Shown here in pieces: positions 1 through 64,000 of a stretch of 64,000 nt of DNA. The translations under genes were made by a program, and so were the position numbers. This DNA comes from a virus. Below the pieces are notes generated by a model. That model searched no databases. It was not told the origin of the DNA and was given only the letters and a program-made list of their open reading frames with translations. Numbering within the stretch: the stretch's first letter is position 1; every line of letters starts with the position of its first letter. The stretch is from positions 1 to 64,000 of IMG/VR virus record IMGVR_UViG_3300017698_000019; one strand, written 5' to 3'.

Positions 1-1
1 C

Positions 2-562
2 TGGAAGGCTCTGGAACGCCATAACAAAGCCGCCGACAAGGCCGCTGCGAAAGAAGCCAAGGCGAAGGCTCCACCCAAGGAGCGTGGTCTGGCGAAATCG
101 GCCGAGGCCAAGACGGTCAAGCGTCCGAACAAGAAAATGTTCTCGACCATTACGAAGACTGGCGAACACGATGGCACTCAGGGCCGGACGCATCGCTGGC
201 CGAACTACAAGGATGGCATGACTATCGTTGACGTGATCGAGACCGAAGGCACCGAGCCGTGGGACGTCTACAATTGGGCGGGCCAAGGCATCATGACCGT
301 GACCGAGCCGACGGACGAAGAGTTCACTCAGCGCAAGGCGGCATGGTACAAGAAGCACGGCCTCACCGACCCTGAGGAAGCCAAGCGTCTGAAAGCCGAA
401 GAGCGCGCGAAAGCGAAAGCTGAACGGGAAGAAGCCGCCGCTGCCAAGAAGGCCGAGCGCGAAGCTGCCAAGGAAGCCAAAGCCAAAGAACGGGCCGAGG
501 CGAAAGCTGCCAAAGAAAAGGCTGCTGCCGACAAAGCCGCTGCGAAGGCCGCTGCTGAATAA
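2..562 (+). CDS. 5'-truncated ORF; protein with Lys/Ala/Glu-rich histone H1-like tails
   Basis: The frame of track ORF 137..562 stays open to the window edge (WKALERHNKAADKAAAKEAKAKAPPKER...). The last ~55 aa are AKAKAEREEAAAAKKAEREAAKEAKAKERAEAKAAKEKAAADKAAAKAAAE. TAATG overlap with the next gene. Confidence 0.5.
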   Translation, partial: WKALERHNKAADKAAAKEAKAKAPPKERGLAKSAEAKTVKRPNKKMFSTITKTGEHDGTQGRTHRWPNYKDGMTIVDVIETEGTEPWDVYNWAGQGIMTVTEPTDEEFTQRKAAWYKKHGLTDPEEAKRLKAEERAKAKAEREEAAAAKKAEREAAKEAKAKERAEAKAAKEKAAADKAAAKAAAE

Positions 563-1473
563 TGGGCCTTGACAGAGCCAATGCGTTCTTCAGCTTTGTT
601 GAGGAACGCGAACAGATCCGTCTCCGAAAGGAGGCGGATTTGCCATATCCCTGGACCGACGACCCGATCCTCAGGGACTACAAATTCACCAATGTTCACC
701 GCCACCATGATCGTACCAGCCGTGAACTGAGAACGCAATTCTACGATAAACATCGTGGATCTTCCTGCAAGACTCTCCTCATGAACGCTGCTACGTTCCG
801 CTATTTCGGAACGTATGAGTTTGCCTCTGCTTTGGGCTGGACAGAGTTCAGAGACATGGATGACAACCATTGGGAATGGGTGAAAGAACTTGCGGAAGAC
901 AGACTGGCAAACAAAGAACGCGTCTTCACAGGCGCATACGTTATCACGAACCAAGGCATCTCCGCCCCAAAGCAAGAAGTCGTGGTTGATTATTTTCTCA
1001 AGGCTCTTCAGAAGGCAGCCTCGGAAATAGCCGGTCTGGCAATCAACACTCAAAGCTGGGAGAAAGTTGCAGATCGTATGCGACTGATCAATGGTTTCGG
1101 AGGCTCTGGCTTCATGACCAAAGAGATCCTCTTGGACACCACCTATACTAAATTCTGGGACAACATCGTCGATTACCCAGAAGACGGGCAGTTCAGTTTC
1201 CCTGCCGATTGGGATAGCTGGACACCTATTGGTCCAGGAGCGAGACGGGGTGCAGCACGGGTCAACGGAGATGATAGTGCCAAGCCTCTCAAAGAAGAAG
1301 CTGCTGGTGATGTCATTGACAATCTGTTGTTCCAGCAAGACTTGTTTCTGCCAAATGAATGGGACACACTTGCGCCTCACGATATCCAATTCCAGCTTTG
1401 TGAGTTCGACAAGTATGAACGTGTTCGCTTGGGTCAAGGACGACCACGGTCTCGCTACAAAGCACCGAAGTAA
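562..1473 (+). CDS. aGPT-Pplase-like DNA base hypermodification protein (alpha-glutamyl/putrescinyl-thymine pyrophosphorylase family, putative)
   Basis: 303 aa. The block FVEEREQIRLRKEADLPYPWTDDPILRDYKFTNVHRHHDRTS matches my recollection of the aGPT-Pplase signature. The gene is adjacent to ThyA-like and glycosyltransferase genes. Needs HMM confirmation. Confidence 0.5.
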   Translation: MGLDRANAFFSFVEEREQIRLRKEADLPYPWTDDPILRDYKFTNVHRHHDRTSRELRTQFYDKHRGSSCKTLLMNAATFRYFGTYEFASALGWTEFRDMDDNHWEWVKELAEDRLANKERVFTGAYVITNQGISAPKQEVVVDYFLKALQKAASEIAGLAINTQSWEKVADRMRLINGFGGSGFMTKEILLDTTYTKFWDNIVDYPEDGQFSFPADWDSWTPIGPGARRGAARVNGDDSAKPLKEEAAGDVIDNLLFQQDLFLPNEWDTLAPHDIQFQLCEFDKYERVRLGQGRPRSRYKAPK

Positions 1474-1498
1474 TCTGGAAGAGGGCGACAATTAGCAC

Positions 1499-1527
1499 TT
1501 GTCTTTTGCGCCCTCTGCCGCTATGCT
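1499..1527 (+). promoter_or_regulatory. sigma70-like promoter (phage cassette type)
   Basis: TTGTCT-17 nt-TATGCT, preceded by AGCAC. About 30 nt upstream of ATG 1558. Confidence 0.5.
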
Positions 1528-1557
1528 GACCTAACATACCCTTTCGGAGATAGCCCC

Positions 1558-2829
1558 ATGAAGATACTCGTCGCACTTCACAAGTGCATGGACCTCGGCG
1601 GTATTATCGACCATACCGAGCAACTCATTGGCGGTCTCCAAGACCTAGGCCATGATGTTCACCTCAAAGAACTCGTATGGGCGTTCAATGCGCCTGCTCA
1701 ACGTAAGACCGCAGACTGGAGCATCGGCCCAAGCGGTATCCCCCATCATCAAGGAAAGGGCTGGAACTTTGACCGGAAAGATCGTATTCCTTATCGTGGT
1801 GGGGCTGCTCTTAGTGGAGCATCACAAATCCTCCAGCAGTACGACCTCATCATTTGGTCTGTGCCAGTTCCAAGCAAAAACAAAGACAATCTCGGTAATG
1901 ATGACTGGCCAGAGTTGTACGACCTTCCAGAGCGCGTTAAGCAGATTGCGTTCGTCCACGATGGGAATGCAGTGAAAGGAGCAGGTCATCTGCTGGCCAT
2001 TCAGGACCGCCTCTCTGGGCTGGCCTGTGTTCACCCCTGCGCCCTCAATGGTGCCGCCTTCGCCGACGTCCCTCGCACAATGGTTGTCAATCCGCAGCTT
2101 AATCCGGTGCGTCCTTACGCCAAGTGGGAACAGAAGTCTCCCGGCTTCGTAAACATGCAGACCTTCAAGGCGTGGAAGCATGTTCATGAACTGGTCGAAG
2201 CAATCCATTACATGCAGCCAAAGGAAGCCGACGAGTTGCGTGAGATTGCTGGCTTGGGCATCGAGTATCGTTACATGACCAGCGAGGACAAGTGCAAGGA
2301 CGCTTATTTCCATGCTGATGGAGAGAAGTTCTGGGACGCTGCTCTCGAAAACGGCATGACACACCATGATTATTGGGACAAGGACCAAGTTGACAATTAT
2401 CTCAATGAAGCCCGTGTCCTTGTCGATCCGTCATGGTCCAACAACTATTCCAAAGTCGGTGGTCACTTCAACCGCGTGGCTGTAGATGCAATGATGCGAG
2501 GCTGTGTAGTCGTAGCGCGGCAGAAAGGGATGGGTTCGGAATTGTTCCAGTCCGGAGAGCATTATATCTCCATCCCTGAAGATGCTGATGCTCAAGAGTA
2601 TGCAGACCTCGTCCAGTATGCCAGCGGCATCGCACCGAAGACAGCGCAGCGCATGATTGATGCGAACCGCGAAATCCTACCCATGTTTGATCGAAAGACT
2701 GTGGCGCAACGTGTCATTGATCTGGCGCATGGTGAGATCGAAGTGGAGGAAGTCCAAGGGACTGCAACCCATGCAATGAAAACCAAAGTCGAAGATATGT
2801 TGTTCGACCATTTCGGAGTTATACTATAA
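1558..2829 (+). CDS. GT-B fold glycosyltransferase (GT4-like), candidate DNA/base glycosyltransferase
   Basis: 423 aa. MKILVALHKCMDLGGIIDHTEQLIGGLQDLGHDV is a typical GT-B N-terminus. C-terminal HFNRVAVDAMMRGCVVVARQKGMGSELFQSGEHY resembles the donor-binding region. Context: between the aGPT-Pplase-like and ThyA-like genes. Confidence 0.6.
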   Translation: MKILVALHKCMDLGGIIDHTEQLIGGLQDLGHDVHLKELVWAFNAPAQRKTADWSIGPSGIPHHQGKGWNFDRKDRIPYRGGAALSGASQILQQYDLIIWSVPVPSKNKDNLGNDDWPELYDLPERVKQIAFVHDGNAVKGAGHLLAIQDRLSGLACVHPCALNGAAFADVPRTMVVNPQLNPVRPYAKWEQKSPGFVNMQTFKAWKHVHELVEAIHYMQPKEADELREIAGLGIEYRYMTSEDKCKDAYFHADGEKFWDAALENGMTHHDYWDKDQVDNYLNEARVLVDPSWSNNYSKVGGHFNRVAVDAMMRGCVVVARQKGMGSELFQSGEHYISIPEDADAQEYADLVQYASGIAPKTAQRMIDANREILPMFDRKTVAQRVIDLAHGEIEVEEVQGTATHAMKTKVEDMLFDHFGVIL

Positions 2830-3827
2830 TGGATGTCATCACAGTTCGCAACGTCTCAGACGCCCTCGTCTTGGGCACGAAGGTTATCAATGATGTCGGG
2901 GTCCGTCGAGACAGCCGCAATGGTCCTGTCAAGGTAATGCCGATGCCAGTCACCACGATGTATGAAAGCCCAAGAGAAAGGGTCATGCTGCATCCTGAAC
3001 GCGACTGCAATCCTTATTTCCACTTCATGGAATGTCTCTGGATGCTGGCAGGTCGTCGCGACGTGGCCTGGATCTCACAGTTCAGCAAGAACATCGGCAA
3101 CTATACTGATGATGGGATCAATTTCCATGGTGCCTACGGTTATCGCTGGCGCAATCATTTCGATGTCGATGGTGGTGTTCTGGATCAACTTGGAACTATC
3201 GCAGCGTTGCTGAAAAAGAACCCTGATGATCGCCGCACTGTCCTTCAAATGTGGGACGCAAATGCTGACCTTGGTCTCGATGGCAAGGACTTCCCTTGCA
3301 ATCTGGTCATCACCTTTCGCATCAACCCCAACGGCAAATTGGACATGACTGTGTTCAATCGCAGTAACGATATGGTCTGGGGTGCTTACGGTGCCAACGC
3401 AGTTCACATGTCATTCCTGCAAGAAGTTATGGCCGCTTGGATCGGTGTGCCTGTCGGCTTCTACTGGCAGATCAGCACGAACTTCCACGCATATCTTGAC
3501 ACTCTGGCCAAGGTGGAACCCTTGCTGCACAAGCCTGATGGGAAGTCACCTTACGAACTAGGTGAGATAGAACCGTTCCCGGTGGTCGGCACTGACATCG
3601 ACACGTGGCATTCCGAACTGAATATGTTCATGGATGAAGGTCCTGTGATGGGATACACTGATCCATTCTTCAAGAAGGTGGCCGTGCCGATGCTACAGTC
3701 GTGGCAAGCCTGGAAGAACAAAGATGCTCCTGACTTCATGGACAGTGCTGTCTACTTCGCAGATCGCATTGCCGCTACCGACTGGCGTCGGGCCTGCATG
3801 GAATGGCTGGAGCGTCGGGACGTATGA
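2829..3827 (+). CDS. ThyA-family pyrimidine C5-methylene transferase (candidate dUMP hydroxymethylase or divergent thymidylate synthase)
   Basis: 332 aa. Motifs: RDCNPYFHFMECLWMLAGR, AYGYRWR, DQL..LKKNPDDRRTVLQMWD, catalytic Cys in DFPCNLVITF, and NRSNDMVWGAYGANAVH. The Asn is retained, implying uracil specificity. Confidence 0.8.
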   Translation: MDVITVRNVSDALVLGTKVINDVGVRRDSRNGPVKVMPMPVTTMYESPRERVMLHPERDCNPYFHFMECLWMLAGRRDVAWISQFSKNIGNYTDDGINFHGAYGYRWRNHFDVDGGVLDQLGTIAALLKKNPDDRRTVLQMWDANADLGLDGKDFPCNLVITFRINPNGKLDMTVFNRSNDMVWGAYGANAVHMSFLQEVMAAWIGVPVGFYWQISTNFHAYLDTLAKVEPLLHKPDGKSPYELGEIEPFPVVGTDIDTWHSELNMFMDEGPVMGYTDPFFKKVAVPMLQSWQAWKNKDAPDFMDSAVYFADRIAATDWRRACMEWLERRDV

Positions 3828-4456
3828 CTGTGGAAACAAGTCCTGAGGACTACTGCGACGTTCACGGTAAATACAAACCCTGTGAAGGTTGTGAAGAGCC
3901 AGCCGTAATCTATCCGATAGATGGCTTGGTGAACAAAGTCAAATTCACAAGGGAGGCAGCGGCGGTTCGTCGCTGTCATACCCTACCGATCATCGGTGAA
4001 TATATCGTCGGTGGTCACTCCTACAACATGCTCTCGATGCTTCGTCTGTTGCATCCAGACCCACCTATCCGCCTCGTTTGGGCTATCCAGGAACACGACG
4101 TGCCTGAACGTCTCACCGGTGATATACCTGCGCCGACCAAGTGGTTCAAGATTGTGGACAAAGGTCATCTAACCCAAGCAGAGATGTCTATCAACAAAGA
4201 AGTCTTCGGATGGGTCGCTGAACTACAGTTGACCGAAGAAGATCTCAAGTGGCTGCGCGGCTTGGATATCTTGGAACTGTATCTGTTCTGTAAAGATCAG
4301 TTGATGCTAGGCAACCAGAATGTTCTTGTGATGAAGGCTCGCATTGAGCGTTTCATCAATCGTGAGAAGCATATGTTTGCGCCAGAAGTTCTGAACTTCT
4401 ACTTCTCCCTCCAAGATCACTCGTGGCATATGTGCCCTGATCTCGGAGACGTCTAA
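3824..4456 (+). CDS. HD-domain phosphohydrolase, YfbR-like 5'-deoxynucleotidase (putative)
   Basis: ATGA overlap with the ThyA-like stop. RCHTLP..GEYIVGGHSYNMLSML and QEHDVPERLTGDIPAPTKWF resemble YfbR H...HD...D motifs. Confidence 0.6.
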   Translation: MTVETSPEDYCDVHGKYKPCEGCEEPAVIYPIDGLVNKVKFTREAAAVRRCHTLPIIGEYIVGGHSYNMLSMLRLLHPDPPIRLVWAIQEHDVPERLTGDIPAPTKWFKIVDKGHLTQAEMSINKEVFGWVAELQLTEEDLKWLRGLDILELYLFCKDQLMLGNQNVLVMKARIERFINREKHMFAPEVLNFYFSLQDHSWHMCPDLGDV

Positions 4457-5343
4457 TGAGCCACGATCGTGATGTCAAATACTGTGAATGTGGTAAGTCC
4501 CTATGGGACGGAGCAACTTGCAATTGCAAGGAATTGAAGATGGAATATATGTCCGGACCTATTGATCGTAAATGCACCTGCGGTCAAGAAGTATTCGTTA
4601 TCGGCAAAATATGGTGCCAACTATGTGAACCAAAGGAAGAACTACCTATGAAAGCGACACAAGTCGGCGGAGACCACTATCAAGCGAACTATCAACATTG
4701 GGATTGGGCTGGTGATGTCCGCCTCGGTTACTACGAGAGCGCGGCTTCCAAGTATGCCTTCCGCTGGTACAAGAAGAACGGCATCGAAGATTTGGACAAA
4801 GCACGGTCTTACCTGCTGAAAGCCAAGGAGATGTTCTTGGAAGGCCGTTGGGACAACCAATGTCTGCACGTTGATAGCTGGCCGCTGGCTCGTGACAAAG
4901 CTGAAAGTATGTTCGCAACCTTCTGCGACGAGGCAACTGTGCCGATGGTCGAGGCTGATTTGTGTCTTGCAATTGCCCAATGGAAGAATGACGTGGACCT
5001 CAGCGTTATCATTGGCCAATTGGGAGCGCATATAGAAGCCGCACAGGCGCAAGTTGATGCTGGCGGCACCCTTGGCCCATTGGCACCCCTAGCCGCGCCA
5101 CAGGCGGCAAAAACAGGGGGTAGCGGACAAGCTGGTGGCACTACCACCCACCCACCCGCATCCAGCGCGTCCGTAGAGCTCGCAATGAAGCAGTTTGGCC
5201 CGTGTCCATGTGGCTGCGGACGTCCTCGCGCCAAGAACCAGAACTATGCGACGCTGGATTGTGCGAAGAATGCTCGCGCTGATGAACTCGGTAAAGGGAC
5301 TAACCACCCTGCTCCTTTCGGATATGTTCCCGGTGATCTATGA
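4456..5343 (+). CDS. DUF3310 (SaV-like) phage protein with N-terminal Cys-rich segment
   Basis: 295 aa. VGGDHYQANYQHWDW...AASKYAFRWYKKNGIEDLDKARSYL is the DUF3310-type block. N-terminus carries CxC/CxxC clusters. The central A/P/G/T-rich linker is encoded by GC-rich repeat copy 5075..5181. Confidence 0.6.
   Translation: MSHDRDVKYCECGKSLWDGATCNCKELKMEYMSGPIDRKCTCGQEVFVIGKIWCQLCEPKEELPMKATQVGGDHYQANYQHWDWAGDVRLGYYESAASKYAFRWYKKNGIEDLDKARSYLLKAKEMFLEGRWDNQCLHVDSWPLARDKAESMFATFCDEATVPMVEADLCLAIAQWKNDVDLSVIIGQLGAHIEAAQAQVDAGGTLGPLAPLAAPQAAKTGGSGQAGGTTTHPPASSASVELAMKQFGPCPCGCGRPRAKNQNYATLDCAKNARADELGKGTNHPAPFGYVPGDL
5075..5181 (-). repeat. GC-rich repeat element copy (core CTCTACGGACGCGCTGG on minus strand), in-frame inside a CDS
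   Basis: 5162..5178 CCAGCGCGTCCGTAGAG is the reverse complement of the 17-mer at 27014..27030. The GC-rich stretch upstream (CCTAGCCGCGCCACAGGCGG...) resembles the copies at 56846..56960 and 45001..45030. Confidence 0.7.
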
Positions 5344-5825
5344 GCAGGTTCGCAACATTTGTGAAATGGCTGGTGACACCCAAGAGAAAAGCTGACTTTC
5401 TCATTGGGCCGAACCCTCATGATCCTTACATGAGGCGATGGTATCTCATTCGTCGGAACAACAAGTTCAACATCTATCTGCATCAGATGCTGCATGATGA
5501 TGACGATCAAGCACCGCACGATCATCCATGGTGGAGCCTATCTCTTTGCCTGTCTGGTGTGATCAAGGAATATGAGACACCGGCCGAACCGAACTTCCTT
5601 GGGTCCAAGTTGCGGATCAACATTATTAAGAAGGGCATGTGGAAATGGCGAGGTAAAGAATACATTCACCGCTTGGTTCTTCCAGAGGGTGAAGCCTGGA
5701 CTTTGTTCATTACGGGACCGAAAGCGAGAGTTTGGGGTTTTCATTGCCCCAAGGGCTTTGTAGTATGGCATAAGTTCTTGGACAGCCGTGCCAAGACTGG
5801 TCGTGGTTGCGGGGAAATGGAATGA
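5340..5825 (+). CDS. hypothetical protein
   Basis: 161 aa. ATGA overlap upstream. Conserved-looking block YLHQMLHDDDDQAPHDHPWW. Function unknown. Confidence 0.6.
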   Translation: MSRFATFVKWLVTPKRKADFLIGPNPHDPYMRRWYLIRRNNKFNIYLHQMLHDDDDQAPHDHPWWSLSLCLSGVIKEYETPAEPNFLGSKLRINIIKKGMWKWRGKEYIHRLVLPEGEAWTLFITGPKARVWGFHCPKGFVVWHKFLDSRAKTGRGCGEME

Positions 5826-6220
5826 TCATTAAGGGATGGGCCTCGGTCTGGGGTGAATGCGACAGTCACAGTGATATAACAGTGAAAGGAAGCTTTAAGA
5901 AAGATCTCAAGAAGTTCACTTATACAAGACCGATGCTTCTGCACCATGAGAAATCACAAATCATCGGCCGCTGGGACTTGATTAAAGAGAAGAAGTATGG
6001 TCTTTGGTGTGAAGGCACAGTGCTAGACGATGACGCTATCTTCTGGATCAAAGAACACTGCCTCTCTGGACTATCTATCGGCTACGCTGGCCGAAGCGAA
6101 GACAGAAAACGCGGTCTACGCAGATTGAAGCGGCTTGAGTTGGAAGAGATCTCTGTGACATCAATCCCCGCTAACAGGGCGGCAAGAATTATGGAGATCA
6201 TTGATGGCAAAGCAGACTAA
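5822..6220 (+). CDS. HK97-family prohead protease-like domain protein (Peptidase S78/U35-like), orphan location
   Basis: ATG 5822 overlaps the upstream stop (ATGA). IKGWASVWGECDSHSDITVKGSFKK...PMLLHHEKSQIIGRW...KYGLWCEG...LSGLSIGY...LEEISVTSIPANRAARI follows the S78 pattern, including the H and S positions. Confidence 0.6.
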   Translation: MIIKGWASVWGECDSHSDITVKGSFKKDLKKFTYTRPMLLHHEKSQIIGRWDLIKEKKYGLWCEGTVLDDDAIFWIKEHCLSGLSIGYAGRSEDRKRGLRRLKRLELEEISVTSIPANRAARIMEIIDGKAD

Positions 6221-8279
6221 ACAAGCCCATGCAAAGAGTCTCAATGATGGATCAGCAGCAATTCAAATGTCGATGTTCACCCCAGAGGCAGACTGGAGAC
6301 CACCGTCTATTGGAGATCTTCCTTCTTGGGCTGGAGCAAAGCGCATCGCGATTGATGCCGAAACTAGAGATCCCTCCCTTGGTAATGGGTTGGGAACAGG
6401 CCAAATGCGTGACGGTTATACAGTCGGATGGGCCTTCGCCATTGACGGGGGTCCGAAACACTACCTCCCATTCCGCCATGAAGGCGGCGATAATCTGGAC
6501 CAAGAGCAGGTCCTCCGCTACCTCAGATCAAACATTAAAAACTTTACTGGAGAATATGTCGGAGCAAATCTCGCGTATGATGTCGACTACGGTTATAACG
6601 ACGGATTTGATTGGCATCGTGACGCAAAGTTTAGAGACATCCAGATTGCCGATCCCCTGCTCTATGAACTCCATTGGTCATACTCTTTGGCAAACATCGG
6701 TGAACGATGTGGCGTCGAGGCTAAAGATGAAACCCTATTGGTGGAAGCTGCTAAAGCCTATGGACTTGACGCCAAGAAAGGTCTCTGGAGACTACCGGCT
6801 CGGTTCGTTGGTAAGTACGGGGAGCAAGATGTCACTTCGCCGCTCGAAATTCTCAAAATCCAAGAGGAAAAGATCGAAAAAGCGGGTCTCCGTGAAATCT
6901 GGGATCTCGAGACGGACGTCCTCCCTGTTCTCGTAAGGATGCGTCGCCGTGGTGTGCGTATTGACTTTGATAAGCTAGACTCCATTGAAAAGTGGGCCTT
7001 GGAAGAAGAACAGAAGTCTATTGATCTGGTGAAGCGTGAGACTGGCGTCTCCATTGGGCTAGACAACATCTGGAAACCGAACGTCATTGCACCCGCTCTC
7101 GAAGACATCGGTATGCGGCTCAATAAGACTTCCACTGGCGCACCACAGATTGATAAGGCTTTGCTCGGAGGCGCAGACCATCCAGTGCCAGAGGCAATCC
7201 TTCATGCTCGCAAGGTCAACAAGATTAGGACAACCTTCGCTGCATCAATTCATAAGTATGCAGTCAACGGTAAGATCCACTGTTCATTCAAGCAAATCGC
7301 AGCAGAAGATGAACAAGGCAGGCAGAAAGGTGTCCGGTATGGTAGACTATCAGCCGTTGATCCTAACTTGCAACAACAACCAAGCCCTGATCGTGATCCA
7401 ATAATTGCTGGTGAATGGCGCAAGATCTTCATCCCTGAAGAAGGAGCAATCTGGGGCTGCAATGACTACTCACAGCAGGAACCACGATGGACAACACACT
7501 TCGCCGCCCTTATGGATTTCCCAAAAGCGAGAGAAGCAGCCAAGCGTTATCGTGATGACCCAAGCACAGATAACCATGAGATGATGACACGTATCGTGAA
7601 CGGCGATGCAGCAGTCGACAAATGGATGGAGATGGACCCAAAGCAATTCAAGTTGGAGCGAGGGTTCTCCAAGGCGATCTACCTTGGGCTATGCTACGGA
7701 GAAGGCGGCGCTAAACTCTGCATGGACATCGGTAAGCCTACTCGCTGGGCGCATATCTCAGGATGGGGCAAGAAACGCCGCATTGATTACTACGAAGACA
7801 AGCAAGAAGCGATGGCCGCACGTATGGAAGCCGGAACAGGATATTACAAGGAGATGGCCGGTGAGGAGGGACAGGAGATCCTGGATAAGTTCGACAGAGA
7901 GGCTCCGTTTGTTGGCGCTCTGGCTAAGGCAGCTACGGCGAGAGCGGAGGGCAAGGGCTTTGTCAAGACTATACTTAATCGTCACTTGCATTTTGAGCAG
8001 CGTGATGATGGCTCTTATGATTTTACCCATAAAGCACTCAATCGAGTTATTCAAGGTTCTTCTGCAGATCAGACTAAACTTGCCTTGGTAGAAATCGATA
8101 AAACAGATGCTTATCTGCAATTGCAGGTTCATGATGAGACAGATGGCAGCTACGGTTCAGTCGCAGAAGCCGTTGCAGTTGGAGACATCATGAGAGACTG
8201 CATTCTTACTCGCTGCAAACCTTTGGTCCCGTTCAAAGTTGACACCGAGACAGGACCTAGTTGGGGAGAAATCAAATAA
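6204..8279 (+). CDS. family A DNA polymerase with 3'-5' exonuclease domain
   Basis: Exo motif IAIDAETRD. Motif A NDYSQQEPR, DPNLQQQP, motif B RGFSKAIYLGLCYGEG, motif C LQVHDE. ATG 6204 lies one codon after TTG 6201. Confidence 0.9.
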   Translation: MAKQTKQAHAKSLNDGSAAIQMSMFTPEADWRPPSIGDLPSWAGAKRIAIDAETRDPSLGNGLGTGQMRDGYTVGWAFAIDGGPKHYLPFRHEGGDNLDQEQVLRYLRSNIKNFTGEYVGANLAYDVDYGYNDGFDWHRDAKFRDIQIADPLLYELHWSYSLANIGERCGVEAKDETLLVEAAKAYGLDAKKGLWRLPARFVGKYGEQDVTSPLEILKIQEEKIEKAGLREIWDLETDVLPVLVRMRRRGVRIDFDKLDSIEKWALEEEQKSIDLVKRETGVSIGLDNIWKPNVIAPALEDIGMRLNKTSTGAPQIDKALLGGADHPVPEAILHARKVNKIRTTFAASIHKYAVNGKIHCSFKQIAAEDEQGRQKGVRYGRLSAVDPNLQQQPSPDRDPIIAGEWRKIFIPEEGAIWGCNDYSQQEPRWTTHFAALMDFPKAREAAKRYRDDPSTDNHEMMTRIVNGDAAVDKWMEMDPKQFKLERGFSKAIYLGLCYGEGGAKLCMDIGKPTRWAHISGWGKKRRIDYYEDKQEAMAARMEAGTGYYKEMAGEEGQEILDKFDREAPFVGALAKAATARAEGKGFVKTILNRHLHFEQRDDGSYDFTHKALNRVIQGSSADQTKLALVEIDKTDAYLQLQVHDETDGSYGSVAEAVAVGDIMRDCILTRCKPLVPFKVDTETGPSWGEIK

Positions 8280-8350
8280 TCGGAATATCCTAAAATTTTG
8301 CGGCGCTCGCGTCATGTTAGATCTGGATTAGTAGTCAAAAGAGGGAAGTT

Positions 8351-8536
8351 ATGACTAAATCAAACATAGTGGACTTAAACGCCACTTTGCAGGCTGAGAC
8401 CGAAATGGCTCGCTGCTTCAAATTTGAGGAGGATGGTCCAGATGTATGGATACCAAAATCCCAACACGAATGGGATGAACACGATTGGGTCGTCTCAGTA
8501 CCTGAAAACGTAGCTATTGAGAAAGGCTTGGTATGA
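8351..8536 (+). CDS. hypothetical protein
   Basis: 61 aa. GAGGGAAG RBS 5 nt upstream. ATGA coupling to the next gene. Confidence 0.5.
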   Translation: MTKSNIVDLNATLQAETEMARCFKFEEDGPDVWIPKSQHEWDEHDWVVSVPENVAIEKGLV

Positions 8537-8832
8537 CACTTCAGAAAGAGGTCCTTGATTGGGCCGAAGGGGAGTTCGGTGTAAATCCTGAACTCAAAAT
8601 CGCAATTCGCGGTAACAAAGAGATGGCAGAACTGGTTTCCACCATTTCCAACGGCATGGGCAAGAAATCTATCGGTGAAGAATGCGCCGACGTGGCCTTC
8701 TTCCTCATTCAGATCTGTGAGAAGAATGGCTTTGATCTCATGGACGAAGTTGCCAAGAAATTGGTGATCAACCGGAAGCGTGAATGGGGCATCGCCTCAG
8801 ACGGCTCCCATCAACATATCGAGGGAACATAA
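8533..8832 (+). CDS. MazG-like nucleoside triphosphate pyrophosphohydrolase
   Basis: 99 aa all-alpha. EMAELV...IGEECADVAFFLIQICEKNGFDLMDEVAKKLVINRKREW matches the MazG/NTP-PPase EExxD...K..N..R pattern. Confidence 0.7.
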   Translation: MTLQKEVLDWAEGEFGVNPELKIAIRGNKEMAELVSTISNGMGKKSIGEECADVAFFLIQICEKNGFDLMDEVAKKLVINRKREWGIASDGSHQHIEGT

Positions 8833-8834
8833 TC

Positions 8835-9374
8835 ATGAAACATTGTATGCTGGACTTGGAGACTTTCGGCACTGGCGCAGGCTGCGTTATCCGCTCCATC
8901 GGCGCAGTCGTTTTCGACCCCAGAACGCCTTCCTTGGGCAAAGAGTTCTACAAGAACATCACCGAAGAAGATCAAATCGAATTGGGTGCTTTCAAAGACC
9001 CCAGCACGGTCTCATGGTGGGAAAAGCAAGGTCAGTCTGCTAAAGACGTCCTAGAGCCTGACCAAGTCAGCTTGAAGATGGCGGTCAATGGCTTTGCAAA
9101 CTTCTGGAAAGACAACCGCTTGAAGTTCGTATGGTCCCAAGGTGCAAACTTCGACAGTGTCTTGTGGGAAGCGACCTGCAAATTTGTCGATGTCAAGCCG
9201 CCGTGGCAGTTCTACAACACCCGTGACACTCGGACTGTCTACGATGCGGCTGGTCTCAACACCAAGACCATTCCTCGTCAGGGTATCTATCACTACGCCC
9301 TGGACGACTGCAAGCATCAGGTCCGGTGTGTCTACAAGTCCTACATGATGATTGACAAAGTGGAGAAGCGTTAA
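8835..9374 (+). CDS. DEDD-family 3'-5' exonuclease (Rv2179c-like)
   Basis: ATG 8835 follows the GAGGGA RBS. MLDLETFGT (ExoI), ANFDSVLW (ExoII) and YHYALDDCKHQ (ExoIII H-x4-D). Confidence 0.7.
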   Translation: MKHCMLDLETFGTGAGCVIRSIGAVVFDPRTPSLGKEFYKNITEEDQIELGAFKDPSTVSWWEKQGQSAKDVLEPDQVSLKMAVNGFANFWKDNRLKFVWSQGANFDSVLWEATCKFVDVKPPWQFYNTRDTRTVYDAAGLNTKTIPRQGIYHYALDDCKHQVRCVYKSYMMIDKVEKR

Positions 9375-9829
9375 TGTCCATTCATGATATGTTCATGGGA
9401 CACGCCGTTCACGCCAGCAAGTTCAGCCCTGATCCCTCCACGAAGGTGGGATCGGTGGTTGTCCTTGAAGGCAAGGTGTTCTCAGTTGGTTGGAACCAGT
9501 TTCCTACAGGTGTCGCCGAGACCGAGGAGCGGTGGGAAGATCGTGCCCAAAAGTATCCAAGGGTGATCCACGCAGAAGCTGATGCGTTGGTCGCAGCCGC
9601 GAGGATGATGCGGCGAGAGCGGCCTCTTCTTGGGTTCGAGGACGCCACCCTCTACACCACTGAATTTCCCTGCTGTGCTTGCTGCGGATTGATTATCCAA
9701 CATGGCATCAAGAAAGTTGTCTCACAAGATCTGGCCAGTGATTACGCTGAAAGATGGGCGAAAGAGATTGAGATCTCCAAGTCAATGTTCAGTGAGGCGG
9801 GAGTGGAATTAGAGGTAATTCCCCGATAA
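9374..9829 (+). CDS. dCMP deaminase (zinc-dependent cytidine/deoxycytidylate deaminase fold)
   Basis: HAEADAL and PCCACCGLI zinc-binding motifs. 151 aa. TAATG coupling. Confidence 0.85.
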   Translation: MSIHDMFMGHAVHASKFSPDPSTKVGSVVVLEGKVFSVGWNQFPTGVAETEERWEDRAQKYPRVIHAEADALVAAARMMRRERPLLGFEDATLYTTEFPCCACCGLIIQHGIKKVVSQDLASDYAERWAKEIEISKSMFSEAGVELEVIPR

Positions 9830-9836
9830 ACAGAAC

Positions 9837-9865
9837 TTGTCAATTGCCAGTCAGCCAGCTAGTAT
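9837..9865 (+). promoter_or_regulatory. sigma70-like promoter (phage cassette type)
   Basis: CAGAAC-TTGTCA-17 nt-TAGTAT. This makes the track TTG start at 9837 unlikely. Confidence 0.5.
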
Positions 9866-9878
9866 AAGGGTTCACGAT

Positions 9879-10301
9879 ATGTCCGAAGCTTCAAGCCGTT
9901 CAAATCTAGTTAAGAAACTCAAGCCTCTGGATGCAGTGGCAATTGAGAGCCCGTCTACTGGACTTGGAATTCCGGACGTCAATTTCATAGGCGGGTGGAT
10001 AGAATGCAAGTGGATGAAGTATTGGCCCAAGACAGCAGATGTGAAGCCAGTTCGGTTCAGTCATCCCCTCTCGAAACAACAACAAGTGTGGCTCTGGAGA
10101 AGAGAGCATCGCGGCGGACTAGCCCTAGTCTGCGCTCAGGTGAGCAAGTCGTGGTTCTTCTGGTCCGGAAAACACATTAAGGAAAATGATCTATGGGACA
10201 ATATGACGAGACCCCAGATGATAGCGGAAGCGGAACTCTACTTCCCGAACGGCCTGGAAACGGAGAAACTCTTGAACTATCTGAGGGAGAACGGGCGCTA
10301 G
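9879..10301 (+). CDS. PD-(D/E)xK nuclease, VRR-NUC-like (putative)
   Basis: First ATG after the promoter. GIPDVNFIGGWIECKW is a PD...E.K motif. ~140 aa. Confidence 0.5.
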   Translation: MSEASSRSNLVKKLKPLDAVAIESPSTGLGIPDVNFIGGWIECKWMKYWPKTADVKPVRFSHPLSKQQQVWLWRREHRGGLALVCAQVSKSWFFWSGKHIKENDLWDNMTRPQMIAEAELYFPNGLETEKLLNYLRENGR

Positions 10302-10591
10302 TATATCGTCGTCGCATGGGTCTCAGCCAGAAAGCTATGGCCAAGAGTTTCGGTATAACTCGCCGTATCTATAGCGAGAAAGAAGCAAACGGCACGATTA
10401 CTCTTCCCGGCTTCATGGTTGTGGTTGAGCCGATTACAGGTGCCGAGCAGTGTCTTATCTGGCGTCGCCGTTCAGGCTGGACACAGCAGGCTTGCGCTGA
10501 TCTTATGGGGATCACGCGCTACTGGTACAATTTGATGGAAAACGGCAAAGCGCCTTCTGATAAATTGGAGGCTTTCTGGAATGAAGGGTGA
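10193..10591 (+). CDS. tandem helix-turn-helix (XRE-like) DNA-binding protein
   Basis: Two repeats: LSEGERALVYRRRMGLSQKAMAKSFGITRRIYSEKEANG and ITGAEQCLIWRRRSGWTQQACADLMGITRYWYNLMENG. ATG 10193 is the only in-frame start that keeps helix 1, so it overlaps the upstream gene by 109 nt. Confidence 0.55.
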   Translation: MGQYDETPDDSGSGTLLPERPGNGETLELSEGERALVYRRRMGLSQKAMAKSFGITRRIYSEKEANGTITLPGFMVVVEPITGAEQCLIWRRRSGWTQQACADLMGITRYWYNLMENGKAPSDKLEAFWNEG

Positions 10592-13007
10592 GTCTCAAAG
10601 AGCAATTGACTTCCTAAGGAAGTTTTATCCTAAGGGACCTTGGCTCCTTACTGCGATCCAGACAGACCGCAAAGCAATCGACACAAAACCATTCGGCCCT
10701 AAGTCTGAAGAGGAATGCCTTTTCTGGCTTGAGAAATATAACGGCGAGCGGAACATCTACTTTACGGTGAACCAACCGAACCTCGCTTTCCTGAAATCAG
10801 ATAAAGTCAAGAAGCCGAACAAAGAAGATATGTTCGAAGCCCACTGGCTACACGTTGATGTCGATCCAGAAGAGGCTCCGGCAGATGAGACTGATATTGA
10901 CGGTTTCCTTAAAATGGAACGTGAGCGTGTCCTAAGCGTACTCACTGATCGCCTGCCAAAAGGTATCGAGAAGCCGACGGTTATCCTATTCTCAGGCGGT
11001 GGCTATCAAGCCTTCTGGAAGCTGGACAAACCTGTTAAGATTGACGGGACCGAAGCTGCGTGGACTGAGTTCGAACTCTATAACAAGCGTCTAGAGCAAG
11101 TTTTCGGAGGCGATCACTGCCACAACGTAGACCGCATCATGCGTCTTCCTGGGACAGTCAATGTTCCTGATGCAAAGAAGATTAAAAAAGGTCGCAAGAA
11201 GGAACTATCTCGCCTTCTCGAGTTTGATACCAAAAATGTCTATAGTCTTGAGCAATTCAAGAAAGCCCAAGCGGTGCAGACATCTGCTCCCGGACGCCAT
11301 GATGGCGGCGAATACGGTATCAAGGTTGAAATTCCCGGTAATGTGGAACGCATTCAAGACCTCAGCGAACTGGACGTGTGGGACGTCCCTGACAGAGTCA
11401 AGGTTATTATCGCCCAAGGGCAACACCCTGATCAACCGAAAGAAGGCGACAATTCCCGCTCAGCATGGCTTTTTGACTGTGTCTGTGCGCTGGCTCGCTG
11501 CAATGTCCCCGACGGTGTCATATTCGCTATCTTGACAGACCCTGAATGGGGTATTGCAAGCAGCGTCGTAGAACTGAAAGGCGGCGCTGAGAAATACGCA
11601 ATCCGCCAGATCAAGCGAGCCAAAGAATACAGTGAAGATCCACACCTTACAATGATGAACGACCGCCACGCTATCATTGGTAATATCGGAGGCAAGTGTC
11701 GCGTCATTGAGGAGATCGAGGATGATGTTCTGCATAGGAGCCGCATCACGATGTCCAGCTTTGAGGATATCCGAAACCGATACGGAAATATTCAGATCCA
11801 AATTGGTTCGACCGATAAAGGTGATCCAGTGCATGTTCCCTTGGGCAAGTATTGGATCAACCACCGCTTGCGTCGCCAATACGATACGATGAAGTTCATG
11901 CCACAGGGCGACCAACCTGGAGTCTACAACTTGTGGCGTGGATTTAATGTAGAACCTATACCCGGAGACTGCTCCATATATCTCGAACACCTAAGAGAAA
12001 ATGTGTGCAGCGGGGTTGAAGAACATTATGATTATCTCATCAAATGGATGGCGCGTGTCGTACAGACACCAGCAAGTCCAGGTGAAGTTGCCATTGTTCT
12101 CAGGGGCGGAAAGGGTACTGGTAAAGGCTATTTTGCGAGAACTTTCGGACGTCTGTTTGGCCGACATCATCTTCACGTCGCCAATCCATCCCACCTTGTC
12201 GGAAACTTCAACGCTCACCTTAGAGATGTTATCAGCTTGTTTGCCGATGAAGCCTTCTTTGCTGGAGATAAACGTCATGAGTCTGTGCTTAAGATGCTCA
12301 TCACTGAGGACAGTATACCGATTGAAGCCAAAGGCATCGACACAGAGCCGTATCCAAACTATGTTCACCTCATCATGGCCTCAAACGACCCGCATGTCAT
12401 TAGGGCAACTGGAGATGAAAGGCGTTACTTTGTTCTAGACATGGGTGAGAACCGTAAGCAGGATGCAGAGTTCTTTTCCTCACTCACAAAACAAATGGAT
12501 AATGGTGGATATGAAGCATTGCTCTACCATCTCCAAAACGTGGATATAAGTGAGTTCCAAGTCCGGAACGTGCCACAGACTGATGCACTGCAAGAGCAGA
12601 AACTCATGTCAATGGGCGTTGAAGAGGAATGGTGGTATCACAAACTGCATGACGGTCGTGTCTTGGAAAACCACGATACATGGATCCGTGACGTGCCAAC
12701 AGACGCTCTGGAAAAAGACTATACGAACTATGCGGATAAATGGAAGTTTGCTCGGAGAGGTAACGCAACTCTCTTGGGTCGTTTCCTTAACAGAGTTGTT
12801 CCGCATATCAACAAAATGCAAAAGCGCGTAACAGTTGAAGAGTATGATCAAGAGACTGGGCAGCCACACAGAACCAAGAAACGAATGTATCATTATGACC
12901 TTGGTGATCTGGAGAAATGTCGTGCATCCTGGGACAAAGTCTATGGAGAGCGAGAATGGCCAACACCTGTTGAACTTGATCTCGGAGAAATAGAGGTTCC
13001 ATTCTGA
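10581..13007 (+). CDS. primase-polymerase / SF3 (P4/D5-type) helicase fusion
   Basis: 808 aa. Prim-pol-like N-terminus (IYFTVNQP, HVDVD, IMRLPGTVN). Walker A VLRGGKGTGKGYF and Walker B-like ISLFADEA. C-terminus ends in the acidic tip LDLGEIEVPF. Confidence 0.85.
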   Translation: MKGESQRAIDFLRKFYPKGPWLLTAIQTDRKAIDTKPFGPKSEEECLFWLEKYNGERNIYFTVNQPNLAFLKSDKVKKPNKEDMFEAHWLHVDVDPEEAPADETDIDGFLKMERERVLSVLTDRLPKGIEKPTVILFSGGGYQAFWKLDKPVKIDGTEAAWTEFELYNKRLEQVFGGDHCHNVDRIMRLPGTVNVPDAKKIKKGRKKELSRLLEFDTKNVYSLEQFKKAQAVQTSAPGRHDGGEYGIKVEIPGNVERIQDLSELDVWDVPDRVKVIIAQGQHPDQPKEGDNSRSAWLFDCVCALARCNVPDGVIFAILTDPEWGIASSVVELKGGAEKYAIRQIKRAKEYSEDPHLTMMNDRHAIIGNIGGKCRVIEEIEDDVLHRSRITMSSFEDIRNRYGNIQIQIGSTDKGDPVHVPLGKYWINHRLRRQYDTMKFMPQGDQPGVYNLWRGFNVEPIPGDCSIYLEHLRENVCSGVEEHYDYLIKWMARVVQTPASPGEVAIVLRGGKGTGKGYFARTFGRLFGRHHLHVANPSHLVGNFNAHLRDVISLFADEAFFAGDKRHESVLKMLITEDSIPIEAKGIDTEPYPNYVHLIMASNDPHVIRATGDERRYFVLDMGENRKQDAEFFSSLTKQMDNGGYEALLYHLQNVDISEFQVRNVPQTDALQEQKLMSMGVEEEWWYHKLHDGRVLENHDTWIRDVPTDALEKDYTNYADKWKFARRGNATLLGRFLNRVVPHINKMQKRVTVEEYDQETGQPHRTKKRMYHYDLGDLEKCRASWDKVYGEREWPTPVELDLGEIEVPF

Positions 13008-13318
13008 TGGCTTGTGAAGCACCATGTTTTGATTGTCCTTACCTAAGAGGAAGCGACAAACTAAAAATCGCCGACAATGTCATATTCGATTTCGTGTTCG
13101 AACACCACACCGAAGACGGAGTCGGTGGCGGCTACTCTCCTCATATCTGTCCAGAACAAGAAGATGTTTGCTTTGGACAATTGCAGATGATAGCCAATGG
13201 ATTGAAAACAGGACTGGACCCATTTTCGGAAATGGGTGAGATAGTTTACTCCATGTCTCCCAACACAAAGGACTATTTCCATGGCCCTTGGGAGTATATG
13301 GCCCATCATGAGGCTTAG
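13007..13318 (+). CDS. hypothetical Cys-containing protein
   Basis: 103 aa. TGATG coupling. Contains the repeat AAAAATCGCCGACA at 13063..13076. Confidence 0.55.
   Translation: MACEAPCFDCPYLRGSDKLKIADNVIFDFVFEHHTEDGVGGGYSPHICPEQEDVCFGQLQMIANGLKTGLDPFSEMGEIVYSMSPNTKDYFHGPWEYMAHHEA
13063..13094 (+). repeat. AAAAATCGCCGACA-family repeat (copy inside CDS)
   Basis: AAAAATCGCCGACAATGTCATATTCGATTTCG is ~85% identical to 14835..14868. The 14-mer is identical at 14835 and 29186. Confidence 0.75.
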
Positions 13319-13321
13319 TTA

Positions 13322-13436
13322 GGAGCCCTACGGACGCGCTGGAGGGGCGTTAGCGCCCTACCCTACCACCAGCACCACCACAGGCCGCACCCTATGCCCT
13401 GCCCCACGCCACAAGGCCTCCGGCGGCGCTGGATAT
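13322..13436 (+). repeat. GC-rich repeat element copy (core CTACGGACGCGCTGG), intergenic
   Basis: 13328..13342 is identical to 27016..27030 and to the reverse complement of 5162..5176. CCCTATGCCC at 13390 is shared with 56857. Strongly GC-rich compared with its flanks. Confidence 0.75.
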
Positions 13437-13443
13437 AAAGGTT

Positions 13444-13472
13444 TGGTCAATTTGCAACCGCTTTGCTATACT
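13444..13472 (+). promoter_or_regulatory. sigma70-like promoter (phage cassette type)
   Basis: TGGTCA-17 nt-TATACT. TAGGAG RBS and ATG 13500 follow. Confidence 0.55.
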
Positions 13473-13499
13473 TAGCAGGCATTTAGTTAGGAGTTAGTC

Positions 13500-13895
13500 A
13501 TGGCTACTGTCGAACCACCAGAGGTTGATCCATTTGAGATCGATCTCCAAGAAGCCGAGCCAGAAAAAGAGACCATTTTGCAGTTCTCTGATCTTCTGGA
13601 TATGAATGAGGACGGAACAGACTGCATTACTGACGAGAACTTGGATTTCATCTGGCCGCGTGATCCAGATCAAGAGCCAGCTATCGTCGTCGGCAAGTCA
13701 TTTGTCATGCCGCCTGCCTGCACTGGTCCTTTCATACCATGCGAAGAGAAATATGGTCGGGAGACCTGTTTGAAGTTTGTCTTCGATGGTCCTCCACTAC
13801 CTCCGTCTCACACTGTTGTTCCCTTGGGTTCTAGCGGCCTTATGTTGGCGAGCGCTCTGGCGATTGCTTTCACAGTCAAGAAATTCTCCACATGA
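13500..13895 (+). CDS. acidic protein with C-terminal hydrophobic tail anchor
   Basis: 131 aa. Very acidic N-terminus. The C-terminus VVPLGSSGLMLASALAIAFTVKKFST is a motif plus TM helix plus basic end. No signal peptide. Confidence 0.6.
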   Translation: MATVEPPEVDPFEIDLQEAEPEKETILQFSDLLDMNEDGTDCITDENLDFIWPRDPDQEPAIVVGKSFVMPPACTGPFIPCEEKYGRETCLKFVFDGPPLPPSHTVVPLGSSGLMLASALAIAFTVKKFST

Positions 13896-14836
13896 AACCT
13901 ATGCTGGCTGGAAAGTATGATCCAGTAAAGGTAGAGAAGAAACTGCCTTTGCTGGGTCAACTGAAATACGATGGTATCCGAGTATTCATTCGAGATGGCG
14001 TCGCATATACTCGGAGTATAAAACCTGTTCGCTCAACAGAACTTCAATCATGGGTTGCTTGGAACAAAGACTTCCTGGAAGGCATGGATGGGGAAATAAT
14101 CTGTGGAGACCCAACGGCACAAGGATGCTTCCAAAGAACTAGCAGTTTCGTAATGAGTTACGATAAACTGGATATATTCACATTCTACGTGTTCGACAAG
14201 TGGGACGAGCCTTCCGTATTCACTGATCGTTTCGCTGTTGTTGAAGAGGTTGCTGGTCAATGGATTATGAATAGTCATGATCAACCTCGTATGGTTGCAG
14301 CAGATACTCGAGAAATGTTAACAATGGAAGATGTGAACGCATTTCATGAGGAAATGATTGCCCAAGGGCAGGAAGGTATCATCCTGCGAGATCCTCATGC
14401 TTACTACAAATTTGGACGAGGCTCGCCTGTGAAGTGTGAGTGTATCAAAATGAAAGAAGGTGGCTGGGTTGACACAGAATGCAAAATCCTCGACTTCCAC
14501 GAACAGATGCACAACGCCAATGAAGCCACGCTTGACAATCTCGGTTACACGGAACGCTCAGGGCATAAAGAGAACCTTATCGGAAAAGACACTCTCGGCG
14601 CTATTGAAGTTAGCGGAAGCTTCGAGGATGGAACTCCTTTCACGTGCAGAGTCGGAACAGGACTAGACGACGAAATCCGGCAAAAAGTCTGGGATCGCCG
14701 ACAAGACTATATTGATAAAGTCGTAAAAATGAAATATTTCACCGTCGGCATCAAAGATAAACCGAGATTTCCAACCTTCTTGGGTTTCCGTGACAAGGAT
14801 GACATGGACGCAGAGCAGTTGGATCTGTTTTCGTAA
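13892..14836 (+). CDS. ATP-dependent DNA ligase
   Basis: Motif I GQLKYDGIRV (adenylation Lys), motif IV EGIILRD, motif V-like VVKMKYF. 314 aa (T7-size). Confidence 0.85.
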   Translation: MKPMLAGKYDPVKVEKKLPLLGQLKYDGIRVFIRDGVAYTRSIKPVRSTELQSWVAWNKDFLEGMDGEIICGDPTAQGCFQRTSSFVMSYDKLDIFTFYVFDKWDEPSVFTDRFAVVEEVAGQWIMNSHDQPRMVAADTREMLTMEDVNAFHEEMIAQGQEGIILRDPHAYYKFGRGSPVKCECIKMKEGGWVDTECKILDFHEQMHNANEATLDNLGYTERSGHKENLIGKDTLGAIEVSGSFEDGTPFTCRVGTGLDDEIRQKVWDRRQDYIDKVVKMKYFTVGIKDKPRFPTFLGFRDKDDMDAEQLDLFS

Positions 14837-14873
14837 AAATCGCCGACATAGTCATATTGATTTTCGATCTGTA
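14835..14873 (+). repeat. AAAAATCGCCGACA-family repeat (intergenic copy)
   Basis: AAAAATCGCCGACATAGTCATATTGATTTTCGATCTGTAGG aligns with 13063..13094 and 29186..29226, including CGATCTGT. Confidence 0.75.
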
Positions 14874-14886
14874 GGGAATAGTCTTA

Positions 14887-15171
14887 ATGACACACGAAGA
14901 ACTAAGAGATAAACTCTTGAAAGCTATGGGTGGAAAGCCTCCTATGGCTGCTCGGGGGACGTGGTCTTACTTTCTCAAAAGTGAGAACCATTGTTATTTC
15001 ATGAACTGGGATTGGATCAAAGACCCTCGCATCGAGAAGTGGGCAGAAGATCATCCAGATCTTGAATGCTGGGACAGCGTCAATGGATTGACGATCGAGA
15101 TCTATCAACCCAGCAAAGACAAGTTCGGCCGACCGATCGGTGGATTAAAAGGCACTCAGATAGATAAATAG
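14887..15171 (+). CDS. hypothetical protein
   Basis: 94 aa track ORF, + strand. No motif recognised. Confidence 0.5.
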   Translation: MTHEELRDKLLKAMGGKPPMAARGTWSYFLKSENHCYFMNWDWIKDPRIEKWAEDHPDLECWDSVNGLTIEIYQPSKDKFGRPIGGLKGTQIDK

Positions 15172-15174
15172 AGG

Positions 15175-15203
15175 TTGTCTCGCCCCGCACCTGCGCGTAA
15201 GTT
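15175..15203 (+). promoter_or_regulatory. sigma70-like promoter (phage cassette type)
   Basis: AAATAGAGG-TTGTCT-17 nt-TAAGTT. A second perfect TATAAT lies at 15221..15226. Confidence 0.45.
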
Positions 15204-15242
15204 AAAGGCTCAGAATAACGTATAATCACACTGGATATAGAT

Positions 15243-15989
15243 ATGGCAAAACTTCATGAACTGTTGGCCGTGATGGCTGACACCACCAACGCAGCGACCG
15301 CTGTGAACAAAGAGACAGCCGCTGTCTTTGCGAAAAAGCCCGACCACTTCCGCGGTTTTTCCAAGACTGTTCGTTACTTCGATGAAGGCCGCGCTGGTGA
15401 GAACACCGACGAGACCAAACAGATGGTCACGACGGTCGCCGACAAGCTGGATCACACGTTCAAGGTGACAGGCCGTCACTACGATGCTCTCCTGCAACTG
15501 GAAGAAGCCAATGGCCGCGCCAAGGCAGACCTGATCGTTGATGGCGTGACCATCATGAAAGACGTCCCAGCGACCTTCCTCTTGGGCATGGAAAGCCGAT
15601 TGAAATCTGTCCGTGAAACAATCCTGGCAATCCCTACGCTCGAGATGTCAACCAAGTGGGAAAGCGACACCGTTGCTGGCGAAGGAATGTTCCGCGCCGA
15701 GCCTGTTGTTGCCATGAAAGGCGAGAAGCAGTTGAAATCTCGCATCCTCGTGGAACCCACGAAAGAACATCCGGCCCAAGTGGAACAGTGGACCGAAGAC
15801 GCCGCTGTTGCACGGATCGAAACAACTCATACCTCCAGCATGATCACGCCACACGCAAAGTCGGCGATGCTGATGAGGACCGACAAAATGATCTCTGCTG
15901 TGAAGAAAGCCCGCCAACGGGCGAACACTGTCACAGTTGAAGATCTCCACATTGCCGATGGTATCTTCGGATACATCATGGGCTCCTAG
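15243..15989 (+). CDS. conserved hypothetical protein
   Basis: 248 aa. MAKLHELLAVMAD...PDHFRGF...VPATFLLGMESRL...EHPAQVEQW look like conserved blocks, but I cannot name the family. Immediately upstream of the tRNA-like module. Confidence 0.65.
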   Translation: MAKLHELLAVMADTTNAATAVNKETAAVFAKKPDHFRGFSKTVRYFDEGRAGENTDETKQMVTTVADKLDHTFKVTGRHYDALLQLEEANGRAKADLIVDGVTIMKDVPATFLLGMESRLKSVRETILAIPTLEMSTKWESDTVAGEGMFRAEPVVAMKGEKQLKSRILVEPTKEHPAQVEQWTEDAAVARIETTHTSSMITPHAKSAMLMRTDKMISAVKKARQRANTVTVEDLHIADGIFGYIMGS

Positions 15990-16124
15990 ATCCCATAGGG
16001 GATAGACTGAGACTGAGACTAACCTAAGCGGTGGAAACTATCACGATAGAATACAATTCCGTGACTCATACTTGAGAGACTTATGCCCCTCAATGTGAGA
16101 ACAAGAGGAGACCAAAGATAAGCG

Positions 16125-16231
16125 GTTCTTTTTCCCGAAGGGTCGTCGGTTCGAATCCGGCCCCGCCATCCAACACCCAATCGTTGGACTGCTGGCGGGT
16201 AGCTCAGTGGTAGAGCATTCGTAATAAGAGT
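16125..16231 (+). ncRNA. circularly permuted tRNA-like RNA module (YrlA/Y-RNA-like tRNA mimic or permuted/two-piece tRNA)
   Basis: The order along the strand is CGAA (16136-39), GGGTC, the T-arm GTCGG-TTCGAAT-CCGGC (16145-61), CCCGCCA-T-CCA (16162-72) and a 6-bp linker hairpin. Then come TGGCGGG (16193-99, 7/7 complement), TA, the D-arm GCTC-AGTGGTA-GAGC (16202-16), A and TTCG (16218-21). U8, A14, G18G19, A21, G53, T54-C56, A58 and C61 equivalents are all present. There is no anticodon loop. Confidence 0.6.
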
Positions 16232-16309
16232 AACGGCACCGCACTAATCGAGGGTTCTCTGATCTGGTTGCTCTTAGATGAGCGCTTGATTTTTAATCAA
16301 AACCAAAAC

Positions 16310-16341
16310 GGGGTCGGCACATCGGGAATTGTGTCGGCCCC
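16310..16341 (+). terminator. stable hairpin, candidate terminator/3' end of the ncRNA region
   Basis: GGGGTCGGCACA-8 nt-TGTGTCGGCCCC: 12 bp including 2 G-U pairs. Weak U tract (ACTTGCTT). Confidence 0.4.
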
Positions 16342-16363
16342 ACTTGCTTAGGATAAGTAGAAC

Positions 16364-16392
16364 TTGTCTTTTGCCGCCTCTGATAGTAGTAT
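16364..16392 (+). promoter_or_regulatory. sigma70-like promoter (phage cassette type)
   Basis: GTAGAAC-TTGTCT-17 nt-TAGTAT. Confidence 0.55.
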
Positions 16393-16420
16393 AAAGGCTC
16401 AACAGTAGGAAAGGCACCAC

Positions 16421-17092
16421 ATGGATCCACCCCCTTTCAAAACAGGTGACGAGGTCAGGCTCAAAACAGGCAAGTCCAAGATCATCGTTCTGGAAGTGGA
16501 TTACTTCGAAGAAGGCGATAAGATCCCTCACTACGCGAAGCGCAATTGGGGAAATCGCTATGTCCAGGGAACAGGCCGATACAAGCCGAAGACTGGATGG
16601 TATATCCGCTTCACTTACGCGAGTTCAGTGCATTATGCAGACCACGATAGGAAGTGGCGCGAGGCAGAGGACTTTCAATTTTATCACGACCAACCCAAGA
16701 AAGAAGAGATCAGAATGGACGTACTCTACCAAACGAAAGAAGAGAAACCCCGCTTCGGTGTTCACCGTGGCGTGAATGGCAATGGCGAATTCATCCTCGA
16801 GATGAAGGGCGTTGATGCGAATTATGAAGCATTCCCTCAGGATCAGATCGAAGAAGTCCTGCCATATACTGTTGAACTGACCGAACTGCGCGTTGATCCT
16901 TCCTGCAAGCCGAAGTCGATCCATGTGCTGGCCAAGAAAGGTCAGGTCGAGAAGGCCGACGTCATGCTGGAACTCAACTCCGGCATCTTCTGGCGCGTCA
17001 CCAAGCCTGACAGCAAGTGCCGTTCACCGAGGGAAAACAAATCCAAGTGGATGAAGGTTCCTCTCACCGAAGTTATGTTCGGCGAACAGTAG
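16421..17092 (+). CDS. hypothetical protein
   Basis: 223 aa. First gene after promoter 16364. No motif recognised. Confidence 0.6.
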   Translation: MDPPPFKTGDEVRLKTGKSKIIVLEVDYFEEGDKIPHYAKRNWGNRYVQGTGRYKPKTGWYIRFTYASSVHYADHDRKWREAEDFQFYHDQPKKEEIRMDVLYQTKEEKPRFGVHRGVNGNGEFILEMKGVDANYEAFPQDQIEEVLPYTVELTELRVDPSCKPKSIHVLAKKGQVEKADVMLELNSGIFWRVTKPDSKCRSPRENKSKWMKVPLTEVMFGEQ

Positions 17093-17095
17093 AAC

Positions 17096-17124
17096 TGGTC
17101 ATAGAGTTGTCCTTGGGTTATGCT
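17096..17124 (+). promoter_or_regulatory. sigma70-like promoter (phage cassette type)
   Basis: GTAGAAC-TGGTCA-17 nt-TATGCT. Confidence 0.55.
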
Positions 17125-17150
17125 GGTTTACATAGCAAAAGGACCGCTCA

Positions 17151-17267
17151 ATGTACCTAATCAACCTAGTGCGAGCATGGGCGGCTGATAGCCTGATCCA
17201 ACTCGGTTATTCTATTGCACCTGACCATTACTTGGAAGGGATGCTCGCACCAAGCAACGAAGAGTAG
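17151..17267 (+). CDS. small ORF (38 aa), hypothetical
   Basis: ATG preceded by AAAAGGA. MYLINLVRAWAADSLIQLGYSIAPDHYLEGMLAPSNEE. Its TAG stop lies inside the AGGCTACC leader of the next gene. Below the track cutoff. Confidence 0.35.
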   Translation: MYLINLVRAWAADSLIQLGYSIAPDHYLEGMLAPSNEE

Positions 17268-17273
17268 GCTACC

Positions 17274-17999
17274 ATGACTGACATGATCGATAAAATTGCC
17301 GCGCTCCGGGCCAAGATCCCGGAGAACGGTGCAACCGAAGAGGAAGCAATGGCCGCACTGGCTATTGCCGAAAAGCTGATGGAGAAGCACGGTGTTACCG
17401 AGGCTGATCTCAAAGCAGTGGAATTCTCCCGTGACATGCGCCAAGGCGGCTTCGAACAGAAGCAGAAGCAGGAGCATCCCTCACAAAAATACTGCGATAC
17501 TACGATTGCTCGCTACTGTGGAACCAAGGCGTGGAATGGTAGATCTCAGACTGTGAAAGGCAAGAAGACCACAGAGATCTTCGGCTTTGATGGCGACGTC
17601 GCGATGCACGAGTTCCTCTTGGGCTTGATCCACGACAGTATGAACAGAGGCTGGAAGGAATTCCTCTCACTGAACATCAAATCAGATCAGTCACGTCATA
17701 CGCAATACTGGTCATTCATGATCGGCTTTGCTGAGCGTATCAACGAGAAGCTTGAAGAACTCATCGATGGTCGGACAGCCCAAGCAGACAGCACCGGGAA
17801 CGATCTGGTGGAAGTCAAAGAGGCAATCGTGGAACAGGGCATGGAAGCGATGCTGCCTGCCCTCCAGTTCCGTAAGCAACGAGGAAGCAGAACACGGGTG
17901 AACTTAGATGCCTATGGTCAAGGTAAGGTCGCAGGTGATAAGGTCAACCTTCAACGTCCAATCCAAGAAAGTCAACAAACTGTGAAGAGGATCACATAA
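17274..17999 (+). CDS. DUF2786-domain phage protein
   Basis: IDKIAALRAKIPENGATEEEAMAALAIAEKLMEKHGVTEADL is the DUF2786-type N-terminal helix pair. 241 aa. Confidence 0.6.
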   Translation: MTDMIDKIAALRAKIPENGATEEEAMAALAIAEKLMEKHGVTEADLKAVEFSRDMRQGGFEQKQKQEHPSQKYCDTTIARYCGTKAWNGRSQTVKGKKTTEIFGFDGDVAMHEFLLGLIHDSMNRGWKEFLSLNIKSDQSRHTQYWSFMIGFAERINEKLEELIDGRTAQADSTGNDLVEVKEAIVEQGMEAMLPALQFRKQRGSRTRVNLDAYGQGKVAGDKVNLQRPIQESQQTVKRIT

Positions 18000-18340
18000 T
18001 GTCATTGATGTCACGCATCGCAAAGAAGATCCGCCGCCGCTTCCGGAAGAAGGGCACCCACGCTGAGAACCCATCAGCGACGATGACCACAGCTGAGAAG
18101 CTGATCATGAACAATTGGGGCATCACGTTCTCGAACAAAGAACCTGAACGCGCTGGTCTCTACCGTGCGATTGATCGGCAGACTGCCAAGCGCAAGGCTA
18201 ATGCAAAGATCCCTGAGATTGAACGTGAGCCGAGCCGTCAGGTCTTCCGTGCTTATCATCGCCGTATGCTGAAAGAACATCATCAGCGGAAAACTGTCAA
18301 GCATACTCAGAAGCGCACTGGCGCGGCGGTCGCGGGATAA
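17999..18340 (+). CDS. hypothetical highly basic protein
   Basis: 113 aa. TAATG coupling. Arg/Lys-rich throughout. Confidence 0.55.
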   Translation: MSLMSRIAKKIRRRFRKKGTHAENPSATMTTAEKLIMNNWGITFSNKEPERAGLYRAIDRQTAKRKANAKIPEIEREPSRQVFRAYHRRMLKEHHQRKTVKHTQKRTGAAVAG

Positions 18341-18347
18341 GTAGAAC

Positions 18348-18377
18348 TTGTCACAGGTAGCCTCCTGAGCGCATACT
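18348..18377 (+). promoter_or_regulatory. sigma70-like promoter (phage cassette type) with SD-complementary spacer
   Basis: GTAGAAC-TTGTCA-18 nt-CATACT. Spacer GGTAGCCTCCT (18356-66) is the perfect complement of AGGAGGCTACC (18389-99). Confidence 0.55.
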
Positions 18378-18401
18378 GGTTGCAGCTTAGGAGGCTACCA
18401 A

Positions 18402-18662
18402 ATGCAATGTATCAAGACCGGAGCGCATGTTCACCTCGTCTGCACTGGCGAATGGCTTTACGGTGATGTCTTTAAGACCACCAAAGGTGATTTCGTTATG
18501 CGAGTGTGCCAGCGCGAATTCACCCCACGAATTCAAGTGAAACACTTCACCTTTCACAGCTATGATATTTGGTTCGAAGAGACCAAGACGTCTGGTGAAG
18601 TCAACTCAACTCTGTTCGCCGAAGGTGTTCAGGAATATGGATATGATGGAGCGCCCATATGA
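18402..18662 (+). CDS. hypothetical protein
   Basis: 86 aa. AGGAGGCTACC leader. Confidence 0.6.
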   Translation: MQCIKTGAHVHLVCTGEWLYGDVFKTTKGDFVMRVCQREFTPRIQVKHFTFHSYDIWFEETKTSGEVNSTLFAEGVQEYGYDGAPI

Positions 18663-18892
18663 AGAAGTTCGAAATGACGCAGGAGCAGTTGAACAAACTG
18701 CTTGAAGCGATGCAGTCCCCGCCGCTGATCATGTTGCAATGCGGCGAGCCTCCTTCTCTGCAGGAACGAGCGAACGCTGCGTGGAAAGCCCTCGGTGATG
18801 AGATGGGCTTTGATCACATGACTGTTCAACCAACTGGTCAAGGCGATCGGTTCTTCGAAGCGGAGGTGAAAGATGTTAGCGTTTCAAAATGA
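18659..18892 (+). CDS. hypothetical protein
   Basis: 77 aa. ATGA coupling. Confidence 0.55.
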   Translation: MKKFEMTQEQLNKLLEAMQSPPLIMLQCGEPPSLQERANAAWKALGDEMGFDHMTVQPTGQGDRFFEAEVKDVSVSK

Positions 18893-19916
18893 TGGACTGA
18901 TGCCACTGGAGGCGGCGACCACCTTCGGTATCAACGTGAAGCTAGGGGAGAACCCGATTGGTTTCTTCGGAACTGGTCTCAAGTATGCTATCGCAGTCTG
19001 CCTTCGTCTCGGCGGCACCTTTCGCCTCTTCTTGGGCACAACTGAATATGAATTCTACGTAAAGGATGATGACTTTCGCGGCAAAGAGTTCGGCTTTATC
19101 CGGATGCGGAAACGCAACTCGCCGCTGAAACGCTGGTCTTACCAGAAGCTGGCCTTCACGACAGAACTCGGCAAGCATTGGGAGCCGTGGATGGCTGTCC
19201 GTGAATTGGAGAGCAACACTCGTGACGAGAATGGATCATCCCATGTGTTGAATGTTTATGCTCAAAATGGAGTACCGATGATCGACACGATTGGTCGAGA
19301 AGGTATGACCAAGATTATCGTTGAGTGTCCAGAGATGGAGACCGCTTACAACGATGATGTGATCTTCATGCCTGAGGGTCTCACGCTACTGGCTGAGTTC
19401 GGAGGTTGCGAAGTCTACGATGCTCCGTCCAACCATGTGTTCTTCCGTGGGCTTCGTGTCACCGACATGGATAAACCTGCAATGTTCACCTACAATTTCA
19501 CAGACCGTGTCACACTGACCGAGGACAGAACCTCCAAGTGGCCGTACTCTGACCAGATCCATGCGATGCAGGCTTTGCAATCGCTGACAGACGTGGAACT
19601 TCTGGACAAGATCATGGATGCCGAGGAGGATAGCTGCTGGGAAGTGGGTCTTCCTTGGGATACAGACTACGGTGATCAAGGCACGACCTACGTCGCTCAG
19701 GTGGGCTATCGCTACCACTCCGGCGGGACGTTGCCCAAGCGGATGAAGTCCTTCTACGACAGTCGGGTTAAGGAGGATACCCAGGAGAAGTTCAAGGAAG
19801 TGAAACTCTCACAACCGATGATCGACCGCATTGTGTCTGCCCTCCGCGACACTGGTCAGCAAGACATCGACAACAAGATCTTTGAACAACTCGGAGAATT
19901 GGAGATACCGTTTTGA
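18873..19916 (+). CDS. hypothetical protein ending in SSB-like acidic tip (..LGELEIPF)
   Basis: 347 aa. Blocks GFFGTGLKYAIAV and VRELESNTRDENG are faintly GHKL-like but in non-canonical order. The C-terminal ELEIPF parallels the tips at 13007 and 62705. Confidence 0.6.
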   Translation: MLAFQNDGLMPLEAATTFGINVKLGENPIGFFGTGLKYAIAVCLRLGGTFRLFLGTTEYEFYVKDDDFRGKEFGFIRMRKRNSPLKRWSYQKLAFTTELGKHWEPWMAVRELESNTRDENGSSHVLNVYAQNGVPMIDTIGREGMTKIIVECPEMETAYNDDVIFMPEGLTLLAEFGGCEVYDAPSNHVFFRGLRVTDMDKPAMFTYNFTDRVTLTEDRTSKWPYSDQIHAMQALQSLTDVELLDKIMDAEEDSCWEVGLPWDTDYGDQGTTYVAQVGYRYHSGGTLPKRMKSFYDSRVKEDTQEKFKEVKLSQPMIDRIVSALRDTGQQDIDNKIFEQLGELEIPF

Positions 19917-20206
19917 CTTGGCTTGAGATAGGACTATGCGTCATCATCCTGATGCTTCTGTTCTGCCCTGTGAAGTATGATCCCGCCTTCTACAATGTGC
20001 GGAAGCAGGCGAGTAAGCAGATTGATCGCTACACTCGGCAAGCGAAGATCGACCAGAAGAACGCAGACTATCCCGGATGCCAGCTAGGGCTGATGGAATG
20101 CCGATCAACCTCATGTGGCTGCAATGAAAGCAGACCATGCAAAGCGTTCGTTCGAGAACGTGCAAAATACCTCATGGAGAATGGAATACCTGATGACGAT
20201 AGCTGA
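19913..20206 (+). CDS. small membrane protein (TTG start)
   Basis: TTGA overlap with the upstream stop. N-terminal TM helix WLEIGLCVIILMLLFCPV. Cys-rich C-terminus. Confidence 0.45.
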   Translation: MTWLEIGLCVIILMLLFCPVKYDPAFYNVRKQASKQIDRYTRQAKIDQKNADYPGCQLGLMECRSTSCGCNESRPCKAFVRERAKYLMENGIPDDDS

Positions 20207-20444
20207 TCCAAGTTCACAATACATTCCGAAGTTCGGCTACTGGCGGCACCGGAAGACCAACGCTCGCTACGAGATCGTTACCTTCGCCGTTGAAGAAAGC
20301 ACAATGATCCCTGTCGTGGTGTATAAGCATGATGGCCCGTTGTCCTCTCCCACGTGGACCCGCCCTTGCAGCGAGTTCTTCGAGATTGCTCGCTTTGTTC
20401 AGGTCAGTGATCAGCCGCCGACCGATGGAATGAACGATAAATAG
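20193..20444 (+). CDS. DUF1653-domain protein
   Basis: ATG 20193. FGYWRHRKTNARYEIVTFAVEESTMIPVVVYKHDG...WTRPCSEFF follows the DUF1653 pattern (YRHYKG..Y...E...VVY...W.RP...F). Confidence 0.6.
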   Translation: MTIADPSSQYIPKFGYWRHRKTNARYEIVTFAVEESTMIPVVVYKHDGPLSSPTWTRPCSEFFEIARFVQVSDQPPTDGMNDK

Positions 20445-20447
20445 AGT

Positions 20448-20476
20448 TGGTCAGAGTGGCTTCCTTGGGCTATACT
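20448..20476 (+). promoter_or_regulatory. sigma70-like promoter (phage cassette type) with SD-complementary spacer
   Basis: AAATAGAGT-TGGTCA-17 nt-TATACT. Spacer TGGCTTCCTT (20457-66) can pair with AAGGAGGCTA (20490-99): 10 bp including 2 G-U pairs. Confidence 0.55.
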
Positions 20477-20501
20477 AGGGGTATAATTTAAGGAGGCTAC
20501 C

Positions 20502-20726
20502 ATGACAACTATCACCGATCCCGGCGCTGCCCGTGTGCAGGCTATCTTCCTGAAAGGACACTGCCAGCTTATGTCCAAAGGTATGACTGCCAGAGGTCTG
20601 AGCAAGACTCGTGCATTGCAACTCGCAGGTGCGATCACAGGTAAGACTTACAAGCGCGGGGAACACGCCCAAGCGGCGATTGATCTGAAGACATTCATCG
20701 AGGAGAGCCGCCGTGCCGACGTTTGA
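20502..20726 (+). CDS. hypothetical protein
   Basis: 74 aa. AAGGAGGCTACC-ATG leader. Confidence 0.6.
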   Translation: MTTITDPGAARVQAIFLKGHCQLMSKGMTARGLSKTRALQLAGAITGKTYKRGEHAQAAIDLKTFIEESRRADV

Positions 20727-21054
20727 ACTGGAAGAATTTTGGATTGATGAAGACGGGGATGAGCCAAAGTCCGTCCTCTGTGAAGTCGACTTGACGTTGA
20801 TTTCTTTTGGAGAAGCGCCTGCTCCGGCATCACTGAACTATCCCGGTGATCCAGGTGAACCACCTGAATATGAGATCGAGGAAATTACACTCACCGATGT
20901 TCAACACGGCGAGACAAAAAGCGATGCTCATATATCCCTCAGTCTTAGCGAAACTCAGTTTATTACGTTCTTTTCAAATGGTGCCGACGTGGTGAACAAT
21001 GCTTATGAATGGGCATCAGAACAGGAGATTGACTATGGCGACTACGAAGATTGA
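20713..21054 (+). CDS. hypothetical acidic protein (GTG start)
   Basis: 113 aa track ORF overlapping the upstream end by 14 nt. Confidence 0.5.
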   Translation: MPTFELEEFWIDEDGDEPKSVLCEVDLTLISFGEAPAPASLNYPGDPGEPPEYEIEEITLTDVQHGETKSDAHISLSLSETQFITFFSNGADVVNNAYEWASEQEIDYGDYED

Positions 21055-21214
21055 TTATGAAAAGGAGCGGGTCTGCAAGAACTCAATCCGCTACAAAAAG
21101 ACAGGCGGCGGTGCCGGACCAGTGACCATCTACGTGCCGAACGAGATGATCGAGGACCTGAACAATCCTCCCGACGTATTCCACGTTGAGATGAAGCCTC
21201 TCTGGAAAAAATGA
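21035..21214 (+). CDS. hypothetical protein
   Basis: ATG 21035 (MATTKIDYEKERVCKNSIRYKK...). 59 aa. Confidence 0.45.
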   Translation: MATTKIDYEKERVCKNSIRYKKTGGGAGPVTIYVPNEMIEDLNNPPDVFHVEMKPLWKK

Positions 21215-21216
21215 TG

Positions 21217-21246
21217 TTGTCACCTGCCTAGTGCGGGTGATACCAT
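21217..21246 (+). promoter_or_regulatory. sigma70-like promoter (weaker -10)
   Basis: TTGTCA-18 nt-TACCAT. Confidence 0.35.
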
Positions 21247-21255
21247 CATCACATC

Positions 21256-21552
21256 ATGGTGAACAACGTGCATATATCCTCTGGACTACGTGTTGGTTTC
21301 TGGAACCCCTCTCCAAAGTGGGGTGAGACACCGTTCACCTGTGTCGGTCATTACAACGGACCTTCCTTGGGCGATCAACTGCCTGGATGGCGCGGAGAAC
21401 AAGAACTCATGGAAGGAACTCTGAAATTTCGTGTCGGCGTTCTTTTCCGACCTGACCTCGGCAAGAAGCAATGCCTTGAAACAATCCTGATCTTAGAGAC
21501 TTACATCGAAGAGATGTTCGAGTACGAAGATTGGGAGAAAGCAACTGGATAG
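21256..21552 (+). CDS. hypothetical protein
   Basis: 98 aa track ORF. Confidence 0.55.
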   Translation: MVNNVHISSGLRVGFWNPSPKWGETPFTCVGHYNGPSLGDQLPGWRGEQELMEGTLKFRVGVLFRPDLGKKQCLETILILETYIEEMFEYEDWEKATG

Positions 21553-21555
21553 ATC

Positions 21556-21678
21556 ATGATTGCCGAATACGCAAACCCTTTCTTCGTTACCTGCATTCTC
21601 GCTTTAATTGGCGGGTTCTTTGGTGCAGTCGGTGCTCGCTTCGGCTGGTACGTTGCAGGTAAGATTGTCTCCGGATAA
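21556..21678 (+). CDS. small membrane peptide (40 aa)
   Basis: MIAEYANPFFVTCILALIGGFFGAVGARFGWYVAGKIVSG: one glycine-zipper TM helix. Below the track cutoff. Confidence 0.45.
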   Translation: MIAEYANPFFVTCILALIGGFFGAVGARFGWYVAGKIVSG

Positions 21679-21685
21679 ATAGAAC

Positions 21686-21715
21686 TGGTCAACCTTTGTG
21701 TCCTTGGTGCATACT
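21686..21715 (+). promoter_or_regulatory. sigma70-like promoter (phage cassette type)
   Basis: AAATAGAAC-TGGTCA-18 nt-CATACT, then the AGGAGGCTACC-ATG leader. Confidence 0.55.
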
Positions 21716-21741
21716 GGTAGCACGTTAATTAGGAGGCTACC

Positions 21742-21969
21742 ATGACGCACGTAACAGACCAGAATTTGCTGGAAGACTTGGCTGATGCCGAGGGATACCC
21801 AGACACAACCACCATGCTTGAGGAGAACGTCTTTGACAGCGTTGTCCCTGGGATTTGCACAAGCTGCAAAGGAACACAGAACTGTGAGCCTGATGCTCGT
21901 GCCAACTGGTGTGATGAATGCGGGACGAACACTGTTCGCTCCTGCATTGACCTTGCGGGAGTGATCTGA
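21742..21969 (+). CDS. small Cys-rich (zinc-ribbon-like) protein
   Basis: 75 aa. CTSC...C...C...CDEC...C pattern. Confidence 0.6.
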   Translation: MTHVTDQNLLEDLADAEGYPDTTTMLEENVFDSVVPGICTSCKGTQNCEPDARANWCDECGTNTVRSCIDLAGVI

Positions 21970-22298
21970 TGTACGGTGAAGAAGTAAGCAGAATGTTTGA
22001 TCGCATGGATGCTGATCGTCAACGCAAGCGCATTCTCTGCGCCGCTGCTGTCATGGGTCATACCAACATGGGCCAGCCTGCACCGACACGTGAGCGTGTC
22101 CAGGAACTGATGTTTGTGATGGATACTCCTCGGTTCCCTTGGAACCTCAACAACTATGTGGAAGCGATCAGCGGCCACTTGTTCGAGAACGACGAACATC
22201 AGGAAATCTTCCTAGGGGAAGCGACAAGCTGGCTCGAGACTTGCAAGGAAGAACCATTCCTCAAGCACTGGCCGGAGAAAGCTGCGCTATTTGAATGA
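21969..22298 (+). CDS. hypothetical protein
   Basis: 109 aa. TGATG coupling. Confidence 0.55.
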   Translation: MYGEEVSRMFDRMDADRQRKRILCAAAVMGHTNMGQPAPTRERVQELMFVMDTPRFPWNLNNYVEAISGHLFENDEHQEIFLGEATSWLETCKEEPFLKHWPEKAALFE

Positions 22299-22339
22299 AT
22301 ATAGTTGGGTGGGGACTCGATTACATTTTAGCTGGCACG

Positions 22340-22474
22340 ATGTGGTTCATCGCGCTGAATGGCCTCGTAATCTGGCGAGGTCGGCAAATACCAGAGGGAG
22401 GCGGAATGACAGTTTGTCTGTTGTCTGCTTTCCTTGGAGTAATAACGGTGGTCATAAATGCGCTTTTGTTTTAG
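22340..22474 (+). CDS. small two-TM membrane peptide (44 aa), putative
   Basis: MWFIALNGLVIWRGRQIPEGGGMTVCLLSAFLGVITVVINALLF. Preferred over the R/S/W-rich track ORF 22291..22596. Confidence 0.35.
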   Translation: MWFIALNGLVIWRGRQIPEGGGMTVCLLSAFLGVITVVINALLF

Positions 22475-22610
22475 CCTTGTTTTTGTGGTGCTGGCCGCGT
22501 GTAGTGCGGAGCAAGACTTTGTTCCTGCTGAGCAGCCAGTTCCACAGTTCGATTGGCGGGTCTACAACGGCCCGAGTCACAGCACTCCTTGGGTAAGGAT
22601 TGAAGAATGA
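22458..22610 (+). CDS. small lipoprotein (50 aa), putative
   Basis: MRFCFSLVFVVLAAC-SAEQD: signal peptide plus lipobox L-A-A-C. The stop overlaps the next ATG (ATGA). Confidence 0.45.
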   Translation: MRFCFSLVFVVLAACSAEQDFVPAEQPVPQFDWRVYNGPSHSTPWVRIEE

Positions 22611-22813
22611 TAAAATGGTTTCGGAGCCGCGTTCGTTATAACCGGCCCAAGACCATAAGAGTTCTCCCATCCGGGGAAGTGCAAAGGAAGTATTTGCGAA
22701 ACGGTAAGGAAGTCCTGTGGGAAACAGTTGATTGCTTTACCCTATCGCGCACGAAACAGCCGCGCCCATGCTCACGGGACTATAAAGCGCGGCTACTGCG
22801 GACCGCTTATTAG
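22607..22813 (+). CDS. hypothetical basic protein
   Basis: 68 aa track ORF coupled to the lipoprotein ORF. Confidence 0.45.
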   Translation: MIKWFRSRVRYNRPKTIRVLPSGEVQRKYLRNGKEVLWETVDCFTLSRTKQPRPCSRDYKARLLRTAY

Positions 22814-22877
22814 CGGTCTGGGACGTCGCTTGGCCTTGGCTGGTGTGGTAGCCTACGGCAAGGTCAGGTGACTGTCT

Positions 22878-22912
22878 GGCGGGGCGCATATGGGCCACCT
22901 GTGCGTCCCGCC
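22878..22912 (+). terminator. GC-rich hairpin (candidate terminator/regulatory)
   Basis: GGCGGGGCGCA-13 nt-TGCGTCCCGCC: 11 bp including 1 G-U pair. No U tract. Confidence 0.3.
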
Positions 22913-22948
22913 CCACGGTTTAACACGCTACCGCAAAGGAAATATAGT

Positions 22949-23197
22949 ATGACACTAGATGTGAAGAAATTACTGGACATAGCAAAGCGAGGCGACGCTA
23001 TTTCTGCACAGATGAAGATTGCGCTGCTGGAGTTTGATGCCGCGATCCAAGCCGAAGACCCAAAGAAACAGGAAGAGATCAGGGTTAAGATCCATCAGTT
23101 GACTGATGATCAGCTTGATCTCCAAGTCGATGTGAAGCACATCAGAGATGCTCACACAGAGGAGATCCTTAACCGGATCAAGGGCAAGTTCAAGTAA
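22949..23197 (+). CDS. hypothetical coiled-coil protein
   Basis: ATG 22949 after AAGGAAA. The upstream part of track ORF 22868 lies in a GC-rich non-coding stretch. Confidence 0.5.
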   Translation: MTLDVKKLLDIAKRGDAISAQMKIALLEFDAAIQAEDPKKQEEIRVKIHQLTDDQLDLQVDVKHIRDAHTEEILNRIKGKFK

Positions 23198-23218
23198 CCC
23201 ATAACCAAGGAGATAGAC

Positions 23219-23761
23219 ATGGGCCACACACCAAGCGCGACGAAAGGTCGCGCACTGATCGTCGCTGGGAACAAGGATATCCTTGCTCAACTCTGCGACC
23301 AAGCCGACATCGCAATAGCGAAGCAGGATGCCGACCGAGATGCCTCGCTGGCTGCGATCAAAGAGCGCCACGCCAATGAACTCAAGGCTGCGAAGCGCAA
23401 TCACAAGCACCGCGCCAAGCGGATCAAGCAGCAACTGAAAGAGTTCGAGGACATGGATCCGATGGAACTGGCCGAACGCTTCAAGCATGGTGTGCCGGAA
23501 GGCACTGTGTCCCGCCCTTTTAGCGGAGGCCTGCGCGATTTTCAGATCCAAGCGATCAACAGTCTTGTGGGCATGGACATGGCTTCCATCGAGAAGCGTC
23601 TCATGCACTCTATGATGATCCCCACTGCACGGATGATCACGAGTGGTCGCCGAGAAGGCAAGAGCGAAGCCCTACGTCAGTTGATGCTTCACTCGCCGGA
23701 GTTGAAGATCAAACCTCGGCACGAATGGCCGAGCGCGTTCGACATCGAAACACGGTCATAA
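23219..23761 (+). CDS. hypothetical protein
   Basis: 180 aa. AAGGAGA RBS. Confidence 0.6.
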   Translation: MGHTPSATKGRALIVAGNKDILAQLCDQADIAIAKQDADRDASLAAIKERHANELKAAKRNHKHRAKRIKQQLKEFEDMDPMELAERFKHGVPEGTVSRPFSGGLRDFQIQAINSLVGMDMASIEKRLMHSMMIPTARMITSGRREGKSEALRQLMLHSPELKIKPRHEWPSAFDIETRS

Positions 23762-23816
23762 GAAAACGGGAGCGGCGGATGGTCTGCCGCTCTCTTGGGT
23801 TTATAACACGGAGATA

Positions 23817-24227
23817 ATGAAGATGGAAAAAGTAATCTCGGCATTCTTAATGCTGATCGTTTGCGCACTGTTCGTGACTGGTATCGGTGGTGTCTGGTAT
23901 GGATACAAGACAGTCCAGGTCTGGGGAGCAGAGATGTCAGGCAAGGCAGTCCTTGCTGAGGCAGAGTTCTCGCGTCAAGTGCGGGTCCAGGAAGCCCAAG
24001 CGAAACTGGATGCCAGTCAGCTTGAAGGACAGGCCGAACTGACACGAGCCGAGTTCGCCTCTCAAGCAAATGCCGCGCTGGCGCAGGGTCTCGGCGGACC
24101 GGAAGGATATCTGCGATATCTGTATATCCGGATGCTCGAAGAACAAGGCAATGCCGGACAGGTGATCTATATCCCGACCGAAGCTGGTATGCCGATCCTG
24201 GAAGCGAACCGCCTGCCTCCAGCATAA
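23817..24227 (+). CDS. membrane-anchored protein with SPFH/band-7 C-terminal-like region
   Basis: N-terminal TM VISAFLMLIVCALFVTGIGGVWY. AEAEFSRQVRVQEAQAKL...GYLRYLYIRMLEE...VIYIPTEAGMPIL resembles the HflC/stomatin C-terminal part. Confidence 0.5.
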   Translation: MKMEKVISAFLMLIVCALFVTGIGGVWYGYKTVQVWGAEMSGKAVLAEAEFSRQVRVQEAQAKLDASQLEGQAELTRAEFASQANAALAQGLGGPEGYLRYLYIRMLEEQGNAGQVIYIPTEAGMPILEANRLPPA

Positions 24228-24253
24228 ACTTGTCGGGGCGGGATAACTAGATG

Positions 24254-24282
24254 TTGTCCTGCCCCGCCTGCCGTGGTATTAT
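24254..24282 (+). promoter_or_regulatory. sigma70-like promoter overlapping a GC hairpin
   Basis: TTGTCC-17 nt-TATTAT. Hairpin CGGGGCGGGA/TCCTGCCCCG (24234-43/24257-66) overlaps the -35. Confidence 0.45.
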
Positions 24283-24311
24283 CAGAGTATAAACCAGTAA
24301 AGGCTACCGAC

Positions 24312-24641
24312 ATGGATCTCAAGAGGCTACCAACCACCCCGACTGAAACGCCGCAACTGATGGGCGCATACGACGCAGAAAAGAACCGCGTTATGTGGGC
24401 GATAGACGGTGAAGCGTTCTACCAGTCAGAGACCTTCATGGATGGAACCAATTGGTTTATCGTCTGGAGGGTCAACGACGTAATTCATTGTCAGGCGACC
24501 CAATGGTATCACGCAAGAGGCGACTTCTGCCTGCGTGTTACCGACCTGACACCCGATCAAGCCGTGGCGATGGCATCTCGTGCCGCTACTATCGCTTCGG
24601 ATTACATGAATGACGATGAGAAACTGGAGAAGACATCATGA
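24312..24641 (+). CDS. hypothetical protein
   Basis: ATG 24312 follows the AAAGGCTACCGAC leader (cassette type). The track start at GTG 24273 falls in the promoter. Confidence 0.55.
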   Translation: MDLKRLPTTPTETPQLMGAYDAEKNRVMWAIDGEAFYQSETFMDGTNWFIVWRVNDVIHCQATQWYHARGDFCLRVTDLTPDQAVAMASRAATIASDYMNDDEKLEKTS

Positions 24642-24898
24642 GCATGGAATTGAAAGACGTTCAACTGTGGGTTCGCGAAGAGGGAAACCACTCACCGCGC
24701 CGACTGATCAACACGATTACCTCGACATCAAAGTTCAAGACGATGCCGTGGTTCAATCGCTTGCAGGACTGTCAGGACGAACACCTGATCAAAGCGGCGA
24801 AGGACCAGCGCGATGGCTGGAAGTTCAACGGTCCATGGCCGAACGCTGTGTTCGAGATCGTGGCTCGCCCACACAAAACCGAGGAGTATGTCGTTTGA
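24638..24898 (+). CDS. hypothetical protein
   Basis: 86 aa. ATGA coupling. Confidence 0.55.
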   Translation: MSMELKDVQLWVREEGNHSPRRLINTITSTSKFKTMPWFNRLQDCQDEHLIKAAKDQRDGWKFNGPWPNAVFEIVARPHKTEEYVV

Positions 24899-25113
24899 GC
24901 CTGTTCCTCATTATCATTGAAACTGGTGGTCGCGGTATTTGCACTGCGATCACCGAGCGGATCAAGGGCGCTATTGCTCGCGCTGATGACACCGTGGTCC
25001 AAGACTGCGACCGTATCCTGATCAACACCCGTTTCCCACAGGAGTTCGTTACTGCGTTCTATGCAGATGGCTTCGATAACAAGATGGAGATATCACCATG
25101 CGAGGCGTCCTGA
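24895..25113 (+). CDS. hypothetical protein (TTG start)
   Basis: TTGA overlap with the upstream stop. Only the 3' third of track ORF 24610..25113 is free of overlap and looks protein-like (LSLFLIIIETGGRGICTAITERIKG...). Confidence 0.4.
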   Translation: MSLFLIIIETGGRGICTAITERIKGAIARADDTVVQDCDRILINTRFPQEFVTAFYADGFDNKMEISPCEAS

Positions 25114-25475
25114 TCAACCCGTACATTAAGACGATAGAAGAGTGTATCGTCAAGAAGAGCGATATTCAATCGGTCTACAATGCGATGTCGTGGCTTGGAC
25201 ATAGGGTCGAGATCGTACAGGTCGGCCTCGTTCTCCCTCAGGGTGACAACCTGCTGGTTGATGAAGAAGCCGCTCTCAAGCCGGGACGTCCAGTCTGGAA
25301 GCTGAATGGCGTCGCCTTTGTTGGCTGTGGCCTCTTCCTTGGGTCCGATAACGATGGTGCCAACTGGTGCAGCGCGAAGATCCCGCTCGTGGACTTGCAG
25401 GTCTATACGTCTTGGACCACGATTGTCTCAACTGGCAACATTGATCAAGAGAGGATGCCTCATGAAGTGGACTAA
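25098..25475 (+). CDS. DUF3846-domain protein
   Basis: 125 aa. Pattern: INPY..IEE..V....IQSVYNAM...VEIVQVGLVLPQGDNLLVDEEAALK...N...FVGCGLFLG. Confidence 0.5.
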   Translation: MRGVLINPYIKTIEECIVKKSDIQSVYNAMSWLGHRVEIVQVGLVLPQGDNLLVDEEAALKPGRPVWKLNGVAFVGCGLFLGSDNDGANWCSAKIPLVDLQVYTSWTTIVSTGNIDQERMPHEVD

Positions 25476-25776
25476 GTTCCCTACGATCAAGAAAGCTGCT
25501 CTCGCTATTGCTTACGACAACGGCATGATCAATAGGTTCGAACCAGAAGAGAAGTATCTGGATGCCTGCCTTTCTGTTATCGGAGCCGAGGGTGTCTACG
25601 AAGAGGACATCATAGCCTTGGAGGAATTCCTTTCTGGGCTCAGTGAAACCGATTTCAATAACGTGTGCTATGGCGACAGCGTAGATATGGAAGCTGTTGA
25701 AGCCCAAGCGCCGAAGAATAGTGATGGACATGCTCTCACTGGTATACTGGAGGACTTCTTTAATGTGGAAAGTTAA
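25462..25776 (+). CDS. hypothetical acidic protein
   Basis: ATG 25462 (MKWTKFPTIKKAALAIAYDNG...). Confidence 0.5.
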   Translation: MKWTKFPTIKKAALAIAYDNGMINRFEPEEKYLDACLSVIGAEGVYEEDIIALEEFLSGLSETDFNNVCYGDSVDMEAVEAQAPKNSDGHALTGILEDFFNVES

Positions 25777-25939
25777 ATTCGCACTGACTATATTCGCAAT
25801 CGCCTGCACCTGTGTCGTTGGACCATATTTGTTGTGGACTGACTGGCAGCGCGGTGACTGGTTCCTTATGTCCATTGATGCCGCAATCATTTGGATGTGG
25901 AGCGATTATCTGTGGCGCGTGTTCAAGGGGCAGACCTGA
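25763..25939 (+). CDS. small membrane protein
   Basis: ATG 25763. MWKVKFALTIFAIACTCVVGPYLLW...IDAAIIWMW: two hydrophobic helices. Confidence 0.45.
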   Translation: MWKVKFALTIFAIACTCVVGPYLLWTDWQRGDWFLMSIDAAIIWMWSDYLWRVFKGQT

Positions 25940-26217
25940 TGGCGCGTGACCAGACAGTAGAGCAGCGGATCGAGACAATCCTCTATGCTCATGGTATCAG
26001 CAACTCTGGCGAGATAGCTACTGGCATATGGGAGGAGATCAAGGAAGATCAGGTCGACTTCATAGCCCAAGAGGTATCGCTGCGCGAAGAGATCACCACG
26101 CTCAAGACCGTACTCGGTGAGAGCCGTGATCACCACGAATACTGTGGCTGGGGAGACTCATGGGAACGTGAGTGTGCGGAGCCGTTGCAGAAAAAGATTG
26201 ACGAGGTATTATCATGA
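25939..26217 (+). CDS. hypothetical protein
   Basis: TGATG coupling. 92 aa. Confidence 0.5.
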   Translation: MARDQTVEQRIETILYAHGISNSGEIATGIWEEIKEDQVDFIAQEVSLREEITTLKTVLGESRDHHEYCGWGDSWERECAEPLQKKIDEVLS

Positions 26218-26495
26218 CGCAATTGTATATGGGCAGAACGCATGAAGAGATTGCCGCAGCTTTGGCGCTGTGGGATCAACATAAGAAACCCAAGAGCGAG
26301 GCACTTGCTGGTCTCGGTCGGGTGTACCACGATGGAATTCTCAATCCTTACCCTGCGCTGAAAGAAGCAGTGGGATCAGGGATGGTCATGATGGCCGAGA
26401 TAACCTTGGAGAATGACACACTGCGTCGTGAACGGGAAGACCTCCGTATGTTCTGCAAGGGCATGGCCAACAATATCGAGAAGATGCTCAAATGA
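26214..26495 (+). CDS. hypothetical protein
   Basis: 93 aa. ATGA coupling. Confidence 0.55.
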   Translation: MTQLYMGRTHEEIAAALALWDQHKKPKSEALAGLGRVYHDGILNPYPALKEAVGSGMVMMAEITLENDTLRREREDLRMFCKGMANNIEKMLK

Positions 26496-26677
26496 TTACA
26501 CTGATTTCACTCATACTACACATCTTGGCGCTGTTCTCAGCTGCGGTGTTTGGCTCGCTGGTCAAGGAGGACTTCGAGAAGGAGAAATCCTCCATCCTCA
26601 TGTGGGCTGGTTGCACTGTCGGGTTCTTTATTCTGGCCACGTTACTCCAACTCTATGTGGCTTGGCCATGGAACTGA
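26492..26677 (+). CDS. small membrane protein
   Basis: 61 aa. Two TM helices (ISLILHILALFSAAVFGSLV, ILMWAGCTVGFFILATLLQLYV). Confidence 0.55.
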   Translation: MITLISLILHILALFSAAVFGSLVKEDFEKEKSSILMWAGCTVGFFILATLLQLYVAWPWN

Positions 26678-26850
26678 AAGCCAAAGAAGGTTGTTGCGAG
26701 GATGCCAGTCCTATGTCCAATGAGTTCTATATCCCATGCAACAAACCAGCCGTGATGAATGTTCAGTTTGCCAGTGGCGAGGGACCTTATCGCATGTGTG
26801 AAGTCTGTGGATGGCACGCTGTTAAGAACAGAGGAGCGAAAGAGGTATGA
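26668..26850 (+). CDS. small Cys-rich protein
   Basis: ATG 26668. MELKAKEGCCEDA...IPCNKP...RMCEVCGWH (zinc-ribbon-like). Confidence 0.45.
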   Translation: MELKAKEGCCEDASPMSNEFYIPCNKPAVMNVQFASGEGPYRMCEVCGWHAVKNRGAKEV

Positions 26851-27080
26851 CTGTCTATGATGAAAGAGGCAAGATTCCCAACTTCGTCTTCGATAAGGTC
26901 GAGATGGTGCATCAACCTACTGGTCTCAAAGTTAAACTCATATCAGGCGGTGAGGCCAGCTTGCGCCTAGCACACAACGCCCTTAAAGTGATGGTCAGGG
27001 ACCATTACAAGGGCTCTACGGACGCGCTGGATGCAGCGCCCCGCACCACTACACCACCAACGGCACCAGAGGGGTCCTAG
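26847..27080 (+). CDS. hypothetical protein whose C-terminus is encoded by a GC-rich repeat element
   Basis: 77 aa. The last ~22 aa (GSTDALDAAPRTTTPPTAPEGS) and the stop lie within repeat copy 27012..27078. Confidence 0.55.
   Translation: MTVYDERGKIPNFVFDKVEMVHQPTGLKVKLISGGEASLRLAHNALKVMVRDHYKGSTDALDAAPRTTTPPTAPEGS
27012..27078 (+). repeat. GC-rich repeat element copy (core CTCTACGGACGCGCTGG), 3' end of a CDS
   Basis: 27014..27030 is identical to the reverse complement of 5162..5178. Followed by CACCACCAACGGCACC, similar to 56866..56876. Confidence 0.7.
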
Positions 27081-27083
27081 ACT

Positions 27084-27326
27084 ATGTGTGAACACTGCGA
27101 AGTCCGCAAGCAAGTTATGAAACTGCACAGCGAACTGAACTTCCGGTTCACTCAGTTTCAAGTGGAACTGGATGCAGGACGTGAGGATGAAGCTGCTCGT
27201 TGCCAAGACCGCGCCGCTGAGATACAGAAGGAGATCTTCACATTGCTTCGGCGAGCAGCCTCGTTGGAAATGATGCATGAGGATGGACAGGATCTCGCTG
27301 CCATGTTCGGAAAGATGATCAACTAG
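27084..27326 (+). CDS. hypothetical protein
   Basis: 80 aa. Last + strand gene before the antisense pair. Confidence 0.55.
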   Translation: MCEHCEVRKQVMKLHSELNFRFTQFQVELDAGREDEAARCQDRAAEIQKEIFTLLRRAASLEMMHEDGQDLAAMFGKMIN

Positions 27327-27492
27327 AGTAAGTCATCTTCAAGAATGTCTCTTGATCCGCAGGCTCAGCCGTCTCCTTCCATGTCCTACCTCTATCATAG
27401 AATGTGAAGTGGTGAATAACGACCCGAACCTGTCGCTTCTCCTTTGAGTCCCATCGCTTCACCACTTCTTGCTCTAGAGTATAAGTCGTCAT
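27319..27492 (-). CDS. small hypothetical protein (57 aa), antisense operon
   Basis: ATGA overlap with the stop of 27489..28133 on the minus strand. MTTYTLEQEVVKRWDSKEKRQVRVVIHHFTFYDRGRTWKE... Below the track cutoff. Confidence 0.45.
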   Translation of the reverse strand: MTTYTLEQEVVKRWDSKEKRQVRVVIHHFTFYDRGRTWKETAEPADQETFLKMTYSS

Positions 27493-28133
27493 GACATGCT
27501 CCTCGGACGATCACCCCGTGATTTCGGAACCGCTCCTGTGCTCTCACTCTTCATCTCATATTTGGCCCAAAGCGCCATCCAGTCAACACGCTCGTCTAGT
27601 CCAAATACGTGGCTGTTCGTGGTCTCATCGGCGTACAGGCTCATCATATCTTGCCTATCGCACGCAGCTAAATCTTCAAAAATGTTGGCGGTCATTTCAC
27701 GGTGCTGCTCGGGTGTGTTTCTGTGGATATCAGTCCACTCATTCTCCAAGCGCCAAATCCACATGCTCAGCATCCATTCCAGACCATACTGAACCTCTCG
27801 CTGATCTTTCCAGACATAAATCATTGTGGCCTTCGGATTGTCCTTGGTCACACCTTTCAGCTTCCTTGGGTCATATGTCGTTGCTTGCAGTAGGGTCCGT
27901 CCCATCTGCCGCTTGGTGACTTCCGGATATTTCTCAAATAACCACTCATGCAGTTCGCCGATGGGGACATGGTTTATGAAGTCCGTTCGGCACCAATGGT
28001 AGAGTATCACTTGGGCTTTCATGTTCCTGTGATCATACAGTTGATATGTCGATCCAGGATTGTCGATATGGGTGCGGAAGTCAAGACCATCTGTGTTCTC
28101 TCTTACCGGAAGAAAGCGATTATATCTGTACAT
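27489..28133 (-). CDS. hypothetical protein (largest minus-strand gene)
   Basis: 214 aa. No + strand ORF of comparable quality covers it. Divergent from terS across a 320-nt repeat-rich region. Confidence 0.65.
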   Translation of the reverse strand: MYRYNRFLPVRENTDGLDFRTHIDNPGSTYQLYDHRNMKAQVILYHWCRTDFINHVPIGELHEWLFEKYPEVTKRQMGRTLLQATTYDPRKLKGVTKDNPKATMIYVWKDQREVQYGLEWMLSMWIWRLENEWTDIHRNTPEQHREMTANIFEDLAACDRQDMMSLYADETTNSHVFGLDERVDWMALWAKYEMKSESTGAVPKSRGDRPRSMS

Positions 28134-28240
28134 GATGGTTATCCTCTAGTGTATAAGGTTGAAGGATATATTATGGGTAAGATGTTGTAAAGCCTTAGTT
28201 TTCTCTTTGAGCGTAATACATTGGTACTATTTTATTTGAC

Positions 28241-28400
28241 TTGCGCGGGTTGCAGGGTAAATGCCCAAGGGAGGCGAGGTAGCTGGCTGGAGGGCTGTAG
28301 AGTAGTGAAGTATACCTCTATTTAGTATTTAATAATAATAGAAATAAGTAATAGAAACAACGGTTTAGCTGGCTGGAGGGTGACTCTACTGAAATACTAC
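28241..28400. repeat. non-coding region with two TAGCTGGCTGGAGGG repeats flanking an AT-rich core; homologous to 59046..59120
   Basis: TAGCTGGCTGG at 28280 and 28366. GTTTAGCTGGCTGG (28363-76) is identical to 59073-86. TTGCAGG and GTAGAGTA are also shared. AT-rich core AATAATAATAGAAATAAGTAATAGAAACAA. Confidence 0.7.
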
Positions 28401-28455
28401 TGACCGATCTGGAGATAATGAGGCTTGCTTTCTTTGGGCCGGATGACTACTGTTA

Positions 28456-29133
28456 ATGGAGGGATCTCAGAGATCTGCTTTCACGCGTACACGGATGAGG
28501 ACTACGATGACCGACGAAATTGACGACTATTCACAGAAGTACGATGAAGAGTTCCGTATGCGTGAGCGTCCTCGTTCTCTTATATCTCGTGGATCGAAAC
28601 CCGTAAAAGTGGATATATTTGATGATATAACTGGCGAGTGGCGAACCGAGATAAGAATGTCTCGTATAAAGTTCGACGACAAAGCCAAAGAGATCTTCTT
28701 GCGGGAATATGCCAAATGGGGAAGAATGGGAGAGGCAGCAGCCGCAGCGGGAGTTTCTCCGCAGACTGTCCGAGCGCACCTCGAAGATGATGAAGACTTT
28801 GCCGAGGCTCTGATAATGCAGGAGACTGAGTATCAAGAGAAGCTTATCGGTCACCATCAAAACCTGTTGTTTAACGGGACGACAAAGAAGAGTTACGACC
28901 GCAACGGCAACCTCGTCTCCGAAGAGACAATCTATCCTATCCGCCTCATCGAGTTGGAACTGAAGAAGCACGACGAGGGATATCGAGATAAACAGGAAGT
29001 CAAAGTCAACCACACTGGCGGCGTAATGATTGCGCCAGCCGAGACCAAAGATGTGGACGATTGGGAGAAGCGTTTTGGAGCAGCGAAGGATGTCACTCCT
29101 GGGCCTCTCACCATAGAGAACGACGAGGGCTAA
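28456..29133 (+). CDS. terminase small subunit (putative)
   Basis: 225 aa. KAKEIFLREYAKWGRMGEAAAAAGVSPQTVRAHLEDDEDFAEAL is the HTH block typical of TerS. First gene of the structural arm. Start uncertain (alternative Met codons a few codons in). Confidence 0.65.
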   Translation: MEGSQRSAFTRTRMRTTMTDEIDDYSQKYDEEFRMRERPRSLISRGSKPVKVDIFDDITGEWRTEIRMSRIKFDDKAKEIFLREYAKWGRMGEAAAAAGVSPQTVRAHLEDDEDFAEALIMQETEYQEKLIGHHQNLLFNGTTKKSYDRNGNLVSEETIYPIRLIELELKKHDEGYRDKQEVKVNHTGGVMIAPAETKDVDDWEKRFGAAKDVTPGPLTIENDEG

Positions 29134-29226
29134 TTTTCGCCGACAAGGATTGTCCGATTCGGTCTCCGGGAAGGACTCGGTTTCCAAAAATCGCCGACAT
29201 GAGTTGTCCGATTGACCGTCGATCTG
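29133..29226 (+). repeat. two TCGCCGACA-family repeats directly after terS
   Basis: ATTTTCGCCGACAAGGATTGTCCGATTCGG (29133) and AAAAATCGCCGACATGAGTTGTCCGATTGACC..CGATCTGT (29186). Confidence 0.75.
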
Positions 29227-29294
29227 TGTCTTTCCTCATCGTCCTCCATCTTCGTCTTCATCTTCTTCCGTATATCTGTAGATCTCGGAGATCG

Positions 29295-29339
29295 TGGAAA
29301 TAACCCGAGATGGAAATGATTGGAAATAACTGGAAATAA
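29295..29339 (+). repeat. four TGGAAATRA direct repeats (iteron-like)
   Basis: Copies at 29295, 29311, 29321 and 29331. The last three have a 10-nt period and lie just upstream of promoter 29365. Confidence 0.7.
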
Positions 29340-29345
29340 AGTTGT

Positions 29346-29356
29346 TTTTGCCGACA
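29346..29356 (+). repeat. TTTTGCCGACA variant repeat abutting promoter UP region
   Basis: One mismatch to the TTTCGCCGACA core. Followed by AATAGAAC-TTGTCT. Confidence 0.5.
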
Positions 29357-29364
29357 AATAGAAC

Positions 29365-29393
29365 TTGTCTTGGTCCGAGCCATATGCTACTCT
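29365..29393 (+). promoter_or_regulatory. sigma70-like promoter (phage cassette type)
   Basis: AAATAGAAC-TTGTCT-17 nt-TACTCT, then the AAAGGCTACCAACC-ATG leader. Confidence 0.5.
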
Positions 29394-29422
29394 GAGGGTA
29401 CATTATATAAAGGCTACCAACC

Positions 29423-29527
29423 ATGACCAAGAAACAACTGTCCGCATTCGTCGCGCAAGCCACTGCAGAGTTCCTCGCACGTGGAGGCCGCATCCAAGTG
29501 ATACCACAAGGCCGGAGGTCTCTGTGA
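29423..29527 (+). CDS. small ORF (34 aa)
   Basis: MTKKQLSAFVAQATAEFLARGGRIQVIPQGRRSL. Cassette leader upstream. TGATG coupling to the next ORF. Below the track cutoff. Confidence 0.45.
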   Translation: MTKKQLSAFVAQATAEFLARGGRIQVIPQGRRSL

Positions 29528-29766
29528 TGGATGTATTTGACGCGTTCTACGACGGAACCATGAACGAGGTCACAATTCAGCCGATGGGCGAAGCGTGGCC
29601 AGAGAATGAGACCCCTGACTTCTCGATCGTTGTCGAGGGTCTCTACACTACCTTCCTCACTCCAGCTGGTGAAGAGTTAAAGTTGGTGAGTGAGACGCAG
29701 ACCAAGGAGCAGGGAGTTATCCTGTTCGCCAGTCTGCTTGGATTGAGGGAGGCGGCGAGGGAGTGA
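29527..29766 (+). CDS. hypothetical protein
   Basis: ATG 29527 within track ORF 29365..29766 (MDVFDAFYDGTMNEV...). The upstream part of the track ORF covers the promoter and leader. Confidence 0.5.
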   Translation: MDVFDAFYDGTMNEVTIQPMGEAWPENETPDFSIVVEGLYTTFLTPAGEELKLVSETQTKEQGVILFASLLGLREAARE

Positions 29767-29818
29767 TCCCTCTCCACCCTCAGCAGGATCTTCGCTTTCC
29801 TCTTGGGATCATGGCTCC

Positions 29819-29861
29819 ATTTTCGCCGACACTGATAATCCCCGACGGATTTTCGCCGACA
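29819..29861 (+). repeat. two ATTTTCGCCGACA repeats (30-nt spacing)
   Basis: Identical 13-mers at 29819 and 29849, also identical to 29133. Confidence 0.75.
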
Positions 29862-29943
29862 CCATCTATCCGAAGAGGAAGAAGAGAAAGAAGGCATCTA
29901 CAGGACGAAGAAGAAGACGATCGGTCTCCAGGAAAGAAGAGGA

Positions 29944-30129
29944 TCACTCCTCTCCCTCCTTCCATCCGTGGTCCACTTCACAACTCAGGGTCCCTATGCT
30001 GTCCGGCTGATAGCTGTCCAGCAATTGCTCAATGCAATCCTCTCCGGTTAAAGCGTGGTCCAAAACGTAAACCTCTGGCACGGGCGTCTCTGCGCTCCAA
30101 AGGGTCAGTAGCAATACAAATCGCACCAT
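29944..30129 (-). CDS. small secreted/membrane protein (61 aa)
   Basis: Minus-strand ATG 30129 (MVRFVLLLTLWSAETPVPEVYVLDH...C...C...). TAATG coupling to the upstream minus ORF. Confidence 0.45.
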   Translation of the reverse strand: MVRFVLLLTLWSAETPVPEVYVLDHALTGEDCIEQLLDSYQPDSIGTLSCEVDHGWKEGEE

Positions 30130-30284
30130 TATGCCGCCTCCACAAAGCAAAGCCCAAAAGCGTTCTGGTATGCAATGCACTTGGCATAATCGCCCCGTGC
30201 AATAATCTGTTTGGTACGGCTGTCCCGCACAACGTATGCGGCAACGGTCACTAGGGCGGGTTTCTTATAAAAGCGTTTAAACAT
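30129..30284 (-). CDS. small ORF (51 aa)
   Basis: On the minus strand it is preceded by the same leader, AAGGAAGGCTACC-ATG. MFKRFYKKPALVTVAAYVVRDSRTKQIIARGDYAKCIAYQNAFGLCFVEAA. Confidence 0.45.
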   Translation of the reverse strand: MFKRFYKKPALVTVAAYVVRDSRTKQIIARGDYAKCIAYQNAFGLCFVEAA

Positions 30285-30481
30285 GGTAGCCTTCCTTTCT
30301 TGCTATGAAACCAATATAGGGGTGAATTGTGGCAAGATTAAGGCGGATTATGCACTAATACGGAAACACACTGTTTACGAGTTTTGTGCATTTTTTACTT
30401 TACATATGCCGCGCTCGGCATTAGGTTAAGGGTAGGCCAAGCAATAACGCACTGGCCACAACCAAAGTAAGGAACTACATT

Positions 30482-30871
30482 ATGGCTACCGCAACAAACA
30501 AGAAAGCCCCTACCGCAACCAAGCGCAAGGCACCAGCCGCAACCGCCGCCACAGGCAGCGGCACCGTGGCCACCACCAAGCAGGCCACAGGCAGCAAGGC
30601 AGCACAAGCAGCCGCCCCGCAAGCCCCCCTGTTTACGGTAGGCACCATGCCCCCCGTGCGCCCCGGAACGCACCGTGCTTACGCGCAGGCCGTGGCTGTG
30701 TCACTGGCCAAGGAGCACCCCAAGGGCTTTACACTGGCGCAGTTCAAGGCCGCACTGGTAGCAGGTGCAGCAGCGAGCAGCGTGGCACCGCCGCGCGGTG
30801 GATGGGCAGCGCACAATATGCCCACATGGATGGCCAATACGAACCAGTCCTGGCTCGTGGCTACCAAGTAA
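30482..30871 (+). CDS. GC-rich foreign-looking gene: Lys/Ala/Thr-rich N-terminal tail plus small C-terminal domain (possible DNA-binding protein)
   Basis: 129 aa. MATATNKKAPTATKRKAPAATAATGSG...KAAQAAAPQAP, then ...AVSLAKEHPKGFTLAQFKAALVAG... Composition is visibly much more GC-rich than the neighbours. Confidence 0.55.
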   Translation: MATATNKKAPTATKRKAPAATAATGSGTVATTKQATGSKAAQAAAPQAPLFTVGTMPPVRPGTHRAYAQAVAVSLAKEHPKGFTLAQFKAALVAGAAASSVAPPRGGWAAHNMPTWMANTNQSWLVATK

Positions 30872-31097
30872 CCACACACGCAACACAGGTGAGGCTGGCT
30901 AAGGCTGGCCTCACCACCGACCGGACAGACCCGGCCCCCTCGACGGGGAGAGGAGGACGTGTGCTACGTGCGACCCCGCCTAGCAGGAGTTCACACGCAA
31001 TCCTCAGCCATCCAAGAAAGACACAAACAACTTGTCACCCGAAACCTTATGTGCCAAAATAAATAAATGCCAGAATACTATTAGGGATCCTAACTAG

Positions 31098-31268
31098 ATG
31101 ATAGTCCGCATGACGAAGACACAGTTCCAAGTCTTACTCGCCGCTATGTATGATCGGAGGAAGAATGCAGACCCGCCCCTGAATGATTTTGGAAACAAAC
31201 TCGTTGAAGACATGGAGCGAGCCCACATTCAAGACAGAAACACAGTGGATTTACGTGATGGCGCTTGA
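31098..31268 (+). CDS. small ORF (56 aa)
   Basis: MIVRMTKTQFQVLLAAMYDRRKNADPPLNDFGNKLVEDMERAHIQDRNTVDLRDGA. Below the track cutoff. Confidence 0.3.
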   Translation: MIVRMTKTQFQVLLAAMYDRRKNADPPLNDFGNKLVEDMERAHIQDRNTVDLRDGA

Positions 31269-31413
31269 TGAGACAGGAAGAGCATGGATGCAGATGTGCT
31301 ACAAGGGACCGTGGATCAGAGCACCTTTATTTGACCAGAAAACAGCATCATGAGATTTTTAGACCCGTGGTGCGCGCCCGTCTCCCTTGGGTACGATTTG
31401 AAGAGGAAACCTG

Positions 31414-31677
31414 ATGACACAAAGTTACTTTCTCGAAAATATGTCATACTCTGAGGCAGATGCCCTGTCGTGTCCTTGCGAAGTCTACGAGGGCGGCATC
31501 CGGAGAACCCTGACCTATCGCACTCGCACGTCAAGCGGTGGAGCAGGGATGGGTGAGTATCCAGCGACCCTCACGTGTGTCTTGTCCAACGGGCATGTCT
31601 ACAAGTGGGATGAATGGACAGGCAAGGCGGAACGTGTGGACGCGGGAGCCATGGAACAACAGGAGATCAGCTTTTGA
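31414..31677 (+). CDS. hypothetical protein
   Basis: 87 aa track ORF. Confidence 0.5.
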   Translation: MTQSYFLENMSYSEADALSCPCEVYEGGIRRTLTYRTRTSSGGAGMGEYPATLTCVLSNGHVYKWDEWTGKAERVDAGAMEQQEISF

Positions 31678-32039
31678 ACCCAGCGACAGAAGTAAACAAT
31701 CTGTGGAACCAAGCCTTGGAACACATTGATTGGGACGAGAAGAACGGCGACCACGTTCTCGAACTTGGTGTGGAAACGCGGATGACGCTCCAGAAGATGA
31801 ACCCGTTCTGGTGGGACAGCAATTGTCGGTATGACGTGGACAAAGCGTGTTGGTGGTTCCGCGGATGCTTCTTGGTGAAAGTTATTCATGAGCCACTACC
31901 TGAGGCTTCTTACATCGGAGACGACACGATTGAGGTCAAGCTGGTTCCCGAGTGGCACCACATGGCGATCCACGTTCAACGCAGCAATGGCCGCTATCGC
32001 TACCACGATTGGGACGGCAATGATCCGAGGATGATGTAA
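31674..32039 (+). CDS. hypothetical protein with P-x-WH-x-MAIH motif (TTG start)
   Basis: TTGA overlap with the upstream stop. VPEWHHMAIHVQRSNGRYRYHDWDG near the C-terminus, similar to 33085..33110. Confidence 0.45.
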   Translation: MNPATEVNNLWNQALEHIDWDEKNGDHVLELGVETRMTLQKMNPFWWDSNCRYDVDKACWWFRGCFLVKVIHEPLPEASYIGDDTIEVKLVPEWHHMAIHVQRSNGRYRYHDWDGNDPRMM

Positions 32040-32335
32040 TGCTAAATCATGTGACCTTCTATCTGACACACAAAATACTCCAGGACGAACTGTATCGGTT
32101 CCGAACAAAGATCTCCAAGGACAGTGATATCGAGATCAACCTGATGACGGGGATTGTCAGGGTCGGCGAGTTACGCACCTTCCACAAGGTGATGAGAAGC
32201 CCAAGTGAGATGCGTGAGCGGATGCAAGGTGTGGACTGGCATGGATACACGTTTCATGACAGTATCGTCAGTGTGTCGCCGGACCTTGTTCACTGGCTCA
32301 ATCAGGAGGTCGCTCGGCATGTCCGACACTACTAA
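32039..32335 (+). CDS. hypothetical protein
   Basis: 98 aa. TAATG coupling. Confidence 0.5.
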   Translation: MLNHVTFYLTHKILQDELYRFRTKISKDSDIEINLMTGIVRVGELRTFHKVMRSPSEMRERMQGVDWHGYTFHDSIVSVSPDLVHWLNQEVARHVRHY

Positions 32336-32507
32336 GCCTCTCACTCATTTTGAGTTGGAAAGCTGTATCGCCACCCTATGTGACGTCATAAAGCGCATGG
32401 AGTATGCGATGCAGAGCTCGAACATCAATGATCGGGAATACTATCTCGAAGAAGCCAAGAAGAGGCGCAAGCAAGTCGAGAAGAAAATCCTGAGAGGTAA
32501 AGGCTGA
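32319..32507 (+). CDS. hypothetical protein
   Basis: ATG 32319 (MSDTTKPLTHFELESCIATLCDV...). 62 aa. Confidence 0.45.
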   Translation: MSDTTKPLTHFELESCIATLCDVIKRMEYAMQSSNINDREYYLEEAKKRRKQVEKKILRGKG

Positions 32508-32860
32508 TGCCCGCTTTTGAACATCTCGTCGGAAAGGTCTTCAAGCGAGCAGGAGGCAAGTATCCCGGTGTCTGGATCGTCGTAGGTCTTACTCCCGCTG
32601 GAGGCTGCATCTGCTTGGGCTGGGGAAACGATGGTAATCTTGTCGGAGCAGCAAACTATCAGCCTTACTATGTAAATTCGAAGAAAACACTCGCAACCAT
32701 AAATATTGAAGACATAAGGTTCCTCAATGATACAACTTTCAAGACCGATCCAGCATCTGGTGACGGATCTGAAGAGGCACCTAGTCTGCCTGCCATACTC
32801 TCCACGTCATCTTCACATGATGGCGGCACAGATAGGACTGGGGAAGCATTGGTTCCATAG
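32507..32860 (+). CDS. hypothetical protein, possibly the 5' part of a frameshifted DUF4031 gene
   Basis: TGATG coupling. TINIEDIRFL (32696-32725) resembles the VYVDD start of DUF4031, which then continues in the +1 frame. Confidence 0.4.
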   Translation: MPAFEHLVGKVFKRAGGKYPGVWIVVGLTPAGGCICLGWGNDGNLVGAANYQPYYVNSKKTLATINIEDIRFLNDTTFKTDPASGDGSEEAPSLPAILSTSSSHDGGTDRTGEALVP

Positions 32861-33161
32861 AGATCATTACGATATCCCAGTCACCAAGCGACAACTCATT
32901 GAACAAAGTTCTTTACAAGTAAGTTCAAAGAGTATAGTTAGGTTGATCCATGCGTACAACAATCCAGCGAGGTCAGCCCGATTGTCGTTACCTTCAAACA
33001 CGCAGAGCGAGAACTCAGATCATGAGGCTCGCCTAGCCCTGCTTTATAAAGAGCAAGGCAAAACAGGAATTCATTTTTGTCCGAACTGGCATTACATGGC
33101 GATACACGACAAATCGCCAGAGTTTGAGGCTTGTCAGTGCGACCTCGATGGAATAGGTTAG
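32727..33161 (+). CDS. DUF4031-like domain protein with C-terminal P-x-WH-x-MAIH motif
   Basis: HLVTDLKRHL...HLHMMAAQIGLGKHWFHRDHYDIPVTKRQLIEQ follows the DUF4031 pattern (HL..D..eLH.fA..iGl...wf....HYDi). C-terminal FCPNWHYMAIH. Confidence 0.5.
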   Translation: MIQLSRPIQHLVTDLKRHLVCLPYSPRHLHMMAAQIGLGKHWFHRDHYDIPVTKRQLIEQSSLQVSSKSIVRLIHAYNNPARSARLSLPSNTQSENSDHEARLALLYKEQGKTGIHFCPNWHYMAIHDKSPEFEACQCDLDGIG

Positions 33162-33165
33162 GGAA

Positions 33166-33378
33166 ATGAGTAACAATCCTCCAGACGTGGTGTTGAACCT
33201 GACTTTCAAGCAAGCGGACTTCATTGTCCGTAATTGCGATAGCAACATAAAGGTCGCGTTGAACATTGCTATGGATCCTGATACCAGTGAAGAGACCCAA
33301 GTGAGGGCCGCTTCCTTGGGTCGGGATTTCCAGGAACTTAAAGATTTGGTCAAGAAGGCTACAGTCCATGGCGACTAA
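33166..33378 (+). CDS. hypothetical protein
   Basis: 70 aa. Overlaps the terL start by 11 nt. Confidence 0.5.
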   Translation: MSNNPPDVVLNLTFKQADFIVRNCDSNIKVALNIAMDPDTSEETQVRAASLGRDFQELKDLVKKATVHGD

Positions 33379-34894
33379 GCAGTATCCAAAGAATGTAATC
33401 TGGAGGCCGATGCCGGGAAGCCAAGAGGCTTTCCTTGCTGCGACCCCGATCTTCGAGGTCCTCTTTGAGGGAACCCGTGGTGGTGGCAAGACAGATTGTC
33501 TCCTGATGTCGTTCTGTATGCACGTAGACAAGGGATACGGCGCTGCGTGGAAAGGCATCCTGTTCCGTCAGACTTACAAGCAGCTGACAGACGTTATCTC
33601 GAAGACCAAGAAGTGGATCCCACAGATTTGGCCACAGGCGAAGTTCAACCACTCAGAGCATACGTGGACTTGGCCAACTGGTGAGCAGCTTCTCCTGCGT
33701 CAGTTCGCCAAAGAGTCGGACTATGACAACTACCACGGTCACGAATACCCATGGATCGGATGGGAAGAACTCTGCAATTGGGCCAACGACAAGGGCTACA
33801 AGAAGATGATGTCCACCTGTCGCTCCTCTCAGAAGGGGATGCCGCGTATGTGCCGAGCCACCACGAACCCTTCTGGGCCGGGACATAATTGGGTGAAGAA
33901 CCGCTTCAAGCCGCAGAGCCTCAACATGGTTGTTCGCCGAGACATCATGGACGAGGATGGTGCCAAGGAGCCAAGCCGCCTGAGCATTAAGTCGCACATT
34001 GACGAGAACCTTATCTTGCTTGAAGCTGACCCTGAGTATAAGCAAAAGATCGCTGCGTCAGCTGATAACGAAGCCCAGAAGAAGGCTTGGCTGGACGGCT
34101 CTTGGGATATCGTCTCCGGCGGCATGTTCGATGATGTATGGGATCCTAAATATAATGTGGTCCTACCATTTGATATTCCACACAATTGGAAGATTACGAG
34201 GAGTTTCGACTGGGGAGCATCCAAGCCTTTCTCCGTGGGCTGGTGGGCTATCAGCAATGGGGAAGATGTGCAGTTAAGGAATGGTGAATGGCGAAGCACT
34301 ATCCGAGGAGACGTGTTCCGTATCAAAGAATGGTATGGTTGCCATGATAACCGTCCGAACGAAGGACTGAATATCCTTGCCTCAGAGATTGCGGAAGGGA
34401 TTGTTCAGCGAGAAATGGAGTGGGGATGGCGTGAGCGCGGCACAACTTGGTGTCGTGTGAGAGCAGGTGTGGCTGATAGCCAGATTTTCGCCGCTGAAAA
34501 CGGAAATTGCATCGCGACAGACATGAAAGTTAAGGTCCGACTGGATGATGGGAACAAATATCCTGGAATTCAGTGGCTCCCAGCCGATAAACGTCCTGGA
34601 TCTCGTGTCACAGGGTGGACCCAAGTGCGACAACGCATCAGAAACGCCGGTCCGAACAAGAAATTGGACGAAAATAACGAAGTAATAGCGATTTTCCCTC
34701 GTGAAAAGCCTGCTTTGTTCGTTTTCTCCAACTGCACGGCGTTCATTGAGACCTTGCCAGTGCTTCCTCGGGACGAAAAGAACCCCGATGACATCAATAC
34801 TGAGGCTGAAGACCACGTCGCCGACGAGGTTCGCTATTTTATCCGCTCTGTTGGGCAAACCGGAAGCACCGGAACAACGACAGGTAATCATTAA
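33368..34894 (+). CDS. terL: terminase large subunit
   Basis: 508 aa. Walker A-like FEGTRGGGKTD, then YHGHEYPWIGWEE. C-terminal nuclease-like acidic residues (DWG..., EDHVADEVRY). Confidence 0.85.
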   Translation: MATKQYPKNVIWRPMPGSQEAFLAATPIFEVLFEGTRGGGKTDCLLMSFCMHVDKGYGAAWKGILFRQTYKQLTDVISKTKKWIPQIWPQAKFNHSEHTWTWPTGEQLLLRQFAKESDYDNYHGHEYPWIGWEELCNWANDKGYKKMMSTCRSSQKGMPRMCRATTNPSGPGHNWVKNRFKPQSLNMVVRRDIMDEDGAKEPSRLSIKSHIDENLILLEADPEYKQKIAASADNEAQKKAWLDGSWDIVSGGMFDDVWDPKYNVVLPFDIPHNWKITRSFDWGASKPFSVGWWAISNGEDVQLRNGEWRSTIRGDVFRIKEWYGCHDNRPNEGLNILASEIAEGIVQREMEWGWRERGTTWCRVRAGVADSQIFAAENGNCIATDMKVKVRLDDGNKYPGIQWLPADKRPGSRVTGWTQVRQRIRNAGPNKKLDENNEVIAIFPREKPALFVFSNCTAFIETLPVLPRDEKNPDDINTEAEDHVADEVRYFIRSVGQTGSTGTTTGNH

Positions 34895-34951
34895 CACTCG
34901 GGAGACACAAAATGCTTGTCAAACCCGTTGGATGGAGGTATGTTCTTCTTC

Positions 34952-36466
34952 ATGGCTGACTCTCTCGCACAAAACCACCCCGCTTATACCGAGCATGTTG
35001 CTGATTGGAAGCAGATGCGCGATACGTACAAGGGTGAGAAACGAGTTAAGGCTCGTTCGACGCAATATCTCCCCGCAACGTCTGGCCATATCACTGATGG
35101 CTACGGTGGGAACGATCCAAACGCTATTGGTGTCCTTGCTTACGACGCTTACCTGAAAAGAGCGCGTTATCACAACTTTGTGCGCGAAGCTGTGCAGATG
35201 GCAGTCGGCATGATGCACAATCAGCCTCCGAAAATTGAATTGCCGGAAGCGATGAAGGATATTCGCTCATCCAAAGGCGAAAAACTTGAAGATCTGCTGC
35301 GTCGGATCAATGCGGAGCAACTTTTGGTCGGCAGGGTCGGAATTATGGCCGATTTGCCGCTGGAACCCGGAGATGGGCCTGATCAGCCGATTTTGGCGCT
35401 TTATGGAGCCGAGCGCATCATCAATTGGGACGTCGGTAACACCGATTTGACCCAAGACGCACTGAATATGGTGATTTTGGACGAAACGACCCATATTCGC
35501 AAAGATAACTTCATGTGGGACCTCACCACGCAGCATCGCATCCTGATTATCGGCGAAGTTGACGAAAATGATCCACAAGGCACTTATCAGCAGGGATTGT
35601 TCCGCGATACTGCTTTTGTGAAGACAGGATTGATCCGACCCGCCTATAAAGGGCGACAATTGGATGAAATCCCGTTTGTGATCGTAAATTCGGTTGATGT
35701 CACTGCAGAACCTGATGATCCAGTCCTTTTGGATCTCAGCAACCTTTGTTTGACGCTATATCGCGCAGATGCCGATTATCGCCAGAATTTGTTCATGCAG
35801 GGCCAAGATACCTTTGTTACGATCGGCGGAGCGTTTGAGGAGGACGATAAAGTCCGAACTGGCGCTGGTGCCCGAATTGATCTGCCTCTCGGCGCAGATG
35901 CGAAGTATGTCGGCGTTCAGAGCACTGGTCTCCAGGAACAGCGTGAGGCTATCAACAAGCTGGAGAGCCGCGCTGGTACGATGGGCGCACAGACACTGGA
36001 CAGCACAAGCCGCGAGCGCGAGTCCGGTGACAGTATGCGTATCCGTGTGGCCAGCCGCACAGCAGACCTGAACCAAATCGCTGACGCTGGCGCTATGGCG
36101 CTTGAAGATATCCTGAAGATCTGCGCTCGGTGGATGGGTGAGAACCCAGACGAAGTTAAAGTCACACCGAACAAAGAGTTTGGTGAAATGCCGCTCACGG
36201 GTCAGACTATGGTCGAGATGGCAACTGCTCGCACCTTGGGCTTCCCGATCTCTGCTAAATCACTGCATGATCTCGCTCGCAAGCGTAAGGTCACTGCTCT
36301 TACCTTCGAGGAAGAGCAAGAAGCGGCCAAGCTGGAAGCTGAAGAAGATCATCCGTTCAAGACCCCGGAGAAACCGGATATGGCTGGCTCTGACCAGAAC
36401 GAAGATGGTGATGACACGGACGATAAGAAGTCCGCCCTCAACAAAGCGAAGACTGGAGACAAGTGA
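34952..36466 (+). CDS. portal protein (DUF4055-type)
   Basis: Follows terL. MADSLAQNHPAYTEHVADWKQMRDTYKGEKRVKARSTQYLP is the typical DUF4055 N-terminus. Acidic C-terminal tail. GGAGG sits 13 nt upstream of ATG 34952 (alternatives 34916 and 34940). Confidence 0.75.
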   Translation: MADSLAQNHPAYTEHVADWKQMRDTYKGEKRVKARSTQYLPATSGHITDGYGGNDPNAIGVLAYDAYLKRARYHNFVREAVQMAVGMMHNQPPKIELPEAMKDIRSSKGEKLEDLLRRINAEQLLVGRVGIMADLPLEPGDGPDQPILALYGAERIINWDVGNTDLTQDALNMVILDETTHIRKDNFMWDLTTQHRILIIGEVDENDPQGTYQQGLFRDTAFVKTGLIRPAYKGRQLDEIPFVIVNSVDVTAEPDDPVLLDLSNLCLTLYRADADYRQNLFMQGQDTFVTIGGAFEEDDKVRTGAGARIDLPLGADAKYVGVQSTGLQEQREAINKLESRAGTMGAQTLDSTSRERESGDSMRIRVASRTADLNQIADAGAMALEDILKICARWMGENPDEVKVTPNKEFGEMPLTGQTMVEMATARTLGFPISAKSLHDLARKRKVTALTFEEEQEAAKLEAEEDHPFKTPEKPDMAGSDQNEDGDDTDDKKSALNKAKTGDK

Positions 36467-36582
36467 TGAAGAATATCTGGAACGGCTTCAAAAGCTGGCT
36501 ATCGCAGGCGTGGCTTGAACACCCACTCTACACAATCATGTTCGGCGCAGGCTGCTTCTTGGCAGGTGCCTTTCTACTCTGA
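36466..36582 (+). CDS. small TM peptide (38 aa)
   Basis: TGATG coupling to the portal gene. MKNIWNGFKSWLSQAWLEHPLYTIMFGAGCFLAGAFLL. Followed by the perfect hairpin CTGAGGG-ATGA-CCCTCAG (36579-96). Confidence 0.35.
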   Translation: MKNIWNGFKSWLSQAWLEHPLYTIMFGAGCFLAGAFLL

Positions 36583-36636
36583 GGGATGACCCTCAGTTAA
36601 CCAGCGGCATGGATCGCTACATACTGGAGACCGGTT

Positions 36637-37464
36637 ATGGAACTGGAACTAACTTACGACGACGCTACGAAGATCCCAGCGGGATTTGAGAAGCTTTATA
36701 CGATTACCGATGGCAAGGCCACTCTGACTGGCGTCAACGGGATGAAAACCCAAGCGGACATCGACCGCATTCAGGAAGGTCTGCGCAAAGAGCGTGAAGA
36801 TCACGCCAAGACCAAAGCTGACCTCAAGCCTTTCAAGGGCATGGACGCAGCTGAGATCCAGGAGAAACTCGATCGGATCGACGAACTGGAAGCCACCAAT
36901 GGCGGCAAGCTGGACGAAGAGGCTATCAACAAGATCGTTGAAGGTCGTCTGAAGCAGCAGACTGCTCCGCTCCAGCGCAAGATCGATGAATTGACTGAAA
37001 CCAACACCACTCTGGCCGCTGACAACGACAAGCTGACCGGGACTATCTCGACCGGCTCTCGTAACGAAGCGGTTCGCAAGATCGCTGCTGAGATGAAGGT
37101 TCACGGCACTGCAATCGCAGACGTCGAACTGGTGGCCGCGAACTACCTCGAGAAAGACGAAACCACTGGCAAGTGGATTGTGAAAGCTGATGCAGAAGGC
37201 GTGACGCCTGGAGCAGATGTGAACCAGTTCATGAAAGAGATGCAGAAGCTGCGTCCTCACTGGTGGCCGAAATCAACTGGCGGTGGCGCTGGTGGTGGTC
37301 TCGACGGTGTCAACGGCGGCAAGAACCCCTTCTCGGGTGATAGCTGGAACGTGACCGAGCAGGGTCAGCTTATTCGCACCGATCGCGAACTGGCTACTCA
37401 ACTCGCAACTGCGGCTGGTACGAGCATCGGTGGCGAACGCCCCGCTGCCACTCAGCAGAAATAA
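36637..37464 (+). CDS. scaffolding protein
   Basis: 275 aa. Coiled-coil, charged. Lies between the portal and major capsid genes. Confidence 0.65.
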   Translation: MELELTYDDATKIPAGFEKLYTITDGKATLTGVNGMKTQADIDRIQEGLRKEREDHAKTKADLKPFKGMDAAEIQEKLDRIDELEATNGGKLDEEAINKIVEGRLKQQTAPLQRKIDELTETNTTLAADNDKLTGTISTGSRNEAVRKIAAEMKVHGTAIADVELVAANYLEKDETTGKWIVKADAEGVTPGADVNQFMKEMQKLRPHWWPKSTGGGAGGGLDGVNGGKNPFSGDSWNVTEQGQLIRTDRELATQLATAAGTSIGGERPAATQQK

Positions 37465-37601
37465 CCTGTTGCAATCTTCTGCAACTTGATGTAAACAACT
37501 TGTCATGCGCCTCCATGGGATGCGCCTGACATTCCGAACCTCGGCTGGTCATGGGACTAGCAATCTTCTAGCCATGAACATCTTAGGAAAGGACACACTC
37601 C

Positions 37602-38645
37602 ATGGCCTCTGGACATACTTCAATCGCGGACATCGTCGTCCCCGAAATCTTCACTCCTTACACTCTCAAGGAAACTGAAGAAAAATCTCGCCTCATCCGC
37701 TCTGGTGCCGTGGTCTCTGACAGTGACATGGCTGACAAGCTGAATGGTGGCGGTCTTACCTTCAACCTGCCGACCTATGACGACCTGGACAATGACGCCG
37801 AGCGCGTCGCTGATGAGAGCGTTCGCAACACCTTCACTGGTGGTGTGGTCGATCCCACTCCAAACAAAATCGGCACCTTCACCGAGGTCGCCGTTCGTCT
37901 GGAACGCAACAACTCCTGGACTGCAACCAAGCTGGCCAAGCTGATGTCGGGCGATGACCCCGCCGCTGCTATTCAGTCGCGCGTTGCGGACTATTGGGTG
38001 CGTCGTCAGCAAGCCTGCTTCGTAAGCGTCGTGAACGGCATCTTCGCCGATAACGCTGCTGCGCCTGTTGGTACTGAGCACGTTCAGAACGACATGACCA
38101 ATGACATCTCCGGCGGTGGTTACGTCGCTGGTGTGACCGACTTCTCTGCCGAAGCCTTCGTCGACACCACGTTGACAATGGGCGACAGCATGGAAGATCT
38201 GTCCATGATCATGGTTCACTCGGTCGTTTATGCGCGTATGCTGAAGAACAACCTGATCGACTTCATCCCGGACTCCGTGAATGGCAACGCTGTTACCGTT
38301 CCGACCTTCCTGGGCCGTGAAGTTATCGTTGACGATGGCCTGCCTGTCTCGGGCACCATCTACGAAAGCTGGGTCTTCGGCGCGGGTGCCATTGTGTTCG
38401 CACAGGGTTCGCCCGACAAGCCGACCGAGGTCGACAATCAGCCCGGAGCCGGTAACGGCGCTGGTCAAGAGATCCTCTACAACCGTGTCCGCTGGGGCTT
38501 CCACCCCAAGGGTCACGCGTATGCTGGAGCGACTCCTGCTGGTGGTCCGAGCAACGCGGTCCTGTCTGCTGCTGCTTCCTGGCAGCGTGTGTTCCCTGAA
38601 CGCAAGCAGATCAAAATCGCTCGCTTGATCTCTCGCGAAGCATAA
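37602..38645 (+). CDS. major capsid protein
   Basis: 347 aa. Position after the scaffold. AGGAAAGGA RBS. Strong terminator follows. The N-terminus SIADIVVPEIFTPYT is typical of coat proteins of this class. Confidence 0.8.
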   Translation: MASGHTSIADIVVPEIFTPYTLKETEEKSRLIRSGAVVSDSDMADKLNGGGLTFNLPTYDDLDNDAERVADESVRNTFTGGVVDPTPNKIGTFTEVAVRLERNNSWTATKLAKLMSGDDPAAAIQSRVADYWVRRQQACFVSVVNGIFADNAAAPVGTEHVQNDMTNDISGGGYVAGVTDFSAEAFVDTTLTMGDSMEDLSMIMVHSVVYARMLKNNLIDFIPDSVNGNAVTVPTFLGREVIVDDGLPVSGTIYESWVFGAGAIVFAQGSPDKPTEVDNQPGAGNGAGQEILYNRVRWGFHPKGHAYAGATPAGGPSNAVLSAAASWQRVFPERKQIKIARLISREA

Positions 38646-38653
38646 TCCTAGCG

Positions 38654-38680
38654 GGGAGCGGCTTTGGTCGCTCCCTTTCA
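38654..38680 (+). terminator. rho-independent terminator after the capsid gene
   Basis: GGGAGCG-8 nt-CGCTCCC followed by TTTCACTCTT. Confidence 0.65.
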
Positions 38681-38701
38681 CTCTTGGGCTAGGAGGTAAT
38701 C

Positions 38702-38899
38702 ATGGCTCGCCAAGGTACACCACGTCTACGGCATCTTTCACACCGAGCACTCGCCCGTGTCAAGCGACAGCCGTTGATTTCCGATTTCGTAGCAGAACGC
38801 GCAAGCACTCTCACTCAGTACGCTGACGAGGATGCAGTGTGGGCCGCTCTTCACACCAACAAGGCTGTCACTGTTGCGGCCGAAGTTGATACTCCATAA
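38702..38899 (+). CDS. hypothetical protein
   Basis: 65 aa. TAGGAGG RBS. Confidence 0.5.
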   Translation: MARQGTPRLRHLSHRALARVKRQPLISDFVAERASTLTQYADEDAVWAALHTNKAVTVAAEVDTP

Positions 38900-38909
38900 G
38901 GAACATATC

Positions 38910-39467
38910 ATGGATGATCGCAAGGACAAAATTCTCGAAGCACTCGGCATGATGGATGCCATGGACGATGAACAGTGGACTGGTGACGGTGCGCCCAAGG
39001 TGGACGCAGTTGCTGAACTCGCTGAACTGGAAGACCTGAAACGCGCCGAGATCATCGACGCCGCTCCGGAATTCTCTCGCACCAACACCGACCTGTCTGC
39101 TGAGGACGAGGAAGATACTGGTGAGGCCGAAGTCGAAGAAAACACGATGGGTTACAAACACCCTGAAATCGTTGAAGCCCAAGAGGCCTACGACGAGATC
39201 GTGAAAGCCAAGGCCGAGGTTGAAGCTGAACACGAACGGCGCGGTGCGAAACTGACCGAGGTCACCAACCGTCTGATGCTCGAGCGTCAAGACAAGCAGG
39301 CCAACCAACGCGGCATCATGGACGTCATCAAGAAGTCCAACGAAGCCCGTGCCTCTCGCGCAGAAGCTTTTCAGCGGAACCGTGCTTTGCTGATGGATCA
39401 GCCTCCGCTGTCGCCACTCGACGAAGCGAAAAAGGGCGAGAAGAAAACTCGTCCGAAGATGGGATAA
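38910..39467 (+). CDS. acidic coiled-coil head-module protein
   Basis: ATG 38910 after AAGGAACA. MDDRKDKILEALGMMDAMDDEQW... Confidence 0.55.
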   Translation: MDDRKDKILEALGMMDAMDDEQWTGDGAPKVDAVAELAELEDLKRAEIIDAAPEFSRTNTDLSAEDEEDTGEAEVEENTMGYKHPEIVEAQEAYDEIVKAKAEVEAEHERRGAKLTEVTNRLMLERQDKQANQRGIMDVIKKSNEARASRAEAFQRNRALLMDQPPLSPLDEAKKGEKKTRPKMG

Positions 39468-39472
39468 GAAAA

Positions 39473-39562
39473 ATGGTAAAGCGCAGAAAGAAGTCTCGTA
39501 AACTGGCCGCTGCGCTTTACTATGCTCGTAAGAAGCGACTGGCGCGAATTGCAGCCTCTTAA
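39473..39562 (+). CDS. ultra-basic peptide (29 aa)
   Basis: MVKRRKKSRKLAAALYYARKKRLARIAAS. Below the track cutoff. Fills the gap between head genes. Confidence 0.3.
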   Translation: MVKRRKKSRKLAAALYYARKKRLARIAAS

Positions 39563-39574
39563 GGATAAACCACT

Positions 39575-40099
39575 ATGGCGATCATCGTAGAAGACGCAAC
39601 AGGCCTCGCCACCGCAGAGTCTTACCTTTCCTATGTAGAATATGTCGCCTATTGGGCTGACCGTGGTGTCACGACCACGGCTGACGCTGGTACGCCTGAT
39701 GAGGCCACCACAGAGCCAAAGCTGCGCCTCGCCACCGAATACATCGACCTCCGCTGGGGCAAAGCTGCTCCTGGACTCCCGATCTCAGAGGATCAGGCTC
39801 TCTGCTTCCCAACAGATTATTTCATCGTTGATCCAGTCGCGCTGCCCATTCAATTGAAGAGGGCCACGGCTGAATATCTCCGCTACAGTCTGACCAACAA
39901 CTTGTTCCTTGACAATGACAGGTCAAATGGTCCAGGCATCAAATTGCTGAAAGAGAAAGTTGGTCCGATCGAGACTGAGACTGAATACTCAGGGTCTGGT
40001 CTCGGCGCTATCGGTGCCAAGTATCCCATTGTAACCAAGGCCGATGCACTTATGCGCCAGATCACTCAAGGGTCTGGTCAAGGAGGCGTTTACCGCTAA
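39575..40099 (+). CDS. head-tail adaptor (DnaT-like/gp6-like connector, putative)
   Basis: 174 aa. IIVEDATGLATAESYLSYVEYVAYWADRG is the typical adaptor N-terminus. Confidence 0.55.
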   Translation: MAIIVEDATGLATAESYLSYVEYVAYWADRGVTTTADAGTPDEATTEPKLRLATEYIDLRWGKAAPGLPISEDQALCFPTDYFIVDPVALPIQLKRATAEYLRYSLTNNLFLDNDRSNGPGIKLLKEKVGPIETETEYSGSGLGAIGAKYPIVTKADALMRQITQGSGQGGVYR

Positions 40100-40491
40100 T
40101 GGTTGACTACGTCAAACTCGCAGCAACGGCAGATCGCCTTATCACCGCTAACGGACGGTCGATTACTTTTGTTCGCAAGTCAGAAGTGGCGGCAGATCCT
40201 GATAAACCGTGGGGAGCCCAAGTGGGAGCGAATACAGAGTTCACCACGAACTCAGTCTTCGTCCCTCCGAACACGGTTCGTCAGTTCGGTCTTACTGCTC
40301 TTGGGCAAGGTACGGAGTTCGATGATCTCATCACGTTCTCTGACTATATTGGTATCTTCTTTCCTGGGACACAAGACATTCGTACTTTCACTCACGTCAT
40401 TGATGGAGCGGAAACGTTCGGCATCATTGGCCTGCAAATCCTGAAACCAGCAGACATTCAATTGCTTGGATTTGTGGGGATCCGCCGATGA
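40099..40491 (+). CDS. neck/head-closure protein (putative)
   Basis: 130 aa. TAATG coupling. Position between the adaptor and tail terminator. Confidence 0.45.
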   Translation: MVDYVKLAATADRLITANGRSITFVRKSEVAADPDKPWGAQVGANTEFTTNSVFVPPNTVRQFGLTALGQGTEFDDLITFSDYIGIFFPGTQDIRTFTHVIDGAETFGIIGLQILKPADIQLLGFVGIRR

Positions 40492-40904
40492 GCCTGACAT
40501 TCGCACAAGCAGTTGATGACATCAACAAAATGATGAAAGACACATGGGATCCAACAGGTTACGATCTGCATTGGGACAACGTGCGTGATCAGCGTGATAC
40601 CTCGGATGATCCTTGGGGAGTGTTTGTTATCAGACACGCTGCGGGACAGCAAGATAACCTCGGTGGAATTGGAAATCGCAACTTCGTGCGAACCGGAACA
40701 GCCATCGCATCAATATTCACTCCAACCGGAAATGGCTTGTCAGAGTCTTACGCATTGGCTAAAGTGGTGGCCGACGCATATGAGGGTCAGACATCGGAAA
40801 ATGGCGTATGGTTCAGAAATGTCCGTATGCAAGAAATCGGTCGAGAGAGCCAATTCTATCAAACCAACGTGCTCATTGATTTTGAGTATAACGAAACAAA
40901 GTAA
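40488..40904 (+). CDS. tail terminator/completion protein (DUF4128-like, putative)
   Basis: 138 aa. ATGA coupling. Immediately upstream of the tube gene. Confidence 0.5.
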   Translation: MSLTFAQAVDDINKMMKDTWDPTGYDLHWDNVRDQRDTSDDPWGVFVIRHAAGQQDNLGGIGNRNFVRTGTAIASIFTPTGNGLSESYALAKVVADAYEGQTSENGVWFRNVRMQEIGRESQFYQTNVLIDFEYNETK

Positions 40905-40915
40905 GGAGGCCTTAA

Positions 40916-42448
40916 ATGGCACAGGTCAATAAGATCGACTCCAATATCACGGGCCTCGCGTTTGCCGAGGAAGCCGTTCTTGGTAGTCTTCCAGGCGAGA
41001 ATGGTCAAGCGGGTACTCCTGTCTGGCACTCCCTCGCACCGAACAGCTACAACGACTTCGGCGGTGAAATCGTTACCGTGGCTCCAAACCCGATCAACCC
41101 TTCTCGTCAGCGCCGCAAAGGTGTTACGACTGACCTGAACGCATCTGGCGGGATCAATCAGAACTTCACGTTCTCCAACCTGTCCAATCTGATGCAAGGC
41201 ATCATGTTTGCTGATACCCGTGAAAAGGGCTACGAAGAACCGACTGCTGTCACTGGCTCCGTGTTTGAAGTTGCTTCGACCACAGGCTTCTTGGTCGGCA
41301 CCTTGATCAAAGGTCAGGATTTCACCAACGCTGGCAACAACGCTCTGCAAGTCGTGACAGCAATCGTCGCTGACACTTCGGTCGCAGTTGCAGCCACAGT
41401 CGTGGAAGCTTCTCCTCCTGCCCGTGCGAATATTCGCAACGTCGGCCATGAGGGCGCAACAGCAGACATTGAAGTCGACAACGCTGGCACCCTGCCTGCT
41501 CTGACGTCTACCGTTCTGGACTTCACCACCCTCGGGCTGGTCGAAGGTCAATGGGTGTTTGTCGGCGGCGACAATGCTTCCAATCGTTTCACCAATGCTG
41601 CGAACAACGGTTTCAAGCGGGTTCGCTCGATTGCTGCGCAGCGACTTGAGTTCGACAAGTCTGACGCAACGATGATCACGGAAGCTGGCACTGGCCTCGA
41701 TATTCGTATCTTCTTCGGTGATGTCATCCGCAACGAAACCGGCTCGCTGATCAAGCGTCGCTCGTACAATGTTGAACGTCTCTTGGGCGCTCCCGACGAT
41801 GCCTCACCTGCTCAGATCCAATCAGAAGTCCTGATCGGTGCGGTTCCGAATGAATTCACCCTGAATGTTCCATCGGCTGATCTGCTGAATGCAGATGTCA
41901 CTTTCGTGGCCACGGACAACGCTCAGCGTGATGGGGCAACTGGACCCAAGCAGACAAGCGTTCTGGCTCCGTTCACTGCGAAGGAATACAACACTTCGTC
42001 TGACGTCAACCGCATCCGGCTGTCGACAGTATCGCAAGTGGACGCGGCTCCTGCCGCTCTGTTCGCCTTCGTCACGGAAGCGACTATCAGTATCAACAAC
42101 AACGTCACGCCTAACAAGGCGGTCGGTGTTCTCGGTGCATTCGATGTGACTGCTGGTACGTTCACTGTCTCAGGCAACCTCACCGCTTACTTCTCCAATG
42201 TTACAGCGGTTCAGGCGGTTCGCAACAACTCCGACGTCACGCTGGATATGGGCTTCGTTCGGGACAATCAGGGTGTCATCTTTGACTTCCCGCTCATCTC
42301 ACTCGGCGATGGCCGTCTGAACATTGAGGTTGACCAACCGATCACCCTGCCTCTGGCAACTGACATGGCTTCTGGTGAGGACGTCGCAGCGGCTCTCAAC
42401 CATACCATGTTGCTGACTTACTTCAATTACCTGCCGAACGCAGCGTAA
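40916..42448 (+). CDS. major tail (tube) protein, large form
   Basis: 510 aa. AAGGAGG RBS. Lies between the terminator protein and the chaperone genes. Confidence 0.6.
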   Translation: MAQVNKIDSNITGLAFAEEAVLGSLPGENGQAGTPVWHSLAPNSYNDFGGEIVTVAPNPINPSRQRRKGVTTDLNASGGINQNFTFSNLSNLMQGIMFADTREKGYEEPTAVTGSVFEVASTTGFLVGTLIKGQDFTNAGNNALQVVTAIVADTSVAVAATVVEASPPARANIRNVGHEGATADIEVDNAGTLPALTSTVLDFTTLGLVEGQWVFVGGDNASNRFTNAANNGFKRVRSIAAQRLEFDKSDATMITEAGTGLDIRIFFGDVIRNETGSLIKRRSYNVERLLGAPDDASPAQIQSEVLIGAVPNEFTLNVPSADLLNADVTFVATDNAQRDGATGPKQTSVLAPFTAKEYNTSSDVNRIRLSTVSQVDAAPAALFAFVTEATISINNNVTPNKAVGVLGAFDVTAGTFTVSGNLTAYFSNVTAVQAVRNNSDVTLDMGFVRDNQGVIFDFPLISLGDGRLNIEVDQPITLPLATDMASGEDVAAALNHTMLLTYFNYLPNAA

Positions 42449-42509
42449 GATAACCTCCCCCGAGGGCGTCCTGTAATGGGGCGTCCTCAAAATAACCCAA
42501 GAAGGAAAT

Positions 42510-42959
42510 ATGAAAATGGGAATGTACGACACCTTTGAAACCGATCAAGAACTTGAGGCCAATGGCGTCTGGCTTGATTACGGTGACTTCCGCGTTCTGC
42601 TTGCCTCTGCTGGTCAGGGCAACAAGAACTATGTTCGCTATGCTGAGAAGAAACTCAAGCCTGTGCGCCGCGCTCTTGAGTCCGGTGCTCTGAGCAACGA
42701 ACGTTCGCAGGCTCTGATGGCTGACATCTACGCCAAGACGATTATCCTGTCGTGGGAAACCATGCAGGGCGAAGGTGACAAGAAAGCCATGAAGGTCGGC
42801 ATTGAAGGTCGCGATGGAAAGATCTTGCCTTTCAATGAAACCAACGTGGAACAGGCTCTTCTCAACCTGCCCCGTTTGTTCATGGATCTGCAAGAGCAGG
42901 CCGCATCGCTCGCAAATTTCCGCAAGGGGGAAATGGAGGAAGAGGGAAAAAACTCGTAG
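42510..42959 (+). CDS. tail assembly chaperone (G-like)
   Basis: 149 aa. Acidic C-terminus. Slippery site at its 3' end. Confidence 0.7.
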   Translation: MKMGMYDTFETDQELEANGVWLDYGDFRVLLASAGQGNKNYVRYAEKKLKPVRRALESGALSNERSQALMADIYAKTIILSWETMQGEGDKKAMKVGIEGRDGKILPFNETNVEQALLNLPRLFMDLQEQAASLANFRKGEMEEEGKNS

Positions 42960-43273
42960 AGTTCCTGTCCTACCAGTTAGTTCAGGGACCGTCAGAACAA
43001 GCGATCATTGAGCAGTGCGTTAGGACTGGTTGGGATCTGCCTGAAAAGATAGCCAATGCCCCTAGCCTTCTTCCGGGCCTTGAACTATACTACATCGGGT
43101 TCATGGACCTTATCGCCTCAAGGCAAATGGGGATGGCAGCGGGTCCGATATGGTGGGGAACAGTACAGGAATATTGCGAGAAGCGTGGTTATGACGAAGA
43201 TCAAACCGAAGCCATGCACTCACACATAAGGGATATGGACTTAGCGTATCTTAAACAAATCGGGAAGAAGTGA
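42510..43273 (+). CDS. tail assembly chaperone -1 frameshift product (G-T-like)
   Basis: The -1 frame is open from 42947 to TGA 43271-73 (~107 codons, KKLVEFLSYQLVQGPSEQAIIEQC...). It has no upstream start of its own. Confidence 0.65.
42947..42953 (+). other. -1 programmed ribosomal frameshift slippery heptamer A_AAA_AAC
   Basis: The zero frame reads GGA AAA AAC TCG TAG. This is the canonical X_XXY_YYZ pattern, 4 nt before the stop. Confidence 0.65.
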
Positions 43274-43277
43274 GTGA

Positions 43278-43730
43278 ATGGCTACTCTGGCACAATTCTC
43301 TAGGAACATCAGGCGGCGGGGTACTCAGGTTGAGAACTCCGCCACTCGTGTCGTTAAGGCAGTCTCTGTACGTGCCTTGAAGAGTCTTGTCCGGAACACA
43401 CCTGTTGATAAAGGTGTCGCTCGCTCTAACTGGCGTGTCGGTCTCGGCGCTCCAACTCGCTCCGTCATTGGTGCTTATGCTCCTGGAAAGAAACTCGGTA
43501 TTGGTGAGACTGCAAACGCCGCTGCCGCTATCAATGCGGGTCGCGCTCGCATCAACTCTGTTCGTGGAACCTCTAGTGGTTTGACGACTGCAATCTATAT
43601 CAGCAATGCTGTCCCCTATATCGGACGGCTCAACTCAGGCTATTCAGGTCAGGCTCCAGCAGGGTTCGTTCAAACCGCTCTGCTTGAAGCAAAGGCGGAA
43701 CTTGCTGGATTTAGGGTGTTTAGTCGCTAA
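43278..43730 (+). CDS. HK97 gp10-like tail-completion family protein
   Basis: 150 aa. RNTPVDKGVARSNWRV matches the gp10-family tPvdTG.lr.sW motif. Confidence 0.55.
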   Translation: MATLAQFSRNIRRRGTQVENSATRVVKAVSVRALKSLVRNTPVDKGVARSNWRVGLGAPTRSVIGAYAPGKKLGIGETANAAAAINAGRARINSVRGTSSGLTTAIYISNAVPYIGRLNSGYSGQAPAGFVQTALLEAKAELAGFRVFSR

Positions 43731-46700
43731 TGGTTACAGAAAACGTTGATATCAGATTTCGGGAAACTGGTGCGAGAGTAATCAAGCGCAGGATCGACGA
43801 AATCGGTGTAGCGGCGAACAACGCTACTCGCGGCATCTTCCTGATGCAACGTGCTCTCTTCGTCTTGGGCGGAGCAGGGATCCTTCGTGCGCTCACACGC
43901 CAGCTTGATACACTAACAAACTATGAGAACCGTCTTCGTCTGACTGCATCCAGTGCGCAAAACCTTGAAGAAGTTCAGACCCGTTTGTTCCAGGTTGCAA
44001 GGGATAGCCGCACAGGCTTTGAAGCTGTCGCTGATATCTATAGCAGGACTGCACTTTCGGTCCGAGAACTCGGCATCTCGCAGGCTGAAACTCTTCGGTT
44101 CACTGAAAGCCTCTCCAAAGCAACCATCATCTCTGGTGCGTCATCTCGAGAGGCACACGCTGCCTTGATCCAGCTTGGACAAGGTATGGCATCTAACACA
44201 CTTAGAGGTGATGAACTTCGATCCGTTCTGGAACAGTTGCCATTCGTTGCTGATGTTATCGCGAAGAGCCTCGGTGTAACTCGTGGTGAATTGCGTGAAC
44301 TTGGGGCTGACGGTAAGATCTCAGCAGAAACCATTCTCGAAGCATTCCGTAACGCGGAAGCTGAGATCGATCAACTGTTTGCGAACACTGTCCCGACAAT
44401 CAGTCAAGCCCTGTCGGTAGCGAATACTAACTGGCTCGAGTTCCTAGATAGTCTGGATGATGCAACTGATGGTTCGGCGAAGCTGGCCAAAGCGATCATT
44501 GTTCTGTCTGAGAACATCGGACTGATCCTCGGTACTCTTGGGTCACTCGCACTCGCTCTGGCGGCAACGTTCGTTGGTAAAGCAATCACTGGCATCGGCA
44601 ACTATATCGCAGGATTGCGTGGCGCGGCTCTGGCTTCGACCCGTCTGCTGGAAATCGAAAACATCAGAGCAACAACCTCTGTTCGCAACAATTCTATCGC
44701 AGTCGCTGCTAATGCCCAAAGACAGGTAGAACTCCAGCAACGTCTCGCTCTGATCGGTGTTCAAAAGGCTCAGTTGCAACAGACTGTTCTGGATACTCAG
44801 TTCACTGTGGCTAATGGTCGCGCTCGGAATATCGCTACTGGACAGTTCGTTTCCCTATCTGCTGCGAAAGCAAATCTGTCACGTGTGACACAACAGCTTT
44901 CAATTGTGGAAAACGCTGAACTTGCGACCGCTGGGAGGCTTGCTGGAGCAAGGGCAGCGCAAACCGCAGCCACCACCAGCGCAGCCGCCGCTAATAGCCG
45001 CCTAGCCGCAGCACAGGCAGCGCAGGGGGCCACAACGGCACGGCTTACCGCCCTATTTCCAACGCTGGCTGGCGCAATTGGCCGTGTCGGCGCTTCTCTC
45101 GGCAGTTTGGCCGCATTTATCGGTCCGCTTGGTCTCATCGCCATTGCGGTCGGCGCAGTCGTGACAGCATTCGTTCTGTGGGGCAACGAGATTAAGGTGA
45201 CAGCAGATGGCGTGGTTGGTCTCAGGGACTTCGTGGTCGCAGCATTCCAATTGATGATGGAAGCAATTGCTCCAGTGGCCACTTTCTTGAGAGAACAGAT
45301 TGGCGGGGCTATCTCTTCAGTCATTGGCTTCTTCGCAAGTCTCAGTGATGAAGTTGGAACCGTCATGAAGTTTGTGGCCAATGTGGTGTTCGATACATTC
45401 ACCTTCTTCCCGAGAGTTGCAATCTCAGCAATCGCCGGTATCGTGGCTGTGTTCCCAACTCTGCCTCAGGCCGCAGCAGCCGCCGCGACTTCTCTGGCTA
45501 ACGCTCTGATCTCTGGCTTTGAAGCATTTGCCAATGGGGCGATTGAAGCGATCAACAAAGTTATCAGAGCCATCAACGCTCTGGTATCGTTTGTTGGAGG
45601 TGACAAGGCAGCAGAACTCTTTGGGTTCTCAGGTCAGATTGGTGAAATTGGTGATATCGCACTAAGTCGCTTTGAAAGTGAATATGCTGGAGCAGGAGCC
45701 GCAGCAGCAGACGCATTTGGTGACGCATTCACCAGCACCTTTGAAGCAACCAACCTCGAGAACACAGTCGGTGCAATTGGTTCTGCTCTGGAGCCGATCG
45801 GTACAGCTATCACAAATCGTGCTCGTGAAAACATTGATGCTGCGGCACAAGCGGCGCTTGATGCACAAAGCACGATTGACAATGTTCCACCCCGCACGGC
45901 TCCCCCTGGAAGCGGAGGAAATACTGGAGGCGGACGCGGTGGCGGTGCTCAGCAGGCGGATTTCGCCAGTATCATCGCTGGAATGAACCAAGAAATCGAA
46001 TTGCTGCGCCTCTCTAACAAAGAGCGTCGTATTCAAGAAGGTCTCCTTGGAATTGAGAAAGAACTCAAGCGTAGCCTGACTGACAGTGAAAGAGAACTTG
46101 CGACAGCCACACTGGAAGCTGTTCGCGCCGCAGAAGTTCAAGCAGATGTCTTGCAAAGCATCATTGGTCCTCGTGAAGAGATCAAGGAACAGCAAGAAGC
46201 ACTCAACGCTCTGTTTGATCAGGGTCGCATTGGTATCGAAGACTATACCACAGCAATTCGTGAAATGCAGGTCGCAGCAGACGAAGCTTCTGGTACAATG
46301 TTCGGCGGGTTCCGAGCGTCTATCAATAGCGCAATCATGAGCGCACAAGAACTAGGGTCTGCCCTTGGTGATATCGTTGTCGGCGCAGCCGATAGTGCAG
46401 CGGACGCAATTGTAGAATTCGCTAAGACTGGTAAACTCAACGTTCGTGAGTTCTTCTTCGACCTGTTTGCGCAGATCACTAAACTGATCGCCAAGCAACT
46501 CATTCTCAAGGCTCTCGGTGGCCTGTTCGGCGGGTTCGCAGGTGGCGGTAGCATTGGTCCGAGCAGTGGTCTCGGCTTCGCAGGCGGCGGATCAATCAAT
46601 CCAACTGGACCGGGATCAACTGATAGTCAGATCGTTCAGTTCGCAAAACGTCCAGACGAGCGTGTGGATATTCTCACTCCTGGGCAACAACAAGCCCAAA

Positions 46701-46882
46701 GAAACAACATGCAGGGACAAGGTGGCGGTCAGACCGTTGTTCAGTCTCCGCCTGTAAACGTAGCGGCGGTGCTCTCACCTAGTGATATTACCAATGCTTT
46801 TGATAACGCCGATGGTGAAACAGTCGTGATCAACATTCTGTCACGCAACGCTTCAACCGTTCGTCAACTGGTAGGTGGATAA
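43730..46882 (+). CDS. tail tape measure protein
   Basis: 1050 aa. Core block GASSREAHAALIQLGQGMASNTLRGDELRSVLEQLPFVADVIAKSLGVTRGELRELGADGKISAETILEAF. TM segments and Ala/Gly-rich repeats. Confidence 0.9.
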   Translation: MVTENVDIRFRETGARVIKRRIDEIGVAANNATRGIFLMQRALFVLGGAGILRALTRQLDTLTNYENRLRLTASSAQNLEEVQTRLFQVARDSRTGFEAVADIYSRTALSVRELGISQAETLRFTESLSKATIISGASSREAHAALIQLGQGMASNTLRGDELRSVLEQLPFVADVIAKSLGVTRGELRELGADGKISAETILEAFRNAEAEIDQLFANTVPTISQALSVANTNWLEFLDSLDDATDGSAKLAKAIIVLSENIGLILGTLGSLALALAATFVGKAITGIGNYIAGLRGAALASTRLLEIENIRATTSVRNNSIAVAANAQRQVELQQRLALIGVQKAQLQQTVLDTQFTVANGRARNIATGQFVSLSAAKANLSRVTQQLSIVENAELATAGRLAGARAAQTAATTSAAAANSRLAAAQAAQGATTARLTALFPTLAGAIGRVGASLGSLAAFIGPLGLIAIAVGAVVTAFVLWGNEIKVTADGVVGLRDFVVAAFQLMMEAIAPVATFLREQIGGAISSVIGFFASLSDEVGTVMKFVANVVFDTFTFFPRVAISAIAGIVAVFPTLPQAAAAAATSLANALISGFEAFANGAIEAINKVIRAINALVSFVGGDKAAELFGFSGQIGEIGDIALSRFESEYAGAGAAAADAFGDAFTSTFEATNLENTVGAIGSALEPIGTAITNRARENIDAAAQAALDAQSTIDNVPPRTAPPGSGGNTGGGRGGGAQQADFASIIAGMNQEIELLRLSNKERRIQEGLLGIEKELKRSLTDSERELATATLEAVRAAEVQADVLQSIIGPREEIKEQQEALNALFDQGRIGIEDYTTAIREMQVAADEASGTMFGGFRASINSAIMSAQELGSALGDIVVGAADSAADAIVEFAKTGKLNVREFFFDLFAQITKLIAKQLILKALGGLFGGFAGGGSIGPSSGLGFAGGGSINPTGPGSTDSQIVQFAKRPDERVDILTPGQQQAQRNNMQGQGGGQTVVQSPPVNVAAVLSPSDITNAFDNADGETVVINILSRNASTVRQLVGG

Positions 46883-48369
46883 TGCCCTTTACTTCTGGAA
46901 CCGTTCAAACAGTGACAAAGCTTCTGGATGCGATGAACACGCATCTGGTGGCCAATAGCTGGACAAAGCTTCGCGGTGAAACTGATATGGCTGTTGCCTC
47001 GCCCAAGGCAGCGCGATACTGGAGAATTCTAGTATGGGAGATTGAGTCCACTGGTGAAGATTATCGTGAATGTGATCTGTTCGCCTTGAAGACCGTACTC
47101 GGCGGCGCTGTGGTTTCCACAACAGGGACTTACACCTGTTCATCAGTTCAGTCTGGAACACTGGCAAATCTCGACACTGGTGGAGCCGCTATTCGTTCTG
47201 CAGACATTGATGATCAACCTTGGTGGATCAAGTATGATCATGGTTCTCCTATCACAATTCGCGAGTTTGATTATACTGCAATTGATGACAACGAAGCGCC
47301 TCGCGACTTCGCAATTCAGTGGTCCAATGATGATGTGACTTGGACCACTATGGCTGAGTGGAATGCTCAATCATGGGTTGCTGCTGAGACCAAGACCTTC
47401 TCATTCGGTGACGGTACTCTCTTCAGTGAACATCAATCTGCTACAGAGCCTCGCCGCTCAGGTCGTTTTGAAGATGAAGATAACAATGGCAACTTGACGT
47501 CTAGCTGGCGTCGACATATGAATGAAGATCATTGGGTCTGGCAGGGTGATGGATATGACGCTACTCGCCGAGTTTATCTTCATGCCCGTGGTCACAGTCG
47601 TACTTCCAGTTCCATTTCTTGGATTGAATGGGATTTCGCTGTTGAACATGATGTTCTGAAACCAATCTGGAACCAGCAAATCGGAACAAGTAATCTTAAA
47701 CGAGCTCATTTGATGGGATCGGGTGAGATTGATTATTGGTTCTACACCAACTCCAAACGCATGATCCTTGTGACGAGAACAGGTTCTCAGGATTATGCCT
47801 GCACTTATATCGGGTTTCATTCAGCTTTCGCTACTCCTGATGATTATCCTTTCCCACTGAGCATTCTCACAACCTCTTATGAGGGTGACAGTGTCAGTAT
47901 CTCAGACTTCAATGCGAGGTTCTCAGTTCCAGATGAAGTTGGTCAAAGTGGTTCTGTTGTTCGTTTGTGGGACTCTACCTTTACCTATCCTTATAACAGA
48001 GTCTCAAACGCTACTTCAAATCTGGAAGCACAGTATCCTTCAGAAGCATGGATCTGGCCCAAGCACAATGGGAACACTCAGCGTGAAAACTGGCCGAGCC
48101 AATGGGGCGGGGATTACGCTGACAACAATCCTCCGAATGGCTGGAACTTTATTTCCAAGACTGCTCAGGATGATATTCCATTCATTCCCGCTACGATCCA
48201 ACATGAAACCTATGGAAACATCGGAGTATTGGATGGGTTGTTTTCTGTTCCGGGTGCTGGTAGTTTGACACCAACGCAGATCATCAATATCGGCGGTCAG
48301 GATTATCGGATCTTCCCCAACAGGAACCGCCGAGCCGATAGCAACTGGTTCGCCATTCGAGAGGATTAA
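46882..48369 (+). CDS. distal tail protein with discoidin (F5/8 type C)-like domain
   Basis: 495 aa. ARYWRILVWEIES...DDQPWWIKYDHGSPITIREFDYTAIDDNEAPRDFAIQWSNDDVTWTTMAEW. Confidence 0.55.
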   Translation: MPFTSGTVQTVTKLLDAMNTHLVANSWTKLRGETDMAVASPKAARYWRILVWEIESTGEDYRECDLFALKTVLGGAVVSTTGTYTCSSVQSGTLANLDTGGAAIRSADIDDQPWWIKYDHGSPITIREFDYTAIDDNEAPRDFAIQWSNDDVTWTTMAEWNAQSWVAAETKTFSFGDGTLFSEHQSATEPRRSGRFEDEDNNGNLTSSWRRHMNEDHWVWQGDGYDATRRVYLHARGHSRTSSSISWIEWDFAVEHDVLKPIWNQQIGTSNLKRAHLMGSGEIDYWFYTNSKRMILVTRTGSQDYACTYIGFHSAFATPDDYPFPLSILTTSYEGDSVSISDFNARFSVPDEVGQSGSVVRLWDSTFTYPYNRVSNATSNLEAQYPSEAWIWPKHNGNTQRENWPSQWGGDYADNNPPNGWNFISKTAQDDIPFIPATIQHETYGNIGVLDGLFSVPGAGSLTPTQIINIGGQDYRIFPNRNRRADSNWFAIRED

Positions 48370-48370
48370 C

Positions 48371-49432
48371 ATGACTGTTTCAACTGGATCCGGCGACTAC
48401 GTTGCGTTGATGGGTGCAATCTTGACCCACGCCATCACTGATGGGTGGACAACGACTGGTGGAACATGGCCTATCAATAAAGGTAATGTTCGAGGAGTTG
48501 ATTGGACTACCTTCACGCAATCAGAGAATGATTTCACTCTTCTCGGTGGAGCAACCAAAACTGCTCGCTATGTGCGTATCGGTATCGGAACCTCTGGCGC
48601 AAATGCTACCGCGAACGCTGCTCTCGGCACAGCCGCCCATTGCCCAAACATGGAATACACTTTCACATCATGGACTATTTACTCAGATCCTTCTCTGTGT
48701 GATTATATCCATGTTGTGGTCAATTTCTCCAACGGCGTCAACGGTGACTGCTATATGCACTTCGGCTTTGGAGAACTTGACAAGAAAGGCATGGGTCACA
48801 CGGCTGTCGTTTATGCGACTTGCCATGCCAAGAGAGCATATTCTGAATTGAACACCGCAACTGGTAACTCTTCAAGAGACTGGAATGGAGGTCTTTTCGG
48901 TTCAACTGCTCACGGTTTCACAGGAGAACTTCGTTACAACTGGTCAGATTACAATTACACTAATCCAAGCTGCTGGATTATTGATGGAACTATCTCTCCT
49001 GTGTTTGTTGGCTGGCCAGCCGTTGACACAGTGCTGGATCCACATACTGCCATGGACACACTATCTGTTCATAACTCATCGGTTTCTACCATGAATTCTT
49101 CTGGTAGACGAACAGAGCAATTGGCTTGGGGTCCGGCGACTGGTGCTTGTTTCTTCACTCCTCAGCCTTATTCTGGTGCGATCACGATGTCTCCCTTGGG
49201 CTTTTGGCTTGCCCAGAACGGAACATCAACTGGTCTGATCATGTATCTGGGAGACTTTCCGAATATTCGTTCTTGCAATCTGCGAACTTACGCCGCTGGT
49301 GATACAGTGACTTATTCAGCCGAGAATTGGAATTTGTGGCCGATGCTCAGACTTGGTGAAGAGAGTCTCCTCCATTCAGCTAACCATGTCGGTTCCGGCT
49401 ACGCAGGGTTCGCCCATAAGCGAGTTGTCTAA
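48371..49432 (+). CDS. tail protein
   Basis: 353 aa. In the tail-tip block. Confidence 0.5.
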   Translation: MTVSTGSGDYVALMGAILTHAITDGWTTTGGTWPINKGNVRGVDWTTFTQSENDFTLLGGATKTARYVRIGIGTSGANATANAALGTAAHCPNMEYTFTSWTIYSDPSLCDYIHVVVNFSNGVNGDCYMHFGFGELDKKGMGHTAVVYATCHAKRAYSELNTATGNSSRDWNGGLFGSTAHGFTGELRYNWSDYNYTNPSCWIIDGTISPVFVGWPAVDTVLDPHTAMDTLSVHNSSVSTMNSSGRRTEQLAWGPATGACFFTPQPYSGAITMSPLGFWLAQNGTSTGLIMYLGDFPNIRSCNLRTYAAGDTVTYSAENWNLWPMLRLGEESLLHSANHVGSGYAGFAHKRVV

Positions 49433-51156
49433 TGTCTTTTATTCATGAAGGCTCAGTGGGTGGACTTCCAGCAGTATCCGGAGGTACTCCAGAGTCTATT
49501 CCCTATCGGACAGCAGTAGTTCCAAGGCAGGAAGCTACAACTGGTCTTGACGTGGCTGAAGGAATTGCTCCTATCGGTGAAATCTTGGCTGGGGATAAAG
49601 CTGGAGAATTCACTGAGAATTGGGGCAGTGGTTCAGGTGCGGTCTCCGGAGGTCAATGGGGTGACTTCTGGCTCCGTCTTTGGGTTATCCCACCAGTTCT
49701 TCAGCTGACAAATCCTCAGCTTAATTCTGATATTCCTTTCAGACTTTGGAACACCTATACTTCACCGCAAGCATTGACTAGTATCAATGTTTCAGGATCA
49801 TCTGTTCTTACATTTGATCTGGTTCCAACTGACATCATTAAGGATAGTCAGTTTTTGGAAACTAATCTGCAGATCGGCGCTGGTGAACCCACAGTGGATG
49901 CAACAGTCGTATTTGACTATCCCAACGTGGATGGTGTTCTTCGTGTGGTTGCCGCTATCTCTTCTACTTTCAATCTCATTCCTGATGTACCAGTCACAGA
50001 GCGTTGGAATTTCTTGACTGATATTATCACAGCCTACGATGGCTCAGAACAGAGAGCATCATTGCGTCGCTATCCTCGAATTGATCAAGAATTCAAAGTT
50101 GAGATCATCAATGAACGACAACGTCGTGAGCAGTATAATCTTCTGCAGAAGAACATCACTGTTCAGGCTTTGGTGCCGATGTATCAATATTCAACTCCGA
50201 CCACAGGTACGACATCAGTTGGCGGATCCAAAATCTTCTTCGATCCTGCTCGATCAAATGTTCGAGTAGGTCAATTCCTTGCAGTCGTGAATACAGCCAC
50301 AGAACAGTCCAGTCTTGGTGTAGTCAACACAATTGAAGCTGACGGTGCCATTCTCAATTCAGCCGTTGGCGAGGAGATCTCCGGCCCCACTTGGGTTGTC
50401 ATGCCTGCTTTGACATGTGTCATTGACAATAACTCTGGCATTCGTATGGACAATATCTCGGGTACTCTGGCTATCAGAGCATCATCTTTTCAAGAACCTG
50501 CATTGCTACGTCCAGGAGCAACTCGCACAATTGATACTCTTGGAACTATCCCGCTGCTTGATCGTAGGCCGAGAAGTGGCGCAGAAGAGAATTTTGAATT
50601 TGAGCGTGAAATCATTGACAACAGCACTGGTCAGAGAGATTTGAACAGTAGTCATCTCCACCCAAGGGTAAAGGGAAATAGAACCTTTGTCATTCAACGT
50701 GTAAGTGATCCTGATGAAATGGATTACTGGCGTTCTCTATTTGAAACTGTTCGTGGTGCCCACGGAACATTCCTCTTGTCAACATACTTTGAAGATCTCA
50801 CTCTGGAGTCCTCGCAGACTATTCCGGATGGTGCTTCTCAGTTTATTGTCAACGAAGGAGATTATGTAAATCTGTTCCACACCTTCAATACTTGGAAACA
50901 TATTGAGATCGCTTATGGAGATGCGAATAGTGGCTTCCAGCTGAGAACTCAGCATGAAGTTACAACTGCGACTGCTCTTGGTGACGGAACTGCCAACCTC
51001 GGTTTCACACCAGCTATTCCTTCTGGACCTGAATATCAAGACCAGATAGTCAGGATTTCTTTCTTGATGCGCTGTCGAGCCAGTGATGCTATTGCATGGC
51101 AGCACTTTGCGAACTATAGTGAGGTCAGCTTTGGCATCACCTCAACGGATGAATAA
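49432..51156 (+). CDS. tail tip protein
   Basis: 574 aa. TAATG coupling. Confidence 0.5.
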   Translation: MSFIHEGSVGGLPAVSGGTPESIPYRTAVVPRQEATTGLDVAEGIAPIGEILAGDKAGEFTENWGSGSGAVSGGQWGDFWLRLWVIPPVLQLTNPQLNSDIPFRLWNTYTSPQALTSINVSGSSVLTFDLVPTDIIKDSQFLETNLQIGAGEPTVDATVVFDYPNVDGVLRVVAAISSTFNLIPDVPVTERWNFLTDIITAYDGSEQRASLRRYPRIDQEFKVEIINERQRREQYNLLQKNITVQALVPMYQYSTPTTGTTSVGGSKIFFDPARSNVRVGQFLAVVNTATEQSSLGVVNTIEADGAILNSAVGEEISGPTWVVMPALTCVIDNNSGIRMDNISGTLAIRASSFQEPALLRPGATRTIDTLGTIPLLDRRPRSGAEENFEFEREIIDNSTGQRDLNSSHLHPRVKGNRTFVIQRVSDPDEMDYWRSLFETVRGAHGTFLLSTYFEDLTLESSQTIPDGASQFIVNEGDYVNLFHTFNTWKHIEIAYGDANSGFQLRTQHEVTTATALGDGTANLGFTPAIPSGPEYQDQIVRISFLMRCRASDAIAWQHFANYSEVSFGITSTDE

Positions 51157-51966
51157 ATGGCTTATATTGATAACGAGACTGGCGCAGACACCGCAAAGCC
51201 TGTTGAACTGTATCGGTTCACTGGAACCTTTAACACGTACAGATTGACCAGCTTTGCAGAACCTGTCACTTCTAATGGGCAACTGTTTGATCTGGCTCCG
51301 ATATCTCGGAATAAATTGAATGTGGGAACCCAAGAGAATGGCGGTGAACGCGCTCTCGAAATCACGTTGCCTTTTGACCATCCTCTGGTTCAAGAATACG
51401 CTTATGAAAGCGCACCACCAAACCTGACTATGGAACTCATCAGAGCGCACCAGCAGGACTATGACGACACTGTTCTGCTTTGGTCAGGCAGGGTGACAGG
51501 TGTATCTGTGACGGGTCGCACGGCCAAGCTGCGTGTTCCTGCGACGTTCAGTTTTGTTCTGGAAGGTAACACACCAACCCCACGCTTTCAGGGTCCATGC
51601 AACCATGTTCTCTACAGCACTCAATGCGGCGTAGATCCGGCTCTGCATCAGCATATCACAACTGTTGATAGCTTCAATGGTTTCAATCTCAATATTGCTG
51701 ATTTACCTTGGACTGATGGTGAAGGAGCCGCTGGCATCATGATTGCTCCAGGTGGTGAAGCGAGAATGATAATCAGCAATGTGGGAACAGCAATTCAAGT
51801 CAGCTATGCTTTTTCAAACTTGCAGAATGGAGACTCTGTTACTCTGCGGAAAGGCTGTGATCACGCACTTCAAGGACACTGCAAAAACAGATTTAACAAT
51901 GTGCCGAGGTTCGGTGGATTTCCACTGGTTCCGGATCGCAATCCATTCACGAGCACAATCACATGA
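51157..51966 (+). CDS. DUF2163 / BR0599-type tail tip protein (RcGTA g13-like)
   Basis: KPVELYRFTG...YRLTS at the N-terminus. C-terminal KGCDHALQGHCKNRFNNVPRFGGFPLVPDRNPF is the BR0599 signature. Confidence 0.65.
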   Translation: MAYIDNETGADTAKPVELYRFTGTFNTYRLTSFAEPVTSNGQLFDLAPISRNKLNVGTQENGGERALEITLPFDHPLVQEYAYESAPPNLTMELIRAHQQDYDDTVLLWSGRVTGVSVTGRTAKLRVPATFSFVLEGNTPTPRFQGPCNHVLYSTQCGVDPALHQHITTVDSFNGFNLNIADLPWTDGEGAAGIMIAPGGEARMIISNVGTAIQVSYAFSNLQNGDSVTLRKGCDHALQGHCKNRFNNVPRFGGFPLVPDRNPFTSTIT

Positions 51967-54521
51967 TTTGGTTTACCCTAGCACTATTCGTCGTCTCGTT
52001 CGTTCTCACAGCCTTGCTGGCTCCTGAGCCGAACATTGAGAACGCTCGACCAGATCAACTCAATCCTGAAACTTTTCCTCGAGCAACTGAGGATGCTCCA
52101 ATTCCATTGGTTCTTGGTAAAGTTCGCATGGAATCGCCGAACACAACTTGGTGGGGAAATTTCAGTTCAGTCGCTATCACTGAGCGTATCAAAGTCAGCC
52201 TCTTCAAAAAGAAGACTATAGTCGTTGGTCATAACTACTACTTGTCAATCGATCTCGCCCTAGCAATGGGTCCAGAAACGGTGATGACAGCTATCTACGT
52301 TGATGACAAAGAGTTCTGGACTGGTACGACAAACGCTACCTCCGTGACTGCGATATCTGCCAGCGACAGTTCTTTCTTTGGAGGCTATAAATCAGGTGGT
52401 GGCTTCTCTATCAATGGCACCTATTATCCTGGATCACTTGATCTTGCTCAACAGCCTGTTAACGCTGCTCTCGAGGGACACGTCGGAGTAGGGAATGTTC
52501 CTGCTTACTTGGGCACCGCTCACCTTTACGCGAACCTCTGGCTTGGTGAAAGCGCACAGCTTAGGAAGATCGCATTTGTTTTGGAAAGCTACACCAATGG
52601 ACTTGGTCTGACTGGTGCAGGTAAGATCGGCGAGGATATGAACCCAGCCGAAGCTATCTTCCAGATCATGACCGATACATGGCGCGGCATGGGTATCAGC
52701 ACATTGGAGATCGACGTACCAGCTTTGCAGGCTATGGGTGAGACACTCTACACAGAGGGTAATGGTTGCTCTGTGTTGGTCACCGCTGAGACAAATGGTA
52801 AAGGTTTGATTACTGAGATCTTGCGTCAAGTTGATGGGGTTGCTTATCAAGATCCTGCAACTGGTAAGATCAAATTCATTCTTATCCGCGATGACTATAA
52901 CGTGGATGATCTCCCATTGTTTGACGCTAACGATATCGTCAAAGTGAAAGAGTTCGCTCGTTCCGGTTGGGATGAGGTCATGGCTCAAGTGAAGATCAGC
53001 TTCCCTCAGCGAGACAAAGAAAGTAACGCAGTCGCTATTTCACAAGATTTGGCAACTGTCGCAACTATTGGTCGTCTCCGATCAACTACGCTTTCCATGC
53101 CTTTTGTTTATGATCCTGATCTGGCAAACGATATCGCTTCTCGTGAACGAGCGCAGCTTTCCATTCCTCTGTTCCGCATTACTCTTGAGATGAACCGTAA
53201 CGCCTCTGTCCTGCGTCCTGGATCAGTGTTCAAGATGGACTGGCCTGAATATGGTTTCACGAACCTTGTTCTACGTGTCCAAGAATTTGATCTCGGTGAA
53301 TTGCTTGATGGGCGCATTGTGGTCAAGTGTCTGCAAGATAGCTTTGCGCTGAACCAGACAGTATTCGCTGCACCGACTGGCTCCTCTTGGGTTGCACCTG
53401 TCACAAGACCCACTAACATCGTTCTGACAGAAGCACTAGAGGCACCATACGTTCTGTCTCGTGCGATTGAGTTCCCGCTCGTTGATGGTGAAGTCACTCC
53501 AATTGTATTTGCGAAGCAGCCTTCCAGTGTTTCAGAGTCTTACACCGTAGCAGGTTCAGACACACCTGGAGATGCTTCTCCATCTTATGAACCAGAAAAT
53601 GCTCTGTATCTTGGTGCAGGTCAGTTGGATACTGAATATCATAAGAGTGAAGGTGAACTTACTGGTCAAGATACTACCACTGGTCTTTCGGTTGAACAAG
53701 TTAACTGGAAAGGTTTCTCTGTATCACCTTCACTTCCAGATATCAGATCTGCTGATGCTGGTCTGCTGTATATGGATGGTGAGTGGCTCGGCTATACATC
53801 AGCTACTGACAACGGCAGCAATCAATGGACTATTGAGAATGTCTATCGTGGTCTGTTCGGAACAACACCCAAGACACACGCCATTGGCACCAAGGTCTGG
53901 GAATTTAACTTTGACATGATCACCAATGGTAATCTCATTATTGCTGAGGGTGGAACAGTCTACTTCACTCCTCTTGATAGAGTCGGCGCTATTGTTCAAA
54001 GTGTCGATGATATCATTGAGTTGAATGAAGTTCTGAATGACGACATCGCTAATCGTCCTCTACGTCCTCGCAATTTGCAGTACGATGGATCACGAACATT
54101 CACAGTCGACGCAGTTGATGCAACTCTCACTTGGGTTTCCAGTAACCGGGAAGAGAATGATGTAGCTATTGAATTGGATGCTTCACAAGTACCTGATCAA
54201 GCAGAGACTTATGATGTCTATGTAACTAAAAACGGAGTAGCTGTTCCAGGACTTACTGCTCTCGGTGTTACATCTCCGCATGTTCTTCCACTGGCTGCTA
54301 ATTATCCTGGACCAACCTCAGATGGTGAGATCAGAGTGTTTGCACGTCGCACCGTTGGAGACTTGCGTGTTTCCTCTGGTTACGCTATGCTGACATTCGA
54401 AATCATCGCTAACAAACTGCTCTTGTCAGGTGACATGCAGAGTGGAACAGATAGGGTCCTGCTGTCAGGGGATGCCCAAAGTGGAACAGACGTAATTGAA
54501 CTCTCAGGAGACGAAGCATAA
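51963..54521 (+). CDS. host-specificity protein J-like central tail fibre/tip protein
   Basis: 852 aa. N-terminal TM-like FTLALFVVSFVLTALLAPEP followed by PIPLVLGKVRM, typical of gpJ/GTA g15 homologues. Confidence 0.65.
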   Translation: MIWFTLALFVVSFVLTALLAPEPNIENARPDQLNPETFPRATEDAPIPLVLGKVRMESPNTTWWGNFSSVAITERIKVSLFKKKTIVVGHNYYLSIDLALAMGPETVMTAIYVDDKEFWTGTTNATSVTAISASDSSFFGGYKSGGGFSINGTYYPGSLDLAQQPVNAALEGHVGVGNVPAYLGTAHLYANLWLGESAQLRKIAFVLESYTNGLGLTGAGKIGEDMNPAEAIFQIMTDTWRGMGISTLEIDVPALQAMGETLYTEGNGCSVLVTAETNGKGLITEILRQVDGVAYQDPATGKIKFILIRDDYNVDDLPLFDANDIVKVKEFARSGWDEVMAQVKISFPQRDKESNAVAISQDLATVATIGRLRSTTLSMPFVYDPDLANDIASRERAQLSIPLFRITLEMNRNASVLRPGSVFKMDWPEYGFTNLVLRVQEFDLGELLDGRIVVKCLQDSFALNQTVFAAPTGSSWVAPVTRPTNIVLTEALEAPYVLSRAIEFPLVDGEVTPIVFAKQPSSVSESYTVAGSDTPGDASPSYEPENALYLGAGQLDTEYHKSEGELTGQDTTTGLSVEQVNWKGFSVSPSLPDIRSADAGLLYMDGEWLGYTSATDNGSNQWTIENVYRGLFGTTPKTHAIGTKVWEFNFDMITNGNLIIAEGGTVYFTPLDRVGAIVQSVDDIIELNEVLNDDIANRPLRPRNLQYDGSRTFTVDAVDATLTWVSSNREENDVAIELDASQVPDQAETYDVYVTKNGVAVPGLTALGVTSPHVLPLAANYPGPTSDGEIRVFARRTVGDLRVSSGYAMLTFEIIANKLLLSGDMQSGTDRVLLSGDAQSGTDVIELSGDEA

Positions 54522-54940
54522 TGGCTGATAAAGCACTCTCGGCGCTCACTGTCGCCGCCAAACCAGATGGAACAGAGATTGTTCATGGACTACAGGGTGC
54601 AAACTCTCGTGGTCTAACAACCCGACAAATAGCCGAGATTGGTTCCAGCATCATAGTAGATGCGACAACTGCTCGTGTTTTGGCCATTGGCGATGTTGGC
54701 AAGTGGATCCAATTCACAAATGCCGCTGCCATCACTTGTACTCTCAATACCGGTATCTTCTCAGCTGGTGATGAAATTACATTTGAACAGAATGGCTCTG
54801 GTGTTGTCACCTTTATGGCTGGTGGAGGTTTCACACTGAACTCAAGCGGTGCTCTCTTGAACAGCGGTGGTCAATTTTCAGTTCAGTCGGTGAAATTCAT
54901 TTCAGGAACTACTGCAACCCTTGTTGGTGAACGCGCATGA
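54521..54940 (+). CDS. small tail-fibre-associated protein
   Basis: 139 aa. MADKALSALT...GLTTRQIAE pattern, common downstream of gpJ-like genes. Confidence 0.5.
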   Translation: MADKALSALTVAAKPDGTEIVHGLQGANSRGLTTRQIAEIGSSIIVDATTARVLAIGDVGKWIQFTNAAAITCTLNTGIFSAGDEITFEQNGSGVVTFMAGGGFTLNSSGALLNSGGQFSVQSVKFISGTTATLVGERA

Positions 54941-55608
54941 TCTTGATGGGTATCATAGCTGGAGGCGGTGGATCAGGCGGTGGTCCTGTAGTCGGCGCTG
55001 ATCTTCCGCATAGATATTGGAGACTTCTGCTTATCTCCAATTCTGGAGATCCTTTCTATTCAGGCGCTCAGGAGATCAAGTTCTTTCGCTATACGAATGA
55101 TGGCGCGAACATGCTTCCTTACAATGGAGATATCGTTACTACAGTTCAAGTTGACGATACTTTCTATGACAAAGAGTACGCTTACAATAAAGATCCAGCA
55201 AACAGGTGGCGTGGATTTAACAATCCTCCAGCTAACTGGTTCCAAGTTGATTTTGCAGTTCCTGTGAAAGTTGGTAGCGTCGAAATCACTGCTCCATTAA
55301 CACCAGATCACGATGAAGCTTTCTCAGAGTTCTTTCTTCAATTCTCTGATGATGGTTCATCCTGGACATCAGCTTATGCTGAAACTGGAAACGGTAATCT
55401 CTCTTCTGGTGAAGTAAGGAGAACTGTTAATCCAGCGGGAGAAGATCTGACCGGAGTTGCTGTCAATAGTGTAAGAGCCTTTCTTCCCTCAGGTCGCATA
55501 GTCAATGGGGTTTCATCGCAAGCCCTCCTCACACAAGTTCTTCTCAATCGCGTTTCTGACGCAGTGGCAGTCTCACAGACAGCCGCTCATATCGTACTGG
55601 AGCCCTGA
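54937..55608 (+). CDS. discoidin (F5/8 type C)-like carbohydrate-binding protein
   Basis: 223 aa. HRYWRLLLISNSG...AQEIKFF...NWFQVDFAVPVKVGSVEITA...FFLQFSDDGSSWTSAY. Confidence 0.55.
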   Translation: MILMGIIAGGGGSGGGPVVGADLPHRYWRLLLISNSGDPFYSGAQEIKFFRYTNDGANMLPYNGDIVTTVQVDDTFYDKEYAYNKDPANRWRGFNNPPANWFQVDFAVPVKVGSVEITAPLTPDHDEAFSEFFLQFSDDGSSWTSAYAETGNGNLSSGEVRRTVNPAGEDLTGVAVNSVRAFLPSGRIVNGVSSQALLTQVLLNRVSDAVAVSQTAAHIVLEP

Positions 55609-55609
55609 T

Positions 55610-56578
55610 ATGGCCTTTCTTGGATTTTATACTCGTGCCTCTGATTTCGCTGGTGGGATCGACAATTTCACAGCGACGTTTCATGATACGGACTACACAG
55701 ATCGTGCAGTTCAATTTCCGAACAACCAAGCCGGTGCTATAAGCTGGGGATCTGCCCAAACAGATATCTGGATCCACTGGCGTCAATACTTCAATGGTAC
55801 TCACAACACAAACGCCGATGGTCATTGGTGGACATTGGTGGACGCCAATGGTATCGCTGTCGCAAGAGCAGACATCACCAATGGGACAACCGAATATGGT
55901 ATCTCAACCAATGGGTCTTCTTACACAGAAGCGAGTGCCACTGCTTCTCCTGGGATTGCTGTTCAAACTGATGTGGACGTTCACTGGCAGTCAGATAGCG
56001 GAGGTAACGATGTTCTGACTGTTTACCACGACGGTGTTCAAGTAGCGACTGTATCTGTCGCTCATGTCACTTCTGTCGGCGCTTTCACTCTGATATGGGA
56101 TGTTAACGATATCGGACAAGGTGCAGGTGATGATGTCTATATCAGTGAGATGATGGTAGCGAATGAAGACACCCGTGGTCTTCGCCTCGCCACACTCGTC
56201 CCTGATGCAGTTGGCGCTGAGACAGATTGGGCGGGTGCTTTCGGAGACGTCATTGATCGCGGTGACGGTAAGGCTGCAACCAGTGATACAGCTACTGAGC
56301 GTGTCTCCTTCAATGTCAGTGCTTATTCCGGTCCTGCTTCTCCAACCTCTATTCGTGGTGTGTTCGTTCAATGCTGGGCAACCGCAGGCGCTTCCGGACC
56401 AGCGAATGTAGAACCATTCGTTCGTATAGCTTCTGTCAACTATGACTCTGGATCAATTGTCGCTCCTGATTTCAGTGTCCCTGTTATCGGGGAATATGCG
56501 AACAACCCAAACACGGCTGTCGCATGGGTTGAAGCTGACTTCGCTTCCCTTGAGATCGGTGTGGAAGCTGTCGCATGA
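55610..56578 (+). CDS. tail fibre/receptor-binding candidate
   Basis: ATG 55610 just after the upstream stop. 322 aa. Last structural gene. Confidence 0.5.
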   Translation: MAFLGFYTRASDFAGGIDNFTATFHDTDYTDRAVQFPNNQAGAISWGSAQTDIWIHWRQYFNGTHNTNADGHWWTLVDANGIAVARADITNGTTEYGISTNGSSYTEASATASPGIAVQTDVDVHWQSDSGGNDVLTVYHDGVQVATVSVAHVTSVGAFTLIWDVNDIGQGAGDDVYISEMMVANEDTRGLRLATLVPDAVGAETDWAGAFGDVIDRGDGKAATSDTATERVSFNVSAYSGPASPTSIRGVFVQCWATAGASGPANVEPFVRIASVNYDSGSIVAPDFSVPVIGEYANNPNTAVAWVEADFASLEIGVEAVA

Positions 56579-56847
56579 CAAAGAAAGATGACATTCGTTT
56601 TCGCAATCGTCGGAGGATGGCGTGGATCTCTTTTGGGTTCATCATTCTCTTTGGTGGATACATGCTTCAAACTGGCATGAGTTCTGATGAAGGAGCGGCT
56701 CGTGTAGAGAAACTGAGTTTCTTGATTGGAACTATCTTTGGAGTATGCACTACCATTGTCGTCAGCTATTTCGGTTCATCAACCATGACACAAATGAATG
56801 ACACCAAGTTTGCGAAGCCAGAGGAGCCGCCAGATGCGCAGCAGTAG
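56575..56847 (+). CDS. holin-like two-TM protein
   Basis: 90 aa. TM1 MAWISFGFIILFGGYML, TM2 LSFLIGTIFGVCTTIVVSYF. Charged ends. Confidence 0.55.
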   Translation: MTKKDDIRFRNRRRMAWISFGFIILFGGYMLQTGMSSDEGAARVEKLSFLIGTIFGVCTTIVVSYFGSSTMTQMNDTKFAKPEEPPDAQQ

Positions 56848-56960
56848 CCGCCCCGCCCCTATGCCCCACCAACGGGCCATAAAGGCCGCAGGCGGACGCC
56901 CTGTGGCCGCGCTGGCTGCACTGCACCCCGCCAACCAACCACCAGCACGTCCGTAGAGGT
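56846..56960 (-). repeat. GC-rich repeat element copy (core CTCTACGGACGTGCTGG on minus strand), inside the lysis cassette
   Basis: 56942..56958 CCAGCACGTCCGTAGAG. CCCTATGCCCC at 56857. Fills the holin-spanin intergenic gap. Confidence 0.7.
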
Positions 56961-56964
56961 CGCT

Positions 56965-57339
56965 ATGTTATCATCACTTCTAATTTCATGGTTCGGAAAA
57001 CGCGCTGGGGTTGCATTGGCGAAGGTTTTGCCGTATTTCTTGGCCTTACTGGCTGTTGTCATTTTAGCATGGCTAATCTATGACAAAGGCTACGACCGTG
57101 GGGTTGAAGTCACAGATCAGAAATACCAAACCGCAATAGAAGAAGAGCGACATCGCCAGATTGAAGCTAACGATGCTGCTCTAACCGCCGCACTTGAAAG
57201 ACAAAGAGAACTGGAACGGCTTCTTGAAGAACGTGACGCAGAAATGGCAGAGATATTGCGTGAGGGTCTGGACGATCCTGACGCTGATCGGCGTGCTCTC
57301 AGTCCTGGGAGCGTGCAGCGAATCAATCGGATCCGTTGA
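56965..57339 (+). CDS. i-spanin (Rz-like)
   Basis: N-terminal TM LPYFLALLAVVILAWLIY, then coiled-coil EEERHRQIEANDAALTAALERQRELERLLEE. Confidence 0.7.
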   Translation: MLSSLLISWFGKRAGVALAKVLPYFLALLAVVILAWLIYDKGYDRGVEVTDQKYQTAIEEERHRQIEANDAALTAALERQRELERLLEERDAEMAEILREGLDDPDADRRALSPGSVQRINRIR

Positions 57340-57538
57340 ACCTCCGAAGCTGACGCCTCCGCCTCCTGGGTTGACAGATGCCTGTCCCCGACCAATAAGC
57401 CTGCCTGATCGTGAACTGACCCAAAGTGAGGTTGAGTTCTACTGGATCAATGATCGTGAACGTCTTATCCGTTGCGGCTTCCAGTTGCAACAACTCATAG
57501 AATTCTATGCAGATCGTGATAAGAGGTTAACCGAATGA
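57260..57538 (+). CDS. o-spanin (Rz1-like lipoprotein), overlapped +1 frame
   Basis: GTG 57260. VRVWTILTLIGVLSVLGAC with lipobox L-G-A-C. Pro-rich PPKLTPPPPG. Starts inside the i-spanin gene. Confidence 0.65.
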   Translation: MRVWTILTLIGVLSVLGACSESIGSVEPPKLTPPPPGLTDACPRPISLPDRELTQSEVEFYWINDRERLIRCGFQLQQLIEFYADRDKRLTE

Positions 57539-57738
57539 CTATCTCATTAGCAGAACTTCTGACCATTCTCGGACTGATAGTTTCGATTGTAGGTATCGGG
57601 ACCACTATCCTGTGGAACCTCTGGAAGAAGGTCATCGCCAATGGAGAATCCTTGTCTGCTTTCAAATTGAAAGTTTCCGAGGAATATGTGAAGAAACAGG
57701 ATATGAAACAAGCCTTTGAGGACTCCCATGGAGAATGA
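57535..57738 (+). CDS. single-TM lysis-cassette protein (holin/antiholin-like)
   Basis: 67 aa. LAELLTILGLIVSIVGIGTTILW. Confidence 0.5.
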   Translation: MTISLAELLTILGLIVSIVGIGTTILWNLWKKVIANGESLSAFKLKVSEEYVKKQDMKQAFEDSHGE

Positions 57739-58000
57739 GCAAAGATTAACAAGCATCGAGCACCAGCTAAGTTCTCACGACCAGAGGTTGCAATCTTTGG
57801 AAGGTATCGTGTCAGAAGCAAAGACTGATCGTGCCGTTCGTGCAGAAAGAGACAAACACTTGGACAGGCGCTTCGACAAAATCGAAAAGGACGTGGGTGA
57901 CGTGAAAGGATATCTGCTCCGGATCGTATGGCTTTTGGTCACAGGTATCATTGTTGCCTTCATCACATTTATGGTAAATGGGGGACTGGGTATTGGTTGA
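57728..58000 (+). CDS. XhlA-like protein (coiled-coil plus C-terminal TM)
   Basis: ATG 57728. MENEQRLTSIEHQLSSHDQRLQSLE...LLRIVWLLVTGIIVAFITFMV. Confidence 0.5.
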   Translation: MENEQRLTSIEHQLSSHDQRLQSLEGIVSEAKTDRAVRAERDKHLDRRFDKIEKDVGDVKGYLLRIVWLLVTGIIVAFITFMVNGGLGIG

Positions 58001-58418
58001 AAGTTATCTTAAATTCTGGCTAAGTGTTCCAGTCTTATTGTTCCTTGTTTTCTTCGGCAGTATTCCTTTCCTGTGGCCTCTTATGTCCCAGAACGAAGGA
58101 GTTCTGTTTCCTGTCGTTGAAAACATCGAGATCCTGGATGAACAGTCTACTCCCTCTGGGCTTGCAGTCACAGTTCGCTTTGACAAAGTTCGTCATTGTG
58201 AATTCATAGGGTTAGCGTGGTACGATCCATTTGGAACAAGAATTCATGTCGACTTCTTTCCCGATAGTGACGAACTTCCGATGAGTAGGCCGATCGGGGA
58301 AGATCAAACTACCAGACCTTGGCTACTCATTGGTCTGGAAACCCTTGAAGGTACAAAAGCGATCGCGGCTCATACTTGTCACCCGTTCTGGACTACCTTC
58401 ACAATTTTCTATATCTAG
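57978..58418 (+). CDS. membrane protein
   Basis: 146 aa. N-terminal TM FWLSVPVLLFLVFFGSIPFLW. Confidence 0.5.
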   Translation: MGDWVLVESYLKFWLSVPVLLFLVFFGSIPFLWPLMSQNEGVLFPVVENIEILDEQSTPSGLAVTVRFDKVRHCEFIGLAWYDPFGTRIHVDFFPDSDELPMSRPIGEDQTTRPWLLIGLETLEGTKAIAAHTCHPFWTTFTIFYI

Positions 58419-58429
58419 GAGGAAAATAT

Positions 58430-58936
58430 ATGGCATATCATCTGGGAACAAACTCGAAGAAGAACTTGCAAGGTGTTCACCCGCAACTGGTGGCGCTTGT
58501 TAAGGAGTGTATCAAGATCACTCCGGTTGACTTCACTATCCTCAATGATGGTGGTCTGCGTACTGCGTCTATGCAGATGAAACTCTACAAGCGCGGAGCA
58601 TCCAAGCTGGATGGTCGGAACCGCAAATCCAAACACCAGAAGCAAGCCAGCGGATATGGCGAAGCTGTGGATCTCGTTCCTTACGTTGGGTCTCCACGCT
58701 GGGAATGGCCACTGATCTATCCGATCGCAGGCTGCATGGCTTATCTGAGCCGTGAAATGGATCTGGAACTGCGCTGGGGTGGTGTATGGGATAAGGAACT
58801 TGATGAGTACGCTCCCAAGAGCCTGAATAGCCCAGAAAGCTACGCAGCGGCCATGAAAAAGGCTGTTCGCGACTACACCATTCGTCATCCTGGACCGGAT
58901 TTCATTGACGGGCCACACTACGAGATGCTGCGCTAA
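58430..58936 (+). CDS. endolysin, M15-family peptidase (VanY / L-alanyl-D-glutamate peptidase-like)
   Basis: AGGAGG RBS. SKKNLQGVHPQLV...FTILNDGGLRTASMQMKLYKRG...SKHQ...GEAVDLVPY gives the H...D...H zinc motif context. Confidence 0.75.
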   Translation: MAYHLGTNSKKNLQGVHPQLVALVKECIKITPVDFTILNDGGLRTASMQMKLYKRGASKLDGRNRKSKHQKQASGYGEAVDLVPYVGSPRWEWPLIYPIAGCMAYLSREMDLELRWGGVWDKELDEYAPKSLNSPESYAAAMKKAVRDYTIRHPGPDFIDGPHYEMLR

Positions 58937-58946
58937 CACTATTAGG

Positions 58947-59029
58947 GAAGTCAAGTGAAGTCAGGTGAAGTCATCTCGGTTTTCTTACCGTGTTGTTTTT
59001 AAAGCAAAGATTATCACCTGACTTCACTT
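58947..59029. repeat. three phased GTGAAGTCA repeats plus a 16-bp inverted partner
   Basis: GAAGTCA at 58947, 58957 and 58967 (10-nt period). AAGTGAAGTCAGGTGA (58953-68) pairs with TCACCTGACTTCACTT (59014-29). A further GAAGTCAGG lies at 59193. Confidence 0.75.
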
Positions 59030-59045
59030 GCACCCCTGACACCCC

Positions 59046-59120
59046 TAGTTTGCAGGTTGCTAGGGCTGGCGCGTTTAGCTGGCTGGTGTTTTTAGTAAAG
59101 TAAGTAGAGTAAGTAGAGTC
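59046..59120. repeat. segment homologous to 28241..28320 (TTGCAGG, GTTTAGCTGGCTGG, GTAGAGTAAG)
   Basis: The 14-mer at 59073-86 is identical to 28363-76. Followed by GTAAGTAGAG x2 and an AT-rich stretch. Confidence 0.7.
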
Positions 59121-59214
59121 AATGATAAATAAATATAATAAAACCAAAGGGTTGAGATGCCCTCACTTGGGGCCAAGGGACGTTTCACGAATGAAGTCAG
59201 GGGAGTCAGCGAGG

Positions 59215-59243
59215 TTGTCACCCTAGCCCACTTGGGTTAAGGT
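59215..59243 (+). promoter_or_regulatory. sigma70-like promoter (phage cassette type)
   Basis: TTGTCA-17 nt-TAAGGT. The spacer ends in CTTGGGT, as in other copies. Confidence 0.45.
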
Positions 59244-59264
59244 GTAATTAGAAAAGGAGCAACG

Positions 59265-60734
59265 ATGGATATTCAAGATTACCCGCACGTGATTGATCCG
59301 TTCGATCATCAGCGAAGCCACCTAGCAGAACATGTCGAAGAAAGATCATGGGGTCTGTTGTGGGAGCAAGGCACAGCCAAAACGAAACCTATTGTAGATA
59401 CAGCCTGCTATCTATATGACGAGGGCAAGATTGATGCCTTGGTAGTTGTCGCTCCTCCAGGAGTAGAGCGCAACTGGAACACAGATGAAATTCCAAAGCA
59501 TATGCCGCCAGACTTCGTGTTCGATACTATGGTCTCTGTGTTTCTCACAACCAAAAAGAACACCAAGGCTCACAAAAGAAACATGAACGCCTTGCTCAAT
59601 TGGGATGGTCTTGCTATACTGCTCATCAGCTATAACGCTTTCATGACCAAAGAGGGAAAGGACTTCATTTGGAAGTTTCTCAAGAAGCGGCGGTGTCTGT
59701 ATGTCCTCGACGAAGCCCATAACATTAAGACGCCCAATGCCAAGCGGACCAAGTCAATTGTCGCGTCTGGCAAGTATGCTCAATACCGCCGTATCCTTAC
59801 CGGAACCCCCGTGGCCGTCGGACCCTTCGACCTCTATAGTCAAGTTCGTTTCCTTGACGAATACTTCTGGAAAAACAAAGGCATCCACGGATCCGTAGAG
59901 TTTCGTCAGTTCTTTGGGCGATGGTTCACCCGTGCTGATTGTCAGAAGCTGCACGGCTACGATCCTGGATACGACAAACTTCTGGAATACCAAAATCTCG
60001 ATATCCTGAGGGAATGGCTTTCCGAAATCACGGATCGCGTACTCAAGGACGATGTTCTTGATCTGCCTCCGAAACTATATTCCAAACGCTACTTCGATAT
60101 GAGCCGCGAGCAGAAGGCCGCATACGAGACGCTCGGTGAAGAACTCATGTTGGAAGTTGGTGACGATATCATCACTGCTGAACTGCCAATCGTGAAGCTG
60201 CTACGCTTTCAGCAGATCGCATGTAACTATGTTCCTGTAGGCGAAGATGAGCCTGTGCATATGTTCTCAGCGAAGAACCCTCGTCTCAACGTAATGGAGT
60301 CCATACGTGATGAAACCTATCACCCCGCCATTGTCTGGGCACGATTTACTCATGATGTCGATCAACTCATGGACCTGTTGGGCAAGGATGCTGTGCGGTA
60401 TGACGGATCCGTTGATGATGATGAAGCTGAGAGAAACAAACTTGCGTTTCAACGAGGTGATGCTCAGTGGTTTGTCGGAACAGCCCAAAAGGGCGGACCA
60501 GGACTGACACTCACCGAAGCGAAGACCATGATCTATTACTCAAATAGTTTCAGACTTGTTGACAGATTGCAATCTGAAGACCGCTGCCACCGAGCAGGGA
60601 TGGATGAGCATCCAGTGAACTATATTGATATCGTTGCGAATGATACTGTGGATGAACACATTGTCAGCAACCTCCGAAACAAGAAGGACATCGCGGTAGA
60701 AATCCAAGGTGATCCCTGGAAGGAATGGATCTGA
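59265..60734 (+). CDS. SNF2-family helicase/ATPase
   Basis: 489 aa. Motif I-like LWEQGTAKT, DEAH-box VLDEAHNIK, LTGTP, and C-terminal helicase motifs (GGPGLTL, QSEDRCHRAG). Confidence 0.85.
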   Translation: MDIQDYPHVIDPFDHQRSHLAEHVEERSWGLLWEQGTAKTKPIVDTACYLYDEGKIDALVVVAPPGVERNWNTDEIPKHMPPDFVFDTMVSVFLTTKKNTKAHKRNMNALLNWDGLAILLISYNAFMTKEGKDFIWKFLKKRRCLYVLDEAHNIKTPNAKRTKSIVASGKYAQYRRILTGTPVAVGPFDLYSQVRFLDEYFWKNKGIHGSVEFRQFFGRWFTRADCQKLHGYDPGYDKLLEYQNLDILREWLSEITDRVLKDDVLDLPPKLYSKRYFDMSREQKAAYETLGEELMLEVGDDIITAELPIVKLLRFQQIACNYVPVGEDEPVHMFSAKNPRLNVMESIRDETYHPAIVWARFTHDVDQLMDLLGKDAVRYDGSVDDDEAERNKLAFQRGDAQWFVGTAQKGGPGLTLTEAKTMIYYSNSFRLVDRLQSEDRCHRAGMDEHPVNYIDIVANDTVDEHIVSNLRNKKDIAVEIQGDPWKEWI

Positions 60735-61072
60735 TGACTGTCTTCGCCATCCAACAACAGATGAAATTTGATGCAGGGAAGCGCGAGTTGGTGCCGCGCT
60801 TTCCATCAATTCATAAAGCAGAGAAGTGGGGACCAATCGTCTATGTCCTCTCCCCTTCTGCTCACCCTTTCAATCCTGAACTCATTCTCGGTGATATTCA
60901 TGAGAAGCTCTCTGGGTTCAATGACGATGATTTCTTGCTGCTCATCGGTAATCCAGGATTGATTGGAATGTCCACTGCTGTCGCCGCTCACTACAACGAT
61001 GGTAAAGTGAAGTTTCTTCAATGGTCTGGTAGACATGGAGAGTATACGGAGATAGTCGCTGAGATATTTTGA
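60734..61072 (+). CDS. hypothetical protein
   Basis: TGATG coupling (alternative ATG 60725). 112 aa. Confidence 0.5.
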   Translation: MTVFAIQQQMKFDAGKRELVPRFPSIHKAEKWGPIVYVLSPSAHPFNPELILGDIHEKLSGFNDDDFLLLIGNPGLIGMSTAVAAHYNDGKVKFLQWSGRHGEYTEIVAEIF

Positions 61073-61074
61073 TG

Positions 61075-61103
61075 TTGTCACTTGCCGCCTGATGGGGTAG
61101 GTT
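61075..61103 (+). promoter_or_regulatory. sigma70-like promoter (weaker -10)
   Basis: TTGTCA-17 nt-TAGGTT. Confidence 0.35.
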
Positions 61104-61132
61104 GAGCAAACAGATAGCCCAAGGACATAACC

Positions 61133-61681
61133 ATGACAGATGATCCGTATGCCGCGTTCAAGGACGAAGCAGTCCCCGGAAATTTAGAAGTCGTACTCAT
61201 GCAGCTTGCCGATGAACTGGTAGCCGCAGATGAGGCCGTAGCCGCTGCCGAACTGGCTCTGGAGAAAGCCAAGGACGAGCGCAAAGATATTGCAGAAGTG
61301 CGTATCCCTGCCGCCACAGAGGGTATGAACGGGAAGCTTCTACTCAAAGATGGTCGCACACTGGAAGTCAAAGAAGATATCCGTTCAAGCATCGCAGGCG
61401 ACAAGCGTGTGCCTGCAATTAAGTGGCTGGATGAGCATGATTACGGCCACATTGTGAAACGCGAATTGGTGTTCAAGTTCGCCAAAGGTGACGACGCCAA
61501 TTACGAGAAGTTCCAGAAGGCAATCAAGAAGATCAAAATGCCGCTGGTCATGACAGAACAATTTAGCGTTCACCACGCTACACTCAACGCATGGGTGAAG
61601 GAACAGCTTGGTGAAGGCGTCGAGTTACCCAAGGAGACATTTGGCATCTTCCGCCAGCGTGTCGCCAAGGTGAAGGAATAG
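61133..61681 (+). CDS. hypothetical protein (coiled-coil N-terminus), recombination-module context
   Basis: 182 aa. AAGGACA RBS. Upstream of the SSB-tipped protein. Confidence 0.55.
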   Translation: MTDDPYAAFKDEAVPGNLEVVLMQLADELVAADEAVAAAELALEKAKDERKDIAEVRIPAATEGMNGKLLLKDGRTLEVKEDIRSSIAGDKRVPAIKWLDEHDYGHIVKRELVFKFAKGDDANYEKFQKAIKKIKMPLVMTEQFSVHHATLNAWVKEQLGEGVELPKETFGIFRQRVAKVKE

Positions 61682-61838
61682 GTGGAGCATGAAGTATGCA
61701 GTCGCGGCAGTTTCTCCAGAATAAACCGCGAAGTATGGAGGAAGTAATCGCCCTCTTACCTATGCTACTGGTCCAGGGACTGCCAGTCTATAAAGTCCCA
61801 TCAACATCGTAACACGATAACTTATGAAGGAATGCCTT

Positions 61839-62705
61839 ATGGCTGGAAAAGCAGTGGCGAAAGCCGACAAGACCGAAGTTGGAAACTACGACTACGGTGA
61901 TCACAAACACGAGGGCTTTGAAGACGTCAAAGTCACAGACCTCTCCATTCCGTTTATCTCTGTGATGCAGAGCAACTCGGTTCTGGTCGAGGACGACGAC
62001 CACCCTGCCAAGTCGGGTGATCTGGTTAACTCTGTGACAGGCGAAATCGTTGAACAGCCACTGATCGTGCAACCGATCCACAAGGACCACCTGTGGGCCG
62101 AATGGGTTCCCCGCTCCAAAGGCGGCGGACGCGGCGACTCCCACGAAGATGGTTCCCCGCTCGTGCTGGAAATTCTCAAAGCGAATGGCGGTTCCCGCAT
62201 TCCTCCTGAGAACGCAGATGGCCAGCGTATGCCGTTCAAAACTCCGGACGGTATGGACCTCATCGAGACACACTATGTCTACTGCCTCATCCTGGACGAG
62301 ACCGGGACCGAGAGCATCGGATACTGTGTGCTTCCATTCTCCAGCACCAAAATCAAGGTGCAGAAAGACTGGTGGACTTCGATGTATACGATCAAGGGCG
62401 CTCCGCCTTTGATGGCTAACCGTGCCAAGGTGTCGACCACCAAGCAGACTGCGAAAGGCAAGACGTTCTACAACTTGTCGATCCGTCCGTTCGGTGATAC
62501 CTGGATTGGCTCGCTCATCAAGCCAGACGAGGCTGGCATGGCGATGCTGACTGCGGCACGTGAATTCCGTGAAATGATCGAAGGTGGATTGGCCAAAGCG
62601 GCTGTTGAAACCGAAGGGAAGGTCTCGGAAACAGGGTCGACGGGCGACTCCTCGGGCGGCGGTGGTTCGGGTGATGGCGACGGCGACGAAGAGATCCCGT
62701 TCTAA
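61839..62705 (+). CDS. putative ssDNA-binding/annealing protein with SSB-type Gly-rich linker and acidic C-terminal tip
   Basis: Ends ...GSTGDSSGGGGSGDGDGDEEIPF (compare the bacterial SSB tip DDDIPF). ATG 61839 has GAAGGAA 7 nt upstream (alternative ATG 61824). Confidence 0.5.
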   Translation: MAGKAVAKADKTEVGNYDYGDHKHEGFEDVKVTDLSIPFISVMQSNSVLVEDDDHPAKSGDLVNSVTGEIVEQPLIVQPIHKDHLWAEWVPRSKGGGRGDSHEDGSPLVLEILKANGGSRIPPENADGQRMPFKTPDGMDLIETHYVYCLILDETGTESIGYCVLPFSSTKIKVQKDWWTSMYTIKGAPPLMANRAKVSTTKQTAKGKTFYNLSIRPFGDTWIGSLIKPDEAGMAMLTAAREFREMIEGGLAKAAVETEGKVSETGSTGDSSGGGGSGDGDGDEEIPF

Positions 62706-62731
62706 GTTGGGCTGACGGAACGGATCTCACT

Positions 62732-62762
62732 GGAGGGGCAGGTCTTGATCGCCTGTCCCTCC
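62732..62762 (+). terminator. hairpin terminator candidate
   Basis: GGAGGGGCAGG-9 nt-CCTGTCCCTCC: 11 bp including 1 G-U pair. Confidence 0.4.
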
Positions 62763-62786
62763 TAACCTATATTTACGGAGGCCCAT

Positions 62787-64000
62787 ATGGATTTCTCAAA
62801 TCAGCAGGATGACGCTTTAAGAAAAGTGAATAAGTGGCTCCAAAGCGGGGACCAGCAGGTGTTCCACTTCTTTGGGTATGCTGGCACAGGCAAGACCACA
62901 CTCGCCAAACACATTGCAGAAGGTATCGGAGGTGAAGTCATATTCGCCGCTTATACTGGTAAGGCCGCACACGTTCTACGCTCCAAGGGTTGCGAAAACG
63001 CTTGCACAATTCACAGTCTCATTTATCATTCGCGTGACAAGAGCCGCGTCAAACTGGTTGAACTCGAGCATGAACTAGAGACGCTTATCAAAGAACTCGA
63101 GCAGGCCAACATGAAGGCCGATTATATCGAGCAGCATCCAAAAGTACGACGGTTGCAAGCCGATATCAAAACAGAGAGCGACAATTCCGAACAACCGTTC
63201 TTTGTCTTAAACACCGACAGCATTATCAAAGATGCCGCCCTCGTTATTATTGACGAGTGTTCCATGGTAGATGGCCAGATGGGTTCAGACCTTTTGTCGT
63301 TCGGAACGCCTGTTCTCGTCTTGGGTGATCCTGCTCAATTACCGCCTGTCGGCGGCGCTGGGTTCTTCACTGAAAACGTAACTCCTGATGTGATGCTCAC
63401 AGACATTCACAGGCAGGCAGGTGAGAGCCCTATCATTCGCATGGCTACCGAGACACGGAACCAGATTGCTCTGACTGTCGGTGATTACGGAGACAATTGT
63501 GTTGTTCACCCAGAAGGAACAAAGCTAGACACCGAAACTATGCTGTCGTTTGATCAGATCTTGGTTGGTAAGAACGTGACGCGGCGTCTCACAAACAGCA
63601 AACTTCGCAAGCTAAAAGGTATTGACGACAAGTACCCTGTGATCGGTGACAGATTAGTTTGCCTTAGAAACAATAGTGAGTTAGGCTTGCTAAACGGGGC
63701 AATCTTCGAGGTCTCCGATGTCACAGGCGTCATGGACCAGAAGGTCTTTATGTCTATGCACCCAGAAGACAGCTTGGCCTCGATTGAGATATCCGCCCAT
63801 GAACATCATTTCCTTGGAACCGAAGAACATCTCGGTTGGTACGAGAAACGTGAGGCGCAAGAATTTGCATATGGATATGGACTGACGTGTCACAAGGCAC
63901 AAGGTTCACAATGGCGCAGCGTATGCGTCTTCGACGAGAGTTATTGCTTCCGCAAAGATAAATGGCGGTGGCTCTATACTGCGATAACCAGAGCGGCTGA
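62787..64000 (+). CDS. RecD/Dda-like SF1 helicase (3'-truncated by window end)
   Basis: Not in the ORF track because there is no stop within the window. My own translation gives FFGYAGTGKTTLAKH (Walker A), VIIDECSMV, LGDPAQLPPVGG, TDIHRQ, and TCHKAQGSQW near the edge. Confidence 0.85.
   Translation, partial: MDFSNQQDDALRKVNKWLQSGDQQVFHFFGYAGTGKTTLAKHIAEGIGGEVIFAAYTGKAAHVLRSKGCENACTIHSLIYHSRDKSRVKLVELEHELETLIKELEQANMKADYIEQHPKVRRLQADIKTESDNSEQPFFVLNTDSIIKDAALVIIDECSMVDGQMGSDLLSFGTPVLVLGDPAQLPPVGGAGFFTENVTPDVMLTDIHRQAGESPIIRMATETRNQIALTVGDYGDNCVVHPEGTKLDTETMLSFDQILVGKNVTRRLTNSKLRKLKGIDDKYPVIGDRLVCLRNNSELGLLNGAIFEVSDVTGVMDQKVFMSMHPEDSLASIEISAHEHHFLGTEEHLGWYEKREAQEFAYGYGLTCHKAQGSQWRSVCVFDESYCFRKDKWRWLYTAITRAA

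What the first reader, a model, noticed from the sequence alone, without database searches (positions are those of the whole stretch)
15990..16345. Circularly permuted tRNA-like module: T-arm, 3' acceptor strand and CCA are encoded upstream of the 5' acceptor strand and D-arm, and there is no anticodon loop
**Order of elements on the + strand**
1. CGAA (16136-39).
2. Variable loop GGGTC.
3. T-arm GTCGG/TTCGAAT/CCGGC (16145-61).
4. 3' acceptor strand CCCGCCA, then T, then CCA (16162-72).
5. A 20-nt linker.
6. 5' acceptor strand TGGCGGG (16193-99), a perfect 7/7 complement of the 3' strand.
7. U8-A9.
8. D-arm GCTC/AGTGGTA/GAGC (16202-16).
9. A26, then TTCG (16218-21), which pairs with the upstream CGAA.

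**Evidence that it is a real fold**
- Every tertiary-interaction nucleotide of a class I tRNA is present (U8, A14, G18G19, A21, G53, T54, psi55, C56, A58, C61).
- The gene order is 3' half before 5' half.
- The linker forms its own helix (TCCAAC 16169-74 with GTTGGA 16183-88), which caps the acceptor stem.
- Where the anticodon loop should be, the two strands continue as an A-U-rich helix: 16125-33 pairs with 16223-31 (8 of 9 positions paired, counting 2 G-U). They then lead out into structured flanks: hairpin 15991-16003, GACTGA x3, hairpin TAAGAGTAAC/GTTGCTCTTA 16225-34/16268-77, TTGATT-TTT-AATCAA, and the 12-bp hairpin 16310-41.

**Interpretation**
This is the topology reported for bacterial and phage Y-RNA-like YrlA tRNA mimics, where the RNA ends emerge from the anticodon-stem position. 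It also resembles algal permuted tRNA genes. After RNase P and 3' processing it would give a two-piece tRNA-like complex. No Rsr/Ro60 (TROVE) gene is visible in this window, so the partner would have to be host-encoded or different. Possible roles are a decoy or sponge for tRNA-targeting defence nucleases or for tRNA-modifying and processing enzymes, or an RNP scaffold.
Basis: partly seen in the sequence, partly recalled or inferred. Interest (0 to 1): 0.85.

Follow-up and report, generated by a model that had tools for sequence, protein, structure and literature searches.

The report
Permuted tRNA mimic paired with DUF7873
The phage really does encode a tRNA-shaped RNA with its two halves in swapped order and no anticodon loop, and this kind of RNA almost always sits just after one uncharacterised gene (DUF7873) in hundreds of phages and bacteria, which points to an undescribed protein-RNA pair.

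Summary
Window 16136-16221 encodes variable loop, T arm, 3' acceptor strand, U73-CCA, a 20-nt linker, 5' acceptor strand and D arm, closed by a stem where the anticodon arm should be. ARAGORN calls no tRNA or tmRNA. Rfam gives only a sub-threshold YrlA match (40.9 bits against a cut-off of 69, E 1.4e-7).

Relatives show compensatory changes in the T stem, the acceptor stem, the anticodon-stem equivalent and the outer closing stem.

It fails the other YrlA criteria. The GNCGAAN0-1G Ro60-binding motif is absent, and no TROVE/Ro60 domain was found in the ORFs scanned across the roughly 66-kb phage.

Instead the element lies 145 nt downstream of a DUF7873 gene (15243-15989). A covariance model of the permuted core finds such a module on the same strand:
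- 100-1000 nt after the DUF7873 gene in 69 of 75 viral contigs;
- in nearly all named phages sampled (Rhizobium, Klebsiella, Ralstonia, Gordonia, Arthrobacter, Rhodococcus, Pseudanabaena);
- in bacterial chromosomes, often as two modules.

In the phage set, 55 of 61 distinct modules encode N73-CCA after a 7-bp acceptor stem, followed by a linker of 5-147 nt.

Most likely it is a YrlA-like tRNA mimic, cut by RNase P into a two-piece RNA with a CCA end, that works with DUF7873. The function of the pair is unknown.

The parts
15243..15989 (+). DUF7873 gene (248 aa), the candidate protein partner of the RNA
   Evidence: Pfam PF25283, E 7.6e-69. There were no hits in PHROGs, NCBIfam, PADLOC, PDB sequences or Foldseek. 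A permuted tRNA-like module follows this gene family in 69 of 75 viral contigs and in most bacterial loci.
15990..16003 (+). Hairpin ATCCC-ATAG-GGGAT directly after the stop codon. It has no U tract, so it is not an obvious terminator.
   Evidence: Invariant in the seven sequences of the window's subfamily. Similar hairpins occur in Rhizobium phage relatives.
16005..16022 (+). Three tandem hexamers: GACTGA, GACTGA, GACTAA
   Evidence: Conserved in the subfamily. Similar RAYTNA pairs lie upstream of the module in 10 of 69 phage loci, against 0 in controls, so the motif is lineage-specific. RNAalifold pairs the hexamers with 16246-16257, but without covariation.
16027..16063 (+). Variable hairpin: the sequence differs between relatives but the pairing is kept
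   Evidence: RNAalifold pairs with changes on both sides (columns 45-49/81-85 and 59-62/67-70).
16065..16099 (+). Conserved hairpin CTCATACTTGAG / CCTCAATGTGAG with loop AGACTTATGCC
   Evidence: Nearly invariant in the subfamily, with two compensated pairs. It is unique in the window.
16122..16139 (+). 5' strand of the closing helix: outer stem GCGGT (16122-26), an A/U-rich segment, and CGAA (16136-39), which stands in for the 3' strand of the anticodon stem
   Evidence: The outer stem covaries: GCGGT/ACCGC in the window, GAGGTT/AACCTC in L003, TCGTC/GGCGA in L002. So does the inner stem: CGAA/TTCG, AATG/CATT, CAG/CTG. Each RNA's flanks pair better with their own partner than with a foreign one: -22.5 against -13.7 kcal/mol, p = 4e-13, n = 71.
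16140..16161 (+). Variable loop GGGTC (16140-44) and T arm GTCGG/TTCGAAT/CCGGC (16145-61)
   Evidence: T-stem compensation GTCGG/CCGGC to GCTGG/CCAGC. T stem 99.5% paired across 78 distinct homologues.
16162..16172 (+). 3' acceptor strand CCCGCCA (16162-68), discriminator U (16169) and CCA (16170-72)
   Evidence: The acceptor stem is 96% paired, and all 7 pairs show changes on both sides. CCA is at this position in 55 of 61 distinct phage modules, against 74 of 154 ordinary tRNA genes in the same loci (Fisher p = 4e-9).
16173..16192 (+). Linker, inferred to be excised. A local hairpin TCCAAC 16169-74 / GTTGGA 16183-88 is followed by CTGC.
   Evidence: Linker length is 5-147 nt across homologues, the sequence is A/T-rich, and the last base is U in 34 of 61. 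The hairpin is missing in close relative L154, so it is dispensable.
16193..16221 (+). 5' acceptor strand TGGCGGG (16193-99), U8-A9, D arm GCTC/AGTGGTA/GAGC (16202-16), A26, and TTCG (16218-21), which pairs with CGAA
   Evidence: U1:A72 in the window becomes A1:U72 in L153 and L155.
16222..16242 (+). 3' strand of the closing helix: AATAAGA pairs with TCTTTTT, then an asymmetric internal loop, then ACCGC 16238-42
16270..16301 (+). Two hairpins that resemble a D arm (GCTC 16270-73 / GAGC 16280-83) and a tRNA-Lys(UUU)-like anticodon arm (CTTGA 16285-89, loop TTTTTAA, TCAAA 16297-16301). No T arm or acceptor stem accompanies them.
   Evidence: Both are kept by compensatory change in L154: CCAG/CTGG and TTGAC/GTCAA. 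In L002, L001, L007 and L136 the same position holds a complete tRNA with anticodon TCT, TAT, TGA or TGT.
16310..16350 (+). 12-bp G+C-rich hairpin (16310-41) followed by ACTTGCTTA. This is the probable 3' end (terminator) of the non-coding transcript.
   Evidence: The hairpin is conserved, with several compensated pairs. The same hairpin plus RCTTGCTTTT follows the RNA cluster in Rhizobium phage relatives.

Best explanation
Window 16122-16242 is the core of a roughly 350-nt non-coding RNA (about 15990-16350). The RNA belongs to a large family of circularly permuted tRNA mimics that are genetically coupled to the DUF7873 protein encoded immediately upstream.

**Shown**
- The core folds as a tRNA elbow (T arm, D arm, 7-bp acceptor stem). 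The anticodon arm is replaced by a long irregular helix formed by the RNA's own 5' and 3' flanks.
- The fold is maintained by compensatory substitutions.
- The module follows DUF7873 on the same strand in phages of Proteobacteria, Actinobacteria and Cyanobacteria, and in bacterial chromosomes. No other gene is conserved in the neighbourhood.

**Inferred**
- The RNA is transcribed with or just after DUF7873.
- Host RNase P cuts between 16192 and 16193. Exonucleases then trim the linker back to the encoded CCA at 16172.
- The product is a two-piece tRNA mimic held together by the acceptor stem, the elbow contacts and the closing helix. It would have a free N73-CCA 3' end, as shown experimentally for M. 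smegmatis YrlA.
- DUF7873 then binds this RNA, or acts on it, as a dedicated partner. Ro60 plays that role for classical YrlA, and SmpB for tmRNA.

**Speculative**
The particle engages a host factor that recognises the acceptor/elbow half of tRNA. Candidates are a defence nuclease or nucleotidyltransferase directed at tRNA, or RNA repair and quality-control machinery.
For: **Sequence and fold:**

**Covariation in close relatives:**
- T stem;
- acceptor stem (U1:A72 to A1:U72);
- anticodon-stem equivalent (CGAA/TTCG, AATG/CATT, CAG/CTG);
- outer stem (GCGGT/ACCGC, GAGGTT/AACCTC, TCGTC/GGCGA).

**Family-wide pairing:** 93% of cells are paired, against 60% in shuffles and 38-47% in slid controls. 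20 of 21 pairs show changes on both sides.

**Flank pairing:** specific to each locus, p = 4e-13.

**Coupling to DUF7873:**
- Model R1 hits lie downstream on the same strand in most of the 14 sampled named-phage and IMG/VR loci; three of them are weak (L144 32.6 bits, L138 21.2, L145 10.7).
- The same holds in 69 of 75 IMG/VR loci and in most of 54 bacterial loci.
- No other neighbouring gene is conserved.
- The window itself has no tRNA genes, so the coupling is not a by-product of tRNA arrays.

**Processing:**
- 7-bp acceptor stem, with CCA in 55 of 61 modules.
- Linker of 5-147 nt that ends in U in 34 of 61.
- The linker hairpin is lost in L154.
- Precedent: M. smegmatis YrlA is cleaved by RNase P in vivo and in vitro and acquires CCA (PMC4201824).

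**Not Ro60-dependent:** no TROVE domain was found in the phage ORFs scanned and there is no Ro60-binding motif.
Against: - There are no expression, processing or binding data. Every step after transcription is inference.
- DUF7873 has no recognisable fold or motif and a near-neutral pI of 6.5. RNA binding is inferred from gene linkage alone.
- The encoded CCA is not universal. Bacterial chromosomal copies mostly cap the 7-bp stem with a 6-9-nt loop, and only 21 of 79 have CCA. A free CCA end may therefore not be required across the family.
- About 13 other permuted modules in phage tRNA arrays had no DUF7873 gene within the roughly 5-kb stretches fetched.
- Model R1 was trained partly on sequences chosen for acceptor complementarity. 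The alignments are fitted to the model. Tandem tRNA genes give false hits of up to about 42 bits.
Confidence: 0.55

Rival explanations
1. It is an ordinary YrlA Y RNA that works with a host-encoded Ro60 (Rsr) protein. DUF7873 is an unrelated neighbour.
For: The only Rfam family that matches is YrlA, aligned end to end. YrlA RNAs are known in phages (PMC4201824). Ro60 occurs in many of the phyla that also carry DUF7873.
Against: - The score of 40.9 bits is well below the cut-off of 69, and it comes from the tRNA-like core only.
- The GNCGAAN0-1G motif is absent and is not enriched in the family: 10 of 69 loci against 7 of 69 controls.
- Published YrlA genes lie within 4 kb of rsr on the same strand. 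Here no TROVE domain was found in the ORFs scanned across the whole phage.
- The link to DUF7873 holds across phyla.
Confidence: 0.1
2. It is a protein-independent decoy or sponge. The RNA alone titrates a host factor that recognises the acceptor/T-arm half of tRNA, such as a defence nucleotidyltransferase or nuclease aimed at the 3' end, RNase P, or the CCA-adding or modification enzymes. DUF7873 has a separate job.
For: - The elbow and acceptor stem are canonical and the CCA is conserved.
- Several permuted modules sit in phage tRNA arrays with no DUF7873 gene nearby.
- The neighbouring tRNA or anticodon-arm unit changes anticodon between close relatives (TTT, TCT, TAT, TGA, TGT). This looks like an arms race over tRNA.
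Against: - The cassette also sits in bacterial chromosomes between housekeeping genes, where an anti-defence role is not obvious.
- The near-obligate linkage to DUF7873, with no other conserved neighbour, argues for a joint function.
Confidence: 0.15
3. It is a cis-acting processing or stability element. The tRNA-like fold serves only as an RNase P 'punctuation' site that defines and protects the 3' end of the DUF7873 mRNA. Mammalian MALAT1/mascRNA and viral 3' tRNA-like structures work in this way.
For: - The position is constant, 100-1000 nt downstream of DUF7873 on the same strand (median 161 nt).
- No terminator-like site lies between the gene and the module in the window.
- The 7-bp stem, the CCA and U at position -1 fit RNase P recognition.
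Against: - A punctuation signal would not need a conserved D arm and elbow, a covarying closing helix, a second module (29 of 50 bacterial loci), or about 130 nt of conserved upstream structure.
- It would also not be specific to a single gene family.
Confidence: 0.12
4. It is not a functional unit: debris of two tandem tRNA genes, an attachment site carrying tRNA fragments, or a misassembly.
For: Tandem tRNA genes can mimic the T-arm-then-D-arm order and do score with YrlA-type models. PMC4201824 warns of this, and I saw it myself at up to about 42 bits.
Against: - There is no 5' half upstream and no 3' half downstream, and ARAGORN finds no tRNA in the window.
- The acceptor strands are 7 of 7 complementary and covary. 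So do the stems that join the two permuted halves.
- The same arrangement appears in independent assemblies and in cultured phage genomes.
- No integrase was found in the ORFs scanned.
Confidence: 0.02

Closest known systems
YrlA (Y RNA-like A; Rfam RF02553), the Ro60-bound bacterial and phage tRNA mimic (Chen et al. 2014, PMC4201824; crystal structure 6CU1, bioRxiv 10.1101/312249)
   Same: - Same permuted order: closing stem, variable region, T arm, acceptor-like stem-loop, D arm, closing stem.
- Same conserved T-loop and D-arm sequences and tertiary-pair positions.
- The RNA ends leave at the anticodon-stem position.
- Often two RNAs per locus (YrlA and YrlB there, two modules here).
- It is the only Rfam family that matches.
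   Different: - The score is below the Rfam cut-off (36-43 bits against 69).
- There is no GNCGAAN0-1G Ro60-binding motif.
- It is not next to a TROVE gene. It is linked to DUF7873 instead, and lies downstream of the protein gene rather than upstream.
- It has a full 7-bp acceptor stem plus encoded N73-CCA and a long variable linker. Most YrlA RNAs have a shorter, closed acceptor stem and no free CCA.
Mycobacterium smegmatis YrlA (the RNase P-processed YrlA)
   Same: A 7-bp acceptor stem. In M. smegmatis the RNA is cut by RNase P in vivo and in vitro, trimmed and given CCA, which yields two halves that stay with the protein partner. The anatomy here predicts the same maturation. Bacterial DUF7873-linked modules likewise keep C74 in 65 of 79 cases.
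   Different: That RNA is bound by Rsr and is encoded upstream of rsr. Its CCA is completed after transcription, whereas the window encodes the full CCA.
Two-piece tmRNA from circularly permuted ssrA genes (alpha-proteobacteria, some cyanobacteria and beta-proteobacteria), with its partner SmpB
   Same: A permuted gene in which the T arm and 3' acceptor-CCA precede the 5' acceptor strand. An intervening segment is removed to give two base-paired pieces. The anticodon arm is replaced by a long helix. A small dedicated protein partner stands in for the missing part. This comparison rests on my own knowledge of tmRNA.
   Different: - There is no G3:U70 alanine identity pair (G3:C70 here).
- The D arm is a true D arm, unlike the degenerate tmRNA D loop.
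- There is no tag reading frame and there are no pseudoknots.
- ARAGORN and the Rfam tmRNA models do not call it.
Circularly permuted tRNA genes of the red alga Cyanidioschyzon merolae
   Same: The 3' half is encoded before the 5' half, and the acceptor strands are joined by a linker that is removed. This comparison rests on my own knowledge.
   Different: Those genes yield complete tRNAs with an anticodon loop, through a circular intermediate made by the eukaryotic/archaeal splicing machinery. Here no anticodon loop exists or can be regenerated.

Membership tests
YrlA (Rfam RF02553; Chen et al. 2014) | tRNA-like domain with T arm, acceptor-like stem-loop and D arm in permuted order, closed by pairing of the 5' and 3' regions | tested here: met
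   Covariation.
YrlA (Rfam RF02553; Chen et al. 2014) | Reaches the Rfam gathering score (69 bits) | tested here: not met
   40.9 bits in the window, and no hit in gathering mode. Relatives score 36-43 bits.
YrlA (Rfam RF02553; Chen et al. 2014) | GNCGAAN0-1G motif near the 5' end (proposed Ro60/Rsr contact) | tested here: not met
   No match in 15990-16350. Across the family the motif is in 10 of 69 upstream flanks, against 7 of 69 control stretches.
YrlA (Rfam RF02553; Chen et al. 2014) | Encoded within about 4 kb of a TROVE-domain (Ro60/Rsr) gene on the same strand | tested here: not met
   Pfam scans of 30 ORFs of 94-1050 aa, which include all the longest + strand ORFs, found no TROVE domain. 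Locus L308 closes the roughly 66-kb genome and adds only a helicase, a ribonucleotide reductase and a 238-aa protein.
YrlA (Rfam RF02553; Chen et al. 2014) | Bound by Ro60/Rsr in cells | not testable with these tools
   Needs immunoprecipitation. The host is unknown.
Canonical tRNA | Contiguous cloverleaf with an anticodon arm, detectable by ARAGORN or Rfam RF00005 | tested here: not met
   ARAGORN finds 0 genes in the window. There is no tRNA hit in Rfam, even at E up to 10, over 15850-16500.
Two-piece (permuted) tmRNA | G3:U70 pair, degenerate D loop, pseudoknots and a tag reading frame; detected by ARAGORN or the Rfam alpha/beta/cyano tmRNA models | tested here: not met
   G3:C70. No tmRNA is called. 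The downstream sequence is not conserved as coding sequence.
Algal-type permuted tRNA gene | Joining the ends regenerates a complete anticodon stem-loop | tested here: not met
   The ends continue as a long irregular helix with a covarying outer stem. No 7-nt anticodon loop can be formed.
DUF7873-linked permuted tRNA-like RNA (grouping proposed here) | Permuted T arm, 7-bp acceptor stem and D arm within about 1 kb downstream of a DUF7873 gene, on the same strand | tested here: met
   In the window the module starts 145 nt after the stop codon. The same holds in 69 of 75 viral loci and most bacterial loci.
Ro60/TROVE relationship of DUF7873 | DUF7873 is a divergent TROVE/vWA protein | tested here: not met
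   The AlphaFold2 model (pLDDT 90) has no Foldseek match with E below 1e-3 in PDB or BFVD. A profile search of PDB sequences is empty. Pfam gives only DUF7873.

The most novel reading that the evidence does not exclude
DUF7873 and the permuted tRNA-like RNA(s) encoded just after it form a previously undescribed, Ro60-independent ribonucleoprotein or enzyme-substrate system. It is spread through phages of at least three bacterial phyla and through bacterial chromosomes. Its RNA matures into a split tRNA mimic with a free CCA end. That end could be charged, extended, or used as bait for tRNA-directed host factors.
Probability: 0.45. Interest if true: 0.85.

Novelty: new variant of a known kind. 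Interest (0 to 1): 0.78.

Why it matters
Since 2014, bacterial Y-like tRNA mimics have been known as Ro60 partners. What their tRNA-like domain is for remains open: the structure paper suggests the conserved D and T stems contact 'an unknown factor'.

This work finds the same RNA architecture systematically coupled to a different, uncharacterised protein. The coupling is seen in hundreds of phage contigs, in cultured phages of Rhizobium, Klebsiella, Ralstonia, Gordonia, Arthrobacter, Rhodococcus and Pseudanabaena, and in the chromosomes of Streptomyces, Nostoc/Anabaena, planctomycetes and myxobacteria.

If the coupling is functional:
- it gives DUF7873 its first functional lead;
- it defines an RNA class that Rfam does not hold as a family of its own;
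- it offers tractable systems (plaque-forming phages, Streptomyces, Anabaena) for asking what an anticodon-less tRNA with a CCA end does during infection;
- it warns annotators that these modules are invisible to tRNA finders, or are mis-called. Phage FBKp24 annotates a 'tRNA-Sup-TTA' that overlaps one.

Tried and rejected
- **ARAGORN and Rfam gathering mode** found nothing in the window.
- **Megablast of 14800-17200** against 50,697 phage records gave no match.
- **Exact 18-mer scan of viral contigs:** three of the eight hits (L009, L010, L013) were chance matches inside unrelated sequence.
- **Function of DUF7873** was sought in PHROGs, NCBIfam, PADLOC, PDB sequences (single sequence and profile), and Foldseek against PDB and BFVD. 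None gave a significant match.
- **Literature:** no paper mentions DUF7873, and none was found on phage permuted tRNA-like RNAs outside the Ro60 context. The library covers open-access papers only.
- **Reverse association:** about 13 permuted modules from the generic scan have no DUF7873 gene within the stretch fetched. None of them reaches the YrlA cut-off either.
- **Flank motifs:** I first read 16270-16301 as a decaying tRNA remnant. Covariation in L154 shows it is maintained.
- **Generalising the flank motifs** (RAYTNA repeats, UUGCUC) to the whole family failed. They are subfamily-specific.
- **Conserved third gene:** none was found around bacterial DUF7873 loci.
- **tmRNA, attP and tandem-tRNA readings** were rejected (see rivals and membership tests).
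Full report
**1. The observation**

- CGAA, then variable loop GGGTC;
- T arm GTCGG/TTCGAAT/CCGGC;
- 3' acceptor strand CCCGCCA, then U, then CCA;
- a 20-nt linker;
- 5' acceptor strand TGGCGGG, 7 of 7 complementary;
- U8-A9, D arm GCTC/AGTGGTA/GAGC, A26, then TTCG.

All the named tertiary-interaction positions are present, including the G15:C48 Levitt pair.

ARAGORN finds no tRNA or tmRNA in the 64-kb window. Rfam in gathering mode finds nothing. With relaxed thresholds, the only meaningful match over 15850-16500 is YrlA (RF02553). It aligns end to end at 16122-16245 with 40.9 bits (cut-off 69) and E 1.4e-7, with a 25-nt insertion in the loop that caps the acceptor stem.

The minimum-free-energy fold of 16115-16250 gives the T arm, the acceptor stem extended by the linker hairpin, the D arm, and an outer stem GCGGU/ACCGC. 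Its energy z-score is only -2.0, so thermodynamics alone would not be convincing.

**2. Where it sits**

The window is most of a tailed-phage genome. Pfam scans found:
- family A DNA polymerase, a primase/helicase and an ATP-dependent ligase;
- a 5-hmdU DNA kinase, a glycosyltransferase and a thymidylate-synthase-like protein;
- terminase, portal, capsid, tape measure and baseplate proteins.

A Logan contig (L308) joins the two ends of the window. It shows that the part outside the window holds only the rest of a PIF1-like helicase, a ribonucleotide reductase and a 238-aa protein. None of the ORFs scanned has a TROVE domain, so the phage appears to have no Ro60.

The gene that ends 145 nt upstream of the module (15243-15989) is a full-length member of Pfam DUF7873, E 7.6e-69.

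**3. Close relatives and covariation**

Viral contigs whose DUF7873 protein is 76-80% identical carry the same element at the same place. Together with the window they give seven distinct versions.

The core from the T arm to the D arm is almost invariant, while the flanks diverge. The changes that do occur are compensatory:

| Helix | Window | Relatives |
|---|---|---|
| T stem | GTCGG/CCGGC | GCTGG/CCAGC |
| Acceptor pair 1:72 | U1:A72 | A1:U72 (L153, L155) |
| Anticodon-stem equivalent | CGAA/TTCG | AATG/CATT; CAG/CTG |
| Outer stem | GCGGT/ACCGC | GAGGTT/AACCTC; TCGTC/GGCGA |

RNAalifold on the whole intergenic region predicts 86 pairs, 31 of them with a double-sided change. It also supports:
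- a variable hairpin at 16027-63;
- a conserved hairpin at 16065-99;
- two hairpins at 16270-16301;
- a 12-bp terminator-like hairpin at 16310-41.

The linker hairpin (16169-74/16183-88) is missing in L154, so it is dispensable.

**4. A much larger family tied to DUF7873**

A generic scan of viral contigs for a T loop followed within 25-55 nt by a class I D arm returned mostly tandem tRNAs. It also returned about 15 permuted modules with 6-7 complementary acceptor pairs and no ARAGORN call. One lies in cultured Rhizobium phage RHph_Y1_11, again just after its DUF7873 gene.

I built a covariance model, R1, from 18 such cores and searched around DUF7873 genes found by tblastn. In each of the 12 named phages sampled, an unannotated gap of about 280-1100 nt follows the gene. 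In most of them R1 finds a strong permuted module there, on the same strand:

| Phage | R1 score (bits) |
|---|---|
| Klebsiella FBKp24 | 71.5 |
| Klebsiella KpLz-2_45 | 68.7 |
| Rhizobium RHph_Y1_11 | 65 |
| Rhizobium RHph_TM30 | 64.9 |
| Ralstonia phiRSL1 | 59.2 |
| Rhizobium RHph_TM16 | 57.4 |
| Arthrobacter Mimi | 53 |
| Gordonia GodonK | 51 |
| Rhodococcus NiceHouse | 46.9 |
| Gordonia Keelan | 45.2 |

The hits were weaker in Pseudanabaena phage Pam2 (32.6 bits), Vibrio phage K481 (21.2 bits) and the Microcoleus phage (10.7 bits).

Of 75 further IMG/VR loci chosen only by similarity to DUF7873, 69 have an R1 hit with E below 1e-4 starting 100-1000 nt after the gene on the same strand (median distance 161 nt). 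Only a handful of hits lie upstream of the gene.

Across 78 distinct homologues:
- 93% of cells form standard pairs, against 60% in shuffles and 38-47% in slid controls;
- 20 of 21 pairs show changes on both sides.

These alignments are fitted to the model, and tandem tRNAs give false hits of up to about 42 bits. Even so, the window has no tRNA at all, and many bacterial loci have none either.

**5. DUF7873 and the cassette in bacteria**

The protein family is large: 1527 clusters with E of 1e-3 or better.

A scan of one genome per species found at least 578 loci. They include Streptomyces, Actinomadura, Micromonospora, Plantactinospora, Nostoc/Anabaena, Planctomycetota, Myxococcota, Chloroflexota and others. 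R1 again finds modules 80-350 nt downstream, and 29 of 50 loci have two.

No other gene is conserved in the neighbourhood. Two contexts stand out:
- In Anabaena azotica the cassette lies between a transporter gene and a homocysteine-biosynthesis gene, not in a prophage.
- In Plantactinospora it sits inside a 24-25-gene tRNA array.

The AlphaFold2 model is confident (pLDDT 90, pTM 0.60). It shows long helices and beta sheets but has no significant Foldseek match in PDB or BFVD. Neither a sequence nor a profile search of PDB gives a significant match. PHROGs, NCBIfam and PADLOC are silent. No paper in the library mentions the family.

**6. Anatomy that bears on mechanism**

In the phage set, 61 distinct modules all have a 7-bp acceptor stem:

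| Feature | Counts |
|---|---|
| Positions 74-76 | CCA 55, CTA 4, CCT 2 |
| Discriminator | U 25, G 20, A 9, C 7 |
| Linker after CCA | 5-147 nt, A/T-rich |
| Last linker base | U in 34 of 61 |
| Last three linker bases | TAT in 25 of 61 |

By a lenient test, ordinary tRNA genes in the same loci encode CCA in 74 of 154 cases (Fisher p = 4e-9).

A conserved 7-bp stem and N73-CCA, next to a linker free to vary in length and sequence, is what a pre-tRNA-like substrate looks like. RNase P would cut 5' of position +1, and exonucleases would trim the linker back to CCA.

This has been shown for M. smegmatis YrlA. The authors attribute its cleavage to its 7-bp stem (PMC4201824; restated).

The 45-nt flanks on either side of each module pair with each other far better than with the flanks of other loci (-22.5 against -13.7 kcal/mol, p = 4e-13). 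The two pieces would therefore stay together.

One caveat applies. Bacterial chromosomal copies usually cap the stem with a 6-9-nt loop. They keep C74 (65 of 79) but have the full CCA in only 21 of 79. The encoded CCA is therefore a feature of the phage clade that includes the window. In M. smegmatis the CA is added after cleavage.

**7. Comparison with known families**

The RNA works like, and is probably homologous in its core to, YrlA. It fails three of the four testable YrlA criteria:
- the Rfam score is below the cut-off;
- the GNCGAAN0-1G motif is absent from the window and not enriched in the family;
- it is not adjacent to rsr.

It is not a tRNA, not a tmRNA (G3:C70, a true D arm, no tag reading frame), and not an algal-type permuted tRNA gene (no anticodon loop can be regenerated).

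I therefore file it as a new variant of the YrlA kind, defined by its linkage to DUF7873.

**8. What it does**

This is unknown.

The best-supported model is a processed two-piece tRNA mimic that functions with DUF7873. The gene linkage is shown. Processing and binding are inferred. The target is speculative.

One hint is that the unit following the module differs between close relatives:
- a tRNA-Lys(UUU)-like D arm plus anticodon arm in the window, kept by covariation;
- complete tRNAs with anticodons UCU, UAU, UGA or UGU in L002, RHph_Y1_11, L007 and RHph_TM16.

That pattern would fit a cassette engaged in a conflict over tRNA. The presence of the cassette in ordinary chromosomal contexts argues that its basic function is not purely anti-defence.

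**9. Limits**

- There are no expression or biochemical data.
- The host is unknown.
- Model R1 and the alignments derived from it carry selection bias.
- The IMG/VR and GTDB samples are the top 80 loci by similarity, not random samples.
- The literature search covers open-access papers only.

Noticed in passing
window 16270-16301: Two hairpins resemble the D arm and the anticodon arm of tRNA-Lys(UUU) (CTTGA-TTTTTAA-TCAAA), with no T arm or acceptor stem. Both are kept by compensatory changes in relative L154. Related phages have a whole tRNA at this spot, with anticodon TCT, TAT, TGA or TGT.
   Followed up: partly
window 15990-16120: About 130 nt of conserved non-coding sequence lies upstream of the module: a hairpin right after the stop codon, three GACTGA-type hexamers, a variable hairpin, and a conserved hairpin with loop AGACTTATGCC. 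Similar hexamer pairs occur in only 10 of 69 phage loci, so this part is lineage-specific and remains unexplained.
   Followed up: partly
window 562-3827: A gene set for thymidine hypermodification: 5-hmdU DNA kinase (562-1473), glycosyltransferase (1558-2829) and a thymidylate-synthase-like protein (2829-3827). The phage DNA probably carries a modified base.
   Followed up: no
L147 (Klebsiella phage vB_KpM_FBKp24, NC_061421.1) 4018-4154: The record annotates a 'tRNA-Sup-TTA' at locus positions 4018-4097. It overlaps the permuted module at 4060-4154 (71.5 bits), so it is probably a mis-call. A second permuted module with a Leu-like D arm (GCGGAATTGGTAGACGC) lies about 150 nt upstream.
   Followed up: partly
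L142, L146, L143, L141, L144 and bacterial loci L250, L261, L262, L252: Actinobacterial and cyanobacterial phages and chromosomes usually carry two permuted modules in tandem after DUF7873, about 150 nt apart. In Pam2 both modules have the same acceptor sequence, CTCGCCC/GGGCGAG.
   Followed up: partly
L242 and L239 (Plantactinospora genomes): Here DUF7873 and its modules sit in the middle of arrays of 24-25 tRNA genes. In Anabaena azotica (L252) the cassette stands alone between housekeeping genes.
   Followed up: partly
L027, L029, L056, L058, L063, L072, L076, L095, L098, L099, L107, L114, L126: Other permuted tRNA-like modules lie in phage tRNA arrays with no DUF7873 gene in the stretch fetched, and they score below the Rfam YrlA cut-off. 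Their protein partners, if any, are unknown. L058 also carries a GOLLD RNA and L027 a tmRNA.
   Followed up: partly
window 16364-16392: A promoter-like site lies upstream of the next gene (16421-17092): TTGTCT, a 17-nt spacer, then TAGTAT. It is conserved as TTGTCA-N17-TACTAT in L003. The simple scan did not call it.
   Followed up: no
L308 (Logan contig SRR5917985_713): This contig joins the end and the start of the window. The genome is therefore about 66 kb and circularly permuted or terminally redundant. The segment missing from the window encodes a ribonucleotide reductase large subunit.
   Followed up: yes
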